From positions 22,198,001 through 22,262,000 of the forward strand of contig OZ076409.1 of the NCBI GenBank assembly GCA_964187785.1: DNA of 64,000 bases, written 5' to 3'. The stretch is from Amphiscolops sp. MND2022. Its lineage: Eukaryota. The notes under the pieces were generated by a model, which did no database searches, was not told the origin of the DNA, and worked only from the letters and a program-made list of their open reading frames with translations. Positions 1-64,000 of this stretch are shown one piece after another. The translations under genes and the position numbers were made by a program. Position 1 is the first letter of the stretch, and each line of letters opens with the position of its first letter.

Positions 1-39
1 TTTTAATATTGAGATTGATAATTTCTTTACCGGCACATG

Positions 40-373
40 CATTACAATACATATGCCGCAAAAGTGGATTTCATCATCCAGTGTAAAGTGTGTTTTCCGT
101 AAAACGAGAGAAAACCGTATTCTAGTCAAATAGTGCACCGTGTTCATCGCGGATTGTGATGCACAGTGTAACAATAAATTTTGCATTGTAATCATTGAGC
201 CTGATTGTGTAAAGTAGTCATTTACTGTATTTTGATCACGACGCGTAACGCCAAATCACACAGTTAAACGAGCAAAACACGTAACGCGTATCAGAAATAT
301 TAACTTGTTTTTATTGGCTGTTGATCGAACTAGCAAGATCCTGCTAGTTCGTTGCGGCATATGTATCGTAATG
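40..373. mobile_element. MITE-like element with 22-bp terminal inverted repeats
   Basis: CATTACAATACATATGCCGCAA (40-61) is the reverse complement of TTGCGGCATATGTATCGTAATG (352-373) with one mismatch; non-coding interior. Confidence 0.6.
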
Positions 374-1627
374 TGGATATTTTGTGCTATTTTTGAAAGA
401 TAAACTCGACATTTCGTTTGACATTGTTTCTAGCTCATTTCCGCTAATAGTAAAAGTTTCCCACTGGTAACTGTGCTACACTGTGAAACGTCGATTAAAC
501 CAGATATTACAACTCCTTTTCATTTCCGTTACTTTCATCTACCACCCTTGTCCAATTCTTCCGCGAAATATTAGTTCCTTTTTTTCTCGTTCTACCGAAT
601 TCTTATATTTGTTCACACCTAGCGTGTTTGACTAACGCATATTTTGTCGCCATATTGGCGATAAGTCAAGAACAATCTATGGCAAAAAGATGACTTCAAC
701 ACTGTCTGGTCAAATAGTAAATGAAAGTATGAGATAATCTAGGAATTTCTCTTCTCGACAAAATGACAATTGATTGAAATAAATTCAAAGCAGCGATGTT
801 CTCAACTTAGTCATTTTCATTTCACGTTTGTAAAAGTCCTGCGATTTTTTAGGAAAGAACAAATATGCTAGCAATGTATAAATAAGTTGTAATAATTTAA
901 TTTTGTAGACAATTCGGAAATTAGTTGTTTGAATTTCTGGATCAATGACAAAACTATTTCTCGATTGAAATTTTCTCGACCGCAACGTTTTCCCTAAGCC
1001 TCAGAAATGGAAGCAATTCGTCGAAAGAAGATAAAACCCCTGGAACGCACTTAAAAACAGTTACAGAGGATAATAACTCTTTGCGCGTAGAGGTGACAAA
1101 ACAATATTTTCAACAGAACAGTGAGATTAGTGCCTCACGAACTCAACGCGACAAGAGGAAATTACTCAACTGTTAAGAAAGCTCCGCTCAGCCAGACAAT
1201 GAAACTTACGGGTCCGTGGCGATCCGTCGCTAATACGACCATCTTTTTCCTTTTGCTGTCTTTCGCACTGAAAAGTATCTGTACGTGGAAGCTCTGTGCA
1301 AGCAAACAAGGTGAAAATTTTCAAAAACATACATAGATAGAACTTCAAATAATTCGGTGGCTGATTTTCATACCGACTTTGCGGAAGCCTTCATCCTAGT
1401 GAAAACAATGAAATGGTGAAAAAAGTAAAAACGACTGGAGATTTAGGCTGTTCCTCGATTTACTCCATGATTACCTGGAACGACAAACTAAGCACTTCAA
1501 AATTTCAAGTACGATCTCTGACTAGCTGAAAACGACGCGTGGAGGACCTTAAGCCTTAAGGTTTCGCCGTTGGTCGCGTACTCTTTTAAAACTTTTTTTA
1601 AAGGACTTACGTTTTTTTTTCAATAGC

Positions 1628-2350
1628 TACCCACGTTTTTTTTCAATCTTTGCGAATCTGTAAAGATCTGCAGGATTTTTTCTGCTGGGTTCTGCAAAGA
1701 TCGTTGCATTGAATCTTGAAGATCCATACAGATCTGCAAGATCTTTACAGAAGTGTGCAGATTTTTTTAAAGATTTCTGCAGAAATATGTTTTTCTGCAG
1801 CTTCTAAGGAACCAATATACTGATTTTTGGACTTCTTCAACTACTTCATCGAGTAGTTTAGCTGACCTAGGGTCAGTCAGTTGAAACTCTCCATCACTCA
1901 AAAGTCTTGAGAAGGAAAATTTGTCCCCATCACGAAAAATTTTGTGACGGGATAAATTTTGACATGTGGCAACCATCTGAGTTGGTCGATGTGTTGATGA
2001 AAAGTTGTTTTTGTAATATTTCCGCAACATAGTTTGTTGAGGTATTTTTAGTAATTGCTGTTAACTTGGAATACGTTATAGTAATTGTTTGGCTCTGTAA
2101 AGATCTGTAATGATCCGTAAAGATCTGCAAACTACACAGATCTGTACAGATTGCTGCAGAAAAATGTTTCATCATTTTGCCACAAATGAGACTTCTCTCC
2201 AGTTTTAAACACTTTTAATATTCGTTTGACATCTCTGTGGGGTTTTTATTGTATTTCTGAGTACGTCAGTTTTTTTCGAATCTGCACATATCTGCAAAGA
2301 TCTGCAAAAATTCTGCAGATCTGCACATATCTGCAAAAAAAACCTGGGTA
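1628..2350. mobile_element. Non-autonomous TIR element with AGATCTGCA sub-terminal repeats
   Basis: Ends TACCCACGTTTTTTTT ... AAAAAAAACCTGGGTA; many GATCTGCA/GATCTGTA motifs near both ends. Confidence 0.65.
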
Positions 2351-3369
2351 CTACAATGATAAAAGAAGAAAACAACTCAACTCAAAGCTCAAACCGTGTC
2401 CAGATTAATGGTCTTCGTTCAGCAACAGACAAACGTTTCAAACTCAAGTTCAAGTGAACAAACATTACTTATACTGTGGGCAATTTGACAATCGAGGATC
2501 TCAAAGACGTGAAAGATGTGAGGATCGCTGAAAAAAGGGTATCAACTGTTTTGTTTCCTTCGAGGCGAAACATCACCTGGAATGTCCTTTTTTCACCTAG
2601 AAATGCGTTACTTTTGTCATTGACTATACCACTAAACTAGGAAAGAAGTACTTGTTCAGTTCAAGTCGCAGAAATGGTGAGTTGAAAGTGATTGCAACAT
2701 GATACGTTCCTCCGCCCCAGTACTGGCTGAATGCTCTAACCAATATACCATGCTTCCCAAAGACGGTGATAACTATTTTTTGAAAATACTTTTGTGTAGC
2801 GCTGGCACTTTCAACACAGAAAATTTTAATACTATTTCGAGGTTACGTGTGACGATAATCCTCCTGAAATATTTTTCAGAGTCTGAAGTAAATCAAAGAG
2901 TCGGGTGAAACGCTAACTTTGTGTTGAATTTATCCTGCTATAAGTCAACTGACTAACCAGCGTTCGTTCAGTCTAATGTTTATCTTTTGGTTGTTGAGAA
3001 ACACTGTTTTAACCTCGTTAACCTAGTAAAAAAACTAACTAGCAATTTCTAGAGAACTCAAAAAGAAGATTTTGCTCAGAAATTAACTCTGTTCTGGACT
3101 GTCGTTATTTTTGATTGGCTCAGTCCAATTGAAACCTTACTTCAATACAAAGTCATTACATCGTTCAGTCAGCTGAAGTAAAATAGATGTAAACATGACA
3201 TTCATTCCAGCGTTCACGGAAATGTTCTGCAATCCGTAACTTAAGAATTGAAACTGAAACTCAGGGTATGACACTGAAGTTAAACAAAAATGAAATGCAA
3301 ACAAAACAAAACGCAAAACATGGTTTCTACAACGCAGCAATCTTCTCGATTCAGTCTAAGTGGACCTTC

Positions 3370-3990
3370 TCCTTGATGGCAGATCAAAAGTCAGTAGAAC
3401 TCCTTGCTTTTAATTTTTCCGGTAGAACGTTCCAATACGTATCAAATTACGCCCCGAAGACAATGAAGAAAAATTCTGGTTCCCAGCAGCTGAACACTCT
3501 GGCAACGAATTAGACCACTCCGCGATACAACGCCGGATTCTCAAAGAATTACGGGAAGTAACCGAACGTGGAAAACTCGATCCAAAAGAAAGTGAAGAAT
3601 CACGTACCAAGTTTCTATCCATGTTCAAACGGAGCGACTCACTAATTACGGAAGAAGACCGAAAAAATCTAGAATCCACCATTGTTGAATTCAACTACAT
3701 TTTCGCGAGAAAACGGCTCGATATTGACATGAACACAGAATTCAAAAGACGACAAGCCTATCTACACACTATGCCTTCAGGTGCCAATCAACCTCAAAGA
3801 TGATCCAACGGTGGAACTAGCCCTCATGCACCGTTACGGAATTTTCGCGACACTGTCCTTCTTCGAATATGCCAGCCAAATTTTTGCACAACGGAAGCCC
3901 AACAGAAAACTGAGGTTGCTGGTGGATCGGCGCAAGAACAGCGCACTTCATATCAGATGACTACATCAATAATAAACACCCCATCAGCAG
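3370..3990 (+). pseudogene. Ty3/Gypsy pol fragment (RT N-terminal region), frameshifted
   Basis: Translations ESRTKFLSMF...VEFNYIFARKRLDIDMNTEFK, VELALMHRYGIF...YASQIFAQRKPNRKLRLLVD and MADQKSVELLAFNFSGRTFQY resemble Gypsy RT segments. Confidence 0.7.
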
Positions 3991-3999
3991 CTTTCTACT

Positions 4000-5113
4000 G
4001 CAATTTCGACAAACTGCGGGTTTTGCTGGGCAGTTGTGCATCCTTGGTTTGGGGCGCCGCATTGTCCACAGGGGCTGTCTTTGTACTTTGTTTTTTGACT
4101 GTCCGGTTTTTTCTTGGTCATTCGTAACTGGATTTTTCAGACCACTTTCGTTTGTTTTACTCGTATTTGGACGCGTTGTTTTCCTCTGCCGTCGTTTGAA
4201 TTGTTTGAGTCGTTTAGCCTGTCATACATGTTTTAATGTATTAATTCCGTAATTGTCTCAATGGTCATGTTGCTTTCCGTATTTTTTTCTCTAGTGCAAA
4301 ATCGCCTGTCGACCTTCCCATCAGTGATAAATATTTTGAGGTTATCGGTTCTGCTGGGGTCACATTTTCGAATTCGCAGTGCTTTTATACTTGTAGGATT
4401 CTTGTCCATATATCTTTGGCTGTTTCATTTTTTTCTCGTGTGCTTCCGATAAATCGGCTCGGCCATGAAACTTGTTTCGTTCTGGGATAAAATGTAATAG
4501 GATCAGTGAATAAAATTGATCTATATCCATTCTCTTTTTGATCGTTGTCTCTAACGGTTCTAGTCATTTCTGTTATTGCTGACTCGTCCAATGCCCAAAT
4601 AAATAGTTCTTTGATCCGATGTTGCAGTTCATGTCAGTTTTGTTCCTGTATTTCTTTCTCTGTTGTCACAAAGTTCAGATCGATGTTTTGGGTCATTTTT
4701 ATGTACTCTGTGAATCTGTGCCACCATTGTTTTGGCTTCTTGTAACCTACTTTTGTCAAAGGTGGGTAGTGTGATCTTTTGATGGGTTTTCCGTTTTTCG
4801 GGTTTCCGCGTCCTGAAGTTTCCCCAACGGAGGAACTTGTGCTTTCTGATACTTTGCGATTTTCCATTTTCAATCTGACTACGCCATGTTCTTTCTTATC
4901 GAAAGATAATGGTAAAGATCATTGTGCTTGTAACAATGCATTGTATTGTAGCTCGTATTCTATTCATCTGAATTCTTTATGTGTTAAGATATGATAAACA
5001 TTTACAAGCGTTTGTAATAACATAGAAGTTGACTGGTACTTAGCTGTCTAAAGGTTATGTGACCTCTACTGTCTAACTCAAACTATGACATGATGACACA
5101 TGATTGAACTGCA
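4000..5113 (-). mobile_element. 5' fragment of a Gypsy-like LTR retrotransposon (partial LTR, PBS, gag start)
   Basis: Minus strand reads ...AACA|TGGCGTAGTCAG at 4887/4886 (tRNA-Ser-type PBS), then broken gag-like frames KQWWHRFTEYIKMTQNIDL and ALDESAITEMTRTV; similar to the gag relic near 22500. Confidence 0.65.
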
Positions 5114-5679
5114 TTTTAGTTGGCGCTTCATGAAGTGAAACGCGATTATTATAGTGACTCTTTTTTCAATCGACACGAACTGGCCAGAGTAGTTCCTAAA
5201 AATTCTACAAAGTTTTATGGTCCCAAATTGAATCATTTGGCCTAGCGAACTGGACCAAAAAAGGTTTTACCTCTATTTTCGCGTAACATACCATACCGGG
5301 AGAGACTAAGAAGTCCCCCTTTTCAGCTTTTTTGGCATTGTGAGACTTTTCTTCCGAAAAAGTTTTTCCCCAAATTCATCCCCCCTTCAATTTTTTGATG
5401 TTTGAATGGATGGTAATAAATTTTTCACCAATTTTTTATTCACCCCTCACTTGTTTTGTTTTGCAAAAATGGATGTTGAAAATGCAAAAGGATCCCGCGT
5501 TTTGAGCGCCAGGGGAGCGCGCTAGCGGGCAACTGGTGCGCCAGTTCCATCGCTTGGGTTTTTCTTGAGTTTGGTACTCTTTTTTGAGTTTGATAATTTG
5601 AGTTTTTTGAGACTTTCATGTCCTTTTGCTATTTTTGAGCCTTAGATGAAATGCAAACTTATGATGTTTCCGGCCTGTT
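5114..5679 (+). mobile_element. DINE-1/Helentron-like non-autonomous repeat (diverged copy)
   Basis: Starts TTTTAGTTGGCGCTT, has internal AAGTCCCCCTTT blocks, ends GAGCCTTAGATG...CCGGCCTGTT. Confidence 0.6.
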
Positions 5680-8600
5680 AAAACAACGATAAATTCTAAG
5701 AATGATACTTCGACACATAAACTGGTGACAGCGCTAGCTAAATCAGATTTCACAAGCTGCGAAAACATTTTCACACAGCCACAAAATCAGCAAAAAGAAG
5801 CCAACGCCTTTAGTTTTCCGAGGGGACGTTCTGACAAAATGAAATGATAATCGAATCATATAGTGTCGTTGTTTAAATCCGTGCATTGTAAGTGGAGAGC
5901 AACAGTTGGTGCTGTTCAACAATGGACATGCCATATTTCGAGTGAGAACTGTACTTAGACTTTTTTGTTTTCTTAATCAAACAACTTTAATTTGCATGGA
6001 TTATTTGCTTGGATAAAACAAAGCAAAATTCGGATAAGAGTATAAACTTTGCTACGTCCCAAAAAGGGTTAAAATCTAGAACTTGGAGAACTAGACAGGA
6101 CACCTCTGTCCTACAGAATCCTAAGCAGTGGATTTTACCCAAAAATGGTCCCCTAGAGGTACTTTCCGTATGACGAGAAGGCCCCTCATTATAGACCTGC
6201 AGTCACACTACGATTTCGGAGACGTCCCATAAGCACCTGGAAAGTTCCTAACGTCTCACTGATTTCCCATCCTCACGATGTCTGAAAATTGGAACTACGC
6301 AAAAATAGATCGAAGGCATTCTAAGTTCTAGAACTAGGCCTTATGGGAAAAGTTTGATCCGAGATTCATAAAATACCACATGATAACATTTAATAAGTCT
6401 TCTTATTCCACGTGAAAATGCACACCACCCAGCGATATCTTAAAATAATATATAAACAGCAAAATATATGTATGCTTACATTTAAAGGTTTCCGTATAAA
6501 ATTCAGATGAATCTTCATATTTATTACCTTTTCTGTTATTCGTAGTGTATTTCGGTGCTGTTTTTGGTAAGGTTTTGGATCACAAAAGCGACTATAGTCT
6601 TGACTTTTTGTCAGTTTGTTTTCGATACACCTGAACTAGTCAAAACAGTTCTACAAAAACGTTTCAATTTTGTCAAAGTTAGTAACTTCTAACTGTCACT
6701 TTGCGTAGAGGTTTTGATGCCATGACGCATGTCCTCAAAGATTCTATAATCTTGAAAAAGACCTGAACTCTTAACCCAAGTAATTAATGGATGTAATTCT
6801 ATTTGAAAACTAATTACCTTTGAAGAAACTTCACTTAATACATCCTGTAACAAGCTTCTCAGATTCATCCTGTTACTGTCATTCTTTATTAATGTAAATG
6901 ATTATAATCTACTCTAGTTTGATAGAATATATCTACTCGGAGAAAATAGAATCTAATCTACTATACGGTCTTCCTCTTCAAGAAAGAACTAACTGAGATC
7001 TCAGCGAGATTAGACTTAGAACTAGCTAGCTAAAAGGACTTGAAATAAAGACGACTCTGCTGTTAATATCTTAGATTTCTTCTGTCTACAATAGAAGATC
7101 TAAAAAGAATAACACACAGCATTGTTAACAGCTCAATTGGTGCGACCAAGAAAATTCTTTTTTCTCTCCCTCTAATTACACAACTCTACAATTTTTGCAC
7201 ACCTTTTCTCGACTTTTTTTATCTCTTTGTTCGACACACAGTTTCTCCACCTCTCAATATTGTCTACCGTTATTGATTTCAAACGTTGCAACCAATTTCA
7301 CTAAGAAAATGATTCGTGCTGCTATGGTTCTAACTACGTCCTTCAACGTAATTCCTGTCAGTCACATTTCTTGGTTCTGACTGCGTTCCTCAACGTAATT
7401 CCTGTCAGTTACCTTTTCGCTCCAACAACCTCTGAGTGAATTCGTGTTGGCATTCTCTCATCTTTCCGTTCCAACAGCAGACGTGCGATACGTGTTGGTC
7501 TTTCTACAGTGCTATCCAGTGATTCCTGCTAGTGAAATACTTTGGTTCTAGCCGCTTGGAACAACTTTAAAGTTGGCACACTTATATATCATATATACTT
7601 TTACATCACACTATTTTAGTACATCTCTTTCCTGTAACCTATCCAGTACATCTAACATATAAAACTCTTTCAAAACCAGTTAACGGATCCAAGTATATAA
7701 CAAAGAATTGAACACCAACAATTCAAAATTTCATATACTTGTACTAATTATCTTACACAATTTTTTAACATAATTTTGATAAATCATCATTACACATGTC
7801 GCCTTCAGTACATGATGTAGTTAAAATCATTATCTGCTTTTGGTTCTCTTTTGCACTTCTTGCCGGTCTTGCAGTTTTCATTGACACATTTTTATTACCT
7901 TTTTTATACCAAAATATTAATATATAACTTTTCCTTTCTATGGTAACAAGTCTAATACTGTCTCTTCTTGGACTACTTAGTATTTAGTATACCTTTTGTA
8001 CCCTCCTACAATATATACAGAACCCATTCCTTCTTTTCCTTTGTACAGTACTTATAATATTCCTACAGGTTGCATTTGTAGATCAAATCCTACCTTTTAA
8101 CTCTCAATTTAATACAAAATGTTTTCAGTTACAACATATTTATCCTTTATGGCAATCCTACTATACTGGCTAATCCTTGCAACATATAATGCTTCCTCCC
8201 CCATTTGTTTTATATACAGAAAAAGACAAAACCGAGCTCTTACGCAAGATGTTGGACCTTTTTTAAACAACATCATCTTTCAGTACACAAACCCACTTTC
8301 ATTTGAAACAGAACCCCATACGATACATTCTATTCCATTGGCAAGAGAACATTGTGACTTTTTTCTATATTACATTCGATATAAAACACTAGAAGTAACA
8401 CCATCACAAAACCCTTTTCAAACTATTTTTAACCCAGTTAAAGGGATAAGCACTGGAACATATTATAGAACAATTCATCCAAAAAACATCACACTCTCTA
8501 TCCAAGATGTTTTCATTACTTATATGGAAAAACTTATTGAATTTAATGAAAATCAAGATACACCACTCTATCTTCCTTCTCACTTAAACGACCTGAAACA

Positions 8601-9381
8601 CAAATCTGAATAATTTGAGGTCCCAGACCTTGAAACAAGAATTCAAAGACATGACAACCCTCACTATTGGTTAGGTGGTTCAACAAGATATACTACAAGT
8701 AAAAAACTTTCAATAAAGATTCTTTTACAATATTACCCTCAATGAAGACACTATTCCTCAGGTCAAAGTCTTCACTCAATTTTGATTAAAGTTGTTCAGA
8801 TTTAACTATCAATTGCTTCGGTAACAACAAGATCAACAAGCATACATTCATTTTCCTCAAATACTAACAGAAACTGAACTCTTAACATACATCATTAAAT
8901 ATGAATATAGACATTTACAGTACAGGGATCCTTCCTCATTTAACGCCACTTATTTTGAACAGATAAATCTGAATGACAACTTTATAACTGAATAATCTGA
9001 ACCTCTGATAACAGACCTTATATTACTTCTAACATTTCCCCTGAAACAACCCCAGAAGAACAAAACTTTTCTGTCTTACCTCATTATGCTAGAATAAATA
9101 CAGTACAATCAGAACAAGATGACCTTGTAAACCTTTTCCAAAGTCAAGGACCTCACCAATTAAATCCACTGTATCCACAATTACCACAAGCTTCTGATAT
9201 ACAACAGCCAAATCCTTCTGAAACTGCTACAATACAAAATGCATCAGAATTCTCTGAAGAAACAGTCCAGACTGTACAAAATACCCAGAGTCTTACAAAA
9301 ACTAATGATTCAAACCTTATACAAGTTCCTACCCACAAAACCACACCAGACCAAACTAATAACCAAAACCAAGACAACACT

Positions 9382-11310
9382 TTGAGCACAACTCAAGATA
9401 ACACCTCTATTTTATCTACATCTCATACTACTGTCACACAACCATTTCAGACACAAAGATCCCCTCGTCAAACTTGTGACCCACCTTCTATTCCATCTCA
9501 ATTCTCAACTCAAATCCACACTCATAATTCTCCTCAACCTCTTCTAATACCCACCCAACACACTAATAGAGTCCATTTTCAAACACCAACTCCACCATCA
9601 CCTTCTGAAATACAAACTTCAACTTATACTCCATCCCAAAGTAATCCAGTACAAAATGTACAAACTGGTTTAAATACTAACACTATCCAATCAAACCCAC
9701 CTTTCCATTACACAACTTCTAGACACCTTTCCAGACCTCCGTTGCAACCCATATTATCTAATCCATTATCATACAATCTTACAAGCACAAACTCGAGTCA
9801 TACACAAAAATCTTCGACAAACAATAGTCGACCCAATTCCTTAAATACTTTTCCTCCTCCCCAACCGTCTAATACAATCACACCTACATTACAAAACTCA
9901 CAATTCCAAATACCAAACCCCCTTTCAACAAAGATTAGAAATAATCCTCACTTTCATAATCCACCTACCACCCCTTTTACAAAAACCTCAAATGTTCCTA
10001 CATACAATACAGTACCACCATCTACACTATCTCAAAATACCATTTCACAACCGACATATATCAACTCTTCAATTTCAATATCAGACTCAATTAAACCTTT
10101 TGATGGCTTAGATCATAACTATACACCTGAAGAATGCTTACAACATATTGAGGCACGTGTTACATTTTCCTTAGGATTACAACGTACTTCCAAAAATGAA
10201 TATAAGTTTTGGCACGTCCGTCGCAGGGCTTCTATACAATGTTTCTTAACAGGGACAGCTCTTAGTTGGTACATTCGTTTGATCGACACTTATAAACAAT
10301 GTTGGCACGCTTTTAAACAAGCTTTCAAAAAACAAATCTCTTCTCAAACGAATGCTTACTATGCTCAAGTTGAAGCGCTTAATTTATCAAAAAAGGACAA
10401 TGAAACGGTTCGTCATTTTGCACTTAAAGTTCAACAGCTGGTTGAAAAAGGCTGGTGCAATGAGAATGCATCTACTATCAATCTCAAATGTAATGAAATT
10501 TTCACAAAAGGATTTCCTAAAAACCTCAAAGTCTTTGCAAATAAAAGACAAGTAAAACACACTTCTACTGTCTTAGAACCTCCTATTCCTTTTCATACAT
10601 TAGTAAAACTTGTTCATGCTGAAGACATTGCAAACGACAAAATTAGAACACATGATCTTGCACTTGAAGTCAATAGCATTAAAAAACAACTATGCACCCA
10701 AACTCTTGAACCTTCATCACAAGAACAACTTATGTTTACTCAACCTAAAGACCCAAATAACAAAATAAACCTGCATATAAAAAAATATAACAAGTTGTTC
10801 ATACTGTCACAGAACAAATCACTCCATCTCTGCTTGTTTCAAAACACAACGAGATGATGAAGACAAACGAGATGCTTATGGTCGATCAAAATATTCACAA
10901 AATTCATTTGTACAGTACTTTCGTTCTCCTTCTAACGATAGAACAAAACGTTATGATAATCAATATAGAAGTCGAAGTACTTCACGTAACAACTCTTATT
11001 ACAATACCTATTCACAAAATCGATACCGTTCTACATCTAGAGATATATTTAGCTACGACAAAAGTACTAATCCTCCGCAGAACTCTAGATCTCGATATGA
11101 TACTTATAAACGCGGTTCACGGTCTTACCGCTCTCCATACAGATCTCCTTATAGATCTCCTCATAGACACAACTCTCGTCCTAGGTTTAGATCACGCTCC
11201 TATTGAAGAGACAATAATTTCACAAGATATACAAAGTCATACAGACCACCTTCAAGACCAAGAGATTCTAGATTTTCTAGATCCCGTTCACACTTCAATT
11301 CTAGAAATAA
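9382..11310 (+). pseudogene. gag: Gypsy gag: P/S/T-rich N-terminus, retrotransposon gag domain, CCHC knuckle and RS-rich tail (frameshifted)
   Basis: IKPFDG...LTGTALSWY...FKQAFKKQ in ORF 9382-10857; CSYCHRTNHSISAC (CX2CX4HX4C) at 10796-10837 in a shifted frame. Confidence 0.85.
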
Positions 11311-11317
11311 AATCTAT

Positions 11318-14217
11318 ATGATACAATCACAAGAACAATCCGAACCTATAACATTTGAAGTACACATGTGTCACCCAACGGCAATGGCAATTGCTGTAAC
11401 ACCTACAAGTTGGTTTTATACTCTATATGTCCATAAACCATCAAGTATAGGACAAAGAGATAACCCATCCAGGCTTGAAATTGCATTCCTTTTAGATAGC
11501 AGTCCTTCAATCTCTGTGTTAAATTACCCAACATCCATCACTCTTACAAAACTCTTAGATATCAGACCAAATCACACTTCTGACATTGGACCACATCACA
11601 CTGCAAAAACCTTAGTTGTTGCAAACCAAACCGAAGTTCCTATATTACATTATGCCATTTATAATTTCAAACACCACGATTGACGATACTTCTCGTTACT
11701 TTTCATTACCTTTTGCAGTAGCTGATATTAAATACACTATCCTTGGTTCACCCTTCTTTGAAGACAATATACAAAACATAAACATAGAAGATTTTACACT
11801 AGAGTTTAAAGACCAATCGAAAAAACGCCCCAACTATGCAAAATTCACAACACTCTTATCTAAAGACTACCCATATTTTTCATACGTTTACAGAATCAAC
11901 TCTAAATCTCAAATACGTTTCAAACCTAAATCTTCTAAAATTGCACACTTTCCAAGAGAAAATATTATAATCATCATTTAACAACCACAACACAAAACCA
12001 CTTCTTCCCTACAATACCACACACTTATTTTGCTACCAAGTTTCGTACAAATTTCAATTTCATTGAAGTTTTCACAGATAAGAAGCCAGACATTTGTGCA
12101 ACTATTATTCAGAACACCTTCAAACATGTTGCGACATTACCTACATGACATATTGGATATATTGAAGTTTCTATTACAAATTAAAAACCTAAATTTTACC
12201 AAGTTAACAAGATTAACACTTTAATACATAATGTTACTCATACATACCATCCTGAAATAACTGAACCAGTTCCACAAACCAATTATATTGTACACTATGA
12301 TGATCCTACAACTCCCCCTCCTCAATTTTCACTACATCAAGTTTATATGACAAATTCGGACATACCACACCAAACTTCACCTTTATATAACGTCCAACCA
12401 ACTTCTCACACTTCTGAAACACGTATTTTTCTTTCCTTACCATATACTTCTGAAAATCTGAAAGTCATCAACAAATTTAACTTCCATTTCTCTGACCTTA
12501 CAGACACTGAGTACATTACCCTTTGCAATATGTTACCTAAATATAAAACCTGTTATGCAACTCATAAGAACGATGTTGGTAAAATCTCAACTCCCTTTCG
12601 TATTAGACGTAAACCAGGCGCTCAACTTCTTACACAACGCCCTTCCAAAGTACAAATTCACTACCGAGATAAATTAAATGCTCTTCTTAAAGAGTTAGAA
12701 AAATACAACATTATAAAACAAATCGGTTCTTCTCTACAAGACAACCCAGCTTATGGTACAACTTATTTAAACCCTCCTATTAAAATCCCCAAAGGAGACA
12801 ATATAAACTGTGTATTAGACGCTCGACACCTTAACTCAAACACAGAACAATCTGATGAATCTTGGCCTATTGAACCTGTCGCTCCACAATTAGCGCGAGC
12901 AAACAAAAAGTACAAATGTGCAATTGATCTTATGTACCCCTCGATGAAGACACTATCAAACTTACCAATTTCTCCTCAGGTGACAATCTCTTTGCCTTCA
13001 TAAGAGGTTTTTATGGTCTGAAAGGACTCCCAAATTTCTTTTCAAAACAAATGTCTACCTTCTTTAGAGCTCTTATAGAACAAGGTTTTGCCCTTGTTTA
13101 CATTGACGATATCTTTCTTTTATCTGACTCTAAAGAACATATGTTCCAACTCATAGAACAATTACACATTATAAGTATAAAAAACAATCTTAAACTGACT
13201 CCTGCAAAATCCTTTTTCATGCTTCTTAAAGTCAAATTTCTTGGACATGAAACTGGTTACAATACAATGAAACCAGTTCACTCAAAAATTGCAGCTATTC
13301 ATAAAATTCCTTCTCCTACTGGCAAAGTTGCTCTAATGAGTTTCATTGGAGCACTCACCTTTTACTCTAGATTTATTGAAAAACTACATATTAACCTTAA
13401 ACCGTTTCAAGATCTTTTACATGAGAACACTCCATGGAAATGAACATAAAGGTCTTTTTCAAAAACTAAAAATGTCTCTTACTTCTGAAACAGAACTTAC
13501 AATACCAAATACGAAACACCCATTTTTTATCAGTGTTGATGCTTCACCTATTGGATTAGGCGCTGTTCTCTTCCAATTAAATGAACAAAACAAAATGAAA
13601 GTTATATCGTACAATTCTCGTATACTTAACCCACAAGAACAAAAACTTTCAACACTTGACCGAGAACTTCTTGGTATAGTACATGCTCTTCAAATTTATG
13701 AATTTCTTATTATTGGTTCCCCCCATCCAATACATATTTTTACTGATCACAAACCTCTTTTACATTGTTTTACAAAAAAGGGTTACCTTAGTCCTCGTTT
13801 CTATAGAGCTCAAATGAAAATAACTAAATGTTCAAAACTCAAAATAATCCACACCCCTGGAAAAAACCTTTCTGTTGCTGACATGTTAAGCCGCTTTTTT
13901 GCAAAAGCCGAATTACAACTAAACCAATTAAAGCAGAAACAATTTCCACCACAAATTGATTTCGCACTATTACAAAACGGCACTCTTAAACCTGTACATT
14001 ACCTAATCAAACACGAAGAAATTTTACCTCATCAAAAACATGATTCTCACCCAATTCTTGCTGATTATGGTACAGATCAATTTTCCATTCGTATTAATGA
14101 TAAATGAAATGACATTGTTGTCAAACCTTTACATTCTTTCTCATTTATATCTGTAACTCCTTTTCAAACAAAATTCAAAACATCCCTCAAAAAGAACAAC
14201 AAAACCCTTCATCAACA
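11318..14217 (+). pseudogene. pol: Gypsy pol: aspartic protease, reverse transcriptase and RNase H (frameshifts and stops)
   Basis: FLLDSSPSISVL and ILGSPF (protease); CVLDARHLN and VYIDDI (RT); VDASPIGLGAVL, RELLGI and TDHKPL (RNase H). Confidence 0.9.
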
Positions 14218-14417
14218 NNNNNNNNNNNNNNNNNNNNNNNNNNNNNNNNNNNNNNNNNNNNNNNNNNNNNNNNNNNNNNNNNNNNNNNNNNNNNNNNNNN
14301 NNNNNNNNNNNNNNNNNNNNNNNNNNNNNNNNNNNNNNNNNNNNNNNNNNNNNNNNNNNNNNNNNNNNNNNNNNNNNNNNNNNNNNNNNNNNNNNNNNNN
14401 NNNNNNNNNNNNNNNNN
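14218..14417. other. Assembly gap (200 N)
   Basis: Run of N. Confidence 1.
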
Positions 14418-14624
14418 TGTCGAACGTCCAATCATAGAGCACAAACCATTGTTTCCTGAAAAATTCCCATCAAAAATCTAACAGCCGGGTCGACCCTCCA
14501 TGGATATCTTAGTAAGATCTTGGCAAGATCTTGCCAAGATCTTGGAAAAATCTTAGCTAAGATCGTGACAAGATATTGCCAAGAATTGCAAGATGCCATG
14601 GTAAGATCTTATCAAGAGAGCCAT

Positions 14625-14766
14625 GTTTCCAAGAAAAATCTTACTAAGAAGCCCAATATGGCAAGAAAAATCTTACTAAGAAGCCCAATATGGCAAGAAA
14701 AATCTTACTAAGAAGCCCAAAATGGCAAGAAAAATCTTACTAAGAAGCCCAATATGGCAAGAAAAA
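14625..14766 (+). repeat. 32-bp minisatellite, about 4.5 copies
   Basis: GCAAGAAAAATCTTACTAAGAAGCCCAATATG recurs with period 32 (14661, 14693...). Confidence 0.9.
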
Positions 14767-15029
14767 AGTGCTACGAACTGCTCGATATCGAGAAAAAGTA
14801 GAACCAGAAAATCATTAAATTAGGAGTTATGTAAAAATAATCTAGACATCACTCAAAACAAAATTACTGAATGATTTTTACCAACCATTTCGATATCGTA
14901 GATACATTATTGTCATTTTGTGAATGAATTGATTTTCATTTGTCGCTCGTAGACTAATTTGGGGATTCCTTTCGAAGCTGTCTTTCAAAAGGTGAAAAAT
15001 TTCTTTGCGCGAATGAACTTCTTCGGCGT

Positions 15030-17450
15030 TCCAATTTCATACTGACCCTGAAAAAACACCCTACATCGTTTTCCATTTCACAGGAATAAGATCTAAAGCC
15101 ACTGAAATAATGAATAAAAGCACAGGAATAAGATCTAAAACCACTGAATTGAGAACCGAATCCACAGCAATATACATGGAATAAGATCTAAAATTCCCCA
15201 ATACGACATTTTCTCCAATTTCAATCGTAAAAAATCAATAAATGGGCACAAATCTGTGTACGTCGGTTCTCATTTTAGTGGTAGAAGATCTAAAGCCATT
15301 GAAATAAGGACTAAAACGGCTGGAAAATCTAAAATTCATCACGACATTCTCTCCAATTTCATACTGAAAACCCCTGAAAAAACCTACGTCGGTTTCCATT
15401 TCACAGGAAGAAGATCTAGAACCACTGAATTGAGAACCGAATCAACAGCAATATACATGGAATAAGATCTAAAATTCCCTAATACATTTTCTCCAATTTC
15501 ATTCGTAAAAAATCAATAAATGGGCACAAATCTGTGTACGTCGGTTCTCATTTTAGTAGTAGAAGATAGAAAGCCATTGGAATAAGGACTAAAACCTGTG
15601 GAAAATCTAAAATCCATCACGACATTTTCTCCAATTTGATACTGAAAACCCCTGAAAAAAACCTACGTCGGTTTCCCTTTCACAGGAAGAAGATCTAGAA
15701 CCACTGAATTGAGAACCGAATCAACAGCAAAATACATGGAATAAGATCTAAAATTCCCTAAAACAATTTCTCCAATTTCATTCGTAAAAAATTTAAAAAA
15801 TGGACTCAAATCTGTGTACGTCGGTTCTCATTTTAGTGGTAGATCTAAAGCCATTGAAATAACGACTAAAACTGCTAGGAAATCTAAAATTCATCACGAC
15901 ATTCTCTCCCATTTCATACTGAAAACCCCTGAAAAAAACCTACGTCGGTTTCCATTTCACAGGAATAAGATCTAACACCACTGAACTGAAAACCGAATCA
16001 ACAGCAATATACATGGAATAAGATCTAAAATTCCCCAATACGACATTTTCTCCAATTTCATTCGTAAAAAATTTAAAAAATGGACTCAAATCTGTGTACG
16101 TCGGTTCTCATTTTAGTGGTAGATCTAAAGCCATTGAAATAACGACTAAAACTGCTAGGAAATCTAAAATTCATCACGACATTCTCTCCCATTTCATACT
16201 GAAAACCCCTGAAAAAAACCTACGTCGGTTTCCATTTCACAGGAATAAGATCTAACACCACTGAACTGAAAACCGAATCAACAGCAATATACATGGAATA
16301 AGATCTAAAATTCCCTAATACATTTTCTCCAATTTCATTCGTAAAAAATTTAAAAAATGGACTCAAATCTGTGTTCGTCGGTTCTCATTTTAGTAGAAGA
16401 TCACGACATTTTCTCCAATTTCATACTGAAAACCCCTGAAAAACACCTACGTCGGTTTCCATTTCACAGGAATAAGATCTAACACCACTGAACTGAAAAC
16501 CGAATCAACAGCAATATACATGGAATAAGATCTAAAATTCCCTAATACATTTTCTCCAATTTCATTCGTAAAAAATTTAAAAAATGGACTCAAATCTGTG
16601 TTCGTCGGTTCTCATTTTAGTAGAAGATCACGACATTTTCTCCAATTTCATACTGAAAACCCCTGAAAAACACCTACGTCGGTTTCCATTTCACAGGAAT
16701 AAGATCTAACACCACTGAACTGAAAACCGAATCAACAGCAATATACATGGAATAAGATCTAAAATTCCCTAATACATTTTCTCCAATTTCATTCGTAAAA
16801 AATTTAAAAAATGGACTCAAATCTGTGTTCGTCGGTTCTCATTTTAGTAGAAGATCACGACATTTTCTCCAATTTCATACTGAAAACCCCTGAAAAACAC
16901 CTACGTCGGTTTCCATTTCACAGGAATAAGATCTAACACCACTGAACTGAAAACCGAATCAACAGCAATATACATGGAATAAGATCTAAAATTCCCTAAT
17001 ACATTTTCTCCAATTTCATTCGTAAAAAATTTAAAAAATGGACTCAAATCTGTGTTCGTCGGTTCTCATTTTAGTAGAAGATCACGACATTTTCTCCAAT
17101 TTCATACTGAAAACCCCTGAAAAACACCTACGTCGGTTTCCATTTCACAGGAATAAGATCTAACACCACTGAACTGAAAACCGAATCAACAGCAATATAC
17201 ATGGAATAAGATCTAAAATTCCCTAATACATTTTCTCCAATTTCATTCGTAAAAAATTTAAAAAATGGACTCAAATCTGTGTTCGTCGGTTCTCATTTTA
17301 GTAGAAGATCACGACATTTTCTCCAATTTCATACTGAAAACCCCTGAAAAAACCTCATACATCGGTTTCCATTTCACAGGAATAAGTTCTAAAGCCACTG
17401 AAATAATGTCCAAAAGCACAGGAATAAGATCTAAAATCACTGGAATAAGG
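15030..17450 (+). repeat. Satellite array: about 278-280-bp units followed by 227-bp units
   Basis: Anchor ATGG(G/A)C(A/T)CAAATCTGTG at 15242, 15520, 15800, 16080, 16357, 16584, 16811, 17038, 17265. Confidence 0.95.
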
Positions 17451-17799
17451 TTTGGATTCACAGAAAATTTGAATCTTTACAGGAAATCAAGGTCCAGCCT
17501 GAGAAATCACGTAAAGACCCGGCAAAAGAATTATCATACGAAAGTAGCTAATTTTAGCACCCTTGATCGAAATTTTGAAATCTTAGAATTTTTTCGATCT
17601 TAGTAAGATTTGATCTTGGAATGATGATACATCTTGGTAAGATCTTAGTAAGAATCTTGCCATGGGATCCATGGCTGCCAAGATGTAGTAAGAATTTGGC
17701 AAGATCTTGCCAAGACAGCCAAGATGCTAGTAAGAGGGTCAACCCGGGAGGACGCACGCTCAGCCAGGGGATACTTTCCGCCCGAATTATTTCACAAAG

Positions 17800-20700
17800 G
17801 CACTTCCTCAAGTCTTGAGAGTAACAGTTAAATGTAACTCGTTGATAATAAGAGTTTGGTATGTAACACTGTATTCTATAGGATCTCATCCTACAAATGA
17901 TACAATAATAGCTTACAGTGCTGGTAGGTATTTTATGTAATGAGATTAAAGGTCATAAAGTTACAAAATATGCAGTAATGTGACCTCGAAATGTAGATTA
18001 ATATCACATTGTCCCCCTTTGGGGTAGTTGTATTTACATGCGTATAAAGAAATGGAGCCGTACAATTTCATATGTGCAACTAATGAAGTCGCATCAATGC
18101 ATAACAAACAACCGGGTTTGTTGAATAAGTGAGCGGATTTTCCGCAAGTACCTTGTTGAGTTTCTCTCATCGAACGATTCATCCTGTTTGGTTCCCTCTC
18201 TCGCCGTCAAATTTTCTTCATTCTTGCGACTGGTCAGCTTGTATGTTTATTTTCCTGATGGTGTTTACTGCGTAAATTGATGTGTTATTGGGTTACCGAG
18301 TTTAACATTGTGATTACTGGATCTTAATCTAGAAGATCTCATTTGTGGATTTGTACTTTCGGTTTTCTAGTAACCCAGTTTTCATTATATTTTCAATACC
18401 GTTGTTGTCAAATATCGTTATCGTGTTTGGATCATCGTTGATTCTTGCTAGTGCTGGTTCTAATTGTTTGTCGCTCATGTTTTCCATATGCCTTCTGAAG
18501 TTGACATCTCCAGGGGTGTTGGCATCACTGTTCCTGAATAAATTTCGTCGGTCACGTCTCGTTTGGATACAGGATGTAAACTCAAAGCTTGTTACTGTTT
18601 GCTAGCTCAAGGTGTCTGGCAGTGGTGTGCTTTGTCTTGCTTCGGGATGCTTGGTTAGACCTGCTTGCTCTTCTTCTTTTTCAGTGTCTGTCCTTATTGG
18701 TAAGAAGATGATCAGCAAAAACCGTCTATCAGTCCCCGCCTTTTCTCCTCCTCATCGTGATAAAGGATTCGGAAACAATTTTGGCAACGGATTGCTTATT
18801 CGTTCACTATCTATTGTTTTGTGTACATCTGTGGTTATAGTATGTTTTGTTCCAGCAATTGCTGTTTGTGGTCTTGTTTCATATTCACTCTCAAACTTGT
18901 TTTCTGTTCTGTTTTTTATCAGAGAATTTTAGTCTGCGGGTTGTCTTCACTACTAGCTGGTGGTATTCCCCTTCTCCATTCGTGAAGGTACACTGATGTG
19001 TTTCCGGTTTGATTGAAACATATTTATCAACATTAGTTGGTAAATTTAACTAGCTGTTCAACGCCGTTTGTGACATTCTGCCTTAGTGTCTTTCGAACGA
19101 TGTTTCGTTCACTTTTGAAAGGATGGTTGTTCGCATTACTATTTAGGACCGGTTTAGTGCTTTCTTTAAACTGCACTTGTCATCCAACTTTGTTCAAATC
19201 AGGTCTTGTACCGTTTTTACTCCCCGTTCTTTTAATCCGGTATGTTTGGCGTACTGAATGTTAACTCTGGTAAATGCGGTTTCTGTATCAGTTGTGACTG
19301 TTTTTAGTCGGCGCATTTTAGTAGAAAATGTGCCCGACTATTACAGTGGGTAGTTTTTTTTAGACACGAAAGGTCCACTTTTTTGTTCATTTGTTCAACA
19401 ACCTCAAACTTCAACAACTTCAAACCTCAACATCTCCAACCTCAGAAGCGCGTCCAAAACGAAAGGAAAAAAACAAAACAGACGTCCACAACCTCGAAAA
19501 CACACCTTAGCCCCACTTTTTTCAGCACTTTTTTCGAAGTTTTTTGGATTGCACCAGAGGGTCCCCCCTTCATTTGTTTCGATATTTTGCAACACAATGG
19601 ATGTCAAAAAACGCAAAGTGTCCCCCCTTTTACATTTTTCGGCACTGTGACACTGTTGAAATATCTCATTTAAAAAAAATTTTGGGAATTTTTTTCATGT
19701 CTGCAAAGGGTCCCCCCTTCATTTTTTTTCAAAATTTTTGCAACCAGCTGGAGTTTCACAAAGCCCCTTTTAAATTTTGAGCCTTAGATATGGTACCGAC
19801 TTTGGCCGTTCTCGGCTCGTTAGTTTTCCGTTTAGAATGATATTTTGTTCCAAGGCAGTTTTTGCCGCCCGTCCGGTCGGTGCTTTGCATTTAATTGCCA
19901 CTGGGCATCTACTACTGCAGTCCATTGACCCTTTTTCTGAAATTCTTGATCAGGTTGGCGTTTTGAACTTGTGTTGATACAAAAGCACTACGTTTATTTC
20001 GTGTGTTATTGTTCGCTTGTGGTTCTTTCACGTGTTTTACTTTCTGTTGGCTCTTTTATTTGATGCTACGCTGTTGTTTATTCCGTTTGTGCTGTTGTCT
20101 TCTTTCCATCGATGTTGCTGCCATGATTGTTAATGAACTTCAGTATTGGTATTGTGGCAATTAATTACGTACTGTTCGTAACAGATATTTCTCGGCTCTG
20201 ATTTGGGGGCATTTCTGCTTCGATTCTTGGTTAAATTTAGAAGTGTACCACCAATGTGCTTTATTTCTATACCATAGTGTGTCAATCTTTCTAGCTATCT
20301 CGGTAATCTTGTAGAGTACGTTTGTTTGATTTGTTGCTTTTGATCATTGTCTCGAGGGTTTGGTGATCAGTTGATAGTTCGAATGACTTTCCGTAAATGT
20401 GTAGTCAGAAGCGCTCCAAACTCCAAACAACTGCCAGTAGCTCCAGATCATTCATTGGCCTAAATCTTCTTCGTAATCGATAAGAATCTCCTTGCGAATC
20501 CGATCAGTTTCCAGTTGCCGCTTTTTTGGCTCTGCCATGATTTTGCTCCCAATCGTTTTGCAGATAGGTTTTCGATATACTGTCTAGCACCCAGGAAAGA
20601 TATAAACTCTGTTTCGTTTTTCGGTGTTTTTTTCTTTGTAATTGCTTTTAACTAGTCTTGTAGAGGTCTGATTCCGTTCTGATTTAGTTTGTGTACCACC

Positions 20701-23000
20701 CATTTAGGTTTGTTTTGAAAGTTCGCATTGCTTTTGATGTGATCAATAGCTTGCTTCTTCAAGTTTTTTATCGTTTCTTTCACACTGAGTTCATGTTCTT
20801 CCACACTCCTTTTGGTTATTATGTCGTCTAGCCATGCGGGGTGATTGAAATCGAGTTTTTTATCTATTTGCTTTTGAAAAATTGTTGTGTCCACCAGTCC
20901 GTGGACTTTTTTCAGCAAACAGTAATATCCAGTGATTATTCTTCTAGTCAAAATGAAGCTGCATAAAGTTTTTGTTTGTTCGTAAAAATTGATCTTGCCA
21001 CAGGCGTAATGAAAATCTAGTTTGGTTATCCAGATTCCGCCATTGTTTTCTTCTGAAATTTTCGCTGATCTTCGTAATACTAGTTCCTCCATGTTTGGCA
21101 TTTGAGTTTATCTTTTGATTGTCGCTCCGTTGAGTTTTCTTGGGACCGAGGTTGGTTTCATCTATTTACCTTTCTTGTATTTACTGTGGAGCTCACAAAA
21201 ATATCTTTCGTTGTTTCACTTGCTTTTTCCAGTTGGACTTTTTAAAAGTCGTTCTACCTTCTCTGCTACTTCGTTTTCTAGGTGAATTATCTTTGCCTCC
21301 TCCTTCAGGTTAAGTTTTACCGACAGGGTTTTTTCGTTGTTGTTGTAGGTTTTTCCATATAAAGATTTTCGGTCCTGTCTCGTCCATTTTTGTGTTGTGT
21401 TTTTTGATGTTTTTGATTGTCGTATTAATTGTTATTCTGAGCCGCTTCTTCCAATCTAGACCCAATAACGATGCTGTGTTTGCTTTTGTAATTAGTAGCG
21501 ATGCTTGAACTATGTTGTTGTTTGTTTCCAATGTTGCTTTCGTTTGTCGGATGACTTCAATTTTATTGTAACTCACGTCCTTGAGTTCGGTATTTGAGAT
21601 ATTGTTGAAAAGGCGTTGGGGTATTAGTGTCACCCTAGGCTAGGTGATAGTGACCCTCCTTGTTTTGCTTCTGTTTACATTTTGGGATTTTTTTAAAATT
21701 CAAATTTTCTTCTTCGACTGATGATGACACTGTATCTACCTGTTGCGTTTTTTTGAGGAGTCTATACATCTCATAACTTTTTTCCATAAATTTTTGTACA
21801 ATTTCTGTAAATTACTGTACAATTTCTGCCACTTTTTTCACAATTTCTGTAATCGATCGTTCTGGCTGGTCATATATGCTGTCTGGTCCAGTTTGGAGAC
21901 CCACACGGCCCGTAGCGGTTTTCCTTACATTTTACCTTCTAGTATTCCGAATGTCTTTTGCTCCATTCAGGTGGGGATATTTCTGACGACTTTTTTCTGA
22001 GGTTTTTCCTGAATGTGCTTCATTTTTGTTCCACTGTTTGAATTATTTGAATCGTTCATTGTTCGGTCATACTTATATTCATGGATTGTGTCTGTTATCG
22101 TTTTCTGCTTTTTCGGATCTTTTTCTTCATCTTCGGTTGACCCATCAATTATAGGAATTTTGAGGCTATTAGCTTGTGTGACATTATCAACTTCATATTT
22201 CTTCTCGAATTGCTATTCTCCACTGTCCAGACATCCTCCGTTGTTTCATTTGACTCTTGCACAAATCCGACGAAGTCGGGTCCACTATGGAATTTGTTTC
22301 TCTCCGGAAGGAATTACGTCGGAATAACTATAATTTTTGGTTTATATTAATTTTGTTCGGGTCATTATCCCCCACTGCTTTTGTCATCTCAGTCACAGCT
22401 GCTTCTCCCAGTGCTCAAAAGAATGTGCCGTTTATTCTTGTTTCCAATTTCCTGTTCGTCTTTGAATTCGGTTATAATTTCTTCATCCGTTGTAATCGTA
22501 TTTAGATCGATGTTCTGTCTCATTTGGACGTATTGGATAAGTTTTCTCCATTGCTTCGCCACTTTAACGGTCCTCTTCTCGAATACCGGCAGTGTAGTTT
22601 TTTGGTGAGTTTTTGTTCTTCCTTTTTTGTCTCTCCTGATTCCTCACACTTGGGTGCCTCCCTTTTTAACATTGGTATGATTTTTCTCCTCTCTGGGAGT
22701 GCACATGTTCTTGTTTTGTGTTTAACCTTCGTAATTTGCCTCCGTAATCGTCAATTGTCCTGAATTTCTCCCTTTATATGCCGCGCGTAGGGTCAGTTGC
22801 ATTTGTGGAATCATTTTTTCGTTCGATTCAAAGCTTTTTTGGTTCTGTGCGTTTACAGTATCCATGAGATATAATTTTTGTCAACCTGTGCTTCATTTCC
22901 CCAAAAACAAGTTCATCTGTTTGCCTGTCCGTCTGCAGAGACTTTGAGTTCCCTCCTATTTTATTTCCGGTTTCTCTTCTTGCTCTTTCCGGAAAGGAAC
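17800..23000 (-). mobile_element. Highly degenerate Ty3/Gypsy retrotransposon (gag-PR-RT-RNaseH-IN relics)
   Basis: Minus-strand relics: gag about 21850-22680; protease SLLGLDW (21310-21633); RT MPNMEELV...WITKLDF..A...PAWLDDII (20652-21101); RNase H ELLAVVWSLERF...STDHQTL near 20350-20450; boundaries approximate. Confidence 0.75.
19301..19821 (+). mobile_element. DINE-1/Helentron-like repeat inserted in the Gypsy relic
   Basis: TTTTTAGTCGGCGC start, GGGTCCCCCC blocks, end GAGCCTTAGATATGGTACCGACTTTGGCCGTTCTCGGCTCGTT. Confidence 0.75.
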
Positions 23001-23407
23001 TTGTTCTATTCTCCTTCAAGGTCTCGTCAATTTTTAGGTCATGTCCATTAGGTCAGACATTTTCCGTCCTATTTTCAAGTTTTTTTCCCAACATGGTTCC
23101 ACTTGCTATTTCCTAACATAACAACCATGTTTTCAATTTTGATCATCATGTCAAGTTCGAAGAACGTACTGACACGTTGCTTTTACTTTCTTGTTGAATT
23201 CATATATACTCACAATTGAGTATACTCACAAAAAATGGAATTGTGATTTTCAAATATTATAATTGAGGTCAAAACGAGTTGTTCACATCTCTTACTAATT
23301 TCAATAACTTGAACTGAAACTTGTTGAAATTTTGAATTAGTTTCATAACGAAAACGGAAGTTGTAAATTACCAGCAACTTTTGGCTCTAAAATACACTGA
23401 ATTAGGA

Positions 23408-23967
23408 AACAAGACGGGAACGGCCCAAATCGGCGCCATATCTAAGGCTCAAAAATAGCAAAAGGACTTCAATGTGTCAAGTATTCTCTTCTACAGTACC
23501 CGCGTGAGAAAAAAATTGAAAAAAAATCCCGAATTTTTTGAAATTTCTTTTCGAAATTTTTTTCGAAATCTTTTGGTCTCCGGTAAGTCGCATAGTGCCG
23601 AAAAATGTAAAAGGGGGTCCTTTGGGAGTTTTTGAACATCCATTTGTTTGCAAAATAGGAAAAAAATGAAGGGGGGGACCCTTTGGAGACATTTAAAAAA
23701 TTTGCGAAGAAAAGTCTCACCAAGCAGAAAAAACCTGCACAAAAAAACTTTTGGTAATGGGCGGGACTCGAACCCACGTCCTTCAGCTTGGCAGACATCA
23801 AAAACTATCCTAATTAACCTCTATGCTAAGTGGCAGTAGAAGTTACAAGTGTGGCAGTTAGTGGACGCAGCTTAGAAAGCTTATGAAATCTGTCACTTCG
23901 TTGGTCTTAAAAAAAGAAAAGTCACTGCTATAGTCTGCGTTTTCTACGAAAAGCGCCGACTAAAAAA
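23408..23967 (-). mobile_element. DINE-1/Helentron-like repeat carrying a tRNA-derived segment
   Basis: AACAAGACGGGAACGGCCCAAATCGGCGCC...AAAAGCGCCGACTAAAAA (reverse orientation of the family). Confidence 0.8.
23752..23830 (-). pseudogene. tRNA-Gly(GCC)-like relic with A box, B box and 3' CCA
   Basis: Minus strand TAGCATAGAGG ... GTCTGCCAAGCTGAAGGACGTGGGTTCGAGTCCCGCCCATTACCA; resembles the 3' half of eukaryotic tRNA-Gly; 5' half does not fold. Confidence 0.6.
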
Positions 23968-24270
23968 TCATTAATTGAAATGATGTTATCATTAAAAAAT
24001 CCTTAATGAACGTCATGTTGCTAAAAATAGATTTATTTGGTGACATGATTTCCAAGAATAGCTGACGTCACAGTGTCCAGAACGTCACTCAATTGTGTTA
24101 TCATTGCATTTTTAAATACAAAACCTATTTTACATGCATCTGTGAGCTACACTACATGTATGTATCATGAAATATTCAACTCCATTTTTTGAATGTAAGT
24201 TCAGTTTTTGCAACATGACGTTCATTAATGATTTTTTAATGATATCGTCATTCCAATTAATGATTTTTTA
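23962..24270. mobile_element. MITE-like foldback with about 65-bp imperfect TIRs
   Basis: AAAAATCATTAATTGAAATGA...AATGAACGTCATGTTGC versus GCAACATGACGTTCATTAATG...CAATTAATGATTTTT. Confidence 0.7.
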
Positions 24271-24322
24271 ATGATTAATCTCATTAAATGAAACCAAAAA
24301 TGCACATGCGTATACATACACA

Positions 24323-24404
24323 TTATTCTGATCAAATTCTGTGGAACAGCGATGTGATCAGTATACTGATCACATCGCTGTTCCACAGAATTTGATTAGA
24401 ATAA
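24323..24404. repeat. 82-bp spacer-less palindrome (one mismatch)
   Basis: Arms of 41 bp centred on GTA|TAC (24363/24364). Confidence 0.95.
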
Positions 24405-24490
24405 ATAACTATGAGCATAATTGACAAAGAAGTTGTATAATTAAAGCAACGGATACATACAAGCACTCAAATAACGGAATTTTGAACAAA

Positions 24491-25373
24491 AACAAGCCGC
24501 GAACGTCCTAAGTGGGCGCCCGGCTCAATGTTCAAAATTGGGGCCAAAAATGCCCGAAAGACTTCCCTTGGAATTCGAAAATAGTTTTTTTTTCTGAACT
24601 GAGACTCAAAAATAGCTTTTTCTAAAATGAAAACTTCAGAAATATGTATATGTTTATCAAAATTCAAAACTTTTCTTCGTTCAAACAAAAGTCTCATAGT
24701 CCCGAAAAACTCAAGAGACGAGACTCTTTTTTGAATACGTAAAGGGAGACAATTGTCAAAATTATTTACTGAGCCAGAGAACACCCGAAGGAATACCCAT
24801 TAAACTTGAAGTCAGAAAAATTGGAAACATCAGAAAACTCAATTTTTTGAAAGAAAAATCGGAAATTTTTACTACGGAAAAAATCTCAAACTGCTGAAAA
24901 ACGAGCTTTAAGCTCGCAAAACGCTTTTTCAAAACCGATACTTTCAATAAAAATAAAGAATTACCCTTTGACCGAAAAAAAAGTCGCATAGATCCGAAAA
25001 ACATAGGCCTTTTCCACAAGTATCGAAAAAACTAATCAGTCACACACGACCAAACAATAACCGAAGATGTTAACCAAAAGGCTTTGAAAACGAATTTGCT
25101 TGATAGACAACCTCAAAATTTCGAGTGAGAAAATAAGTCGCATAGTACCGCAAAAAAAACCATAGAGGGGAGGGACCCTTTGGTCTTTTATCCACCTTTG
25201 CAAAAAAAATGTCACGCGCCGAAAAAACGCAGAAGGCACACTTTGGGCTTTTTATCATCCAGTTAGTTGCAGAAAATCCAAATAACCAAAAAAGGAACTC
25301 TATGGCGACATCAAAAGTTTCGGAAAAAGTCCCACAATGCCAAAAAATCAATCAAACCAAAGTTTCTGAGTTG
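24491..25373 (-). mobile_element. DINE-1/Helentron-like repeat, long diverged copy
   Basis: 3' end AACAAGCCGCGAACGTCCTAAGTGGGCGCC; repeated AAGTCGCATAGT(A/C)CCG blocks. Confidence 0.6.
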
Positions 25374-25378
25374 TCTAA

Positions 25379-26888
25379 TGTCACGGGCTGAGCCTGTGAC
25401 GGAATGGTATATCAGATTGGCCCGAAGGAAGACGACAGTAACCCCGGACCGGGGGTGCTCCCGGTTTAGGAAATACACTAAAACATTCCCTATTATATTA
25501 CAAACAAAAAGTTGATGTGATTTTGTTTATTAGTCTAATTCTGCAGTTACTTTAACATACGAGTGCAATTTTTTACGATTCTGACCTAAGGTCATTTTAA
25601 CGGCATGAAAGTACCTTTTATATTTTTTTCTATATTTGTTGCAAATTACTGGCGCTTACTAGTATCAAAACGTGCAAGCTTGTTATTGGATTGATTTGTT
25701 AATTAGGTATTTAACAACAGTAACAGGTTAGAAAATAACTGAGTATCTCTACGTAAGAAAATACGCGTTCAACTGATACGTTATTGCCGTTCAGTTGACG
25801 CGTTGTCAGTTAATTTCAACCAATCACGGCGCTACTATTATTAGTACATTAGTGCAGTCATGCGGACATTAGGTCCAATTATTTAGTAAAGGCCAAATAT
25901 AACATTCAGATGCATCAAATGTTGCTATTTTCATATATTCGTTAGTACTAGTTTTGTTGTTGCTCCTATTTATAGATTAGCGGACATGTGACGTAATGTT
26001 TCACGTCACCCTACTTTCTATTTATAGCAGACATTATGTCATATCTAGGATGTTGCTATTTTGTTAATGATGTCATTTCTATTTCTACTCTCTGACACCC
26101 AAAATATTGAGTTTCATGGTGGCGAAAGCATATGAGCAAATTGATGTTCCAAGATTCATTCAATACTATCGTTGTGATATAGATAACACTGTTGTGAAAC
26201 TCAAACTTGTTGTTAATTTACTGTTGAAACGCTACATTCCTATTGATATGCTTTCAACCAGAAATCAGAAAGCAAAAGAAAAGCGTTCAAGTCAATTTGA
26301 CGCAATGTCAGATATTGAGAATTTTGATGTAATGTTAGGAAATTACCATGATGGTGTGATTAGAGATCAAGAGAATGTTGAGGGTTGTGGACCTAGAATC
26401 TGAAAAACAGCAGCAAAATACTAGCTGTTTTGATAAAATATACAGGTTCTTTTTGAACACTAACTTAAGTGAAAACAGTGAAATCACTGCGGAAACAAGT
26501 AGAATGGGCAATTCAGAGATTTCGTTCCAAATGTCAAAAAAACTTGAAGAAGTGAAATCAGTCTTAAATTCTCATATTTTGGAAGTAATTAATTCTGCAA
26601 TTGAAGAGAAAATACTTCCAAGTATAGAAAACGCGGCAGCAAGCAATGAAGCAGCCAAAACCACAAAATGGGACCTTCGGTCAGATGGACGGCATCCAAG
26701 TAAAGCCGATCAAACAACTCTGAAATTCGACCCTAAGTCACAAATACTGCAAAAGAACAAGCTTAACCAACTAACTCAGGATTCCAGGGGAGATTTACCC
26801 AGGTTGATTGCAACTAGTAGTAACCAAAATAATCACTATAGCGAGATTTTAGTGGATTCTGATCAGAGTGATGAAGATGGTTACGACA
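25379..26888 (+). mobile_element. Solo LTR (1510 bp) with 5-bp TSD TCTAA
   Basis: TCTAA|TGTCACG ... TACGACA|TCTAA; TGTC...GACA termini. Confidence 0.8.
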
Positions 26889-26893
26889 TCTAA
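26248..26893 (+). pseudogene. Frameshifted ORF inside the solo LTR (putative gag/ORF1 N-terminus)
   Basis: MLSTRNQKAKEKRS..MSDIENFDVMLG joined by a frameshift to ...ILEVINSAIEEKILPSIE...DEDGYD; the stop codon comes from the flanking TSD. Confidence 0.55.
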
Positions 26894-28193
26894 TGAAAAA
26901 AGTTTTAAAAACTATGGAAGCACCCGAGATTGCTCTCTAGTAAGGTAGGAATGCATAGAGAAATTCTGTAAAAAGTGGACTTTTCAGTGTGAGGTGTGTG
27001 GTCTGGAGAAAAAAAGCCACTGTAAAGTTCGGGCCTTTTTGTTCCACAAAAAACGCCAATTCAAAATAGGGGTGTCGTCCCAAATTTTGTTTCAGAAGCG
27101 GCACCTTTTCAGGAAAGGTTTTTGCGATAATTACCGCAGCAGACTGGATTAAGAGCAGCTTACAAAATGAAAAATTCACTTTTCACAAGAGTATGCTAAC
27201 TGTTTTATTGCTGAACTCATTGCGGATTATCATACCAACAAAACAACATCTCATAAATGTTCAAAGACTTTTTCAGGTGATATTAGACTTTTTTCGAATA
27301 AAATTGTAAACTTCCCCTTTCAAAAGTCCGCTGAATAGCCAAATGTTTTGAAGTTAATTTCATTTCCATAGCATTCAAAAAATATACCAAAAGTTGCTTT
27401 AGAAGGCAGAAAGTTTAAATAATTAATTGGGTGGGCATTTTGAAGATTTTGACAACAAAATTGCATCGAAATTATCGAAGACTTGAATTTTCAGAATTTT
27501 TTTTCGGGTTCATTTCGGGCCCTTTTTGTTGACATTTTCTCAATAAAAGTTGATTCATCTTCTTAAATACAAATTTTTCGAACCCACTTTCATGGTAGTT
27601 GGATATTGTGAAAGAACATCATTTGGATATAAAATAGGAACGAAAGAAATAATCGAAAAAAACATATCCACAATTGTGAATATGTTTTTTCCAATTATTT
27701 CCTTCGTAATTTATTCAGGATTCAAAACGTATTTGGAAATATGGGCGCAAAAAAATAACTCTAAACTATAGGCCTCATAGTAAAATGAACACATCCCAAA
27801 ATTAAAACCCTACTGAACGAATTAACTAGCCAGTTGAGTTGAAGACCTTCGTTGTCGAAAAAGAATACAGTACAGACAAGATTTTGCATACTCTCGAGAG
27901 AAAATTAAAAAAGCTCATTACTAGAGTTTCTTCAGATCTTTGCATTATCGAATGCATTTTCTTTGTTGCTTTCGGAAAGCGAACCTTTTCTTTTTAATTT
28001 AAACTATCTTTTTACCTTAGAAAAAGCTTAATTTTCTGAAAGCTAATTACCTGTTTTTCAGACGTCGCTATATGAATGATAGGCCGACAACAAAGGTGGT
28101 TTTTGGAAACTCTCCGATCCGACACATTTATTGAAGAAATGAGTAGGATTTTTTTAGGAGTCGAAAGTGTCGAAAGCTCTGTCAGTGTGTTTT

Positions 28194-28635
28194 TCACACA
28201 ATAGAATCTCCAACCGTATGGTTCCATGCAATAATTTCATGCCGTTTCCATGCATGAAATCGCATAAAATTGTATTTATCGTATGATTCCATGTATGAAA
28301 CGCCATCGAAGTTTTGTGAATTCAAATCCTGATACTGAAAAACCCAAAGGTCCGATGCACGTGTCCAAAAACGCCGGTGTATTGCTATATTTATCACGTT
28401 TTACACATTATCGGTTCCTTGGTTAAATGCAGGGACTTTCAAGCAATGAACCCACGTTCCATGCTCCATAATCGCTAAACCCAAAAATTTTGTACATGAA
28501 CTTCTTGAAATTAAATATTTTTTGTCCGATTAAGTTCAATCGACGTTTAATAAAGATCAGTAATAGTCGTCGTCCCCCATTCTTCCAGGGCCTTGTTTGC
28601 ATTTTTAACACTAAATAAATACTTGTAAGGAGCAT
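28194..28635 (-). pseudogene. Possible decayed host coding segment, weak DUF273/sugar-transferase-like resemblance
   Basis: FWTRASDLWVF...NFMRFHAWK recalls the W.RD.W...DFM.HGWK pattern, from memory only; frames are interrupted. Confidence 0.2.
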
Positions 28636-29540
28636 ACATTATTTCAACTTCCGATTAGTTTTGCCAGCAGCCCATCTTTTTTAGCATAGTTTTTATTTGA
28701 CAATTTATTGGTACCATGTTTGGTCCGAGCAGCACAAGCATAAGCAAAAGTGAAGTTTTCTCCAATGCCGAGAAAATAGCTTTGCCTTGCGAAAAAAGGT
28801 TGAATTTTTTAAAAATTCTTTTTGGCAAAATCCAATTTTCTCAAAAGTGTTTGACTCATAAAGAAAGACAACCCCAAATCCTTTAAGAAGAAGATCGGGC
28901 CGCACAAAGTTCAAGCTCGGTATTGGACTTTTAATCGCTCTATAATTCATTTCTCTGGTATGGGTAGTTGGGGAGATAGTAACGATTGAAAAAAGATTCC
29001 AAAATTTTCTACAAGTTTTAAAAACGCCCATGCTATTTAGGGGTTAAAAAACAAAACTCTACCACGGTTCAAAAAAATTCTTTATAGCTTCGCAAGTATT
29101 TCAAAAACATTTGAAAACTAGATTGAACCAAACGCTTACCCTCTGGATTCTTCGACGCTGTCCCATTTTCTTCAAAGTTTTCTCACGTAACAAAAGACTG
29201 CTTTTTTATGGTAAATAAAGTTTTTCTTCTGGAAAAACACGCTACGTTACATTACATACAAGTGACGTGACGTCACGCTAATTTCAGGCAATGTCGACTC
29301 AGTGGGTAGCGACTGTGGGGCTATAGAGACCATGGGACACATGAGGGCAACGGGGGCAGTGACCTCCTCCACTCGCAAACACTACCCGGGGGGTCGCCCG
29401 AGGTCAAACACCAGCGCCAACTCTTCCTCCTTTGGGGGAGGTACCCCCCGAACTCGCAACCTACATATGTTCGACTTCGCCTTCAAGAGACAGAACTTAG
29501 ACAGGTAAACCTATGTACAGTTACATTCTTATCGGCACTA

Positions 29541-29900
29541 TTTTTAGTCGCCGCTTCATGAAATTATAGTCTTTATGACTTTAAAGTGACTTTTTGTCGT
29601 TTTTTTCCAATCCAGCCGAAGTGACAAAAAATTCCCAGAAAATCGAAAATTCTACCAAGTATGAAATCGATTGAAAGGGTCTATCCATTCAAAATTTGAC
29701 ATAAATATTTGGATCGAAAAGAAACTTGAGTGTAATTTTCAGAACTGTTGTGAATGAAAATTTCAGTTTCCCAAAGAGCCTTTGGCCTTTTGATATTCTT
29801 GGATAGGAAAAGCGTTTTTGAGCTTAAAGGTCCTTTAAGTTTTTCGGAACTGCAACTTTTCCGCAAAAACTTTTATTTCACAAAAGTGTTCTTGCTTTGG
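29541..29900 (+). mobile_element. 5' fragment of the DINE-1/Helentron-like repeat
   Basis: TTTTTAGTCGCCGCTTCATGAA...GTGACTTT matches the family 5' end; no 3' end found. Confidence 0.4.
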
Positions 29901-30020
29901 AGCATCAACTTAAATCTGGTGGTAAAAATTTCAGACCTTCGAAAAGAAAACCTTTGCAAAATGAGGGGCTGGGCTTATCAATGCTTGAATAGGGTGGGCG
30001 AACTTACTTTGGCTCATCTC

Positions 30021-33000
30021 TAGGGTTGCCCATCAATTTCACTGTGACATGGAAGATTGGGCCTTAGAGTTCAGCCCCTTTCCTAGCTCGTCCAATAGGA
30101 TTCTCACATTTTTATCATATCGCCAAGCTCTCATTACATGTAGTGAAAAATCTGTCTGCTAAAATTTCAGGTGCTAGAGTCAACAGCTAGATTCTCGAGT
30201 GTGTACTTGTGGACTTGAAATTGAAAGTTTACCTTTGTGGAAGATTCGAATAGAAATTTCCATAGTCACAAAATCTCCCACAAAATTAAAGTTTACACAA
30301 GACTTCCTGTCACCTACCAGGATTTCTTCTTCCCAATTCTGCCCCGCTTTTTAATTGACAGAAATCGTGGGTTGCATATAAAATCGAAACTTTGATCTTG
30401 AAATAGTGCTAGAACGAAGACGACTAATAGTTTGATGGAAAAATTTCAATCAAGTTGCCACTATTTTACCACCAGAATTTCGAGAAAAGGTTCGAAAAAG
30501 TGCTTATCTTTCTTCCCGAATTGAAATGACACTTTCTCAAAAATTCAAGTTCTAAATAGATTTGGAACGCAAGTGCACTGAAGAACTTTGAGTCGAGGCC
30601 GAATTTTTGGACGATTGTCTAAAATTTCAAGACAAATATTATGACCTATCATTATAAGCGGCACGATTAACAACTTACTGGCGCCTTGGCTTTAATAGAT
30701 AGGACTTTTAACAAAAATGACTTTGTTTTTGCAACCTAGGACCATCCCCTTGTTAAAATTGCTTGAAAGTTTTGCAGTCACTTTAATGTTGGCAGGAACT
30801 TTATTTATGATTTTCTATAAGTCTTACGGAATCTTCCATGCGAAAATTTGTTCCTGTTATATTCGACTTCTATCAAGCTCCTTGAAAGGAGCATACAGTT
30901 CATTCAAATAGTTTTAATTTTAAAAGCAAATGAGATGCTATCAGTTTTGCCGCAATTTTCATGCAAAACAAGTTCAGTCACGTAATGATCTGCAAGTAGC
31001 CTCATGTTCAGCATCCTATTTCCGAAGCGGTGATCACATCCGATTAGGGCCAGCAAAAAATCACGCGCGAGCATACTCAAAAGCCACCCAATTATTCACG
31101 CTATTCTGCATTGAAAATAACGTTGTTTGATAATTTCTGGGTCCAAACTTTGGCGGTCTGAAGTGACAGTATTTGAAAACTTCCAAACCATCATATTCCG
31201 CCAATTTCTAGCTCGTTTTTATTCTATATTATTCGATTTTCTAGGTACGAATATTCTAGAAAAGGTGCTTCAAACCCATCATATTCCACAGATTTCTAAG
31301 TCCGCTGTAAAATCACGCCATGTCAGGGAGCATTCTAATTGGCTAGAAAGTCACGCTAATTCACGCGCGTGATTTTATGCTGGCCCTACATCCGATGAGA
31401 GGTTAGTTGAGATAACAATGTGTGTAAGCAAAGTGATCCTGTGGGTTATGGAATGCAATTTGTTGGGGCCTATTCATACAGCAGAAAATGAAAAATTGGC
31501 CTCATGCAGCAGAATTCAAATTACTAGCTTTTAGTGCCAACCATGAATAGAACTTGATTTGAAGAGGTTAGCATATTTGTTGTATGGCTCTATAGCTCCG
31601 CTCCCTTCGCCAAGTAGCAACATTGAGGCACGGCCATTTGGCATGTCACTCCGCTCCGCTTCGTTCCTGCATTTAGGGTTTTAGTGGTATGTGAGCATAG
31701 CTGACTACGTTACAATAATAATTCCGACAGAATCCGACACGCTTTTTCAGCTTAGTGATTTTAAGCCAAAAGATTTTAAGCCAAGTGACCTTTGTCCAAG
31801 ACATCGCCGTCAGAACCTCTTTGAAGTTTTATAAAATCAAGTTTTATAAAATCTCTACATGCATGCCTGCAGCATACAAAAATTTCCAGCGGTCTCATCT
31901 ACGGTTCTGAAATTTTGCAATTTTGGTTAAAAATGGCCATCAGCGAACGGTCGATCTGGGCGAAGAAAGTTTCGAAGTTTTGAAAATGAACGCTCTATAA
32001 CTGCGTCACTTGTCGGTATTCTTTGTATCAGCACATAATGCGGGATTGACAACCAACCCGAGTCATTGATAAGTCCGTTAAGAACGTGCATAGTTGCTAT
32101 TAAAGGCAATTATGCGAGAGCTTAACATTTCTACGAAATTTCTATGTGCTTCAATATTGAATTCTTTGATACAAAGAACTGGCGTGTTGCAAAAAATGCA
32201 CCCAGAGTTGTCACTGACTGTCCAAACTCTTAGGGGTTGTTTCAGCATACCATGTCGCTTTCACTCGTAAGGGCTTTGCTTCCTTAGACATTGTGCACAG
32301 GAAGCGCGTAAGAGAAACACTTTCATAAAGAGAAAGTATCTTCACAAATATTTTCTCACACGTTTCTGTCAGCTACGGCACAGTATGTGATCAGCAATTT
32401 TTGTAACGGCAAGCTGTTACCGGTCGCTTAACACGTTAACAGAGGTGGAGGAACCTGCAGGAATGGGTGAATCGCTCGGGACAGGCGCCCATCGCCACAG
32501 ATCCATTTTGCATCCAGGGGTGAAATACGTCCCGGGGCCGCGGGTGCTTCGACGAATACTGTCCAACCGGTCCTAGTCTTTGATTGCTAATAGTAACGGG
32601 CATCTTTCTGACTCTCTAAAGACCACCGCTTAACTAGCATATATAAACAATGCCAAGAATAAGGTAAATTTCCAGTTCCAGGGTGACATGTGAATAAGAT
32701 CTAAAATTGGGGAATAAGATCTAAACTAGCGCTACTGAATACAGCCAAAATCACTGAAAACACATGAAAACAGGCACGAATATGGCAAACCACACAGCTA
32801 AAAAGCTGGGGCGCAGGGGCTCCAAGCACCAAACAAGGACAATTAAGCAAAAAGACTCATTTTACCGGTTTCTGCTACATAGGGTAGCATAATGCTGAAA
32901 ATCGATAAAACCGGTGTTAGCACCTCAAAAGGAGTCTATTTTCAGTCGTTCTTGCCGTCTCTGGCTTCTGTCATGGCGGCGCGCCCGTGTTTTTGCTCGT

Positions 33001-33611
33001 TCTTGCTCTTTGTTGTCGAAGTACCTGCCAATTTCGTGGAAACAGCGAAAAGAGCAATCACATGCTCAGTGCCACGTCACACATCGGATTAGAATTTTTG
33101 ACAAAATTTCTGAACATGTCAAAGTTGCAAAATCGGTTGATATTGCTGTACCAGAGCTTGCCGTTACATTTCCTGCGTTCGTTTATCTACCTATATGTTG
33201 CGGCGGCATCACAATGAAAATTGAATTCACGATGTGCCGACTAGGAACAATAATTTTCTGCCCTATCAGGCTCTTTTCGGCGCCAATTTTTGAATGTTTG
33301 CCTCTCGTTTTCGGCAAAACAACTGCTACTTTCGGCAAAATTGTATTTAACCGAATTGTATTTTATAAATATTTTAAGCAATAGTTTCGCTTGGCATATT
33401 GGGGCAATCAGCCAGAAAGGAACGAAAAACGGAAAAAATCTTTCTACGTCAATACTTTGACAAGGCGCAAAAGAATACAGTCCAGTGAAAAAAATTGTTG
33501 AGCCGAAAACGCCGGAAGTTACTTTTCCTAGTGCGACCAATCAAATGATTTAACGGTGCGCGCAGGCGTCAAAATTGACTTTATTGAGTTCATTGGCCTT
33601 TGGTCACCCTA
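30021..33611 (-). mobile_element. Probable old hAT (Blackjack/Tip100-like) transposon with transposase relic
   Basis: TAGGGTTGCC at 30021 and GGTCACCCTA at 33602-33611; flanks CTCATCTC/GGCATTTC match 5 of 8; minus-strand IPTSDAVIERSFSKLRNFL (31927-32109) matches the hAT C-terminal dimerisation motif TS..ER.FS. Confidence 0.55.
31045..31388. mobile_element. hAT-type MITE with perfect 8-bp TSD CATCCGAT
   Basis: CATCCGAT|TAGGGCCAGCAAAAAATCACGCGCG ... CGCGCGTGATTTTATGCTGGCCCTA|CATCCGAT. Confidence 0.9.
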
Positions 33612-35531
33612 GGCATTTCTTAGAAAGATCCATTTTTTGACGTCAAAGAAACTTCGCCGTCATTTTTGTTTTTTTTTTTTGGATGAATTGAATTGTACAT
33701 TTAGCAAAAAATCAGAGGCTGTGTGGTTTATTGTTAATTACTATTGCATACTACTTACATTGTAAAAACTGGAATTGAAACTGCATTAATCTGCACCGGA
33801 CAGTCACAACTTGAGCAAGAGTACCTCAACCAAAAAACCATCGTCTCGCAAACAAGCGACCTTCTATACAAACGGGTTATACAAAACAGACTGAAAACTA
33901 GCGTAACGTAGCCGACCAACGCAGGCACTTGATGAACGTTTTGCGTATTTTGAACCAAAGTGCCTGTCTAACTCCACGACAAAACTCACAACATAATCGA
34001 CAAGAGGCAATATGTGGCTTCTCATGCTATTTCAGAAATGAGCTCAAAAGGAAGCGCTTTCGTCAGTAAAAAATGGAGACTGCGATAACAAAAAAGTTAT
34101 TACGGAGCGCTTTTGAATTATCAAAGTTCCTCTAATATACCTATTTATCCAGGGGGCAGAGACGTATGGGTATGAACTAAAACCATTATTGTCCCAATAT
34201 CCAACAAAATTATCCCAATTGTCAGTATTCCATGTCAAGTTTTTTTCGGAATCCAGAAATGACTTCAATGGAATTAATGTTTACGTTCGAAAAACAGAAC
34301 TTGACTTTTTTGACCATATTTTTGATCAAATAACCTGTTTTTGTAAGACTCAAAAGATACAACTATTGTTTTTTATAGGTGAACTTTTGTATGCCAGAAG
34401 AATGGAGAATTTCAACTGTTTCAGGTCAATTAACTGTTAGAAATTTCACTTTAACTATCAAAGAAAATTTTTGCAGCTGATGTAAAAACAAAAGAACCGA
34501 AGGCTACTTTCCTCACAAATCTTTAGCAATTTCGCAAGTATTAATAGTTGATAGTTTTCTTGCAAGTTCAACTTCAATTATCATGCTAATCGCATTGCCC
34601 CGCAGGCGAAACCGCACCGATAATAAAGGCGGTACTCTTTGCGAAATCATGTCGTTAACGACCGCAAAGCTGGTTGCGTCAAATTGAACTTTGTCTGCCC
34701 ACAACTCTCCCATGCTTTTTTCAACTTTTAGTTTCACAAATAATTCGATTAAAGCGCATTCGATTACAGTACAGTTCGATTATAGCGCATTTCAATCCGA
34801 GCAGGCGTTGCATCATAAAGTGGTACTAATATAATTCACTTCAAAAAGATACAGAGGTGTGGCTCTAATAATATGCGAACACCTACCCTGGGGAGGAAAG
34901 ATTGGTGAGAAACAGATCCTTCATTTAGAGAAGTCTAATATTTTTAATAAAAGTCAAACAGAGCCAAATTTATCCAAAACGGGTGGAGCTTTAGGCATGA
35001 AAAAACGCATTTTCCTACTTGAAATTATCAATAAAAGAGATCACCTGATGAGAAATAAATTTTTTCGATACAAGTCGCAATGGACCAAACAAAAACGAAA
35101 AGAGGGGGACGGACAGCACCTTTTGACCCCGCTTGTTTATTTTGAAATTCCTAAAAACTGAACGATACAAAAGGATTCCCTTGGCGAGCGCCCTTAGTTG
35201 CTTTTTAAACCTTGATCTTGCTCGAAGATTGGGCCTTATCATAACTTGAAACACCAAATAAAACCCCAGTTAGTGATCAAACGTTTAAAACTTCTTCGAA
35301 AAGTTGCAGAGTGCCGAGAAACCAAACTGGGACTCTCGGTTCTCCATTTTTACCTTTTGAAGTTTGAAACATTTTGCTCAAACCCATGTACTTGTGTTTT
35401 CCAGGCCCCGTCACAGGAACCCGCGTATTCAGAAAAACCCGCTTTAACTTTTCAGCCAAGTTGAAAGTACTTTCTAGTATTCCAACAAGCATCTAGTAGT
35501 TATGGACAGTCATAGTAGCTATATAGTAACT

Positions 35532-37700
35532 GATTACAGGTCTTAATACCAGAGGTCAAAAGACAAGAGGTCATGAGACCGCAGAGTCAAATTACCAGAC
35601 GGTCGAAGTACCAGACGGTCGAATTACCAGAGGGTCGAATTACCAGACGGTCGAATTACCAGACGGTCGAATTACCAGACGGTCGAATTACCAGACGGTC
35701 GAATTACCAGACAGTCGTAATACACCAGTTAGAATCGGACGATTGCGTGATGGTATTCAGAGTTGATAAGAATTTGAGGGCGATGCGTCTTGGCTTCAAT
35801 TAGTTTTGCTTGCAAACTTTCTTTCGAGGTTGCCGCTTTTGAATCAAAAGTACCAGTTGCAATAGGAATGACAATTAGACTGTTGTTCGAAAACGTCCGT
35901 TTACACACTAATCAACAGTAAATAAGTATTAACAATGACCTAAAACCGAACTTGAAAATTTGAGGCTGAACAGTCAATCAACCTTCCAGAAGATTGACTA
36001 ACTTGGAATCAATGTTTTTTATTCAGATAATTTTCTACGAACAATGAAGCCCATTGTATCCGGCTTCCCCTTACTTCCTGGTTCTGGGCAAAGGGAGAGC
36101 TGGGGAGAGAAACCAAAAACGTTCGAAAACGTCCTGAATCTTTTGACACATTTCGGGCGCTCGAATCGCATAGTCTGGCGAGAAAAACGGAATTGGAGAT
36201 TGATGTTATTAGTTAGGATTACATTAAAACTATACACACAAACAGAAAACATTGTAAATAAATTAAAGCATTTTAGAATCAAAAGCAATTAGCGCAATGT
36301 AGCTATTGCACGTAGAAATGGTAGTGTTTGTTGAACATTTTCATAATGTTTTGAGTTTTTTCATGGGTACTTCTTGCGCGAGTATCCTGTATCACCTTGA
36401 CCCCCACGATAATAGCTGTGCATATTCATTTTGGCATCTTTATATAAGTTTTGCAGTAACGTCAAATGACTAGGCGAACACCCGCTGAAAAAAGTTTTTT
36501 TTTCCGTAGTGTCATCCTTCAACTGCGTTGTTGTCCGAGATAGTCCGTCATCAGCGTCTTTGTGCTGATACTAAATAATAATTGGGAACATTTAGGTGCG
36601 TGCTGGAAAATTGCAGTTTTCGATATATGTTGTTTTGAAGTAAGTGCAAAGTTCATCGGCTTTCTCACATACTTCTTCATATATGGCATTTGAAATTTCG
36701 AAAAACTCTTCAACCACAAGTTCGAAAGTGCGTTTCGCGTGGGCTTCGGGAACAAAGCCAAGTCCTGTAGTAATTTTAAAGCAAGGGGACGTCGGAATTC
36801 TTCTCATAGGTGTTTTTCAGACCAAGTTCATTAAGTTTCCTCAAAACACATTGGCACAAGAGGAACTGACATCCTGAAATTTTTGTGGCGGCGAAACTTA
36901 TTTGTCGCATTTATTTTTGTCGCAACCCCGGAGTCTGATTGAAGATGACTTCTGAATGCTTCGGTATTGGGCTGGGTTACAATCTTCTCTTTTTGTCTGG
37001 CTCTGTTTGCAGTTCAGACCAGACAATTTTAAGCTGGTAGCGCCAACGTAGTTCCATGATCGTTCTCGTCAATACCTGTAATTGCACCAGCGATGGCCAT
37101 TGGAGCTGTCCGTACCTGAGCATTGGCCTAAGTTGACTGTGAAGCTTTTACCTTCCACCTTTTCTATAGCCAAATCGTTGTTGTGTTCGTAACGAACACA
37201 GTCAGTTGATCGTCAACTGTTGTTGCAGTGGCGTTGCACTTGAATGTTTTGAATAGGCACATCACCGAGTGGTGGAATGCCTTCCCGTCTCTTAATTTGC
37301 ACTAAAATTCTGGTTTTTTTGTTGCTTGTTATAAATTCCATTTCAGTTGAATTAGTTCGAATTGATTTTAGCACTAAAATAATTTCAGTGCTTTCCGAAT
37401 CGATTGTTTTGCACTAATTAGTTGATGACATGTGAAGAAAGGTACCGTTTACTAGTTTGTGTTTATTGAGTCATAGACAATAGTTGCATTAATTAAATAA
37501 TTAGAATTGAATGATCTAGCTCTAAATGAGTCTTTTATTTTCGGCATTAGAAAGAAATAATAATCATACTTTACGTGGTACGTTACTTTCCTTCCTAATC
37601 CTCTGGTATTTTGACCGTCTGGTAATTTGTCTCTGTGGTTTTATGACCTATGGTCTTTCGACCTCTTGTATTTCGACTTGCGGTATTTTCACCTGACACC
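35532..37700 (-). mobile_element. Mutator-like element (MULE) with repeat-built TIRs and a decayed transposase
   Basis: Imperfect TIRs of about 100 bp made of ATTACCAGACGGTC-like units; 9-bp TSD ATAGTAACT/ATAGTAGCT; minus-strand LGFVPEAH..FELV...YFKTTYI is typical of a MULE transposase C-terminal region. Confidence 0.75.
35590..35717 (+). repeat. 16-bp tandem repeat GAATTACCAGACGGTC in the left MULE TIR
   Basis: About 8 copies visible. Confidence 0.9.
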
Positions 37701-37863
37701 ATAGTAGCTAAAGTAGAAGCTGCTCAAAACGAAGTGTTCTCGCAGAAAGCATAATTTTACAAGTGTTTTCATTTACAAGAAAGGTATGATTACGCTTTTA
37801 AAATGAGCCAGTAGTTGCCGAAGTGGGTTGTTATGCCGGTGATTTTAACGCGGTTCTCACAAA

Positions 37864-38069
37864 ATGAGTTCTTTTGTTCGCAGGATTTCGCGGTTGAAGA
37901 GGCGAACTATCTGGACATATTACGTGCGTGTGCACAAATCAATCTACATTACAGGGCTTTTTCTTACCATCACCGGCATTGCCGTCACAATCCTGGGCGC
38001 GTTTGCAGTCAGACTGGTAGTCAGGACAGAAAACGGCAAACCCCTCCATCAACCATTCATTCGCTACAG
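37864..38069 (+). CDS. Exon 1 of a small two-transmembrane protein
   Basis: AAAATG start; basic N-terminus then TM SIYITGLFLTITGIAVTILGAFAV; 3' boundary uncertain (GC donor at 38070 or GT at 38017/38020). Confidence 0.6.
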
Positions 38070-38523
38070 GCATCATCAAAATAACCCCTCTCTCCCAAAA
38101 TCATAACAAAAAATAACTCTATTTTGCATTATAATATAAATACAGGATCAGATTATGTACAGGATCAATGCATATACAGGATATATACAGGATGTATATT
38201 CAGGATATGTATACAGAATAAATATACAGGATGTATACACAGGTTCAGAAGATTGTTTACTATTTCCAGTGGGCTGCATCATTAAGTTTGGTGAAATAAA
38301 GTAACGAGTTTTCGGTTCATGTTTCTTATCACAACCATCCCCCGGCCCCGGTAAGAAAGAAGGTGCAAATACCATTATGCTGATAAATACATTATCGTTC
38401 ACAATGATTCACAGTTTAAAGTTGCTAATTTTATTTTACGGAGAAAAGGGGAGCCGGAAAACGTCCACGGAATAACGTCTAAAGCCAAGTCACACTCAGT
38501 CATGCTCATTTCTAATCCTAATA

Positions 38524-38707
38524 CAGTCGAACTCGGATAAAAGAAACACGGATAAAAGAAACATTCGGATATAAGAAACGTTTTCACTGCTCTGTTTTTA
38601 TGCAAAACAAACTTTCTACGTTAATAGGACAACTGATAAAAGAAACTATGGATAAAAGAAACTCTTTTCCTACCGCCCTATGAGTTTCTTTTATCCGAGT
38701 TTGACTG
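38524..38707. mobile_element. Tc1/mariner-pogo-type MITE with TA TSD, intronic
   Basis: TA|CAGTCGAACTCGGATAAAAGAAAC ... GTTTCTTTTATCCGAGTTTGACTG|TA. Confidence 0.9.
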
Positions 38708-39041
38708 TATATTGAATTTTAGACGTTGTTCCTTTAGACGTTATTCCCGAAACACTTTTAGACGCTATTCCTTAGACCTTATTAGCGCCTCTACGGAAAA
38801 CATTTACGTTCAAACAGGGACCTTTTTATTCAATTTTGGCTTGTTTCTGGCGTGAATTTTTACTATTCTGCTCAGAAAATTCAGGAATTTTTCAATTGGA
38901 AGAATGAAATCGAAGTGATTCAAATCTACTTGCGGAAACATGTATGTAATGGCCATGTTCAAAATCTAGTTGCAACTAATGCTAGGAACATTTAAAAGTA
39001 TGAATGATTATTTGATGGTGATCCCTGTGCTTCTTTGGTAG

Positions 39042-39369
39042 ACAACTTCAGAAGTACCAGCATCAACTTTCATCCAGCAACTGGTACTTGCTCAAGTTCA
39101 TCTTCTACTTCCGGTACATAGGCCCCGTAGCGGCAGGAATCGGCATTTTCACTCTGGTCATGATCATTTTACACACTATCTGGATAACCCAGCGGGAGAT
39201 GAGACAACTGGCATTCGCTCTGGCTGAAAAAAGGGTCAATTATCCGGCCTGCTTTGAGAAAATTGTCAAAAAGTGGCAGTTTGACACTTGGCTGCAGGCC
39301 CCGCCTATTGAATCCAGAAAAGCCAGAAGTCGTCAAGAATCAAGAAACAACGTTTTGGATAAACAGTGA
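39042..39369 (+). CDS. Exon 2 of the two-TM protein (GP motif before TM2, as in TMEM200/PIRT-like proteins)
   Basis: Acceptor TTCTTTGGTAG at 39041; YIGPVAAGIGIFTLVMIILHTIWI TM segment; charged tail; TGA at 39367-39369. Confidence 0.6.
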
Positions 39370-41389
39370 AAGTCAAGCAACAACCGAAGAACTTCCAAAA
39401 AAGTTAGAAAAAATGGGGATTCCACAAATTTGGTGATTTCTTTCTGCAAAGAAGGAATGTGAGAACATTGATCTTTTGTATCCACTGATGAAGGTCAAAG
39501 TGGAAAGATCTTGACTTTATATCTCATTAAATCCCATATTTTTATTTTTAGACTTGTTACAGTTTTCAATTCTTGTATCGTAGTTGTAAAATTATTTTGA
39601 TTTAAAGAATACACATTGTTTTACATAATGGCACTGACAAAATTTAGGAAACCTTAAAGGGGTTGGAAAAGCAATTTAATATTTTGTTTAACGTAAAAAG
39701 CCCGACTGTTACAGGTAGTACATTTTTACTCGATGCCAGCGCGAGTGCGAAATAATTGACATCTAGTTTCACTTCTGGAGGTTGTTTTGGACATTTTCTG
39801 AGATACTGTCTTGTTTACATTCCTTCCTTTGGAAAATCATACCACGATATGATCCAAGTTTGGAACTAATATTTTCCTATGAAAATTTTTGGTAATCCAG
39901 TTCTATCGCCTAAAATAAAAGCAGATGGTATTCACTCTTTTTTTTCGATCTTGTTCAAGATACCTGTTATTGACTATCGACAATTTTGAGCATCTCAACA
40001 TGTAGAAACGTAATTACAAATCCGAGGTGAATTTATACCCAATACTATTACATGTACCTGGTTTATTTCAGTAGAGGTTGCCGATTTTCTTCAGATGTGT
40101 TAGGACTGAGGACTCAAAGTTTGGCTTTGAAATTAGTCAGCGATGATGAATAAGAAGATAAAAAGGAACCTAGTCAAAAGAGTTTCTGAAATACGCAAAG
40201 ATCAAAAACTGAGATCGCAAACTAAATATTATTCCTATTACATAGAGACATTAGTCGCTAAATTCCGCAGCATTTCCCAAACAATTCAAATAGACACGAG
40301 TGTAAACTAGAATAAACTTCAAAGGTTTTTCAATCGAAGGCGCTTTCCCTAACAACCCTATTAGGGTCAAAGAAAAAACTGAAAACAATTATATCAAGGG
40401 TGTCATTCTCAACAATGATATCAAATAGGGTTCCATTCTTTTATCACAGATGTAGCAGTATAACTTGAGAGCAAATCGAATAGAATAGTACGATTTACAC
40501 CAGGAGATGAACCCACAAGCTTAATTTTTGCAACTTGAAGAGTTTGACAACTGAGCTTAGTTATTGAAAATGACAGTGCGATACTCCCAAGTACCAACGT
40601 TTGAATGATCACGTCAATTGGAATCACGACTATGGAGCAATTTCAAGTTACTAAAGTCAATTATTATCTATCGATGCTCAGTGTGTTGAAAACTTTGTGC
40701 AACTTGCCTTAAATTGATGTAATGTTACGTAGAAACAATTCGAACTAATGATCGTTGTCATCGTTAGGAAAAATGGACTAGATATACCAAAAAGCAAATT
40801 TCACAACCCTTTCGTGCTCTCAACACTTTCAAAATTTCAAAACAAATATGTAAAGTGGTGGGTATTTTTGACAAGAAAGTGTTTCAGACATTCAAACATT
40901 TTTTTGACTTCATTTCTTAGGCTTATTGTCTTCGTAAAATTAGGCCCAATTTGAATGATTGAAAGAAACGTTTGAACAAACTTTTAGTTGCTTGCTGAAA
41001 ATAACCTTATTTGTGAGCACTATGAAAAACTACTGGGGACCCACAAAAAACTGTAAAAGTATATTTTTTGAATGAATCAGGAGCGAAATATGAGTGAATA
41101 ACAAAACATCAAAAAAGTCTCGAAGCGGAGTTAAGTCTGACCAGAGCTGTCAATCATAAATTGCGAAACGCGTTTTCAAACTGATTCTAATTGAAAAAGT
41201 GGGTCTTTGATGACGATCTCATAATTCAAGTCCAAAGCACATGCCAAATTTGTTTGATTTTGTCCTTAAGACTGATGTTGTTTTAGACGATTGACAGGCG
41301 ACAAAATGATACTCTTGACAAATTGTTGACAAAGGTTTACATTGTCAAGTTTGCAAAAACTTTCCGTGTACCGTTTTTTTGCTAGTCAA

Positions 41390-42410
41390 GCAAATCGTAA
41401 TTTTTGTAAACAACCACTGATAATCTTTCACTTTCTCTGTCAATCATCCTCTCATTACGTAATCAATCCTTCAAGAAAGAATAATCGGAACCTTTAGAAA
41501 TAGCCTAGACCGTTTTACCAGTCATTTCGTTCACACTTTTAATGTGTGAAAGTTTCTTGGCTTTGAAGAAAAGATATCAAATTGAATGACTGACGAGCTG
41601 ATTACATTGTTCAGAGTTGTTTTGAAACTTTTGTTGACAAATATTTGACACTTTGAGAGCTCGAAAATTTTATGCATTCCGTTTTTTAAGGTTCACCTAG
41701 TAGTAAACCATAAAAAAACGGAACGCATGAAAATGTTTGAGTTCTCAAAGTTTCAAATATTTGTCAACAAATGTTTCAAAACAACTCTAAAACTGCAATT
41801 TAGCTTGTCAGTCATTCACTTTGACAACTTTTCTTCGAAGCAAAAGAACTTTCGCATATCAAACGCGTGAGCGAAATGACTGGTAAAGATGTCTAGATTT
41901 TGTCTGAAGGTTTGAATCATTCTTTGTTGAAGATATGATTTGCGAAATGAGAGGATGATTGACAGAGAAAGTGAAAGATTATCAGTGTCTTGCTTACAAA
42001 TATTACAAATGTGAAGAGTTAAAATTTCGTGCGCGTTCCCCGTTTTTTTTGTTTCACCTTACTAGGTGAACCAAAAAAACGGAACGTGCAAATTTTTGCG
42101 TCTTCAAAATCGTATTATTTGTAAACAAGGCACTGAGAATCTCTCAATTTTATCTATCAATTATTTTGATTGAAGCTCATATTACGTAATCACATCTCCA
42201 ACCAAACATGGTTTGAACCATCAAAAAGAGTCTAGACGTCTATACCAGTCATTTCGTTCTCACTTTCAATGTGCGAAAGCATTTTCGCTTCTAAGAAATG
42301 TACCATATTTGAATGATTGACAGGAGCTTCGAAACGTTTGTTGACAAATGTTTGGAACTTTGAGAGCTCAAAAAATTTTGTACGTTCCGTTTTTTTTGGT
42401 TCACCTAGTA
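41390..42410. mobile_element. Three abutting copies of a ~350-bp MITE in +/-/+ orientation
   Basis: Best copy TACTAGGTGAACCAAAAAAACGGAACG (42060) ... CGTTCCGTTTTTTTTGGTTCACCTAGTA (42410); 41415-41700 and 41703-41995 are inverted copies of each other. Confidence 0.8.
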
Positions 42411-43241
42411 GTTAATGAATGTGAAATTCCATGAAACTTAAGTAAGCAAAAAAGTTTTCAATGATTATCAAAACGCTTTGAGAAAAGTATTCATTAGTTC
42501 TGACTAAAATTGCATTGACGCTGAGTTTTTCATCCAAGTTTCGACATTGGGATCTGTGGCTTCATGTAACCATTTCAGTGCTTTTGGTCCAAAAATGTGC
42601 GTAGCTGTTGGTGTTGTTGCTAAACTTGTTTCATATGAACGCTTCGTGGCTCACAAAGCTCGAGAAATGAGTCAGCGCTTGATGGCTGAACATTATTTAC
42701 GACACTCACTACACTGTGCTATTTTGATGGTATAATCGAAATTTGAGTTAAAACTGGTTCGTTATTGGCAGTCTGTTCTCTGATGGTATAACTTAACAAT
42801 CATTTTATTCAACCGCTTTCATCAAACGCTGAAGTAACCAACTTTCATGTAAATCTTTTAAGAGTAAAATGCACTCATTAACTTTTGTAAATGACTTATT
42901 GACTTCGTGTTTTGGCATGTTGAATTGAACGTGAAAGAAAACTTGCGTGCACAGCATATCATACCTTTAGCTACACAAAACAAGGTCTTGTCGTACAACC
43001 AGACTTACCAACTCTTACCATCAAGCCAAGTTTTCTTATCTGATCAGCAACTCTGCTGTTTATTTTTTTTCATTCATCTTAGCTTTACACTTGTTTGATT
43101 CTCCTCCTTCACAGAAACCGAACATCCGAATTGTAGTTTTGGCATCCTAAAAGTGTTTTACTTTATCTTTGAAACAAAGTTTTCGAGTTTATCCTTTCTC
43201 TTTTTCATATTGTTTACCAATTTGCCCAATTCTGCTGCAAG

Positions 43242-43471
43242 ATGAAGGATTACAAAAGTCTTCCGCTTGTACCCGCATTGCTGTTGATTATGGTGGCGGG
43301 TTTTGCGTTGGGTGAGATCACGTTTGGGTCTTGTCCAAACAAGTGCAGTTGTGACAGCGACTTAGATAGTAAACTCATCATAGACTGCACAGGGGCAGAG
43401 TACGACTACGTCCCGGTCACTGCCATCCCCTGCAACACCAAAAAACTCATCTTCAAAAACAACGAATTACA
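43242..43471 (+). CDS. Exon 1 of an LRR single-pass membrane protein (signal peptide, LRRNT, start of LRR1)
   Basis: LPLVPALLLIMVAGFALG signal peptide; CPNKCSC...IIDC......VP..IP.NTKKL LRRNT; donor CA|GTTAGT, phase 2. Confidence 0.9.
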
Positions 43472-43573
43472 GTTAGTACACAAACAACAGTATAGCTTTT
43501 TTCACATCCAATTTAGAAAATTTCATGTTATTCACAAAGATTCCAGTGTACTCAATAAAGTTTTTGTTCGAAC

Positions 43574-43904
43574 CAGGGTTTTGACATCGCTTATATTTTT
43601 CGCTAATCGCTAAACCGCTTATTTCAAAATCGCTATTTCGCTGAAGAGTCTATCTCAAACTATTAAATGTTCAACTTCAAGTATGTTTTAAAATAACTCA
43701 GTTTTTGGAAAGAAAATAAAGTAGAATTTTTCATACAAGGGTGAGAGTTGGAATTTTTCGAAATCATTCTGAAACTCCGTGTATTCCCGCTGGGAAATTT
43801 TCAATTTGGACGGTCTATTAGCTGCCGCTATTTTGAATCGCTAATAAAATTGCTGAAAAATTCTGCTCGGCCGCTAATTCGCTAATTAGCGGTTCAAAAC
43901 CCTT
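43574..43904. mobile_element. hAT-like MITE in the LRR intron
   Basis: CAGGGTTTTGA ... TCAAAACCCTT; CGCTA sub-terminal repeats; flanks GTTCGAAC/GTCCAAGC may be a degenerate TSD. Confidence 0.55.
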
Positions 43905-44965
43905 GTCCAAGCTACTTGTGTTCAGAGTTAAAGTGATTTTACGAAAACAATATTTCAGGATTTTTGTATTAAATTTTTTAAGGTGCGCACAGGTTCTCAA
44001 GTTGAACAAAAATTCTACTAAAATCCTGACTAAATTGCATCACAACATGAAATGTTGGTGAAAACGGCCACTAATAGCGCATGACAACCTATAGAATCAC
44101 AAAAAAATCAATAGGAGTCGAGAAAATACATAATTTATGAAACAAAATGGCATAAAACCTATTAAATGAAAAAAAATCCAGTTCTTGAAGAACATACTGT
44201 TAAACTGTGAACTAGTCAATGTTACAGGTCATGGATTTCCATCCTCATGATTCATGGGTTCGTCCCGATAATCATTCCATGATCACGGAAAAATATCCAT
44301 GTATCATGGATGATCATGGATGAGAAACCATGATGCGATGGATGATGATGGGTGCAAGCCTATTAATTTAACCAACAAATCATTTTTCAGTTAGAACTAG
44401 AAATTCCACGGCTAGAAGTAAGAATTTTCGTTTTTTGAGAAAACCAGAAAATACTTTTTGAAGAGAAGCATTTGTTTTCAAGTTCACACAACTCGTCAAG
44501 AAAATTCGGTTTGATTATCATGCTTCTGACAACTTGAAAAACTATTGCCAACTAAGAAGGTTTACCTCCAGTTTCTAAGTTGTACTGATCTTAAACACTT
44601 TTCGGTGAAACTTTGAATTATTTCATTGTCTTTATTTCGAGTCGAATCATTCAATTCATCTTCAGGAAAGCATTACCAATATTTTCAGCTTCAAGATTAT
44701 CACTGATAGATATTCTGAATTTCGGCCCATTCAGCTCAACATCAGAACTTACCCAGAGTTGGGATGTCAAACATCAGCACTTTTTGATTTTTTTTCAGCA
44801 ACTATCATGTAATTTTATAACCTTTGTTGCATAATTTTGAATGGAGTCGAAATCATTGTTTTATATAGATGGTCGAGACCTGACTGTAAAGCGTTGACCA
44901 TGACAACTTAGAAAACTTTTTTCTCAATATCCTCAGAATCATTGCAGCAATCAATACAAAATTAA

Positions 44966-45128
44966 AACAAGACGGAGTCTCTCAAGTCGGTTCCCTTTTA
45001 AGGCTCAAAAAGCGCAACATTTTTTAAAATATGGTCAATTTTTTTTAAAACAAACTCACATAAAAGTGTCGAAACACCTAAAGGAAAACGCTTCAAAACT
45101 TCGGATAAATCGCGCTGCGTCCATTAAA
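44966..45128 (-). mobile_element. 3' part of a DINE-1/Helentron-like repeat interrupted by the Pao element
   Basis: AACAAGACGG...AAGTCGG...TAAGGCTCAAAAAGCGCAA. Confidence 0.55.
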
Positions 45129-45133
45129 GTGCC

Positions 45134-45805
45134 TGTAAAGGCTGATTCTAGTAGCTTATGCGTTCGAACCGTCCACCTGTCCCTGGGACAACTTCAACTT
45201 GCAAAAGTGGTAAAGTTCACGAAAACTCTACAAATCCGTGATGAAAACTGAATCTTTTAACTTCTACAAAGACTCACAATTTGCTTTAGAGAAGTCAATT
45301 TTCCGTTCTAGTATGGTTATACAACAACTCAGGTACATCGATTAATAGCGTAAACAATATAGAAGCAAATATTTAGCGTAAATATGAAGTTATGAGAGTA
45401 TATCCGCTCATTTACAACAAGTAACTACACTTTCGTGATCAGTAAATACACTATCTTGGGCACTTCCTGCCTATCGAAGTACGCTAATATTAGCTACAAA
45501 TACTGAAATATGTTCTCACAACCCGATCACAAACAAATATGAGGGCTGAAGTGGGTTAAACAGGAAATGGATGGCAATATTTGCGAGAAAAATGATAAAT
45601 TGATCGAAAAGTCCAAAACCCCATAATTTTTTTAAAATAGGTTGCTTTGAATTCCAGTTTTTTTGTGCTGAATCGGCAGTTTGGCTCAAATAAAGGGGTT
45701 CGCCGCTATTTTGAAGTTTATTTTTTGGAGTTTGTTTGGAGGTATGACACTGCAAAGTCACCCAGCTTGAGGTCTTTTTTCTGTACTGCATTTCAGGCAT
45801 TTTCA
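45134..45805 (-). repeat. 3' LTR of the Pao element
   Basis: Direct repeat of 50303-50979. Confidence 0.95.
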
Positions 45806-48800
45806 TCACCGGCCCTGTGTTTCTCTTGGGGAGGAACACATCCAATGTCGTCCAACACACGGGACAACTTGACTGTGGGTCGAAAAACAACTCCAGATTG
45901 GGTTAGGATGTCACAAGATCGAAGATTGCCATCATTCCCAAAATGGCACTTTTTAACTCTTCCAAGGCGGTAAAAACCTCGTTTCTCACGATGGTCTATA
46001 ATCCACACCAGGCCGTTTTCTTTCAATTGCGGACGTTCCTTGTACCACTTCTGGCGGATATTATGGACTGGGAGATACTCTTTCAGCCATCTTGCTCAAA
46101 TGTTGTCCATGTGAGCTTGAGCCACTCGGAACATTTTTATGTGATTTTGGTACTTTTGCGCATCTGGCAAATATGGAATAGCAATACTCGACCGACCCAA
46201 TAGAAAATGATGGGGGTGTCAAAACCTCCATGTCGGAAAGATCATTAGAGCTAGGCGTGAGTGGGCGAGAATTCAGCAGTTGCTCAGTGAGACAAACAAT
46301 CGTAGTTAAAAGCTCGTCAGTGAGCCTCTGACCATTCAGAACGTGGTATATGGCCTGTTTGCATGTCTTCACCGTTCGCTCCTAAGACCCTTCGAAATGT
46401 GGCGCTGCAGCAGGGTTGAATTTCCAAACTATTTTCTTTTGCTGAAGTTTTTCTTGGAAGTCCCTATTCTGCCACATTGCTGCAAAATGCTTCAGCTCGT
46501 TGTTCGCTCCAACGAAGTTTGTACCATTGTCGCACCAAATTGTTGATGGTTGACCTCTTCTGGCAATGAATCGTATAACAGCGCTCAGACAGGAGTCAGT
46601 ATCTAGCGAATACACCATTTCAAGGTGTATGGCCCTTGTCGACAGGCAGGTAAAGACACACACCCATCTCTTCAAGGTTTTTCTCATGTATTTCACCGCT
46701 GTGGGCCCAAAAGGATCGACTCCAACGTGAGTAAAAGAGAAATCAACTTTCCCCATTCTTTCTCTAAGTAGATCAGCCTTGATTGGGGGGCTTGGATTAC
46801 GGCACTGTATTTCCTACATGGAATGCAGCTACTTTTGATGTTCCGCAAAGCGTTTATGAGGCCCAATATCCAAAATTTTTATTGCAATCCATGTCGCATA
46901 CTCACAACACCTTGATGATATTTGTGCAAATGACATTTCAGCATCATCAATCGTGTTGCAGAATGTTTGGATGGCAGAAGAATTGGGTGTTTAGTATCGA
47001 GCACGAAATCAGCTTTTGATAAACGCCCACGTACTCTCATAACACCCTGATTGTCGATAAACGGCCAAAGTTGTGCAATGTTTGATTTGGAAGATAACTC
47101 TTTTCTATTGACTAGGGTAGACTAGGGTATATCATATTCAGTCGTGAAAGATTCCTTTTGATTCAATTTGAATGTGATTCGCTCTGCATAGTGATATTCG
47201 TCCAATGAAACTAGTCCTCTTACTCGATTGGATCTTCTCCAACGTTGTATGTAGCAAGAAGTATGAATAAATCTAGTCCAAGAAGTAAATCGTTCCCATT
47301 GTATCTCAAGTGGCTTGCCTGGCATTAGAATAACTACATTAGACAATTCTGATGTGTCCTCAACAACAGTGCACGCAGCAATAGCTTTTGGCTAGTGAGA
47401 TTGGTTCTCACTCAGCCACGTCAGCCCGTTTAGCCACATACTTGACGCAATTTCATTGGCTCCCATCCCTCGCGTGCCAAGGTCTGCAAGATTTTGTGCG
47501 CCAGGGATATGATTCCATTCACCCAGCTTGGTGTTTTTCAAATTTCCACCAATAGGATTTGCAAACAAAATTTGCTGCTTCTTTTCAAATGCATTCAGCC
47601 ATTGAATCACTGTTGATGAATCATTCCACATGAAAACCTAATTTATGAAGAAATCTTGTTCTTCTATGATGGATACTTTTCCCCGTGAAGCATGAAGGGC
47701 TGCTTGAAGCTCCAATTTTGGAATTTTAGTATTTTTGATAGGAGCCACTTTTGTTTTCCCCAATACGAAAGAAATTTTGACTTTGTCATCAATCTCAAAC
47801 CTCAAGTAGGCGACGACACGAAGTCCCATTTCTGATGCATCGGCAAACACATGTACTTGAACATTATTGCCACGCTGCCAGCCATAATGTCGGTTCCTTG
47901 AGAGTTCCTTCAGGGCTGGAATTTTTTGTAACCAATCAAGATATTGTTCTGCAATTTCTTGCGGAAGTTGTCCATCCCAAGATTTCAAAGCCTTCTGCCA
48001 AATAAGTCATTGGACGAATTCTGATTGTGAAGGGTGAAGCCAGTCCCAATGGACCAAATATGGAGGATGCCACGGACAGAACCTCTCTGAGAGTGATTAT
48101 GGTATGCTCTTTGCCTGCGAAGCCACGGCACAGTTTGAGGTAGTCCATGATGAGATTCCATTCCAAACCCAAAGTAGAAACACTCTCCACGATACTGTCT
48201 TTTTCACACAATTCTTTCACATTTGATTGCCATAAAGAAAGCTTGAAACCACCTCTCCACAGGAGAGATACCAGGTTCTGTTTCAAAGATTCAGCTTCCT
48301 GGATATTTTCCGCAGAATACAAGAAGTGGTTCATATAGAAAATTCGCTTGACAATTCTAGAAGCGACTAGGAATTCTTCCTCATTATCCGTGGCTGTACG
48401 TTGTAAAGCATAATTCACACATGTTGGCGAGTCATTGGCTCCAAATATTTGCCGAATGTATTCATACGTGGATATGTCATCTGATTGATTTTCTCACCAA
48501 AGGAAGCGAAGGCGTTTTGCATCTTCTGGAGGGACTTGTACCTGCAAGAACATTGCTTCAATATCTGCGCCCATGGCAAACGACTTCTCCCGGAACCGAA
48601 AATTGATCCCTACAAGATTCTGTAATAAATCAGGACCAATGAAGAGACTTTTGTTCAAAGAATGTCCTTCAATTTCGTTAGCCGCATTGCAGACGCGCCT
48701 CACTTTTCCAGGTTTGTTCGGGTTGATTACAGGGTGATGGGGTATATACCACTCAGGTTCATTTCTAGTCTCTTGAATCTCAGTTGGTTTAAGTATCCGA

Positions 48801-50064
48801 ATAAAACTCGAATCTTTATCCGTCTTGATTGTACCTGAATACGCATCTTTGAGTTCTGGGTACTTTGCCAGTCGCTTTTCGCGTGACAAGAACTGTTTAA
48901 CTGCAGTACGATAATTGTTCGGAAGGGAAGTCTGGAACGGGGAAAATTCCACATCATTCCCACGGAGTACCTGTCATTTTCACGGTGCGTTGTCTTTTTA
49001 AAAGTTTCAAGTGCTTTAACATCTGATCTGGATCGCCCGTCCATTTTCACCCGTGAACCACAACTTTCGTTGTTCCACCATGTTTTGATTTGTTCGTTTA
49101 AGTCGAAATCTGCAGATTGATGAACCGAAATATGACATGATGTCAGTGAGGACACAATCTTTTTTGGCAACGGCCAACTGACTGTCCACCCCAAAGAACA
49201 TCGAACAGCCCAAGGCTCACCTGGCTGTCCTCGTTGATATTCTAAGGATCGAGTCATAGAGAAGCAATCTGTGCCAAGGATAACTTTGACAACTTTCAGA
49301 TTGAAAATGTTTGAAGGAACTTTGGTCAGTTGCGGGTACTGACTCTGCATCTTTGAACATCGTAAAAACTGTCGCCGATAACAAGATTTCGATGAATAGC
49401 CATCTGGATATCCTCGTTTCCGTAGTCGTTCGAATGAAACGTGGTTTTGACCAGCCACTGTCGTGGCATTCAGTACCGTTTATTCCGCTATCAGTTAGAT
49501 CGCGCTTGACTCCCTGCAGATTAAGTTGGTATTCTGACGTTTTATCAAGACTGTTTAGTCTTGAATCTTGACACGGGTGTCGTTAAATTGGTCTGACAAC
49601 TCACAGTAGCGTAGAAACTGACTTTTATCCTTCAAATTAGGGTGAACTGTTTCACATCTTTTCAGTTTGCTGAACAATGTTGAGTATTCTTTGTAAAGTT
49701 GTTCAAGCCCACTCGTTTGACAACGTAAGACTTTGCGACGCTCTGACTGATACTTGTCTTTAAGCAGGTGAATGCAACTGTCGCTTTCGTTTGTTATTCC
49801 TTCAATGGATTCGCTATAATCTTGATAAAGACTACCCAATTCGTTTATACTGGGTTCATAATCTTTTCCTTTAGCTTTCAGTTCCTCGAACTTCGAAGAT
49901 GTCTGTGCTATTGCTTCAATTGTTTTAGCAAATCGCACTTCGTGTTCTCTCCATTCTGCAGCATTGGATGAATTCTTCAGGGCATTCGAAAATAACAACA
50001 CCTGTGTCGTTCCACCTTTCTTTACTGTCATTACCTTCGGAACGGTGTAGTCAAATGTCGCCAT
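45793..50064 (-). pseudogene. Pao gag-pol relic (gag N-terminus, protease, RT, RNase H, integrase)
   Basis: WYIPHHPVINPNKPGKVRRVCNA, GPDLLQNL and ADIEAMFLQV (RT); HVFADASE and IPKLELQAA (RNase H); GVDPFGP, CLSTRAIHLE, DNGTNFVGA, APHFEG and LNSRPL (integrase). Confidence 0.95.
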
Positions 50065-50302
50065 CTTTGTACAATAACTTCTTTTGCTAACTTGCTGTAT
50101 GTTGTATTTTGGTCAACCAGATGGACAATGAATCAATCCTTTGTGACGTGAGTACAATGTCCAGTTAAGTAAGAATTTTGCTCTTCTTCAAGATAAGAGC
50201 AAACCAATTGCGTATCTACCAATCTAACAAAGCTGAGAAAAGAAGAACAGAAGTCAAAGATAGTGAATTATAACGCAACCTTCCCGGGTCGCGACACCAA
50301 AA

Positions 50303-50979
50303 TGTAAAGGCTGATTCTAGTAGCTTATGCGTTCGAACCGTCGGCCTGTCCCTGGAATGATTTTAACTTGCAAAAGTAGTAAAGTTCCCGAAAGCTCCAC
50401 AAATCCGTGATGAAAACTGAATCTTTTAACTTCTACAAAGACTCACAATTTGCTTTAGAGAAGTCAATTTTCCGTTCTAGTATGGTTATACAACAACTCA
50501 GGTACATCGATTAATAGCGTAAACAATATAGAAGTAAATATTTTTGCGTAAATATGAAGTTATGAGAGGATATCCGCTGATTAACAACAAGTAACAACAC
50601 TTTCGTGATCAATAAATACACTATCTTGGGCACTTTCTACCTGTCGAAGTAGGCTAATATTTGCAACAAATACTCATATGTGTTCTCACACTACGATCAC
50701 AAACAAATATGAGGGCTGAAGTGGGTTAAACAGGAAATGGATGGCAATATTTGCGAGAAAAGTGATAAATTGATCGAAAAGTCCAAAAACCCCATAAAAC
50801 TTTTTTTGAAATTAATTGCTTTGATTTCCAGTTTTTTGTGCTGAATCGGCAGTTTGGCTCAAATAAAGGGGTTCACCGCTAGTTTGGGGTTTATTTTTTC
50901 ATTGGGGTCAGAGTTATGTCACTGCAAAGTCACCTAGTTTGAGGTGTTTTTTCTGTACTGCATTTCAGGAACCAATTCA
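50303..50979 (-). repeat. 5' LTR of the Pao element
   Basis: Direct repeat of 45134-45805; followed on the minus strand by the PBS. Confidence 0.95.
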
Positions 50980-51219
50980 GTGCCAAAAGTGGGTTAGCAC
51001 ACCCCTATGCTTTTAACTCACCTAAATCCACTGACATACTTTTGAACATGTATTCCACCAATTTTCAGCGGATTACGCTGTGGCCTGTTTTGGATTCCAC
51101 TAACATATCTAGCTAATATACAAAAATGCGTGCACCGGAATCCACGGGTTTTCACTGCCAACTAAATTGAACCAATCTCGTCAACACATTTCAAATTCCA
51201 GCTCAATCCGCTGAAAATT

Positions 51220-51330
51220 ACAGTGGATTCCACTTTGACTCACAGTGGACTCCACTTTGGCTCACAGTGGATTCCACTTTGGCTCACACTCGAATCCACT
51301 TTGGTTTGCAGCCGATTCCACTTTGTCGCA
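51220..51330 (+). repeat. 22-bp tandem repeat with an internal palindrome
   Basis: CAGTGGATTCCACTTTGGCTCA, about 5 decaying copies. Confidence 0.85.
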
Positions 51331-51419
51331 AAGTCTATTCCTTTTTTCAACTTGTGGAATTGACTGTAAGCTAAAATAGAATTGAGTCCACTACGCGCTG
51401 AGAAAGATTCGTGAGTCAC

Positions 51420-51690
51420 ATGAGAGCGCTTTTACCGAACCTCAGCCTCCTCTGTAGTAGAGCGCACTTCACTTCAAATAATACGTCAAAATTCGGATAT
51501 AGCGTGCAGAGACAAATGGGAGCGCTTTTTTCAATGGCAGCGCCTCTTCAGTGAATCGGAAATTGCTTCAAATATAACGTCAAAAGGTCGAATTTGGCGT
51601 CATGGGGTGTACGGGAGCGATTTTTTCCCAACATCCGTCTCTTCCTCAGTAATGTTCAACATTGTTCGGATTTAACGTCAAAAATTAGGA
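51420..51690 (+). repeat. Diverged ~95-bp tandem repeat, 3 copies
   Basis: GAGCG(C/A)TTTT ... ACGTCAAAA recurs three times. Confidence 0.55.
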
Positions 51691-51769
51691 GTATTGGAAA
51701 AAATTATCGGTGGATATAGATTGAAAAATCTCAACAATATAAGAGGAGTATTGATAATTTTGAAATTCA

Positions 51770-52076
51770 TTGTTCCAAAAAAATGAGAAGAGGGACCTTT
51801 GGGCTTTTTCAACGTTCAATCTGATGCAAAATTTCGAAAAAAAACGTTGCAAAATGTTACAAATTTTCCAAAAAAATCATTAGAAAAAAGTCTCTAATCA
51901 AAAAAATCAAAAGAGGGGCCTGTAGTCTTCGGCTTTTGTTGCGTTAAAACGGAAAAATGAAAGCGGGACCCATTGTACTAACTTGGATGCGTTTCCGAGG
52001 TATTCGTTGAGTTCTTTTAAATAAACGCGTGACTGTAGTATTCGGGATCTTTTTTTATAAAAGCGCCAACTAAAAA
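51770..52076 (-). mobile_element. 5' part of a DINE-1/Helentron-like repeat
   Basis: GAGGGACCTTTGGGC blocks; ends AAAAGCGCCAACTAAAAA. Confidence 0.6.
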
Positions 52077-52600
52077 GACGTGAAATGATCTTTACAATAG
52101 TTTGCCTAATCGTTTCCTATTTTTCCTTGTTATCCACAAACTTGCAATTGCTATTGTGAGTTTCCTTGAAATATCTTCTCGGAAGTTTTTCCTGCTGCTT
52201 TCATACATGAAAGATAAACTTGTTTAGAAACCCATATAACCCTCGGGTCGCCTGGTTGGATACACATTGTAGTATTAACGGGCCGCCACTTTTTCAATCA
52301 AAGGAAAATATTTGTACTTCCTAGTCGTCTCAATGACTTTGTTCCACACTGTGTTTTCTCAAGTACTGACAGTATATAATCATAGTTAGTGAAATTGCAC
52401 GCTGAAAATGAGCTACATCGAAACCTAGACCGTGACTGAAGTTTATTTGCATTGATATGGCGGTAAAACCGATAAGGTCCCCAGGTGCTTTTGAAAATAG
52501 AAATATTGCATATTAAAATTTGTCAAACTTGATGTCTCTGAATTGCCGCTAACTTTATGATGCATGTTTTAGGTAGCTTAAGCTAGGGCTACCTAGGGCT

Positions 52601-52666
52601 TAAACTAGGGCTGTTTATATAGAATTTTATGAATTCATAAAATTCTATATAAACAGCCCTAGTTTA
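52601..52666. repeat. 66-bp perfect palindrome
   Basis: 33-bp arms centred on GAA|TTC. Confidence 0.95.
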
Positions 52667-53058
52667 GACGGCCGGAACTTTTTCCATGCAGTGCTGCAGG
52701 CTTTCGTGCAGGGTAAATGTTTCTGATCCCAAGCAATTCAGTAAAGTTCGGGTGGTAAATCTTGTGGAATTGCACTGCAGGTTGCGGAAAAACTGATAGA
52801 ATCCTAATTGCATTTATTAAAACAATTTTTTTGGTGGCAAAATTGGAGTTCAACAAGGAGTGGAAATTTATTGGATGGAAATTTACGTGACGGTACTTTA
52901 AAATCATGATACCTTTCCGTGGCTGCCTGTAAAAAGTTCAAGGAGTTTCAACTAGGGTTGAAGCATTCAATTTCTTTATATGATTTGTTAGTAGCTCAAG
53001 AGCTTGTGTAGCTTTCTTCTAACACATATCTCTTTGCAAACCATCAGAATTTACTCTG

Positions 53059-53564
53059 TTTTTAGTCGGCGCTTTTCTAGTGAAAAGTGCCCGACTCTTA
53101 CAGTGGCTAGTTTTTTTTCTTTTTTTTTTCGTCAGACTGCAATCTCACTCTGATTGGGCCACTTTTCTTACAATCGAAACTACTAAAACTACTACCATAA
53201 GGCCAAGTCCGGTCAGCGGAAGATTGTGCAAAAGGGTCCCCCCTTTCATTTTGTACTATTTTAACGTAACCTACAAAACCGGACGAGACTAAAGGGTCCC
53301 CCCTTTCGATTTTTTTCGGCATTGTGCGACTTTTTTTCGAAAATTTTTTAATGTCTCAAAAGAGTCCCCCTTTCGAGTTTTTCGATATTTTGCAACAAAA
53401 TATATGTTAATAAAGCCCAAAGGGTCCCCCTTTTACATTTTTCGGCACTATGCGATATTTTCTGAAAGAAAAAAATCAAAAATTTCAAGTTTTTTTCAAA
53501 AAAAAGTCTTTTGCGCTTTTTGAGCCTTAGATATAGCGCCGACTTCAGACGTTCCCGTCTTGTT
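53059..53564 (+). mobile_element. DINE-1/Helentron-like repeat, best-preserved copy
   Basis: subTIRs AGTCGGCGCT (53064-53073) and AGCGCCGACT (53535-53544); partial IR GCCCGACT near the 5' end; 3' hairpin AGACG-TTCC-CGTCT (53547-53560); T-run flanks; no TSD. Confidence 0.85.
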
Positions 53565-53833
53565 TTTTCTCGTTGTTCATTGAAAATAATCCTGAATAAA
53601 TATCAATAATCCACAGATCCAAACTTTTAGCTGTAGATTTGCACCTTGAACATAATCAGACTGAAAATATCTTAGCCCAATTGGTCCTGCTTTTGAATAG
53701 GTTTCGACGACACTATGAGATTTTGAGAACTTTTAAAAAACAGTTCCTTTGTGTTTTCTGAGCCTTATGCAGGGCTTTTTTTGTTTTTTTTTCCTGTAAT
53801 TTTGAATAAACAAGTTGATTTTTTCATTTCCAG

Positions 53834-54581
53834 GAAACTTACCAGATTGAGTTTCATCGGTCTTCGAGAACTGGAGGAAATTGATTTGGCTGGAAACTTC
53901 ATTTCTTACATTGAGCCCGAAACCTTCGCTGGGCTGCCGAACTTGAATCGCGTGAACTTGGCCGAGAATGAAATGCAAACCCTGGAAAGATACTACTTCC
54001 GAGCCACGACATTCGAGCGCATCTATCTTTCCCTGGATGGCAACAATTTCTATTGCAACGAAGACTTGAAAGAGGAAATCAATGCCATCAAGCATAAAAT
54101 AGACGTCGGCGGGCTGGTCTGCACTGGGGGCGAAATCTGGCGAGTTTTCGGCAAAGTGAGAGGCAGAAACTACGAAGACATTGAAAGTCAAATCCGGAAA
54201 AACTTTGATTCCTGGGAAATTGCGCTTCTAACGGTTGCGTGTTTTATTGTTGTGTGTATCGGTCTTTTCATAGCTTTGGTGGTTCTACGGTTGAGGTCTA
54301 AAGGCTACCAAACTGGCGAGTCAGTGAACCCGAAGGAGGGTGCCACAAAAAGGGATCCGAATGTGAGGGCTAGTGTTAGAGACTCTATGATGGACGAAGG
54401 CCCTTCGAATAATGAGTCATCGAACCCGAGTGGCAGGCGAATAGAAATTACCTCCGAGGATCCTTACAATAATGATGATGACGACGACATGATTTTCACC
54501 CCAGCCAGCGCCCAGCCCCAAAATAACGATCCGGGGCATCATACACCCCCTAACGAGTTTAACAACGATAGTCGAATTTGA
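53834..54581 (+). CDS. Exon 2 of the LRR membrane protein (LRRs, reduced LRRCT, TM, acidic tail)
   Basis: Acceptor TTTTCATTTCCAG; phase-2 join gives NNELQ-KLTRLSFIGLRELEEIDLAGNFISYIEPETFAGLPNLNRVNLAEN; TM IALLTVACFIVVCIGLFIALVVL; spliced CDS of 978 nt gives 325 aa. Confidence 0.9.
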
Positions 54582-55337
54582 TGGAACGTTTTAAAACATC
54601 ACGAGTTTCTGATGATCGCTTAGATTTTATACTTTTATACATGGGTCACATTAAGATATGATCAAGTTTTCTGGCTACTAATTGCAATTCGCGCTTGAAT
54701 AAGTACATTTTGATATTCGTTTGATTCATTTTATATGTACCTTTTTATATTCAACTTTTGAGTGTCTGATTGACTAAAAAACTCAAATAGAACTTATTTT
54801 TCTTCAATTCAGAGAAATTTCAGATATCCAATCAATTTAGACGTAGATATAGTTTGGTCAGAAAATCATTATGTAAATTTATGGGAAAGAGCTTGTCATG
54901 GCGAGTAGAAAACTTGTGCGGTATTCGTTCACCTATATATCGACTAAAAATGAAACCCACTCTTGAAATACATTTTGGACAATTTTTGACAATTCATATA
55001 ACCTGGCAGTTTTGGCTGAGCTTGTTTGCTTAGCAACAATGTCTATTTGAAACTTCCTTAATGCTAGCCTCGGCCGCTAAAGCTCACCCGAACAAAATAA
55101 TGCGGATTTATTACCTGCAATTCGTAGCTTCATAATCCTAACATAATTTTCAGGTTCAAGTCAACAATGGAAAATCTCCCAATTGAGGTAAAAAATAATT
55201 CCATCGGTTCCCAAAATGGATCGCTCTGTGATATTACTGGTAGAAATACAACAAGACACTTTTTGGAAAAGAACTTCCAAGTTTGTACTGCCATAGCAGA
55301 CTGGTTGGTTTTTTGGCATGCTGATGAATTACAAGGA

Positions 55338-57160
55338 CCCATGTTGAGCTTTCCTTGAGAATCTGTACAGATCTGTGAGCCTTTTTTCTTTGAGGATCTG
55401 TAAAGATCGTGCCACTGATTGCTAAGGACAACTGCAGATCTGCAAGGATCTTTAAGGATGTTCAAGGATTTTCTGTACAGATTTTTCAGGAAACTTTTTT
55501 TCTTCAAAGCCTTTAGCGGAACAATGTACTGATTTTTTACTTTACCAAGTATCTTAGCAATTTCAGAACAGTGTACTCAAAAACTTATAAATCTCTTGAC
55601 ATCATTGGCGGAGACGTAAACAAACTCTTTTAAAAAATCTGAAAGTTTGAAAAGTTTACTATGGAACAATGAATATAACACATCAAAAGATTAAAAAAAA
55701 CAAATTCATTGAAATTGAAGCACAGCAAAGGCAAAATCCTTGATTGAAACTGCATTTCATGACATCAGCGATGGGCCACGTCTGGGGCCAACTTATTTCC
55801 AAAACATACAAAAGTTTTATTTCAAAACAAAAATAGAACATTCGATCTTTGCAACAAACATTGAAATAATTTATTTTCGCACTTATGATTCTGGCAATTA
55901 ATCCTGATTGCAGGAAACCAATTGTCGCATAACCATTTAGGGTTCAATATGCAGTGAATCCTGTTTGGAGGAGACCTTACTGCGTGAGTCCCACCAAAAA
56001 CGATAGAGGATTTCGGTTTTGACAGTTTGGAGACCTAATTTCCATAGCTGAAAGAGGAGGCAAAAGATTTGTTCTAGGCAAATATCATTCAACACGGAAC
56101 AAAGATTAAACAGTTTGATTACAAGAGCGATTCACTTATTACAACTGTCATTCGAAAAGTCTTTTGACATTGTTGGTGGTTTACTCAAAAAGTTTTGAAA
56201 AACATTCTGCAAATTCAATTGCAACTAAGTATTTAATTTTGGGTTCTAAACAATGATGACAAAGATCACATCGTGAATGCACTGCATGGGATAAAAGTGG
56301 AAAAACTATCAGTTTCAAACTGTTTTGATGATTCTAGTAGAGACCATTGAAGTAGTACTAGATAATGAATGCGGAAATTTGCAAAGAAAAACAATCGGCT
56401 CAGAATGAATGATCAGATTAGCCAAATTGGTTCTCCGTTTTTTGTTTTGCTAAGCCTGCCAAGATCTCCAAGCGGCAATTTAACTAACTAACAAGGAGTA
56501 TAATACATCAAAAGATGAAGAAATCAAATTCATTGAAAATTAAGCACAGCAAAGATTTTATTTCGTCAAAACCCTTCACTGAAACTGCATTTCATGGGAT
56601 CAGCGATGGACGACATTTGGGTACACTCTGGCACCGATGATATTCACTGTTGTGTACGTGGTTGCGGTGTCCCCGCGCACGTTCACCACTTTTTCTCCAG
56701 ACTAGGATGTGGCTTTTTTGGATGTTTGTTCAATGGAAAAGCGGTAAAAGTATCAGTATTTTTTCTGTGGAGTAAGTGCGACTCGTTCTGTAACGTTCTG
56801 TACATATTCGCACAAAAACTGTTTTCCAGAACTTCAATTAGTAGGCCTTGTAGAGTTAGTTTGTCTTGTAGCGCCATTTTCATCAACTTATTTCATTTTC
56901 AAAGCAGTATTGACGTCCTATTAATTTTTGGACAAATCCTGGAATTTCTGTCAGGATCTGTACAGATCTGTACAGATTCGCGCAGAAACTTTTTTTCCAA
57001 AACTTCAATTAGGTGACGTGTTTACCTTTTGTAGCACTTTTTAATAACTAATTTCAATTTCAAAACTGTTTTTACGACTATTTAAGTTTTGATGAATCCT
57101 GGAATATCTGTCAGGATCTTTACTGATCTGTACAGATTCGCAGGGAGGGCTCAACATAGG
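55338..57160. mobile_element. 1.8-kb non-autonomous TIR element with GATCTGTACAGAT motifs
   Basis: CCCATGTTGAGCTTTCCTTGAGAATCTGTACAGATC versus GATCTGTACAGATTCGCAGGGAGGGCTCAACATAGG; internal duplication near 55675-55790 and 56500-56625. Confidence 0.75.
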
Positions 57161-57339
57161 AAGTAGCGAAAAATATCGCTAAACATTTAAACCCTTAATT
57201 GATATTGGTTGAAGTCAATCTCTTGGTCGCGTATTATTTTTTTTTCAACGTATTTTGAACCAGAAAAAGAGAAACTTAATTCTATTGGATACAATTAAAA
57301 CAAACAATATAAACAAGCTTTGTTGCATTATTCAAGGGC

Positions 57340-57830
57340 GAACAACATAGGATTGCAAGATATTTATGTGGAAAATTTTGAATCTTCTTTGAAAAGTTCT
57401 CTGAATGAAAAAAGCCAAAGAAACTTCCTGTGTAGTAGAAAGAGGAGCAGTATGACAAGTAGTGATGTCAAAAGGTGTTTCTTGAAACTCGGAATGAGAG
57501 AGAGGTGAACATTAGTTTGAGAATGTTATATGAGGAGGGTTTAATTTTTTGATAGGAGATCTTTGTAAAGAAGGAGTAATGGGGATAAGCTCTAAAGGGG
57601 GTGATGTATGAAAAGAGAGCGATTGGAAGAACTGGAAGCAAAAAGCTCCTAAAAGGTTTCAATATTTCCACATGTTTTGAATTTAAAGATTTGAATTCAG
57701 TCGGGTCAATGTTATCTTCTTCGAAGTGATCCTACTGATCACAGCGAGTGGCGTTGAGAATGACATCTAGAAATGGGAACGTTTCCTTGGTTCCAGCAAG
57801 TGTGACGATGAATGTTCTTTACAACTCTGT
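57340..57830 (-). pseudogene. Penelope-like reverse transcriptase fragment
   Basis: Minus strand KETFPFLDV, then downstream IALFSYITPFRAY, resembling PLE RT C-terminal motifs; many stops. Confidence 0.45.
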
Positions 57831-58350
57831 GTGAAAAAGTTGTCAAGCCATTGAGCCCTGTCACAAAACTGAAAAAAAACCTAAGAACTGAGAAATCATA
57901 CTAGTTTTTCCACGTAACGCTGTGTCAACTCAATTAACCCGCCGCTCAAATTTTTGTAATTTCGTGACCACTTAAACTTTCTCGTCAACAATTTTTGTTT
58001 TGTGAAACTGTTTTCCATCAACTTTGTCGGGCACAAATAACTGCTGAGATTACAAATCTCAACAAAAAATTACTTCTGCCCAGTATAATTTAGTTTTAAA
58101 GAGGCTCTCAGTTAGGGGATCACATAGTGTCGCCCATAACAAGACCCACGCCGAGAACGTGGTCTCTGAAGGGTCTCAAAAATTGTAAATACATCTAACT
58201 AACAATACTTCAAACCTGTGGTGTGTAGGAAAATGAACACATGGTCCAGTTAATTTTTAAACATTTTGCTTACTGGCATGATCAGTAAGCAATTAGTTCA
58301 AATCATTGAACTCTAAACTGACATAATTAGTTAGTTACAATAAATGACTA

Positions 58351-59017
58351 CAGTAGTGATATTATTAAAAGCAACAAAAGGCGAATCTCAAAATCGAATA
58401 TCTCTGAAACAGCAGCGAATTGTGAAAAATGATAAAAGTGAAAGTTTCTTAGATTTTTATCTAGTTTACAAAAATGTTTGTTTGAAAATTATGCGATGAG
58501 AATTGTAGAAGTTACGATAGGCTATTTTTAGCCAAATTCAGGCCAAAATTGAAGTTTTTCTCACTTTTGATATACTTTTACTCGAAGTTTTTTGAAAAAT
58601 TATATGTTCAATTGGCACCCCTGATTTAACTGAAGCCCCTGATATGTTTTGATTAAGAAATCATTCCAAAATCGCAAAGAAAATACGCTGTAAAATTAAG
58701 TTTTTTCGAAAATAAATGTATTAAGATACGATTTTGAAATATAGCCACTTAAAACAAGCTCGTACTAATACAATTTACAATATTTTCGAGAAAAAATTAT
58801 ATTGTCAGATTCGAAATATTTGGGAGAATTTTTCTGTCAAAATTATTTTGAAATCAAAAAATTGTAAGTGGATCAAAAGTTCAAAAAACTAAAAAATGAT
58901 GTTTTGGAAATCGCTCTCGACCAATGAAATGAGCGCGTGAGACGTTATTTAGCCAATGAGATTTGTTTATTTGCTTTCTTTCCGCGTGCTTTGTTGCTTT
59001 CAATAATATCACTACTG
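58351..59017. mobile_element. Tc1/mariner-type MITE with TA TSD
   Basis: TA|CAGTAGTGATATTATTAAAAGCAACAAA ... TTTGTTGCTTTCAATAATATCACTACTG|TA. Confidence 0.9.
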
Positions 59018-59609
59018 TAGAATTGTTTTGCGTGCATGTGTCATCCAATGTAAACTTTACTGTATGTATGTATGTGTTAATGTACGTATGCGGTAATTGT
59101 TTAATCGCGTAATTCAGTCAAAGTTGTTGTGTAATTTAGTCAAAGTAATTGAACGCCAAACAACTATTCAATGTAAAATGATGTGTTGGAAGTAATTATT
59201 AAATTCCCGTAAACTAGTCAAACTTTGACTAATTTACACTTTTCGGTAGTTTTGTAAAAGGAGACTCACTAAAAGTGAAATTTATTCAAACTTTGACTAA
59301 CTTACACCTTACTAAATTAGCTTTTATATTTTGACTGTTTTACACCATTTACTAACTACCCATTTTGACTGGAATTCACCGCGTTCATATTACACTTTGC
59401 TGCACCGCTACACTAATAGATTACTACAGTCTTTGACAAATTTACAGTAATTGACTATTTTACCCAAAAAACTATTTACACCAAGTGATCACTTTTCACT
59501 TTTGCGGGACATGTATCGTAATGTCCGGCAGCCAACCAGGAAGCCCCGCGTGAAGCAAAACAGCTGGAATGCCACGTACTGCATTCGTTTTTTTGGGTTG
59601 AATCGACAT

Positions 59610-60825
59610 TGTTAGAGTGTTCACTCTCATAGTAAGTTTTAATCAAATGGAAGCTTGAAAACAAAAGTTCAAGTTCAAGAGAGCAAGTAGGCCTGTCACA
59701 AACGTGGACCTTGTAGCTCAGTGATTTACAGCTGAGTACCAAATCAATCAGATTGCAATCGCAACGCATTGTGGGGGCGCAACTCACAGGGTCCCAATAA
59801 TTTCTCACTAGTCGAAAGTTGACATTGCATCAACTAAGATTTGTTTCTTTAAATGTTAGTCCAAAAGGTTATGGGCCTAGCATAAAGCTTACAGAACGTG
59901 AGAGAGATGATACAGAACTTAAGCGGGGGTGTTAGAGTGTTCACTCCTATAGTAAATTTTGATCCATTGGATGCTTGAAAACGAAAGTTCAAGTTCAAAA
60001 AGAGCAAGTAAGACTCTCGGTAGCATGGACCTTGTAGCTCAGTGATTTACAGTTGAGTACCAAACTAATCAGATTGCCATCACAACGCATTGTGGGGTCG
60101 CTGCTCATAAGGTCCTTATATTTTCTCACTAGTCGAAAGTTGACATTGAATCAACTAAGATTGGTTTTTTTAAATGTTAGTCCAATAGGTTATGGGACTA
60201 GCATAACGCTTACAGAACGTGAGAAAGATGATGAACAGTTTAGGCGGGGGTGTTAGAGTGTTCACTCTCATAGTAAGTTGTAATCAATGAAAGCTTGAAT
60301 ACGAAAGTTCAAGTTCAAGAGAGCAAGTAAGACTCTCAGTAGCGTGGACCTTGTAGCTCAGTGGTTTACAGTTGAGTACCAAATCAATCAGATTGCAATC
60401 ACAACGCATTGTGGGGTCGCTACTCACAAAGTCCCTATAATTTCTCACAAGTCGAAAGTTGACATTGAATCAACTAAGATTGGGTTCTTTGAATCTTAGT
60501 CCAATAGGTTATGGGCCTAGCATAACGCTTACAGAACGTGAGAAAGATGATATGCAACTTAAGCGGGGGTGTTAGAGTGTTCACTATCATAGTAAGTTGT
60601 AATCAATGGAAAGCTTGAATACGAAAGTTCAAGTTCAAGAGAGCAAGTAAGACTCTCAGTAGCGTGGATCTGGTGGCTCAGTGGTTTACAGCTGAGTACC
60701 AAATCAATCCGATTGCAATCACAACGGATTGTGGGGTCGCAACTCACAAGGTCCAAATATTTTCTCACTATTTGAAAGTTGACATTAAATCAACTAAGAT
60801 TGGTTACCTAAATGTTAGTACAATA
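59610..60825 (+). mobile_element. Tandem-array TRIM (4 LTRs, 3 internal domains) with copia-type PBS
   Basis: TSD GACAT (59605-59609 and 60826-60830); LTRs 59610-59866, 59930-60187, 60251-60506, 60570-60825; each 63-bp internal domain starts GGTTATGGG(C/A)CTAGCA and ends A(A/G)GCGGGGG before TGTTAG. Confidence 0.9.
60346..60434 (+). ncRNA. tRNA-like Pol III module in a TRIM LTR (also at 59706-59794, 60027-60115, 60666-60754)
   Basis: Consensus GGACCTT...AAGGTCC closing stem; A box TAGCTCAGTGG; T-arm-like GTGGG-GTCGCAA-CTCAC; B box degenerate; expression unknown. Confidence 0.5.
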
Positions 60826-61007
60826 GACATCAACTTAATGCAAGATTCTTTTCTGTTTAAAATGTGCTAGAACAAAGCTGAACCGTATTTAATATTCGTT
60901 TTCGATTCCACCCTCGCTTTTTTGTCTCTCAGTGTCTTTCTGGAGGCAGTTTCTAAAAATAAAAACACACTACTTCCTGATCTACATTGTTGTGTCTTTT
61001 CCAGATG

Positions 61008-61372
61008 TTTTTTAGTCGGCGCGTTTTCCTTTTAACGAATAATGCCCAACTATAGCAGTGACTTTTTTCTTCAGACTACCATCCTCACACTGATCGGTCC
61101 ACTTTTTAGAAACAATCCTTGAAACCATCTAAGGCCAAGTCTGGCCGAGGCAAACTTAGTCCAAAGGGTCCCCTTTATTTTTTTTTACTTTTTCATTGAA
61201 ACCTATAAAACCGGACGTGCCTAAAGGGTCCCCGCTTTTACATTTTTCGGCACTATGCGACACTTTTCGAAAGAAAAAAATACAAAAATTTCAAGTTTTA
61301 TTTCCAAAAAAAATGTTTTGCGCTTTTTGAGCCTCAGATATAGCGCCGACTTTAGACGTTCTCTTCTTGTTT
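61008..61372 (+). mobile_element. DINE-1/Helentron-like repeat, short copy
   Basis: TTTTTAGTCGGCGC ... GATATAGCGCCGACTTTAGACGTTCTCTTCTTGTT. Confidence 0.8.
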
Positions 61373-61628
61373 TTTGAATTCGTTACGGAAATCGTAATAC
61401 TTTTCTTCGTTTGTTACATTTTTGCAACTTCCTCCACTGTGATTGAAGAATTCGCGACAACGGCAGCAAAAAAATGATTCATCCGTCTTTCGCCCTTCGT
61501 TTTTAGCTTTTGTCTGCCTCCTGTGTGTATGTTGATTTTGCTACCTCATGGGGCTCTTGGGGGGTTTCAGATGATCGAATCACCAATATTAAAGAGTAAT
61601 ACAAAGATGATTGAATCGTGACTGAATC

Positions 61629-61754
61629 GCCGAACATCAAATGGATTTCAACTAAAAAGATGATCATTATGATGGTTTTCACAAGCGTCTTAAGACGCTT
61701 GTGAAAACCATCATAATGATCATCTTTTTAGTTGAAATCCATTTGATGTTCGGC
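61629..61754. repeat. 126-bp perfect palindrome centred on TTAA
   Basis: 63-bp arms, GCCGAACATC...GTCTT|AAGAC...GATGTTCGGC. Confidence 0.95.
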
Positions 61755-62599
61755 AATTGACAAAAGTTCTGGAAAGGTAGACTATGGTACCAAGAAGGTA
61801 GAGACAATTAATATCGCATACGAAAAGCGAAAACTTTAAGCAGGCCATGTATTTAGCAACCGTCCCAGGAGCAAAACGTTATGAGAGTTTCATCGGAATT
61901 AAAGAAATATAACACAGTAACTTGAAAATTTTGTACATTTTGAACTATATTACGCAAAATCTTGAAAAAAAACTGGTCACAAAAAATTGTCATGATTATT
62001 TTTGTAGCTTTGAAAACCTTTTTCAATTTTTATGTGCAACTTTTCCAGATGATGCTTTCTTGAAAACTGAGCAGCCAAAAACAGTTATAACGCCGTCGAG
62101 ACAAACATCTCCGGTGTTTCAAGGAAAAGTGTTTAAAGGTACAATGTTACATGATAAATTACATGATATTACATGATAAATTCCGGAATATGCCAAAAGT
62201 CAAAATAAGGTGTTATAACTTTCTTAGATTTCAGAACAAAAAGTACACCCGTAGTCTTGATTGCACTTTCGAGAAAGTTTTGCACCTCGGACTTTTGTGT
62301 CAATTCGTTAGTTGCAAATCGACAGCGATATCAGCAAAATCGAGTGTCTCTAGTTTTCTGATACCCTTATGAATGTTCACTATTGTCATGTTAAAGTTAA
62401 AAGTCTAGCGTCTCAGAGTTAGCTTGATACAATTCTGCGATCCTCCTCACGCATGCGAATTTCAATTAGGTTTGCTAAAGTTAAAATAATTCCTGAAAGC
62501 CACTAAGCTCCACGTTCGATAGTTGAACATAAAACATTTAGATTTTGAGGTTTTATTTTTCTATGGCAGTGGTAAACATCGTTTTGCTCAATCTCTTTG

Positions 62600-63250
62600 A
62601 AACCCCACGGTTGGAAGTTTTCGTTTTGCTCCTATTAGTACCGTCCAGTATTTCCCAATGTCGAATGTCTGCAGGCGTGTAGACGTTGACGTACTAGCAG
62701 CGCCCTCTTACCTAGAGTATCTCTTCATTCCGCTCAATCAGTTCCTCAAAACATTTTCAAGGCAAAGGTTTTGTCCTAGAGTTTCTCGTTTTCGTTTTGA
62801 GTTTCTTTCGTCAAAGCTGGAGACTGCGATTGAGTCTCAGCCTCTTGTTTTTCGATATTTTTGGAAGGATTCGTTTTTCTAATTTAGTGTTTGTTGGTTG
62901 TTTCTAACTAAAGAATTGAATGTGCAAACTATGGTGTTTTTTCACTTCTAAGCGGTCTATTTGAAAAATTATTCATATGAAGAGAAGGAAGCTTTATAGG
63001 ATGAAGATGCCTATTCTACTGTTACGAAGGAGGAAAACTTTGCAGTAGTTTGTGATGCCAATCTGCTGAACTTATTAAGTTTACCAAACATTGAACAACA
63101 CGTTAAACGGAGATCAAGTGATTGTCAAGTTGAAGGTCAGCCGAAGCCTAAGATTTTGGTAGTACTCTCTGGTTAGTTTTGGGAGGTGCTAAACGAATGG
63201 CAAGACGCTATTCATATCATTCTGCGCTATCAATGGTTTGCAAAGCCTAG
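62600..63250 (-). pseudogene. Possible second Penelope-like relic
   Basis: Weak similarity by eye to 57500-57700 (GAAG..AAGGAAGCTTTATAGGATGAAGATG versus GAAGGAG...AAGCTCTAAAGGGGGTGATG); no intact motif. Confidence 0.25.
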
Positions 63251-63886
63251 CGCTAATTTTTTGTCACTTGACTAGTCACCAACATGGTTTCGAGAGGTCT
63301 ATCTATTATGTTTGAGCATTATATATACATATACATGGTTATATATCGTTATAGATCGTTAAAAGGTGTATGAATAGAATCGTTTTAGCACCTTTTTGAT
63401 TAACGATGGGGAAAACGATGATTACTTTCACTTCGCTTGCGTCTAGTTTCGTTCTTCAAGCGATGGAACAACGATGGCGATTTTTTATCGTATTTACATC
63501 GTTTTTGGTTCAGAGCATGTTTTGATGGACGACGTGATGGGAAACTGATGAAAAGTAGAAATCAAGTCACGGCAGTTCACTTGAGACTAAGCAGTTTGTC
63601 GTGCTACGGGTATTATTGTCCTTTCATCAGTTTTTGAAATGTTATTCGTTAATATCTTCTTCCTCTTTTTGGTGACCGATATCTGCTCCGATTTTATCCC
63701 AATATACAAACATTCAGTGACAGTATTGACTCAGGAGGCTCATAATAAATGAATACATAGCTCATACTCAACGGAAAAGAGGAATTTAAATAAATATCGT
63801 AGAGTTGCTTACAACCATGAATGCTTTATGGTTTCAATTTACCCTTATATAAGTTTTTTGTACAGAAATTGTACCTTATAAATATT

Positions 63887-64000
63887 AACAAGACGGGACT
63901 GTCTAGAGTCGGCGCTATGTCTAAGGTTCAGAAAGCGCAGTTTATAAAATTAGCGTAGGACGTTTCATGAAAAACTGCTGTTTCCGAACCCTGCCTCCTC
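63887..64000 (-). mobile_element. 3' end of a DINE-1/Helentron-like repeat running off the window
   Basis: AACAAGACGGGACTGTCTAGAGTCGGCGCTATGTCTAAGG. Confidence 0.7.

Follow-up and report, generated by a model that had tools for sequence, protein, structure and literature searches.

A tandem non-coding TRIM array, probably primed by half of tRNAiMet and served by Copia, that most likely grew in place

Is the tandem repeat at positions 59605 to 60830 of the window (the whole stretch of 64,000 nucleotides that was analysed) a satellite or an array of retroelements, and, in the latter case, what copied it and how did it grow? Tandem Repeats Finder (TRF) gave a period of 319, 3.8 copies, and a score of 1877. 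The layout proposed in the initial annotation, four LTRs of 256–258 bp alternating with three internal domains of 63 bp and an LTR at both ends, was reproduced with coordinates, all on the forward strand: LTR1 (59610..59866, 257 bp), internal domain 1 (59867..59929), LTR2 (59930..60187, 258 bp), internal domain 2 (60188..60250), LTR3 (60251..60506, 256 bp), internal domain 3 (60507..60569), and LTR4 (60570..60825, 256 bp). The claimed 5-bp target site duplication (TSD) GACAT is read directly from the sequence as perfect copies at 59605..59609 on the left and 60826..60830 on the right. All three internal domains begin, as annotated, with GGTTATGGG(C/A)CTAGCA, which includes the PBS (59867–59882, 60188–60203 with one additional mismatch, and 60507–60522), and end in the PPT-like A(A/G)GCGGGGG (59921–59929, 60242–60250, and 60561–60569). 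None of the LTRs ends in CA, again as described before: in order they terminate in CAAAA, CAATA, CAATA, and CAATA, so that LTR1 runs from TG to AA, while the TA end is family-wide. The window LTRs are 86–91% identical in pairs (9–14% difference) and the internal domains 86–92% (8–14%), from which we conclude that the array is old. It contains no open reading frame of 150 amino acids, and the window yielded no Copia protein match; three open reading frames at 47936–49479 of the window received no Pfam name. The head-to-tail period of 319 bp speaks for a satellite with a mere likeness to a TRIM, but the arrangement of n LTRs and n−1 internal domains, the single TSD, the solo LTRs scattered over the genome, and the existence of a two-LTR copy leave that reading with next to no probability, and the annotation as a tandem TRIM rather than a satellite stands.

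A search of the 1.07-Gb assembly with one array unit returned at least 55 matches, and about 30 dispersed relics of the TRIM were recognized. Both ends are preserved at 25 loci: 22 solo LTRs, one two-LTR copy on C1813, and two arrays, one in the window and the other on C2. The remainder is made up of a hybrid and several pieces that are partial or diverged. The C2 array consists of 12 LTRs and 11 internal domains (L12I11) within the TSD ACCAC, and its first LTR is interrupted by approximately 18 kb of inserted DNA. Like the window array (L4I3), it thus has n LTRs, n−1 internal domains, and one TSD. The copy on C1813 (259 + 63 + 256 bp, TSD GTTTC) has the proportions of a TRIM: it is under 1 kb, with two short direct repeats, a short internal domain, and a 9-nt purine-rich end containing one C that adjoins the 3′ LTR. 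These three TSD-bounded loci are the ones that contain the 63-bp internal domain. Of the 25 TSDs, 16 are perfect (one of these loci, L017, is ambiguous), seven have one mismatch, and two have two to three mismatches, which places 23 of 25 loci at zero or one mismatch; the count omits loci with one end missing, a duplicate copy on C13, and the hybrid. The right-hand 5-mers all differ (25/25), any site preference being only weak, and when the left 5-mer of one locus was combined with the right 5-mer of another, 0 of 600 pairs matched perfectly vs 16 of the 25 true pairs. The initial annotation had staked its reading on dispersed copies that agree in their ends and have 5-bp TSDs of their own, and these do exist. 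Among 37 aligned copies, 35 start with TG and 31 end in AATA. Two candidates for long LTR pairs were rejected, one at C13:13.36 Mb, which is a duplication with an identical TSD in both copies, and one at C3:70.99 Mb, a 49-bp fragment inside a 4.55-kb duplicate. In the LTR tree, from which 5 of 42 copies were omitted as duplicates or because their ends were damaged or missing, the solo LTRs form a star 3–10% from a column yardstick, with 96.4% identity between the two nearest of them. The family hence looks like the product of one old burst. It looks extinct, with arrays that kept changing afterwards.

The PBS was examined against the tRNA genes of the host. Its 16 nucleotides pair with nucleotides 24–39 of the host tRNAiMet, with zero gap to the LTR end, and the predicted duplex of the window copies with tRNA nucleotides 1–39 (−30.6 to −37.8 kcal/mol) is far more stable than that with the tRNA 3′ end (−7.3 to −9.2 kcal/mol); a bulge of three nucleotides permits up to five further pairs. 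The PBS pattern had 491 matches in the genome vs none for a reversed control; among the matches listed, most belong to arrays of tRNA genes or to Copia elements, and host tRNAiMet genes were reached through it on C2 (one gene) and C8 (an array). The claim that the PBS complements a cleaved tRNAiMet fragment thus survived comparison with the host tRNA. Priming by the 5′ half of tRNAiMet is likely, cleavage and priming both being deduced from complementarity. The initial annotation assigned this PBS to the Drosophila copia (Hemivirus) type, here a putative label. The C-to-T change at PBS position 12, for which a G-U pair had been suggested, does allow such a pair; it is not a trait of the family, however, since it occurs in three of three window internal domains and in none of 12 others. 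On this distribution it is most likely a mutation after insertion that was copied as the array expanded. Priming by a half molecule of tRNA-Met is a Copia trait (PMC6317226; PMC10886601), and the PBS of such Ty1/copia elements complements the tRNAiMet 5′ half, ending in the anticodon stem (PMC6317226, PMC10886601). The TRIM resembles Drosophila copia, Ty5, Osser, and Bryco in placing its PBS on this half and differs from them in having no coding region and an LTR unrelated to those of five local Copia families.

Within the LTR, nucleotides 96–184 resemble a tRNA: an exact box A is followed, about 60 nt after its start, by a hairpin with a 7-nt loop, and the ends of the segment pair. In the window, the segments lie at 59707..59794 in LTR1 (box A 59714–59724), 60028..60115 in LTR2 (box A 60035–60045, T4 at 60121–60124), 60347..60434 in LTR3 (exact box A 60354–60364), and 60667..60754 in LTR4 (exact box A 60674–60684, T4 at 60760–60763). 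Among 22 independent loci, box A (TRGCY and YGG) is intact in 18, and a T4 stands six bases past the segment in 19. Host genes for tRNA-Cys and tRNA-Ala contain the same box A 12-mer. At the position of box B, GGTTC is present in 2 of the 22 loci (with two further matches elsewhere) and GGGTC in 16. Divergence amounts to 4.2% in the segment and 6.9% elsewhere in the LTR (p 5e-5). A covariance model was built from six tRNA genes of the host, which represent five isotypes. It ranked the four window segments as the top 4 of 11 matches in 4.5 kb (E 0.2, 0.87, 0.44, and 0.21 for LTR1 to LTR4, all weak); in 75.6 kb, the first five of 15 matches were TRIM segments (weak, E 0.12–0.19), and the LTR of Copia family A was not matched. 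The result is consistent with a tRNA origin and not significant. No Rfam tRNA match at E ≤ 10 and no ARAGORN call were obtained for the segment. In a post hoc test, the box A+B score exceeded 398–400 of 400 shuffles in six of seven copies (382 in LTR1), while one of four control LTRs, that of family A, also passed (0/400). Folding z-scores of five copies ranged from −0.6 to −4.1. Host tRNA-Trp genes, considered as a source of the segment, had no convincing match by eye. Box A-containing tRNA-like pieces were also noted within three other repeat families of the genome.

We consider a tRNA origin of the segment probable, and it is slightly more likely than not that the TRIM, while active, had a functional Pol III promoter. 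That the element was an ordinary Pol II TRIM, its tRNA-like look due to chance or a dead relic, is the less probable view but one to be taken seriously, given covariance E-values of 0.12–0.9, a degenerate box B, the control LTR that passed the box test, and the similar pieces in the three other repeat families. It would have to treat as coincidence an exact box A, stem-closed ends, a T-arm-like hairpin at the spacing of a tRNA with an insert, the T4, and the lower divergence. The TRIM LTR also has no TATA box, unlike the LTRs of Copia families A, D, and E.

The initial annotation had regarded the array as a non-coding parasite of a Ty1/copia helper. At least five Copia families with the PBS of the TRIM exist in the genome: A (LTR 320 bp, ends TA…AA), B (233 bp, TG…TA), C (two loci, ends not fixed), D (approximately 668 bp, TG…CA), and E (565 bp, TG…TA). 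Families A, B, D, and E show the order gag-PR-IN-RT with RVT_2, a PBS flush with the LTR, a G-rich PPT the same as or near that of the TRIM, and a 5-bp TSD. The TG…TA termini are common to the TRIM and the autonomous families B and E. Family B comes nearest to the TRIM at termini and PPT; the two agree in the first eight bases of the LTR, in the AATA end, in the 16-nt PBS, and over the final nine bases of the PPT. The proteins of D and E are 80% identical, yet the elements end in CA and TA, respectively, so the integrase of this clade likely accepts both ends. No autonomous element sharing LTR or internal sequence with the TRIM was found in a DNA search of the genome or with LTR-start and internal-domain patterns. 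The LTR-start pattern led to 20 further sites and five loci without a new TRIM copy, the LTR-end plus PBS pattern to no autonomous element with a TRIM LTR at the sites examined up to C4, and BLAST against the D and E loci to no TRIM LTR partner. Alignment of the TRIM LTR with the LTRs of A, B, D, and E gave no score exceeding shuffles. Of the annotated claim, the non-coding nature was upheld, as was the presence of autonomous Copia families that agree with the TRIM in PBS and TSD length and resemble it in the PPT. Copying and integration were probably the work of an unrelated Copia of the D/E clade.

A single locus bears on the identity of this helper. At G000:C1:40459377-40462384, the 5′ LTR of family D, its PBS, and gag, PR, and part of IN are followed by the TRIM internal domain and a TRIM LTR, with the TSD CAGCT at both outer ends. 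The D part is 86% identical to young D copies over 2.7 kb. The TRIM internal domain is entered at the 3′ edge of the PBS with a microhomology of two nucleotides, and the TRIM LTR differs from the yardstick by 5.9%, within the range of the solo LTRs. With D copies present whose LTR pairs are 92% identical, this divergence implies that D was active in the period of the hybrid. The hybrid is likely a fossil of co-packaging that names D as the helper. Inside a D particle, the minus strand may have stalled at the tRNA-bound PBS and switched to D RNA, whereupon the molecule would have been completed by the D plus-strand end or by joining of cDNAs and integrated once. Standard reverse transcription produces two identical LTRs (PMC6894440), so that an unusual step has to be assumed. 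We count the single locus and the two nucleotides of microhomology against the helper reading.

The hybrid could instead have arisen in the chromosome, if both elements had inserted at one 5-mer and a deletion had followed or if the flanks match by chance, and the helper could then be B, whose LTR start, AATA end, PBS, and PPT bases match the TRIM. Only one such locus exists, and double insertion at one site is documented in Drosophila, some LTR elements included (PMC5932611). Chance matches of 5-mers were nevertheless absent (0/600), the 25 different TSDs indicate weak site preference, and the junction lies at the PBS edge, where the minus strand is expected to stall and where it would fall by chance in about one case in ten by our estimate. 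A chromosomal origin is thus unlikely, though far from negligible. No TSD-bounded helper/TRIM hybrid was found in the part of the literature that was searched.

Two routes of growth had been offered for the array, integration as a multimer and expansion by unequal LTR exchange; the states shared among the LTRs support local expansion and disfavor the multimer. Five states (nt 38, 102, 157, 203, and 238) are common to LTR1–3 and missing from LTR4; in 22 yardstick rows, four of them never occur (0/22) and one occurs once (1/22). LTR1–3 form a clade (support 99/92), and there are no states exclusive to LTR1 and LTR4. Because LTR1–3 share private states and LTR1 and LTR4 none, we infer a two-LTR insertion, its divergence, and then duplication in place of the 5′ LTR with the internal domain; LTR4, without the changes common to the others, would likely be the original 3′ LTR. 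On these sequence patterns, the window array most likely expanded locally rather than arriving as a multimer. Patterns shared by LTR1+LTR2, LTR2+LTR3, and LTR1+LTR3 conflict, so conversion or homoplasy was also at work. LTR1 and LTR2 (10.5% and 12.5% from the yardstick) are about twice as diverged as LTR3 and LTR4 (6%), which counts against a simple story of local growth. In the C2 array, the ten inner LTRs agree in their left half with the last LTR at six states missing from the first, and in their right half with the first LTR at one state (nt 187) missing from the last; two neighboring LTRs are 99.6% identical. This mosaic fits the expected product of unequal exchange between a 3′ and a 5′ LTR; recombining cDNA also fits.

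Had the whole array integrated at once as multimeric cDNA, formed from read-through RNA of a donor array or by repeated strand jumps, the single TSD around it would be explained. The genome does hold a dimer of family A with three identical LTRs, two identical internal regions of 4093 bp, and one TSD, and the route has been proposed for Cassandra arrays (PMC7215508). It predicts, however, that LTR1 and LTR4 were the same at insertion. They are 87% identical, less than three of the other five pairs, and have no exclusive state in common; furthermore, the states shared by LTR1–3 are private to the window locus, and the PBS mismatch is common to all three internal domains. Such a mismatch is not expected to persist through tRNA-templated copying. 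We regard this route as very unlikely. Hardly better placed is the addition of units by cDNA recombining into the resident copy without integrase, as for Ty5 and Tf1, a known source of LTR-sharing tandems (cited in PMC11899658, PMC5932611). The left/right switch of the C2 LTRs at nt 114–186 lies within the predicted R region (97–194), as would suit it, but in U3 the window LTR2 and LTR3 follow LTR1 (nt 30, 38, 40, and 50) rather than LTR4, the sole link of LTR2 with LTR4 being nt 37, and these states occur in no outside donor. In the accessible text of PMC11899658, PMC7215508, and PMC5932611, all three routes are discussed and none is decided upon.

The observed anatomy, family, TSDs, PBS–tRNA complementarity, private changes of LTR1–3, and D/TRIM hybrid within one TSD can be joined in a proposed life cycle. 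Transcription would start from the tRNA-like segment at about nt 97 of the LTR, read through the T4 of the 5′ LTR, and end at that of the 3′ LTR; the expected RNA is about 415 nt long. This RNA would be packaged in a Copia particle and primed by the cleaved tRNA, whose 3′ end at nucleotide 39 would lie flush with the LTR; plus-strand priming would occur at the PPT, and the TG…TA ends would be integrated with a 5-bp stagger. Later LTR–LTR recombination would have reduced most loci to solo LTRs and, at two loci, multiplied the units. Taken as a whole, we consider it quite probable that the array is a tandem, non-coding TRIM, primed by half of tRNAiMet, served by Copia, headed by Pol III, and grown locally from a two-LTR insertion.

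The closest counterparts are Helenus and TRIMp3 (PMC10886601), TRIMs with a tRNA-like LTR segment, which is weak here, and the box A TRGCY and YGG. Helenus elements of 311–1263 bp leave many solo LTRs (PMC10886601), as does the present family with 575 bp for two LTRs. Fungal Helenus elements belong with Copia, have a 5-bp TSD, and are mostly primed at the anticodon loop of tRNAiMet (PMC10886601); their PBS on the anticodon arm and a Copia partner without LTR similarity recur here. Animal Helenus elements have a Gypsy-type PBS and a 4-bp TSD (Kojima 2024, PMC10886601), in contrast to the 5-bp TSD and half-tRNAiMet PBS found in this host, which is most likely an animal. For two proteins encoded in the window, animal phyla prevail in the nearest clusters, which serves as a lead to an animal host and gives no fungal impression. 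The present TRIM further departs from the Helenus elements described in the available text by a box B without GGTTC in 20 of 22 loci, by TG…TA ends, and by the TSD-bounded hybrid with an autonomous family. We class it as likely Helenus-like in its working rather than as a proven member, since a tRNA origin is probable and a Pol III promoter only slightly favored. An animal Copia-type Helenus was not found in the literature searched, the coverage of which was partial.

Tandem TRIMs, which the initial annotation placed mainly in plants, are indeed on record there (Gao 2016, PMC4717578) but also in cestodes and bivalves (PMC6934838) and, as arrays of LTR-11_DR, in zebrafish (PMC10886601). They agree with the present arrays in L(n)I(n−1) structure, shared LTRs, one TSD, solo LTRs, and the lack of coding capacity (PMC4717578, PMC7215508, PMC6934838, and LTR-11_DR). 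The biv-TRIM has no clear PBS in the accessible text of PMC6934838, unlike the TRIM described here, and Cassandra combines a 5S segment with a PBS for a tRNA 3′ end (PMC7215508), which also sets it apart; the available part of PMC11889832 holds no PBS data. At 256–259 bp, the LTR is slightly longer than the 100–250 bp quoted in PMC6934838. What distinguishes this TRIM from the other tandem TRIMs is that its LTRs preserve a readable sequence of events, which favors local expansion. The TGTA end is one of seven non-canonical motifs, carried mostly by Copia elements with short LTRs (mean 272 bp; Ou and Jiang, 10.1101/137141), and is shared by non-TGCA Copia elements and the TRIM. That survey dealt with plants, whereas TG…TA, TG…CA, and TA…AA coexist here among families with one primer in a probable animal.

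A tandem TRIM is in itself ordinary, and this family is small and apparently extinct; tandem TRIMs were already known in animals. Its interest beyond the routine lies in the likely Pol III head and in the hybrid that points to a helper. Both the tRNA-like LTR segment and the D/TRIM locus are additions to the initial annotation. How TRIMs depend on helpers is not known, nor is a helper of Cassandra, according to the available text of Kojima (2024, PMC10886601), and related long elements were reported for only 11 of 289 TRIM subfamilies (Gao 2016, PMC4717578). A hybrid of helper and TRIM within one TSD offers evidence, at the level of sequence, for a helper without LTR homology, and any genome can be screened for more of this kind. 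The two arrays reveal an order of insertion, divergence, and local exchange, which the plant studies compared left open in the text available. Tentatively, and with somewhat less than even confidence in the joint claim, we propose an animal Pol III TRIM of the Helenus type that parasitized Copia rather than Gypsy, sharing with its helper only the half-tRNAiMet PBS, the PPT, and tolerated TG…TA ends, with the hybrid as a co-packaging fossil in which two unrelated LTRs entered in one integration. The TRIM described here would then break the reported split of Helenus into fungal Copia and animal Gypsy types.

Head-to-tail multimers were also found among Copia elements of the assembly containing the window. 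A family-A dimer on contig C4 at 63.195-63.205 Mb (L101) consists of three 320-bp LTRs, all of which are identical, and two identical 4093-bp internal regions, and it is flanked by one TSD, TTGAA. It is either a very recent tandem or an assembly artefact. Further Copia tandems were detected for family A at locus L094 and for family E at locus L253. A second tandem array of a short, deleted unit is located on contig C8 at 22581036-22585899 (L100). Its 469-bp unit is a deletion derivative of family B, comprising the LTR, the PBS and the final ~226 bp of the internal region; the array contains seven LTRs, one of them interrupted, and its TSD is ACCAG. This array was seen at a single locus.

On contig C1 (40459377-40462384, L038), a hybrid element combines a 5' half of Copia family D with a 3' half of the TRIM, both enclosed by a single 5-bp TSD. 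The LTR termini vary among the Copia families that have the primer in common, with TA..AA in family A, TG..TA in families B and E, and TG..CA in family D.

In the window, LTR1 and LTR2 of the TRIM array (59610-60187) diverge from the TRIM family about twice as much as LTR3 and LTR4. Two post hoc observations concern the target sites: the mismatch is at position 1 in six of the seven one-mismatch TSDs of solo-LTR loci, and the right TSD starts with G in 13 of 25 TRIM loci. Fragments of the LTR start (49-57 bp) lie inside other, partly duplicated sequence on C3 (70.99 Mb), C12 (55.23 Mb) and C13 (0.49 Mb). Two far older relatives (70-73% identity) are present on C8 at 52.285 Mb (L189) and 53.728 Mb (L187), one of which retains the LTR end, the PBS and the internal domain.

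The window also contains a broken Gypsy-like element (9001-14107; gag, RVT_1 and RNase H by Pfam), two adjoining tandem arrays with units of 280 bp and 227 bp that have sequence in common (15121-17402), and a near-perfect palindrome with 67-nt arms and no spacer (61625-61758). ORFs at 47936-50112 appeared BEL/Pao-like by eye; a Pfam search of them gave no match. A leucine-rich-repeat ORF at 53727-54581 has a probable membrane segment.

A box A/B-like pair in the family-A LTR (L093:871-923) outscored 400 of 400 shuffles and did not match the tRNA covariance model. Some tRNA genes of the assembly form tandem arrays of one isotype each (iMet, Trp, Cys, Lys, Arg) with a period of ~200 bp and numerous variant anticodons; such arrays are located on C8 at 62.05 Mb and 56.57-56.67 Mb, on C7 at 38.63 Mb and 5.2-5.3 Mb, and on C8 at 47.9 Mb. 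Additionally, the longer elements of three other dispersed repeat families (L299-L328) contain tRNA-like segments that carry both box A and box B.
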